Shown: piece by piece, positions 1 to 20,000 of the stretch | How positions within the stretch are numbered: position 1 is the stretch's first letter | Layout: the number at the start of each line of letters is the position of its first letter | Virus record (IMG/VR): IMGVR_UViG_3300025697_003303 | Length of the DNA stretch: 20,000 nt | From: an uncultured virus (IMG/VR IMGVR_UViG_3300025697_003303) | Lineage: Duplodnaviria > Heunggongvirae > Uroviricota > Caudoviricetes | Strand: one strand, 5' to 3' | Notes under the pieces: generated by a model | What the model saw: the letters and a program-made list of their open reading frames with translations, nothing else | Told to the model about the DNA's origin: nothing | The model's database searches: none | Position numbers and translations under genes: made by a program

Positions 1-34
1 TATTAGTTATGATTAAAGATATTTCGTTAGACAT
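1..34 (-). CDS. 5' end of a gene running off the left edge (MSNEISLIITN...)
   Basis: ATG at 34-32, 2 nt after the TAA of 37..237; the frame is open to position 1. Only 11 codons are visible. Confidence 0.45.
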   Translation of the reverse strand, partial: MSNEISLIITN

Positions 35-36
35 AC

Positions 37-237
37 TTATGAATTGTTTCTATTCTTGTTTTTTCTAGAGTTCTTCGGTTCCCAGAGTTTTTTAACTTCA
101 TCTTCGCTCTCAGGGAGTTCTGGTGATTCAAACAATACATGACCTTGTTGACCTACATCTCTGCTCTTCCAGAAATTAGGGTACATATCCCAGCTTCCAG
201 CCAGTTTAATATATTCACTTGTCTTTATTATTCTCAT
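37..237 (-). CDS. Small hypothetical protein (66 aa) with basic C-terminal tail
   Basis: ORF track; co-oriented with neighbours; overlaps the 3' end of 215..394. Confidence 0.7.
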   Translation of the reverse strand: MRIIKTSEYIKLAGSWDMYPNFWKSRDVGQQGHVLFESPELPESEDEVKKLWEPKNSRKNKNRNNS

Positions 238-394
238 TTTCTTCTAATAGATTAACCAATTTTTCAAGGTTATCATAAACTCCTTGAAACTTTTTATCTG
301 CTGGAATTTCCTTTCCATCGACAAGGAGTCTTCTAGCAACATTGAATTTTTCAATTATTTTACGTAAAATTTGTGCTGTTTCTGCGTTTTCCAT
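215..394 (-). CDS. Small hypothetical protein (59 aa), absent from the ORF track: MENAETAQILRKIIEKFNVARRLLVDGKEIPADKKFQGVYDNLEKLVNLLEENENNKDK
   Basis: Hand translation: ATG at 394-392, TGA at 217-215, purine-rich GAGGAAGGA just upstream; fills the gap between 407..1480 and 37..237. Confidence 0.75.
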   Translation of the reverse strand: MENAETAQILRKIIEKFNVARRLLVDGKEIPADKKFQGVYDNLEKLVNLLEENENNKDK

Positions 395-406
395 ATTTCC
401 TTCCTC

Positions 407-1480
407 TTACCATACTCGATCAGAACCTAGATTCTTTTCTATTATGGTATTATTTTCTTCTTTTGTATTTTCGCCAGATCTTACTCTGAGCATAGACTCA
501 TATGTAACTCCATCTCTACCAGCCTTTTTTTGTTCTACTTCAATCTTATCTTGGATCTCTTGGAACCAAGGGTTCAATCCTTTATAAACAGACCAATCCG
601 TTACTCTGGATGGTTCTAACATTTTTTCAATTAATCCAAAGAACCAAAACGAGTTAGTTAGATTATTCATAAATTGAGCCTCTTTAATCATACTCTCGCT
701 ATTAGCTTTTTTAGTTGAGTCAACAACTAAATGTTCTATTTTATTTTCTATGCCAACATAAGTTAAAAGTATCATTAAGAAGTCATTGACTTTCTTATCG
801 TCACCATATACTAATTTCATTGCTCCACAAATCTTAGACTGCAACTCTGATGACATCATTTCTTTTATAATTTTATAAGCATTTAAATCATGTGCTTTTA
901 AAGCAGCGATAAAAAGAAAAGCATCTCTTACTGGTTTGTACTCTATACATCCGTTTAGACCAATAAAACTATTCTCAATATCTAGAATTTCTTTGTCAAG
1001 ATATTCAGCGATATCACAAGCAGATGTATCTTCTACGACTGCGATAGCTATATTATCAAGTTGGACTTCATACGCTGTACAAATGATATCTTTCATTAAT
1101 AGCCAAACGACAGGAAACTGATACAATCTCAATACAAATTCTTCATCATTTTTGAAACAATCTAATGAGCCTTCATCGTTACATAGAAACAATAAAAATG
1201 CTCTCCAAAGATCAAGAACTCTTTCTAGCTCGGTGTGATCCATGATTAAGCTGCTGCCGCAAATCTGCTCGAAATGAGTGAAGTATATCAATACTATTTT
1301 ACTATTTATATCAAACCAGTTCTTAGCATCTGATACGCAGATAGAACCATTAGAAAGGACATCTCCCATTTGTCCATCTTCTGTAAATCTTATATTAAGA
1401 TCCACGAATGGGCATCCAGCACCTTCACATGCTGATTCTATAAGAAACTTAGACAACTTATAATCACTTATCTTTCGCAC
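407..1480 (-). CDS. Hypothetical protein (357 aa), possible internal duplication
   Basis: Long ORF with GTG start overlapping the end of 1464..1961; no confidently recognisable family motif. Confidence 0.85.
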   Translation of the reverse strand: MRKISDYKLSKFLIESACEGAGCPFVDLNIRFTEDGQMGDVLSNGSICVSDAKNWFDINSKIVLIYFTHFEQICGSSLIMDHTELERVLDLWRAFLLFLCNDEGSLDCFKNDEEFVLRLYQFPVVWLLMKDIICTAYEVQLDNIAIAVVEDTSACDIAEYLDKEILDIENSFIGLNGCIEYKPVRDAFLFIAALKAHDLNAYKIIKEMMSSELQSKICGAMKLVYGDDKKVNDFLMILLTYVGIENKIEHLVVDSTKKANSESMIKEAQFMNNLTNSFWFFGLIEKMLEPSRVTDWSVYKGLNPWFQEIQDKIEVEQKKAGRDGVTYESMLRVRSGENTKEENNTIIEKNLGSDRVW

Positions 1481-1961
1481 TATCTTTGGTGTACCTTTCC
1501 ATGTCTTCGCTGGAGATACCAGCTTTTTCCATTATGTCTGCCCAACTTTTACAATCTTTCATCATATTATTAAAATTATCAACTTCTTTTTGAGAGATAC
1601 CGCTCTTTATGTTTTTTTTGACACTCTCTTTGATATTATCTTGTTTTTCTTGTTTTTCTTCTATAAATTCTAAAGCGTCTTCATCGCTACTTAACGCTCC
1701 ATACTTCTGTAGCATATCTAACACAAATTCTTTAACATCACATTCGGTTATATCAAAACCATAAGTCTTGTGACAGTAATCGCATGTATGCTCCATAACA
1801 AGATACGAATTCCTATCTTTTTTCTCTTTTTCATCTTCATCTTCGTATTCTTTAACTCCGATGGCTACAATGGACTCTAATCTTATATTTTTTCCACAAT
1901 TAGGGCATTCCATCCCTATCTCTTTTATCTTGTCTTCTAACCATTGCGGTAAATCTATCAT
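1464..1961 (-). CDS. Putative zinc-ribbon protein (165 aa)
   Basis: CPNC and CDYC pairs; GGAG SD 7 nt upstream of the ATG. Confidence 0.8.
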   Translation of the reverse strand: MIDLPQWLEDKIKEIGMECPNCGKNIRLESIVAIGVKEYEDEDEKEKKDRNSYLVMEHTCDYCHKTYGFDITECDVKEFVLDMLQKYGALSSDEDALEFIEEKQEKQDNIKESVKKNIKSGISQKEVDNFNNMMKDCKSWADIMEKAGISSEDMERYTKDSAKDK

Positions 1962-1980
1962 AACAAAACTCCAACTTACT

Positions 1981-2008
1981 TATTCAACGAATAACTATAA
2001 ACTCCTTT
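1981..2008 (-). promoter_or_regulatory. Putative bipartite promoter AAAGGA-N16-TGAATA
   Basis: Intergenic; same layout at 12714..12742 and 17309..17336; no start codon at SD distance from the AAAGGA. Confidence 0.5.
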
Positions 2009-2014
2009 TATCTT

Positions 2015-3238
2015 CTACCTTCTATCTATATTAAGGTTGAGATCATAAGTCCAAGTAATACCTCTTTTATCGTGTATTCCAAACATTTTCTGTTCTGGCA
2101 TAGACGATTTTTGAAGATTTTTCAAAGAGAATATGTCGCCACCGACGAAACTCCCATTTAGAAGGACTTTACCATGATTTGTAGATAACTCCGCAGTACT
2201 ATGATAATGACCAGCTATAGTATAATCGGGAATATCTTTCAAGATACCTATCATTTTTTGCTCAAAATCTAACAAGCTTTTAGCGGGCCATGACATTCCT
2301 CTCATATCGTCTCCATGGACGACGAGGAACTTATGACTTCTTATTTTTTCAAATATCCACCATGTTTTAGGAACATTAAACTTAACTCTTGGATTATTTT
2401 TGAATCTGCCCATAAGGAACTGGTAACACATGAAATCCCAATTGACGTATTCTTTTTCTGAGCCTCGCTTACTAGCCCGCCCATGATTTCCGAACACACC
2501 ATAAAAATTAATCTCTTTAAAGATTTCTAACCAATGATCTATCATTTGAGCAAGAGCTTCAACGCCTTCAACGAACTGTTCAAATATAGGCATATTAATA
2601 TAGATAGGAGACCATGCTCCAACATCATTCATACCAGCAACAATATCTCCTAAACAAAATATATGAAGCGTATCTAAAGCATACAGTTTGGAATGAAGAT
2701 CAACAATATCAGTAGCAGCATATTTAAGATTCTCAACTCTCTGTTTAAAAATCTCTAAATTATACTCTCCTAATCCACCAGTTTCTTCCATAGAGAATTC
2801 CTGACCGATATGACAATCGCTAATAATAATTCCGACATCCTCTACATGATCTTTCTTCGCATGTTTACGCCTCGGTTTTCTGGGAGCAGGAACTTTTGGA
2901 AGAGCTTCTATCGCTCTAACTATTCTATCTCCTATAATATCTGCTTTTACTTTAGCAACGCCAATCCTCTTATCTCTAAGTTGCGTTAGTCTCTCAAGAT
3001 AAGCCTTCTTTAGTCCCTCTTTGATAGTATGTTTAGTTGTATCATAAAAAGGTTTATTAACCCAAATAGTATTTCTGTATTTTTTTTCGCAAGCACTAAC
3101 AGAACGATCAAATAGTTCTGAAGATATGATACGATACGGAATGCCATCTTCTCGCATACTATACAACATTATCTCTTCGTTTTCAGTCCAAGGTGCGGGT
3201 CTAATCTTACTCTTGCTCTTGCTTTTATTTTTACTCAT
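2015..3238 (-). CDS. Calcineurin-like metallophosphoesterase (possible nuclease) with N-terminal Myb/SANT-like helix-turn-helix
   Basis: Motifs DCH, LGDIV, GNHG, HGD and GHYH in the canonical order; N-terminal WTENEEIML...RSVSACEKKY. Start placed at ATG 3238 (ATGA overlap with the upstream stop, AAAGG upstream) rather than 3259. Confidence 0.85.
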   Translation of the reverse strand: MSKNKSKSKSKIRPAPWTENEEIMLYSMREDGIPYRIISSELFDRSVSACEKKYRNTIWVNKPFYDTTKHTIKEGLKKAYLERLTQLRDKRIGVAKVKADIIGDRIVRAIEALPKVPAPRKPRRKHAKKDHVEDVGIIISDCHIGQEFSMEETGGLGEYNLEIFKQRVENLKYAATDIVDLHSKLYALDTLHIFCLGDIVAGMNDVGAWSPIYINMPIFEQFVEGVEALAQMIDHWLEIFKEINFYGVFGNHGRASKRGSEKEYVNWDFMCYQFLMGRFKNNPRVKFNVPKTWWIFEKIRSHKFLVVHGDDMRGMSWPAKSLLDFEQKMIGILKDIPDYTIAGHYHSTAELSTNHGKVLLNGSFVGGDIFSLKNLQKSSMPEQKMFGIHDKRGITWTYDLNLNIDRR

Positions 3239-3945
3239 ATTAAACCTTTCTTTCTCCATCGATCTAACAATATTAGATGAGATTCTTTCATTTCTGAAGA
3301 TCTACCATAAGTCAGACCATTCCTATTAAGTCTATATTTTATCAAGGGAGTTTCCAATGTGCAGAAATTAAATCCAGAGAATAAGCATCTTCCCCAAAAT
3401 TCGAGATCATGAACGAGTTGAAAATCCTTATCTTTTGTATATTTTCCAATTTTAATAAAATCATCTCTTTTAAACATCGCAGAAGGATTTATTATCGGAT
3501 TCTTCCCGGACGCTATTGCATTTATCATACCTGAATTACTATTAGGAGGATGACTCCATTCCCTCATTCTTAGTCCATCCTCATTAACAATTATAGCGTA
3601 TCCTCCTACACAAAATAAACTTTTATCAGATTTTAACATTTTAACTTCTTGTTCTAAACGAGAAGGAAGACTGATATCATCTGCATCATGTATCGCAATA
3701 TACTCTCCCTCCGCTATATCTATTGAAAAATTAGAACGAAAAGGCACTCCCATATTTTCTTCATAACCCCAAAACTCTATTCTTTCGTCTTTAAAAGATC
3801 TGATAATTTCAGCAGTCCTATCTGTAGATCCATCGTTTATGATTATAAATTCAAAATCTTCATATGTCTGATTTAATATGGAGTTTATAGATTCTTCTAT
3901 AAATTTCTCACAATTATATACTGTAGTTATAACGCTGATTTTCAT
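3235..3945 (-). CDS. Glycosyltransferase family 2 (GT-A fold)
   Basis: MKISVITTVYN, IIINDGSTDRT, DADD (DxD), HDLEFW. Likely start is the ATG at 3945, where the GT2 domain begins. Confidence 0.92.
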   Translation of the reverse strand: MKISVITTVYNCEKFIEESINSILNQTYEDFEFIIINDGSTDRTAEIIRSFKDERIEFWGYEENMGVPFRSNFSIDIAEGEYIAIHDADDISLPSRLEQEVKMLKSDKSLFCVGGYAIIVNEDGLRMREWSHPPNSNSGMINAIASGKNPIINPSAMFKRDDFIKIGKYTKDKDFQLVHDLEFWGRCLFSGFNFCTLETPLIKYRLNRNGLTYGRSSEMKESHLILLDRWRKKGLI

Positions 3946-4678
3946 AAAGCAAACTCTCACTCATTTTTATTCTTTTATGAAATGGAGGACTATAGTTCTT
4001 CCATTTTTCTCTAAAATACTTTAAACTTTTACGAAAATTTTTATGTTTATCTTCTTGCGAAATTATTGACATTGTTTGATGAGGCTTATGCATGATTCTA
4101 GCGTATGGATTCCATCCAAGATGAAAGCCCCTTTTATGACATCTAAAATTAAAATCAGGGTCTTCAAAGTACATTGGGCTAAAATTAGTATCGAATAAAC
4201 CGATTTCTTCAACGACTCTCCTCCTAATAAGCATACCACCGGCTCCAACATAAGTATAATAGTCTGTTGGATTCTGTGCTATACGAAGAGGTCTAAAGTT
4301 TTCGCTCATCTCCCAAGCTTCTACGCCCAAGACATCATAAAGACCTTGCTTCATAAAAAAGAGATGTTGATCAAGCCACTCTTTCTCGACAAATTGATCA
4401 TTGTCTAAAAAGAGCAAGTAATCATATTCTAAATGTTTACTCTTTTCGTATCCAGTATTCCTACCATCAATGACGCCGCTATTATGATCTAAAGAAATGA
4501 TATGAACATTATCTCTATCTATTTTTTCTAAATACTCTTTCGTACCATCTGTTGACCCATTGTCTACGATAACCAAATGGTAATTCCCATAAGTATTGTC
4601 AAAAAATTGAGTTAGAAATTGTTTAGTAACATTAATTTTATTGTGCGTTAATACTATTATGCAAGTTGAATCAGAAAT
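3914..4678 (-). CDS. Glycosyltransferase family 2 (GT-A fold); start codon uncertain
   Basis: VIVDNGSTDGT, FLDND, YFEDPDF. The frame stays open upstream of the track's TTG (4576) and encodes the GT2 first strand (STCIIVLTHNK); candidate ATT start at 4678 or 4681 behind GGAGG. Confidence 0.88.
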   Translation of the reverse strand: MSDSTCIIVLTHNKINVTKQFLTQFFDNTYGNYHLVIVDNGSTDGTKEYLEKIDRDNVHIISLDHNSGVIDGRNTGYEKSKHLEYDYLLFLDNDQFVEKEWLDQHLFFMKQGLYDVLGVEAWEMSENFRPLRIAQNPTDYYTYVGAGGMLIRRRVVEEIGLFDTNFSPMYFEDPDFNFRCHKRGFHLGWNPYARIMHKPHQTMSIISQEDKHKNFRKSLKYFREKWKNYSPPFHKRIKMSESLLYENQRYNYSI

Positions 4679-4743
4679 AATGCCTCCATGAATATTATCG
4701 AACTTTTATAGGTTATGGCATTATAACATTTTCCCTAACCACA

Positions 4744-7700
4744 TTATACGCTGATATTAACAGATGCATTAAAGAACGAACACTCTCCAACGCCTCTCAG
4801 AGTGAAATCTCCGAGTACACCTTCGCTTGTTTCATCACAACACAATGTAGAATCAGAAATGTCTTTAAACCTATCATTCTCTAAGGTTACACATGTGCAT
4901 TCGTTAGGATCTGCACCAAAGACAGCAATGTCAGAAGATCTATCATAAATTTGAGCATAATAAGTTTGGTCTGTCTTACAATATATTACAATCAAAACAA
5001 CGTTAGCTGCGATTCTAGAGAACCACCATCCAACAAACCCAACAGTATCTAACGTAGCATCGTATGCATAAGTTCCTTGTACTCTCTCGTAGCAAGAATT
5101 CCCAGGGACAGAATCAATAAAAACTGAAGCTGTTGTTTGTGTAGGATCGTTACATGTAATCCATGGGAAGTCAGAGCAGACGTTCCCGCTAGTTGCTGTA
5201 GGAGTAGTCCCTTGTAAATAATCTTTAATACTTTTTTCCGTAGCAAACATCTCAGAAAATCCGTGGAAACTAATTTCTGTATTAACATCGCTGTTGTCAA
5301 TTCTAAACCCAGATCTTATTTTACTAGGATCTTGTATTCTAATAATATAATTATCATACATTTTTGTAGAGAACACTACCAATCCATCTCTAGGATGTAA
5401 CTCATAAGAACTAGATGATATCGTATTATTAGAAGAATCGAAGATAGTAACACTTGATTCGTAATCCCAACTTCCATATGTTGCCTTGAATTCATAATTA
5501 TCTACATTAACTAAAGATTCAGAACGAATACCTACAATATTTCTATTCCTTACTGGCAAGACTACTCCACCGCCTGCATTTGGGCGTGACGGCTTAGCTC
5601 CGCTATCAAAATCGTTCCAGTTATGAGATGCAGAAGTAGAGACCCCAAACTTTACTTCTCCTTCATCTGTAGAATCTAGAGTTGATACAACTTGTCGATT
5701 ATTGTCATCAACAGTATGCTCATTGACGAATAAATAATCTGTTTTTACAGCAGTATATGTTAATCCGAATCCCTCTATTAAAGGATGTCCCGTAGAAGAC
5801 CCATCATTCACTTCTTCATTTGTAGTTGTAAGACAACTTGTTATCTTCATGTCTAGTTTTACATATCTTACATCTAGATCAGAAAAACCAACATCAAAAC
5901 CAGGTTCAAAATAAATCGTATATGGAGAATAATCATAACCATCATCACTAGCAGACATTCTCCACTCTCCTGACGTATTCGCTGGTAATTCGAATAAAAC
6001 GTTCGCAGAATTAAGATTAACAACTTCTCCAAAATCAATAGTATAGATAGCAGATCCATAACCCAAAGAACCTTTAGTCTTCCCTGTCATTATGCAAACT
6101 AAATCATCCTCAAAAGAATCAGATACGATACTAAAACTTTGTCCACCAGTATGATATGACAATTTATCTAAAATAATAGAACCAGTCCTATCTATACTAG
6201 ACGAGATAACAGAAGGATTCTTCAATGACAAATTGCCAACGATAAGAGGAACCTCTTGATAGTTGTCTATATCATTAACAGCATCAATCGCTTCTTGATA
6301 ATTCTTCGTAGAAACATTTGGACTATTATCTGCAAAAGTATAGATAATCTTATCGTTGGCGTCATAACTCTGATCATTCAAAACAGTAGAAACAGTGTAC
6401 AATGAGTCATACAAAGGAGAAGACCCGAATGGAATTTCTTCAGATATAGTATCTATAATAGTTAAAGCTTCACTACTGACAACGGCTCCACTACTCGTAT
6501 GATCTATAACCGAAGGAACTGTCATATTACTAGACAAAATATCAGTTGAGACTGAATTGTTCTGGTAGAGAGGAGCAGATACGATCTTAAAAACATTATC
6601 GCTAAAAATAGATTTAAAATTAAGCGATGCAATTGTTATGTTAGAGGTGACAGGAACTATACAAGAAGGCGAAAGAGTAGCAGCCTCACTAGCGTCATTA
6701 ACTATAGAGACTAATGTCTGTCCATAATATGAAGTAAACCCGCCAGAAGCAGTACCAACAGTCTCTGGGACAAACCCATCCACTATAGTAGACTGAAGAA
6801 CTATTTTATATAGATTATTATCTAACCCTTCTGTAAATACCATCTCGTCAACGACTCCTTTAATCATATCGTCGGAACGAGGTTTCAAAGAGAATACAGA
6901 TTCTCCATCTATGACACTTATTTCATCTTCATCAAATAATACATTATATGGCAAAAAGCTTTCTGGGATCAATGTTATATCTTCTGCATCTGACAATTGT
7001 AAGTACCCTGCAAGCTTTACTGTCGCTAAAACATCAACATTACCGCCGTCATCAACAGCACTTACTTTAGCTCCTAAATACTGATTTCCGTTAAGAGACA
7101 TTCCATCTTCATATGGTTCAATAGATATCTTGAGAAAACCATTACCCTTTCCACTTTCTATCCCGCCTACATACATAACATGAGAATGACCATTATACGA
7201 AACAATCGCAGCAGCACCGCCATCCTTTGATTTGGTAGTATTACCTAATTCTAAAACATCATATGGGATATCACCGCCTATATTTTCAATAGATTCAAAC
7301 ATCTTAAGTGTTTCTGAATTAGAATTAAAACCGCCTATAGAATAAACTCTTCCTCCGTCAATAGCAGATGCAGAAAAACATCTAGGCTGCAACATATGAT
7401 TAAACTTATTATTAATGACATCAAGAGACCCAGAAGAAACATTATATGAAAAACCTGTAGCATAATATTCCAAAGAAGCATCTATTTTTTGAAAAGCTCC
7501 AGACAAAACAACTATATCATTACCATCAACAAATGACAAAGGAGAAATCCTACTATAAGTTTTAAACTCTGTCTCAGATATTGCGTCAGAATATCCCCAC
7601 TCATCGCTACTTATGTTATAATGAAGAATTCTATCATTGTAATCCACGAAAGATCCATTATCTGTTATATCTCTAATACCACTAACAATATATATCCTAT

Positions 7701-10700
7701 TCAGAGAAGGAATATATGTGGCAGAACCAAAAGCGATTCCATACCCAACCTTATCGATAGAGCCTATATCTATTAATGGCATACTCTCCATTTCGCTCCA
7801 TGTATCAGTAACCGCATCATACTTTTCAGTTGCTCTAGAAGTATATACTATATTTTTTGTTTTATCATATTGTATCCCGCCAAATATATATATGTCCGTA
7901 CCAACAACAACGGACATTGCTCCCATTCTTTCAGTTGGCATAGATGTCATTGTCATCCATGAGTCATTAGATATGTTATATCTTTCAACAGTAGGAAGTA
8001 TTTCGTTCGCACCAATACCGCCAATAGCATATAGCTGGTCTAAAACAGACTCAACACATAAATGCCCTCTAGCAGTAGACATTGAAGATGACTGAGACCA
8101 TTCATTCGTAAACGTATCGTATTTATCTGTTCTAACACTAAAAATACTTCTAATATTATCAGAGGATGATTGATCTTTCCAATCATCTGAATCGTTTCTC
8201 AACAATAGGCATATCGTCTCTGTTCTCTTTATGTTCCCTATATTATCATCAAACAAAGAATATGTTGCAGTAAGATATATATTCGCAGCAATATCTTTAT
8301 TAGACTGTAAAGGCTGCAATTCTACAGTGGCATAGCTTCTCTCTCTATCTGCATCTACTTCAGTGTCAACATAAGTTAATGTCTTTATTTTACTATCAAC
8401 AGCTTGAACTGAATTCTCCGTGTGATTAACTATTTTTATATCTATTTCCGTACCGTCTGGAACAAAAGTATCTGCAAAAGAGACATCTAATATAAATTGA
8501 TTAATTGATTTTCCATCTAATATTACTCCCTCTATTCTACTAATATCATCTCCATTTTTAGCCCTCCTATCTACGACTCTTATTCTCAATGATTCTTCAG
8601 GGACCAAAACTGTCGGTACTAAACCATTCCCAAATGATCCTCCACCAGTAAGCGTTAGAGTTTCATTATCAAAAACAGAAACGATATGACCCGTAACAGT
8701 TATCTCATTATTATACAGTGAGTACTTATCTGCTGCTATAGGAGCACAATCTGTACGTAGACTCTCAAATCCTGTAATTTCTGCATCAGTATCTTTTCTG
8801 TTTAGTCTAAAATATACAAAAGTATTATCATACTGAGAAAGATTAACTGACGCTGCTCCGTGATCAATAGTAGCATTATCTGTATTAAGAACCCATCTAT
8901 CGAGATATGGGTCAAGATACTCAACAACATCTCCCCAAATTACCTCAACTTCTGGATCGCTCGTATCGATTCTAATCATCATGCCATGATTTAGTTGATG
9001 GATTTCATTACCCACAGAAGTCATACATTGTCTAAACGGTTCAGAATACTTAGTAGTAGAAGTCTCAGCATTATGAGAAATAGTGAGGGTCGCATACCCG
9101 ATACCATCACTCCAAAACTTTTGTTTCAGGTCAGCAAACTCCATCAAGAGATTAGAAGACATTACTCTATGCCCCTTTTCCCTTAGAGGTATAAGTTCTA
9201 TTACTTGAGAATCGCTTGCTGTCAAACCATCATAAAAGACAGACACATTCATTGTATGCGTTTCATACTCAAAACCAGAACCATCTATTTGCACATTATT
9301 AATCGGTCCTAAAAATACATTTCTAGCAACACTTTTATTCAAGAAAGAAAAGATACCGTTTGGATCACCAGTATTATCTTTAGAATAAAAGATTCTATCA
9401 ATAGCATTATCCTTTTTAGTTAGACTCCATTCGGCTGTAGCTGTGTCAGGTAAGAAGGTTCTTTTAGACAGATCTTTAGGATCGTCTGGATCTAACATAT
9501 AAACAATCGCTGTTTGTTCTAAAATCTGACGACCATCAGATAAAGGAACATTAGGCTGTATGTCAACCACTAAAGGATTCCCGAAAACGATTAATTTCTT
9601 TTTTACAATTGTCGAACCATTACGCAAACGAACTTTTATATACAATAAAACAGTTTGAGCTTGATCTGGAGTCGCCAAAGATATATCTGCATAAGTTACA
9701 TTTTCTGTTTCGCCAGTTAAAACTCCATATATATCTCTTTTTTCTCTTGTCCCTGAAACAACCTCGATAGCACTATTGACATAAGAATAAACGCTCAACA
9801 AACCTGTCACTGGTTGGACTTCATCTACATCAAAATCTACTGTAGCATCATAAACTGTAGCACTAACAACTGTATTATTAGATCTAGCAGAAAGATATTC
9901 ATCTTTTAAGTAAACTCTAGAGATATAAGAAGAAGATGACGTAGCATATGTTCCGTTATAATTAGCAGTAGAAGACGGTATCTGACTATCTAACGCATTT
10001 ATCTTTTGTTTACTAACCACTTCAACGTACTTGCTATCTTTATTCTCTACTTCAAATGATAATTTATTTTTCCACTCTACTTGAATAATTCTTGATTTAT
10101 ATACGAATTCAAGACCCTCAAAAGACACAGTAAATCTTATTGACAATAATACAGATTGTAAGTTAGACAAGAGAGAAACATCTTTTGTCAACCTCAAAAT
10201 CCCTCTCGATAAACCGTTGTCCAATTTTGTAACCGTCAATCCATATAATTCATTTATATCTGGAGCGTTTACAGCAGTATCTCCAGCAAAAATATCTTCA
10301 GCAACATCGTCTGGATATGTATAAGACGCATTTTCGATTTCCCATGAGATAGTATAATCTCTACTAATATGATTATCAGATTGATCGGTCATCTTCATAT
10401 AGAAGACAATATTCTCGTCAAAGAAAGTACTTATGTCTCTTTTTGGAACAAAATTATCCCACAAAACCTTCAAACTTGAACCGCTTACTATTTCATAATG
10501 TACGTTTTTAACATCTTCCAAAGGAATTTGAGATTCACTTAGACCGCTCAAAGGGATTATGCTAACAGTGCTGGAACTAGATGGTCTCCCAAACATATCA
10601 ATAGTAGATATCGTATAATAATAACGAGTATCATTGCTTAATAATCTGTCTATATATTTAATTTTAAATACATCATCGTCAAAAACTAAAATACCATCAC

Positions 10701-12672
10701 TATTCCCATATTCATCAAAAATAGGAAAACCTGTTGTAGATCGATATATCCTTATTCTCTTAATTCTCTCGTCTGAAGCATCAAGATCCCATTTCAAATA
10801 AACTTTCCTATCTCCTGCCACTCCCTCAAATCCATAAGGGGCAGACAAAGAAGAAGATAAAGAAGAAACAAGCTCTCTACTTTCTGTATCTATATCTGGA
10901 ATAAGAACAGCAATCGACATAGCATCATCGATATTACAAACATTACCACTACTATTCTGAGAGAAAATTCTAAAATATTGGTTTTCACCCAAAATAAAAT
11001 TATCTTGGAACGTAGTATAAAAATCTCCATCAGATGTTATAGTATTAAAATATATCTCTTGACCGTCACCTTCGTAAGAAGGAATCCTTATATCGTTCGA
11101 TACGATACTAACGATATTACCATTGAAGTTATATATTTCTGGAATCGTAAATTTAAGAACAACTAATCTATCACCATTATCATTTCTAAAAATATTATGT
11201 TGATCTAGAATATAATCAAAATCTTTCAGATCATTATATATAACGACTTCACATATTTCTCCGAAGAAGCTATCTACATTCGCAACTGCTCCCCTATTAT
11301 ATCCTATATCAAAATACATATCTCCTATAGATAAATTAAGAGAACCTAAAATGGCAGACCCTACAGGAGAACCGTTAACGTAAAAAGAAACAGAACCATT
11401 AGACATATTGATAGAAACATCTATTTTATTCCACTGATTCAAAGTTAAGACATCAATAGAAGATGAGACAATAGCAAAACCAGTATCAAAGGTCAAACCT
11501 CCATCAGTATTCGTATATAAAGCATAGTTTGCGATTGCTCCATCCTGCCTCATAATAATAGCTTTATTAGACGCAAAATTATAAGGTTTAATCCAAGAGC
11601 TAATAGTTATACTCTCATCTTCTCTTAATTCAAAAGTAGAGGTAACAGACTGTGTAGTTACAGCAGTAGTTTCTCCGTTAAAACGCAAACCTGATTTACC
11701 GAATGGTACGTCATCTGCATTTAACCAAATTGCATTAGACTCTGATACGATTAAATCAGAAGATGAAGTAAAATCATATAAAATTTGACCTTCTGCTTCA
11801 TCGAAATGCCAAAGACCCCATACTGTGCTGTCTACAATGACTCCAGATCCTATCAAAATTTCAGAACTAAAGGTTTTTACACCCCTAGGAAGACTTTCGT
11901 CATTAGGAGTTACTTGTATCCTAACTCCATCACTAAACTGATAATTAGTATTGAATGTATAAATACCGTAATAGTATGTTTTATTTGCTTCAATTCCTAA
12001 ATCTTGTATGCCATTAGAAATACCATCAAATAATATCTCTCCATCTATAGGATTAGAAGGAAAAGAATCTTCTCTTCTTACAACTCTAATCCCTGCAAAA
12101 TTATTAAGAGTATCATTAAATAAGTATTGTTGATAGAATTCGGAGTTTAGAGCACTAAGTTGGTTATTTGATTCTAAATCAGCCGTTACAGAGAGTTTTA
12201 TTTTTTGACCCCCAAAGGTAAAGATTTTATACAAAACCTCGGCAGGATAGCTCCCAGATACCTTGCTGACGAACCTCTTAGCTAGGTCATGTCTAAATCC
12301 ACCCTCATCATTCCAAGACATGCTTCCACTCTCATCGAAAAGAATAGACACGATACTATCATTAAAATCAAGACCGATATCGTTAAATCCATATGCATCT
12401 GCTTGCAGTTTAGTGCCAAATAGCTCTAAATTATCTGGGTTAAAATATGATCTCGTTAAAGTACTCTGTGTTGGAGAAGTTACGTTAATCCTTTGGTTGC
12501 TAGAATCAAAACCTCCAGATTCATCATCTGAGAATATCTTCATAGCATGTTTTTTTGTATTAGTTACATACCAATTCCCAACAGCCCAATCCCCATCTAT
12601 AGAATAATAAAGACAATAATAATTGACTAAATCCCACTCTCCACTATTCGGATCAAATAAACAAATGTTCAT
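4744..12672 (-). CDS. Giant multidomain adhesin-like or virion structural protein (2642 aa): split vWA, FN3-like repeats, LamG, Ig-like (Big-1-like) repeats, Kelch propeller, Cys-rich C-terminus
   Basis: DESGS MIDAS motif; LWHFDEAEG and TISSWIKP (LamG); GDRKVYLKW...YYYTIST (FN3); LYAIGG, IYIFGG, VYSIGG with W..M..MP (Kelch); acidic, Ser/Val/Ile-rich; no obvious signal peptide. Confidence 0.85.
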   Translation of the reverse strand: MNICLFDPNSGEWDLVNYYCLYYSIDGDWAVGNWYVTNTKKHAMKIFSDDESGGFDSSNQRINVTSPTQSTLTRSYFNPDNLELFGTKLQADAYGFNDIGLDFNDSIVSILFDESGSMSWNDEGGFRHDLAKRFVSKVSGSYPAEVLYKIFTFGGQKIKLSVTADLESNNQLSALNSEFYQQYLFNDTLNNFAGIRVVRREDSFPSNPIDGEILFDGISNGIQDLGIEANKTYYYGIYTFNTNYQFSDGVRIQVTPNDESLPRGVKTFSSEILIGSGVIVDSTVWGLWHFDEAEGQILYDFTSSSDLIVSESNAIWLNADDVPFGKSGLRFNGETTAVTTQSVTSTFELREDESITISSWIKPYNFASNKAIIMRQDGAIANYALYTNTDGGLTFDTGFAIVSSSIDVLTLNQWNKIDVSINMSNGSVSFYVNGSPVGSAILGSLNLSIGDMYFDIGYNRGAVANVDSFFGEICEVVIYNDLKDFDYILDQHNIFRNDNGDRLVVLKFTIPEIYNFNGNIVSIVSNDIRIPSYEGDGQEIYFNTITSDGDFYTTFQDNFILGENQYFRIFSQNSSGNVCNIDDAMSIAVLIPDIDTESRELVSSLSSSLSAPYGFEGVAGDRKVYLKWDLDASDERIKRIRIYRSTTGFPIFDEYGNSDGILVFDDDVFKIKYIDRLLSNDTRYYYTISTIDMFGRPSSSSTVSIIPLSGLSESQIPLEDVKNVHYEIVSGSSLKVLWDNFVPKRDISTFFDENIVFYMKMTDQSDNHISRDYTISWEIENASYTYPDDVAEDIFAGDTAVNAPDINELYGLTVTKLDNGLSRGILRLTKDVSLLSNLQSVLLSIRFTVSFEGLEFVYKSRIIQVEWKNKLSFEVENKDSKYVEVVSKQKINALDSQIPSSTANYNGTYATSSSSYISRVYLKDEYLSARSNNTVVSATVYDATVDFDVDEVQPVTGLLSVYSYVNSAIEVVSGTREKRDIYGVLTGETENVTYADISLATPDQAQTVLLYIKVRLRNGSTIVKKKLIVFGNPLVVDIQPNVPLSDGRQILEQTAIVYMLDPDDPKDLSKRTFLPDTATAEWSLTKKDNAIDRIFYSKDNTGDPNGIFSFLNKSVARNVFLGPINNVQIDGSGFEYETHTMNVSVFYDGLTASDSQVIELIPLREKGHRVMSSNLLMEFADLKQKFWSDGIGYATLTISHNAETSTTKYSEPFRQCMTSVGNEIHQLNHGMMIRIDTSDPEVEVIWGDVVEYLDPYLDRWVLNTDNATIDHGAASVNLSQYDNTFVYFRLNRKDTDAEITGFESLRTDCAPIAADKYSLYNNEITVTGHIVSVFDNETLTLTGGGSFGNGLVPTVLVPEESLRIRVVDRRAKNGDDISRIEGVILDGKSINQFILDVSFADTFVPDGTEIDIKIVNHTENSVQAVDSKIKTLTYVDTEVDADRERSYATVELQPLQSNKDIAANIYLTATYSLFDDNIGNIKRTETICLLLRNDSDDWKDQSSSDNIRSIFSVRTDKYDTFTNEWSQSSSMSTARGHLCVESVLDQLYAIGGIGANEILPTVERYNISNDSWMTMTSMPTERMGAMSVVVGTDIYIFGGIQYDKTKNIVYTSRATEKYDAVTDTWSEMESMPLIDIGSIDKVGYGIAFGSATYIPSLNRIYIVSGIRDITDNGSFVDYNDRILHYNISSDEWGYSDAISETEFKTYSRISPLSFVDGNDIVVLSGAFQKIDASLEYYATGFSYNVSSGSLDVINNKFNHMLQPRCFSASAIDGGRVYSIGGFNSNSETLKMFESIENIGGDIPYDVLELGNTTKSKDGGAAAIVSYNGHSHVMYVGGIESGKGNGFLKISIEPYEDGMSLNGNQYLGAKVSAVDDGGNVDVLATVKLAGYLQLSDAEDITLIPESFLPYNVLFDEDEISVIDGESVFSLKPRSDDMIKGVVDEMVFTEGLDNNLYKIVLQSTIVDGFVPETVGTASGGFTSYYGQTLVSIVNDASEAATLSPSCIVPVTSNITIASLNFKSIFSDNVFKIVSAPLYQNNSVSTDILSSNMTVPSVIDHTSSGAVVSSEALTIIDTISEEIPFGSSPLYDSLYTVSTVLNDQSYDANDKIIYTFADNSPNVSTKNYQEAIDAVNDIDNYQEVPLIVGNLSLKNPSVISSSIDRTGSIILDKLSYHTGGQSFSIVSDSFEDDLVCIMTGKTKGSLGYGSAIYTIDFGEVVNLNSANVLFELPANTSGEWRMSASDDGYDYSPYTIYFEPGFDVGFSDLDVRYVKLDMKITSCLTTTNEEVNDGSSTGHPLIEGFGLTYTAVKTDYLFVNEHTVDDNNRQVVSTLDSTDEGEVKFGVSTSASHNWNDFDSGAKPSRPNAGGGVVLPVRNRNIVGIRSESLVNVDNYEFKATYGSWDYESSVTIFDSSNNTISSSSYELHPRDGLVVFSTKMYDNYIIRIQDPSKIRSGFRIDNSDVNTEISFHGFSEMFATEKSIKDYLQGTTPTATSGNVCSDFPWITCNDPTQTTASVFIDSVPGNSCYERVQGTYAYDATLDTVGFVGWWFSRIAANVVLIVIYCKTDQTYYAQIYDRSSDIAVFGADPNECTCVTLENDRFKDISDSTLCCDETSEGVLGDFTLRGVGECSFFNASVNISV

Positions 12673-12713
12673 GAAAAAAATATCTCTTCAAAAATATAAC
12701 TATACTATGTATA

Positions 12714-12742
12714 TTTTCGGTTTTATTTGCTTTAATCCTTTA
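12714..12742 (-). promoter_or_regulatory. Putative bipartite promoter TAAAGGA-N16-CGAAAA upstream of the 2642-aa gene
   Basis: Begins in the upstream stop codon and spans the intergenic gap; matches the motifs at 1981..2008 and 17309..17336. Confidence 0.55.
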
Positions 12743-13726
12743 TGCTTTTATGGCAGATGGACCATCTGTGTCTTCATCAGAGTCAGTAATTTCCCATACA
12801 ACATATTTGTCATCACTAGAACCAGACGAATATAAAACTAAAGCATAGCTATCGCTAAAAGAAATGGCACGAGAACTGTCTAGAAAATTAAGATTAAAAT
12901 TATACCAATCATCAGTTTTTAAATCAGAAATGGTTGTAATATAATCATATATAAACAGAGGTGTAATTGGACGATTATTGCTATCGACTGTATAAAGTCT
13001 AGCATGAATTGTAATATATGGAGCAACAGAAAAATCAGGACCATCACCCGAAACAGCTTCACTAACATCAGATGTTATATAAACCTTATCAATAAAACTC
13101 CCATCTATAGTTGGATGTATCTCTAATGTATGGAGATTTGTATCATTTATGTCTATTACAAGAGAATTCCACTCCCATGATGCAATAGAAGATAAATTAT
13201 CGATATTTCCTATATCAACATTATCTAAAAAAATGTTTGATCTAAAAGAAACTGTCGATGTTCTAGTTCTTAACCATAATCTATATTGTCCTGACGAAGA
13301 GGCTTGTATCGGATAACTAACAGAAGCATAACTCCCAGTCGCGTCTAAAACATCCACTGATAAATAACCTCCACCACAAAATCCAAGTGTAGTATCATCT
13401 GCGATTATTTTATTGGTTCCTTGAGACAAAGATGAAAAATTCAGAGAATCAATAGAAACATTATCAGAAAACGAAAAATAACTACTTTCGTTGTTTAACT
13501 TTGGTCTCAAATAAACAGAAGCTTTTGTAGGAATAAAACGGTCATTAACGCTAAATATTTGTGCTAATTTTACAGATTGACTAGACTGACCAGATCCGCT
13601 ATAATAAAAACCAGCAATTTGCCAACGATCCGCAGCTTCTACGACTCCATCAGGGACTGGCAATACATCGTCCATTTGGGAGAAGTTTAAAGCAGCGGCT
13701 CTTTTTGATGCAGAGTCAACAGCCAT
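12740..13726 (-). CDS. Putative virion protein with carbohydrate-binding-module-like beta-sandwich (328 aa)
   Basis: ASVSYPIQASSSGQYRLWLR...HTLEI...IDKVYIT resembles CBM6/CBM35-type galactose-binding folds; TAATG overlap with the upstream gene and GGAG SD. Confidence 0.7.
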   Translation of the reverse strand: MAVDSASKRAAALNFSQMDDVLPVPDGVVEAADRWQIAGFYYSGSGQSSQSVKLAQIFSVNDRFIPTKASVYLRPKLNNESSYFSFSDNVSIDSLNFSSLSQGTNKIIADDTTLGFCGGGYLSVDVLDATGSYASVSYPIQASSSGQYRLWLRTRTSTVSFRSNIFLDNVDIGNIDNLSSIASWEWNSLVIDINDTNLHTLEIHPTIDGSFIDKVYITSDVSEAVSGDGPDFSVAPYITIHARLYTVDSNNRPITPLFIYDYITTISDLKTDDWYNFNLNFLDSSRAISFSDSYALVLYSSGSSDDKYVVWEITDSDEDTDGPSAIKA

Positions 13727-15075
13727 TAACCAGACTCCATCTCACCTTTAGTAAACAACCCTCCAGCATCACTGATGTCTGATTTTTGGTCTATAATAGT
13801 TTCAGCATCATTATATAACTTAAAAAGATTCGAGTTTTGTTCTTTTCTATTTCTCCAATTCTTATAAAGATAATCTATTTTTGTATTTGTGTCTGCCGAA
13901 ACTGGAGGACTTAACTGTCCCGGCTCTCCTCTGTTTGAAGTAAGTGCTAAAGTATCTGCTAATATATCATTAATTTCACTCGCATTAATGTCAACACCTA
14001 AGCCTGCACCGCTACATATAAACCCATCGCCGAAGAATCCGCCTGCCTCGAAAAACACACCATCAGAAAAAACAGACCTAACGTGCATCCCATACCCAGA
14101 GTTAGTAAAGATAGCCACACCGTCACCTGTCCCACCCGTAATAGTAGCTCCGGTTTCACCTGTAGCGGCAAGTCCTGACCCAGTACCATTTCCTGACACA
14201 ACAAGCCCATCGCCGTCGCCCCCTGTTGAGGTAAACGCTACAGCATCTCCATTACTGGCGTTAATTGTCATGCCAAAGGTTCCTCCATCTATATCGACAC
14301 CGATAACAATAGCATCTATATCAATGCCTATTTGATCGGCATCAATGTCAATACCTGATAGTGCAGCATTGAGATATAAAGCATCTCCACCTGATGCTTC
14401 AAATACTACCGCATCTCCAGTGACACCTGCATTAATATATAATCCATGACCAGAACCATTGCCAACAGCAATAATACCAGAGCCATTGCCTCCATATGAG
14501 GTGGCTATTAAACCAGTACCAGCAATGCCGTCAAGAGCAAGTCCATCAGTGTTTCCAGCGATAGTCATTCCGGTAGTAGAACCGGAAACATTTAGTCCAA
14601 TTCCTCCTGATCCAACGATTGAAGCTCCAACAGTTGAGCCTATAGCACTGAATGCTGTACCAGAGTCATTATCTATATTCAATTCTTTGAGTTTCAGTGT
14701 AGCATTATTCCCATTTGTCAATTCACCGTCAATTTGTGTGACATTCGCAGGCATGGTCGATATGATCGTTCCATTCCACCAGAAAGTTGCACTCGCCACA
14801 ACTATATCGTCAATCGCCGGAGCACCAGCAACCTGCTCATATAACGTAACACAAACAGAAGCATCAGATGTCAATGTCGCTGGGACTGTGGCAATATACT
14901 GATAAGATGCCGCAGGTGTCTCAGTCGAAGTTATGTCATAATTACCCCAATCGGCGGGAACAAATGTCTCATATGCAGCAGCAACATCATCCCAATATTG
15001 CCCTGCCTGATTATTTAACACAACGTACATCGTCTTACCTGTTCGGTCATGTCTGTATCCTGGAAAAGTTGCCAT
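13726..15075 (-). CDS. Gly-rich beta-solenoid, tail-fibre-like protein (449 aa)
   Basis: Central 9-11 aa quasi-repeats (GIDIDADQI/GIDIDAIVI/GVDIDGGTF) between non-repetitive ends; GAGGT SD close upstream of the ATG. Confidence 0.75.
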   Translation of the reverse strand: MATFPGYRHDRTGKTMYVVLNNQAGQYWDDVAAAYETFVPADWGNYDITSTETPAASYQYIATVPATLTSDASVCVTLYEQVAGAPAIDDIVVASATFWWNGTIISTMPANVTQIDGELTNGNNATLKLKELNIDNDSGTAFSAIGSTVGASIVGSGGIGLNVSGSTTGMTIAGNTDGLALDGIAGTGLIATSYGGNGSGIIAVGNGSGHGLYINAGVTGDAVVFEASGGDALYLNAALSGIDIDADQIGIDIDAIVIGVDIDGGTFGMTINASNGDAVAFTSTGGDGDGLVVSGNGTGSGLAATGETGATITGGTGDGVAIFTNSGYGMHVRSVFSDGVFFEAGGFFGDGFICSGAGLGVDINASEINDILADTLALTSNRGEPGQLSPPVSADTNTKIDYLYKNWRNRKEQNSNLFKLYNDAETIIDQKSDISDAGGLFTKGEMESG

Positions 15076-15076
15076 A

Positions 15077-16618
15077 TTACCTCGCTATCCAGCCGCCTTT
15101 GCTGGCTGCTTTTGTTGCTGTATGAGTGGTTATTTTCGTTGCGTTTATACCACCTGTACTTGTAATCTCAGTGCCACGCCCAATAAGCAATTCAGTAATA
15201 GGAGAAACAGTAGCAGGCCATTCTATCACATTTGTTATGCCAATTGATCGCAGAGTCAGTGCGGTTATTACTGGAGTATCTGCACCTGTGACATTACCTT
15301 TTATCGTAAACTCTTTACTGTTAGTGTTGAGAGTAGTCACGCCAGCAGACTCGTTGACAACGAGATTCCCGATTAGCGTTGTGTCATCAGTCAGCGTGAG
15401 CGTTGTATTGTTCGTTGCTGTAGATTCAGCCGTAATTGTCGGTACAGTTATTATATCGTTCAAGTTAACGGTCTTGATGTTCGATGTATCGAATGCTACT
15501 GTTATCGTCGTGGTGCCTGCGAATGTTATTCCATTGTCAATGCTGGTTGCATCGACTCCGGCGATTGATCTGATTGTGTTTTCGGAACCAGTAGCAAGAG
15601 TAAGATTGCCGCTACGATCTGTTGATGCTGCTTTTCCCAACGTAATATCGCCACAAGTCAGCGATCCGGTTGAGAATACCGCTCGGCCAACATGGGAGTT
15701 TGCTATCGCCTCTATGTCGAAACCGGCGTTACCGACATCCACCGAACCTGTAAACGTCACCGGTTTATTGTTGTAATTATGAATAGCCAATAACGAACAT
15801 CCGGTGACAGTAAAGGCTTTTTGATTTACACTTGTCAGGTAGTTCACAATATAAATTGACTCTACGGTAAGCGAGTTGACGGTGTCTTGATCAATACAAT
15901 CATCGCCGGAGATCCACCTCATATACAGGGAGGACGACGCACCGCCTGTTGCAATTCCCGGACCCAATGTTATCCTATCCAGATACGATGTGCTTAAAAA
16001 TGTCGTTGTTTTACCGGCAGCCGCACAGATAAGTTTCGGATGCCCCTTGAGAGCATAAGCATAGCTTCTCTGCTTAAAGGTTCCAGTTCCGGTGAGGTTG
16101 ATGACTAGGTCGGCACCTACGACGCCGTGAACAGCCTCATAGTCGCCGCTAACTGATAATGTAATTGTTTCAACTGTGCCGCTTGAGAAATATGCGTTTC
16201 CGGTGACCACCATTTCGTAGCTGTTTCCTGTCACCGTCCCTCCATCAAGCAGTAAATCGCCAGTAATCGATACCGTACCACCAGCATTATTCGAAAGCGA
16301 TCCATCTGTCCCGATATCAAGACTAGTACACGAAAAAACACAATCGTCTATAGTCGCGGTTATGTCATCGAGAGTGATGTTATTAGTTACAGAAAAAGAC
16401 TGGTCAGAAAATGCCCATTCAGCGGCAGAACCAACGTCGGCATCTAAACTATCAGCAGACCACGGCACATCACAAGTAACCTTGCCAGAGTTAACAGTAA
16501 GTTGTATCGCATCGCCTAATGTAGGAGCAACATGGTCCTTCGCATCGTCATCAGCAATTGACCACGTTGCATCAGAAAAGTTTTGAGCAGTAGTATGTCT
16601 TGGATATAATGTAGCCAT
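15077..16618 (-). CDS. Thr/Gly-rich beta-helix-like fibre or adhesin protein (513 aa)
   Basis: Repeated short beta-strand patterns (VSITGDLLLDGGTV, LTCGDITLG, LIGNLVVN, FTIKGNVTG); elevated GC; stop 1 nt before the next ATG. Confidence 0.72.
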   Translation of the reverse strand: MATLYPRHTTAQNFSDATWSIADDDAKDHVAPTLGDAIQLTVNSGKVTCDVPWSADSLDADVGSAAEWAFSDQSFSVTNNITLDDITATIDDCVFSCTSLDIGTDGSLSNNAGGTVSITGDLLLDGGTVTGNSYEMVVTGNAYFSSGTVETITLSVSGDYEAVHGVVGADLVINLTGTGTFKQRSYAYALKGHPKLICAAAGKTTTFLSTSYLDRITLGPGIATGGASSSLYMRWISGDDCIDQDTVNSLTVESIYIVNYLTSVNQKAFTVTGCSLLAIHNYNNKPVTFTGSVDVGNAGFDIEAIANSHVGRAVFSTGSLTCGDITLGKAASTDRSGNLTLATGSENTIRSIAGVDATSIDNGITFAGTTTITVAFDTSNIKTVNLNDIITVPTITAESTATNNTTLTLTDDTTLIGNLVVNESAGVTTLNTNSKEFTIKGNVTGADTPVITALTLRSIGITNVIEWPATVSPITELLIGRGTEITSTGGINATKITTHTATKAASKGGWIAR

Positions 16619-16630
16619 TTTTCTTTTTTT

Positions 16631-16915
16631 TTACTCTAACTGAGCGTTGGGAAATCGGGTAACCTGTACGGTAACAGAGTAGCGTCTATCCACGACTGGT
16701 TCAGAAGTGCCATTCTGCTGAAGCGAAGTCACACAAAGTTCTCTAGCTTGAGCTATCAGTGCATTCGCAGCCGCTGCATTCGCAGGAGTAGCCTCAAAAT
16801 ATACAGTAGTGAATTTATTACCTTCAGCAGGATAGAATGTCGCCCGATCACGATTTTTAACATATCGAGAAGAGGCGGGAATTGTTTCTAGTTCTGGTGT
16901 TTCAAAATCTGCCAT
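16631..16915 (-). CDS. Hypothetical protein (94 aa)
   Basis: Strong SD AAAGGAG 7 nt upstream of the ATG; co-oriented. Confidence 0.8.
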   Translation of the reverse strand: MADFETPELETIPASSRYVKNRDRATFYPAEGNKFTTVYFEATPANAAAANALIAQARELCVTSLQQNGTSEPVVDRRYSVTVQVTRFPNAQLE

Positions 16916-17012
16916 TATATTACTCCTTTATATTTATATTTAAATTATATCTATCTATTTATTTTTCTAAGTTTGTATTCAATGGTTACTAATTTAACCA
17001 TAAATCGAATGA

Positions 17013-17264
17013 TTATAAACCATCTGCACTTAAATCACTTATAGATTCTACTAACGTTTTAAGAGCAAGATAAGACGAAAAGACTCCTGCTGATCTACTA
17101 CCTAGTTTAGTAAGAAATTCATCTTTACCGCCATTTTGGTCTGATAGATTTTTAAGGTCTACCAGAGACTTATTACATTCTCTAACTGCCCTAGATATAA
17201 TATTCACTGTTCGCCTAACAATTATTTGCTCTTCTGTTTCTGTAAGTTCTAAAAATTTAGCCAT
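17013..17264 (-). CDS. Hypothetical, probably helical, protein (83 aa)
   Basis: GAGG(A) SD 6-7 nt upstream of the ATG; follows a putative promoter. Confidence 0.8.
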   Translation of the reverse strand: MAKFLELTETEEQIIVRRTVNIISRAVRECNKSLVDLKNLSDQNGGKDEFLTKLGSRSAGVFSSYLALKTLVESISDLSADGL

Positions 17265-17308
17265 TATTTATCCTCTCATAATTAATATATAACTATTCTT
17301 ATTATTAA

Positions 17309-17336
17309 TTATCGATTTTTAAATGAAAATCCTTTA
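17309..17336 (-). promoter_or_regulatory. Putative bipartite promoter TAAAGGA-N15-CGATAA
   Basis: Intergenic, immediately after the stop of the large upstream gene; closest of the three copies to the sigma-28 pattern TAAA...GCCGATAA. Confidence 0.55.
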
Positions 17337-17337
17337 A

Positions 17338-20000
17338 TTAAAACGGGACAGCAAACGAAATCTTTACTGCATAACCCAAAGAAGAAACTTTAAACATATC
17401 ATAACCAAACGCCCAAATGTCATCTCCTACATATATAATTTTTTGCACAGAAGATAAATTTGTAGCTACCTTAGAATATGAAGAACCATTATATATATAG
17501 TAATCACCGTCACTCGTACCTCCAATATACTCAGAAGATTTAACAGCGACATCATTAAATTTTATACCAGACGATTCAGAGAGATTCCCTTCAACATCTA
17601 TTAAAGAGGTAGCAGCAGATTCAGTATAGAACGTAGAATTATCAAACCTCAGACCCTTATCTGTAGCCAATAATAATATATCGTTGTACGATTCTATTGC
17701 ATTAACTCTTATAGTCCCTAAAAACGAGTCTACAGTATTTGTTACTCCTCCATTTGTAAGTCTACCAGCAAAAACCCAATCTATGACATTCGTGCTATAA
17801 TATACATCCGCTCCATTTTTAATAGCAGTTAAATAGGTATCAGAATGCAACAATCTAACTTCACTATGAGAAAGCGTCTTTTCCCAATAACCATTAATTA
17901 AATTCTTATAATAAACTCCATTGTCTGTAGAGATAACGAAAAAGCCCCTAAACTGTAAAAACTGGAAGTACTTACCACTCAAACCTGGTAATTCTTCTTT
18001 ACTCCACGAGACTCCAAAATCACTACTTTTATATAAATTGTCGTCTGTAAGTATATATAAATCGTTATCATAAGATTTTATTTCTCTTATAAATTCTTCT
18101 TTGAGTCCGTTAAAGTTAAGAAGACTAAAACTATAATCAGCCGTTGATATAGAAATTACTCCGAGTTCACTTCCAACTAAAACTATATCTGATTCGCTAA
18201 CATATAAAACAGAAGTAGGATGACGAAAAATAAATCCCAAATCGTCTTGAACGACTTCTTCTTTATAGTCTACTGTTGAATTCAAAACATCATACCAATC
18301 ATCGTTATTTATAAGATTGTAATTAAGATTTGTAGTCGATGTCATCGGAAGAAAACATTCATCGAATTCTTCTTGTTCTCCGGGCCACTCTCTCTCAAAA
18401 AACAATCCCATCTTAAGCATATTAGTTTCATGAGTTTCTGCAAGAGATAAAGGAAGTCCTGAATTTATCTGTTGTAATTGATCATCTATCTCTCTATGAG
18501 TATTATCCCAGTCTCCCTCAAGAGAGCTATTCAAAAGATTAATAGTTAAAAAATCATACTTATTGTAAGAATCAAAGAAAGAAAAGAAACCATTAACAGC
18601 ATTAACGCTGACTTCTCCACTAGTATCAGAAGCTAAAACATCGGGGATATCTGGAACAATCTCATATTCTGACAGCATTTGAGAATATAAATCAAGTGGT
18701 ATTTTTTGATACTCAAATATAACAAAACTCTCTCCATCAATTTCTTCAACAGAAGCAAACCTTACTCTACCGTCAACATTTGAATAAACTACATTATATG
18801 CGTTCACACAATCTGATACATACGGCTGCAACTCATCTGTTCCATCTTCTTGCTCAGAAACAAGTAAATCTACCTTTTCATTAAACGTTTCTTGATCGTC
18901 TGATGCTTTTACTGAATTAGAGTCAAACTCTGTAAATTCATCAAACTCGACAGATAGCAAAGAGGCAACGACGTTAACATCTTCTCCAGTGACTTCTGAC
19001 AAAAGAACACCGTTTTTGTATATGTTTAGATCAGCATCATATCTACCATCTACCCACCCCTTGTCTCTAGCTCTATAAGTTTGATATTGATTAGCGACAG
19101 TAATAATAGAATCATGAGAGAGATAACGATCAAATCTCACAGTATTAGTCACCGTATAATATGTAAATCCTATACTCTGCATTTCGTAATCAACAAAAAC
19201 AGAAGGGATAAGAGGTGAGGTCTCTCCAAATACTCTTGATACGTTTTCTATATTAGTTCCAGAAAACACTTTAGCATCCGTTCCAATTATAATAGATGAA
19301 GAAGTAACATTTAAAGACGTAATAGGAACGTCTCTATGCGAAAAATTAATAGCAGGAATACTTTTCTCAAAAATAACTATAGAATCTGTATATATATTAT
19401 AACCACTAGTAGAAATCAATAATCCGATATCAGAAGTTATCCAAAGTCTACCATCAAAGACTTGAATTTTTCTAGCTAAAGAAGAACCTAACGATGATAT
19501 CGCCTCAAACGCATTATCGTCTACATGTTTTCTCCAAACGCTACTATTAGTAAGAGCAAATATATAACCAGAAGATTCTTCAATAATTTGCCAAATAATT
19601 TCATCTGTATCAATTTCGGAAATAATTTCCCAAGTAGAACCTCCATTAACGGTAGAGAATAATTTACTTTCACCAGATACTATAAGTCTATTTCTACTAC
19701 TGTCATTCCATATGGCAAATGCGTTAGATGTAAAAGCGTCTATCTGAGTTGTCTGTTCAAAATTCAGATATTCACCTAACGGATCTATCTCATCAAGCTT
19801 ATAAACTCCTCTATCTGTTGTTATATAAACATTATTGTCATCATCCTCAGAGATATCTCTTACAGCATATATACCATCTAGACCAAAACATTGAACCCAC
19901 GTTATTCCATCTCCGCTAGTATAAACAGATGTCCCAGTAAGAGCAAAATAACGTTCTACTGAGGCTGCATAATAAATTTTATGTGGAGCAGAGTCAGTTT
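17338..20000 (-). CDS. Large BNR/Asp-box beta-propeller protein, 5'-truncated by the window edge (at least 886 aa)
   Basis: Hand translation shows no stop from 19998 down to the track's TTG at 19419 (TDSAPHKIYYAAS...RLWITSDIGL). Asp-box-like motifs TSGDGITW, STVNGGSTW, KSSDFGVSW; repeated T/S-D-x-G-V/L turns. Confidence 0.85.
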   Translation of the reverse strand, partial: TDSAPHKIYYAASVERYFALTGTSVYTSGDGITWVQCFGLDGIYAVRDISEDDDNNVYITTDRGVYKLDEIDPLGEYLNFEQTTQIDAFTSNAFAIWNDSSRNRLIVSGESKLFSTVNGGSTWEIISEIDTDEIIWQIIEESSGYIFALTNSSVWRKHVDDNAFEAISSLGSSLARKIQVFDGRLWITSDIGLLISTSGYNIYTDSIVIFEKSIPAINFSHRDVPITSLNVTSSSIIIGTDAKVFSGTNIENVSRVFGETSPLIPSVFVDYEMQSIGFTYYTVTNTVRFDRYLSHDSIITVANQYQTYRARDKGWVDGRYDADLNIYKNGVLLSEVTGEDVNVVASLLSVEFDEFTEFDSNSVKASDDQETFNEKVDLLVSEQEDGTDELQPYVSDCVNAYNVVYSNVDGRVRFASVEEIDGESFVIFEYQKIPLDLYSQMLSEYEIVPDIPDVLASDTSGEVSVNAVNGFFSFFDSYNKYDFLTINLLNSSLEGDWDNTHREIDDQLQQINSGLPLSLAETHETNMLKMGLFFEREWPGEQEEFDECFLPMTSTTNLNYNLINNDDWYDVLNSTVDYKEEVVQDDLGFIFRHPTSVLYVSESDIVLVGSELGVISISTADYSFSLLNFNGLKEEFIREIKSYDNDLYILTDDNLYKSSDFGVSWSKEELPGLSGKYFQFLQFRGFFVISTDNGVYYKNLINGYWEKTLSHSEVRLLHSDTYLTAIKNGADVYYSTNVIDWVFAGRLTNGGVTNTVDSFLGTIRVNAIESYNDILLLATDKGLRFDNSTFYTESAATSLIDVEGNLSESSGIKFNDVAVKSSEYIGGTSDGDYYIYNGSSYSKVATNLSSVQKIIYVGDDIWAFGYDMFKVSSLGYAVKISFAVPF

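Follow-up and report, generated by a model that had tools for sequence, protein, structure and literature searches.

The window (the whole 20,000-nt stretch of viral DNA that was analysed) carries on its minus strand a gene at 4744..12672, which consists of an ORF of 2,642 aa plus a stop codon; all of the features described below lie on this strand. Glycosyltransferases and an exonuclease adjoin the gene on the viral contig, the upstream ORFs received no name from PHROGs, NCBIfam, or Pfam, and the INPHARED set yielded no close phage. In this large uncultured tailed phage, weak leads place the gene in what would be the virion (neck/tail) module, and its product is likely to be a giant adhesin or fibre. 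The identical protein (P0002) is present in public metagenome sets, together with relatives at 87-88%. The protein begins with a segment (aa 1-107; 12352..12672) that has a modelled beta hairpin at aa 87-101 and contains two residues, W34 and F77, that are conserved across the family. It ends with a beta-rich tail (aa 2201-2642; 4744..6072), for which a Pfam scan returned no family match; the cysteine-rich last ~150 aa of this tail are common to closer relatives only.

An initial annotation of the DNA had proposed that a vWA domain starts near the N-terminus of this protein and is completed only from about aa 2080, and all of the motif strings on which it drew were located at the positions claimed in the 2,642-aa ORF. 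The N-terminal piece of the putative domain (aa 108-165; 12178..12351) was delimited by a partial match to the Pfam family VWA_2 and an AlphaFold model (m792e416b15ba). It opens with VSILFDESGSMSWND (aa 108-122; nt 12351-12307), which includes the MIDAS DxSxS motif D113-E-S115-G-S117 (DESGS; aa 113-117; 12322..12336), and the string YKIFTFGG follows at aa 148-155. The model contains a strand-helix-strand-strand (b-a-b-b) unit only, predicted with moderate confidence (pLDDT 54-79): strand b1 (110-113), the DESGS loop, helix a1 (126-141), strand b2 (150-153), and strand b3 (161-164). The last of these is a low-confidence strand that may instead belong to the FN3-like module that follows. VWA_2 matched aa 110-167 over profile positions 3-57 of 107 only, with an E-value of 7.4e-4 for the whole protein and 2.2e-5 for the excised segment, and the score of 25.5-25.8 bits was below the 27-bit cut-off. 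The same family was matched by the N pieces of 27 of 28 relatives, and the cut-off was passed by relatives L007 (27.1 bits), L016 (29.4 bits), and L004 (29.7 bits). The best PDB match of the N-piece family profile was the vWA protein PTMP1 (E 0.019), and in local hhalign comparisons with individual canonical vWA sequences, the N piece fell into the expected registers, at low probabilities (16-43%).

The C-terminal piece (aa 2066-2200; 6073..6477) was identified from an AlphaFold model (mbf1fc420af19; pLDDT 71.4, pTM 0.71), its fold matches, and a comparison of the family profile with the PDB. It contains GSSPLYDSL (aa 2083-2091), KIIYTFADN (aa 2108-2116), VPLIV (aa 2141-2145), and LDKLSYHTGGQSF (aa 2168-2180; nt 6171-6133). 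In the comparison with the PDB, the loop G2083-S2084-S2085 (6418..6426) aligned with 'GKT'/'GAT' loops in TRAP and in a pilus adhesin, which places S2085 at the position of the canonical MIDAS threonine, and D2115 (6328..6330) is the counterpart of the MIDAS aspartate that follows strand b4 (family consensus TDN/TDG). The model consists of a helix (2066-2077), the GSS loop, and a second helix (2087-2099), followed by three strand-helix units: strand 2110-2114, which leads into D2115, and helix 2125-2133; strand 2143-2148 and helix 2165-2174; and strand 2178-2182 and helix 2185-2196. Thus, three strands and five helices are present in all. In Foldseek and VIA-align comparisons, this model was superposable only on the C-terminal ~130-140 residues of vWA domains of known structure; the best match was ITIH1 (6fpz_A; Z 11.4, 132 aligned residues, rmsd 2.6), and 71 chains reached Z>=8. 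The model aligned to residues 45..187 of the 190-residue CD11b I domain and to residues 52..187 of the 187-residue vWF A3 domain. When the C-piece family profile was compared with the PDB, all seven matches were vWA-containing chains (E 0.041-0.47). Pfam gave no vWA match on the C piece of the 2,642-aa protein itself, VWA_2 was matched by the C pieces of only 2 of 28 relatives, and when the C piece was aligned locally with individual canonical vWA sequences by hhalign, the registers were as expected but the probabilities low (4-6%). A library match to P0138 (E 6.4e-13) was dropped as independent evidence because it reflected 12 near-identical vWA repeats that scored 5.4 bits each.

The two pieces occupy complementary, adjoining, and non-overlapping positions of the vWA profiles. 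The N pieces cover VWA_2 positions 1-3 to 48-61 of 107 (9/9 scanned; 27/28 in another set) and PF00092 positions 2 to 49-60 of 174; the C pieces, where Pfam detects them, cover VWA_2 positions 53-106 of 107 (L028) and PF00092 positions 60-166 of 174 (P0140). Since neither piece extends its match beyond its own half of a Pfam profile, a full-length score is out of reach for either. Neither piece has the appearance of a separate complete domain: the C model fits only the C-terminal part of a vWA domain, and the N model is a b-a-b-b unit.

The pieces are separated by an insert of ~1,900 aa, counted from strand b3 to the next vWA helix (aa 166-2065; 6478..12177), or by 1,855 residues when counted between the profile ends. 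In the insert, an FN3-like module and a LamG domain come first, then a beta-rich stretch of ~1,000 residues, the Kelch propeller, and a final ~250 residues. The FN3, LamG, and Kelch modules named in the initial annotation were each confirmed. The FN3-like beta sandwich (aa ~190-259; 11896..12105) was modelled with a pLDDT of ~90, with the sandwich itself at aa ~194-254, and in a fold search with the model that holds the N piece and this module, all 50 of the matches listed were of the FN3 type (Z 5.8-7.2); the module was not detected by the Pfam scan. The LamG, or concanavalin-like, domain (aa 337-481; 11230..11664) matched Pfam Laminin_G_3 with an E-value of 2.6e-13 and 50.8 bits against a cut-off of 27.6. 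The Kelch beta-propeller (aa 1517-1784; 7321..8124) matched Kelch_1 in three stretches (E 1.2e-20; 73 bits against a cut-off of 20.1) as well as related models, and Kelch chains in the PDB matched the propeller region with E-values down to 6e-25.

Thirty independent viral contigs, 28-548 kb long, and 235 cluster representatives showed the same architecture. Across 105 non-redundant pairs of N and C pieces, from sequences whose overall identity falls to ~25-30%, the putative MIDAS residues were nearly invariant: D113 was kept in 104, S115 and S117 in 103 each (with one threonine at each of the two positions), S2085 in 104 (with one threonine), and D2115 in all 105, as was G2083 (105/105). Both pieces were present on one chain in 86 of the 170 proteins examined, and the gap between the two profiles in these 86 proteins ranged from 1,456 to 2,883 aa (median, 1,879). 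Routine retention of only one half by homologues was not what we observed, since both pieces were kept in 30/30 complete IMG/VR loci, in the 86 single chains, and in 9/9 loci where the gene is split. No contiguous (unsplit) vWA form was found among the 170 proteins or among the best 150 of the 235 library representatives, and a search for a shorter relative with aa 70-200 recovered only 2 fragments. Covariation was analysed by mean-field DCA of the 105 non-redundant pairs (Meff ~96); a few sensible pairs were obtained within the C piece, and pairs between the pieces were at the noise level.

In nine loci, eight from IMG/VR and one from a metagenome, two adjacent ORFs take the place of the single gene, an arrangement that the initial annotation had not foreseen. 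Eighty of the 170 proteins were 'C-only', and the neighbouring ORF was read for the nine split loci; in all nine, ORF1 carried the N piece and ORF2 the C piece. In seven of them (L016, L019, L021, L024, L028, L031, and L046), an ATG comes within 2-12 nt after a clean stop codon. At least two fission points exist inside the insert, one after the Kelch propeller and one, in L046, before it. When IMG/VR was scanned for a lineage with a Kelch-first ORF2, the only match was the Kelch-only L045, and a metagenome scan led to L046. With the pieces encoded by adjacent ORFs in these relatives, their encounter must be possible in trans as well.

We consider it likely, on the strength of the sequence and the structural models, that the distant or separately encoded pieces assemble into a single vWA/MIDAS domain. 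The complementary profile and fold coordinates, the invariant MIDAS residues distributed over both pieces, and the retention of the pieces together support the one-domain interpretation offered at the outset. According to this model, the chain would leave the vWA domain after the strand-helix-strand-strand unit (aa 108-165) for a multi-domain excursion of ~1,900 residues and would return at aa ~2066-2200, which would supply the remaining helices and strands. The two pieces would then pack into one six-stranded alpha/beta domain, in which D113, S115, and S117 of the N piece and S2085 and D2115 of the C piece could form a metal-ion-dependent adhesion site. In the textbook vWA topology, a break at this point, after strand b3, falls on the opposite side of the domain from the metal site. 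The domain would then sit as a hub or clasp where a closed loop of ~1,900 residues begins and ends, with the metal site free for an acidic ligand; in the split-gene relatives, the same domain would be formed by two polypeptides held together non-covalently. The wide spacing of the pieces (~1,900 residues) and their placement on separate neighbouring genes in relatives make it probable that the vWA domain acts as a clasp, by which a giant fibre-like protein is closed or joined.

The question of whether the pieces meet within one chain bears on this model. They might pair only in trans, in the single-chain proteins as well, through a domain swap between subunits of an oligomeric fibre that would yield head-to-tail chains or a ring. 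The split-gene relatives need assembly in trans to work, a tether of 1,900 residues would leave little entropic preference for closure in cis, and oligomers are common among phage fibres. We regard an exclusively trans arrangement as rather unlikely, although it would be a variant of the assembly model and not a contradiction of it, since one vWA fold would still be formed.

A more distinct proposal is that the pieces are independent sub-domains, decayed remnants of one or two ancestral vWA domains that pack elsewhere on the giant protein and share no single metal site. Such independence would agree with the detection of the N piece alone by Pfam in the 2,642-aa protein and with the folding of the isolated C piece on its own (pTM 0.71). 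However, the preservation of five MIDAS residues over both pieces in 103-105 of 105 diverged sequences is not expected of decayed remnants, and the profile positions of the pieces adjoin without overlap. Moreover, the part missing from the C-piece model is exactly what the N piece would supply, and neither piece has been lost at any locus with a readable context; these observations make independent remnants improbable. It is harder still to credit a chance resemblance, or a chimeric contig in which two genes were joined. The individual E-values of the C piece are indeed not significant, but the recurrence of the architecture in the 235 representatives and the 30 independent viral contigs, the VWA_2 matches of the N pieces in 27/28 relatives, and fold matches up to Z 11.4 effectively refute a chance match or an assembly artefact.

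The proposed single domain resembles the canonical vWA and integrin alpha-I domains (PF00092 and PF13519; CD11b 8ce9, vWF A3 1ao3, TRAP 4hqk, and ITIH1 6fpz) in its motif set of DxSxS, a loop hydroxyl, and an aspartate after b4. The order of secondary-structure elements is also the same, and the superposition of the phage C piece on the final ~130-140 residues of the canonical domains reaches Z 8.6-11.4. However, the canonical domains are contiguous and contain ~180-200 residues, whereas 1,456-2,883 residues or a gene boundary lie between b3 and the next helix in the phage form, and the canonical MIDAS threonine is replaced by serine in 104 of the 105 phage relatives. Pilus-tip adhesins of the RrgA type likewise have an adhesin vWA domain that tolerates insertions, and they are among the seven PDB matches of the C-piece profile. 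These matches were to 3tvy_A (E 0.041) and 3txa_A (E 0.13), from a streptococcal 'cell wall surface anchor' adhesin, and to 2ww8_A (E 0.47), from RrgA; they were aligned from the MIDAS loop to b4 only. The inserts of RrgA-type adhesins are short arms of tens of residues that form part of the vWA domain, whereas the phage insert is a string of autonomous domains of ~1,900 residues. We know of no split-gene forms of the RrgA-type pilus adhesins.

Nested domains are also found in integrins (PMC12422189), where the beta subunits have a beta-I domain inside the hybrid domain, itself inside PSI, and an alpha-I domain lies inside the beta-propeller. One domain is likewise interrupted by another, and the chain leaves and returns; however, the vWA-type domain of integrins is a guest of ~200 residues, whereas in the phage protein the vWA domain is the host of a multi-domain guest ~10 times its size. 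The literature searched, which included PMC7824862, yielded no account of this family, nor of any vWA domain divided on such a scale. Both vWA domains and domain insertion are well known, but a host of ~190 residues with a tenfold insert, kept in hundreds of diverged sequences, goes far past any example that was known to us or found.

For annotation, these results serve as a warning that sub-threshold Pfam matches to half-domains near the two ends of a giant protein can together amount to one real domain. The two-gene forms would offer a ready-made natural example of a Rossmann-like domain that works by protein-fragment complementation, and a metal-dependent split-domain tag is a possible engineering use. 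We tentatively suggest that the family may constitute a natural split-protein system, in which an N fragment of ~60 residues and a C fragment of ~135 residues pair, restore the metal site, and provide the sole link between the halves of a giant virion fibre. Repeated fission of the gene, at more than one place in the insert, might then have occurred because, with the clasp in place, the covalent link can be dispensed with, and the single-chain forms could possibly build a domain-swapped polymer. The two-gene forms would also bear on the folding of discontinuous domains, on the tolerance of gene fission, and on the way in which giant phage fibres are assembled and stay together.

The window is AT-rich (G+C ~33%), and nearly all of its long ORFs lie on the minus strand. 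ORF translation of the giant gene (4744..12672, minus strand) yielded P0001, a protein of 2,642 residues, in which all of the strings quoted in the initial annotation were found at the residue and nucleotide positions assigned to them. The Kelch and LamG modules proposed for the insert were both detected by Pfam, as a Kelch propeller (aa 1517-1784; Kelch_1, E 1.2e-20) and a Laminin_G_3 domain (aa 337-481; E 2.6e-13). The proposed FN3 module agrees with a predicted FN3-like sandwich at aa 194-254, the confident part of our AlphaFold2 model of aa 53-262, and with FN3 fold matches. The cysteine-rich last ~150 residues of P0001 (aa ~2490-2642; window 4744-5200, minus strand), which include CxC and CC pairs, are common only to the closer relatives P0008 and P0010; distant relatives have other C-terminal ends, and in some of them repeated modules add ~500 residues.

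A search with P0001 over its whole length recovered 20 relatives (1,887-3,264 aa). Scanning IMG/VR with their alignment gave 44 loci; the gene is present in L001-L031, which lie on viral contigs 28-548 kb long. Both the first vWA piece (N piece, aa 108-165 of P0001) and the remaining piece (C piece, aa ~2066-2200) were found in 30 of these 31 loci, the exception being L029, which is cut by the contig end. We aligned 28 N pieces (alignment A2) and 28 C pieces (A3) by DNA reference; in these alignments, sequences are as little as 22-30% identical to the window protein.

In the whole protein, the Pfam VWA_2 profile matched aa 110-167 over profile positions 3-57 of 107 only, at a sub-threshold E of 7.4e-4; the excised N segment scored 25.5 bits (E 2.2e-5; cut-off 27), so that the vWA domain of P0001 falls short of the Pfam cut-off. 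N pieces matched VWA_2 from position 1-3 to 48-61 of 107 (9/9 scanned singly; 27/28 in the set). On PF00092, which has 174 positions, their matches ran from position 2 to 49-60 (9/9 singly; 11/28 in the set). The top match of the A2 profile among PDB sequences was the vWA protein PTMP1 (E 0.019), and most of the 8 remaining matches look unrelated. The AlphaFold2 model of aa 53-262 (alignment A4; pLDDT 71.2, pTM 0.41) placed strands at 110-113, 150-153 and 161-164 and a helix at 126-141, with a low-confidence linker between strand 161-164 and the FN3-like sandwich. All 50 matches listed in a fold search with this model were FN3 domains (Z 5.8-7.2). Since these alignments begin at model residue 103-106, the FN3-like module may include strand 161-164, which leaves the position of the break uncertain by ~15 residues.

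Pfam gave no vWA-like match to the excised C segment of P0001 and detected few C pieces elsewhere (VWA_2 in 2/28 of one set and 1/20 of another). The C piece of L028 covered VWA_2 positions 53-106 of 107 (E 1.3e-3), and that of the protein P0140 covered PF00092 positions 60-166 of 174 (E 2.3e-4). A single-sequence search of PDB sequences with the C segment gave eight matches, all non-significant, three of them to the Plasmodium TRAP vWA domain with the MIDAS (metal-ion-dependent adhesion site) loop and strand b4 aligned (E 0.9-1.6). With the A3 profile, all seven matches (E 0.041-0.47) were vWA-containing chains, namely a streptococcal pilus adhesin (three entries), TRAP (three) and 2ww8. AlphaFold2 modelled the C piece (pLDDT 71.4, pTM 0.71) as a helix (2066-2077), a G-S-S loop, a helix (2087-2099) and a strand (2110-2114) leading to D2115, then two helix-strand units and a last helix. 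The best Foldseek matches of this model were the vWA-fold chains TFIIH p44/p34, ITIH1, TRAP, vWF A3 and Rpn10. In VIA-align, 71 chains reached Z >= 8, led by ITIH1 6fpz_A (Z 11.4, rmsd 2.6, 132 residues aligned), and the model always aligned to C-terminal vWA residues only: 45..187 of the CD11b I domain (190 residues), 52..187 of vWF A3 (187 residues), 56..192 of Rpn10 and 54..206 of BatB. The first ~45-55 vWA residues, absent from the C piece, would come from the N piece.

The MIDAS residues were retained almost throughout 105 piece pairs, non-redundant at 90% identity: D113 in 104, S115 and S117 each in 103 (plus one T each), S2085 in 104 (plus one T) and D2115 in 105; G116, W120, D122, G2083, K2108 and G2177 were as fixed. 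The profile coordinates of the two pieces are complementary on both VWA_2 and PF00092 where Pfam sees the C piece. These coordinates, the A3 and A2 profile matches in the PDB, the fold and the conservation agree that the pieces are probably halves of one vWA domain. As initially annotated, they lie far apart in P0001, with 1,855 residues between profile ends.

Searching 1.84 billion cluster representatives with the A3 profile yielded 235 proteins (E <= 0.001), among them 73 with E <= 1e-30. We then scanned 170 proteins, including the best 150 of these 235, with local profiles of the N and C pieces. Both pieces were present on one chain in 86, the C piece alone in 80, the N piece alone in two (P0019 and P0020) and neither in two; among the 170, no protein had adjacent N and C pieces. 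Insert length varies among the 86 proteins with both halves, the gap between profile ends spanning 1,456-2,883 residues (median 1,879). A large sub-family of ~3,200-3,280 aa (including P0014-P0018 and P0022) has a ~330-residue extension ahead of the N piece, and up to ~2,100 residues precede it in P0074, P0088, P0092 and P0096 (4,600-5,000 aa). Although the C-piece profile pulled in P0138 (2,693 aa), this protein is unrelated to the phage family; it is a tandem array of canonical vWA domains, 12 near-identical copies repeating every 224 aa, and illustrates the inflation of whole-sequence E-values by repeats.

Eight IMG/VR loci (L005, L016, L019, L021, L023, L024, L028 and L031) have two adjacent ORFs instead of one gene, and in all eight ORF1 bears the N piece and ORF2 the C piece. 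In six (all except L005 and L023), ORF1 (~2,000-2,080 aa) ends directly behind the Kelch propeller, and an ATG ~2-12 nt past its stop opens ORF2 (~1,010-1,060 aa), whose N-terminus is conserved. In a second class of library proteins (~1,050-1,100 aa), the Kelch domain comes first and the C piece lies at ~535-715. This class was examined at one locus, L046, on a metagenome contig of 147 kb. Its ORF1 (1,774 aa) bears the N piece (aa 348-444; E 5.7e-26) and ends in TAA; 2 nt later, an ATG opens ORF2 (1,080 aa), which bears the C piece (aa 540-708; E 9.5e-29). Because the split lies behind the Kelch propeller in the six loci but ahead of it in L046, fission has occurred at at least two different points of the insert, with both pieces retained every time. 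Judging from sequence, C pieces at ~335 or ~750 in proteins of 1,090-1,560 aa suggest further fission points.

The other two loci are interrupted differently. In L005, a single in-frame TGA (15764-15766) breaks the giant gene and the frame continues directly. This TGA could be a sequencing error or a nonsense mutation that arose recently, or it could be read through or recoded. In L023, the conserved ORF2 N-terminus starts at an ATG past the ORF1 stop; the long open frame begins ~190 nt later in another frame, and this additional break (16108-16302) points to a frameshift or to misassembly.

Two GT2 glycosyltransferase genes (window 3235-4576, minus strand) and a metallophosphoesterase gene matching a PHROG 'exonuclease' family lie downstream of the giant gene. 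In L011, glycosyltransferases (GT2-GT1-GT2; 19250-21803) likewise precede the metallophosphoesterase/exonuclease, beyond which lie a helicase and a Dam-type methylase; the order from the giant gene to the metallophosphoesterase is thus kept between distant relatives. The glycosyltransferases might act on the giant protein or on host surface sugars. The upstream ORFs of 328, 449, 513 and >886 aa received no family name from Pfam, PHROGs or NCBIfam, and the INPHARED set contained no close cultured phage. Tentative ESM-Atlas leads place the nearest clusters in Uroviricota; they hint that the 513-aa ORF encodes a beta-helix protein and weakly suggest that the product of the 449-aa ORF begins with an adaptor/head-completion-like region (TM 0.31). 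These two ORFs (13726-16618, minus strand) lie where G+C rises to 43-46% (14001-17000; ~33% elsewhere), and they may be highly expressed virion genes.

P0001 resembles the vWA/MIDAS domains of adhesins in motif and, piecewise, in fold, but differs in that the domain is not contiguous; the presence of two widely separated vWA pieces is a genuine feature. In pilus adhesins of the RrgA type the vWA domain accommodates inserted arms, and in integrins one domain is nested in another; those inserts measure tens to ~200 residues. Such arms and nesting were known already; the scale of the split appears to be new. The portions of the literature consulted, including PMC7824862, gave no account of this giant phage vWA family or of a comparably wide vWA split.

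From sequence and predicted structure, we consider it likely that the chain departs after b3, crosses the insert and returns to finish the vWA/MIDAS domain. The chain would first build b1, the DxSGS loop, a1, b2 and b3; in the vWA topology the exit after b3 is on the face opposite the metal site, and the chain would leave the domain there. It would then traverse ~1,900 residues of autonomous modules, and on its return would add the remaining helices and b4-b6, completing the sheet and the predicted MIDAS. The vWA domain would thus act as the closure point of a giant loop and, in the two-gene relatives, as the non-covalent joint of two proteins, while the putative metal site would stay free for an acidic ligand on the host surface or on another part of the virion.
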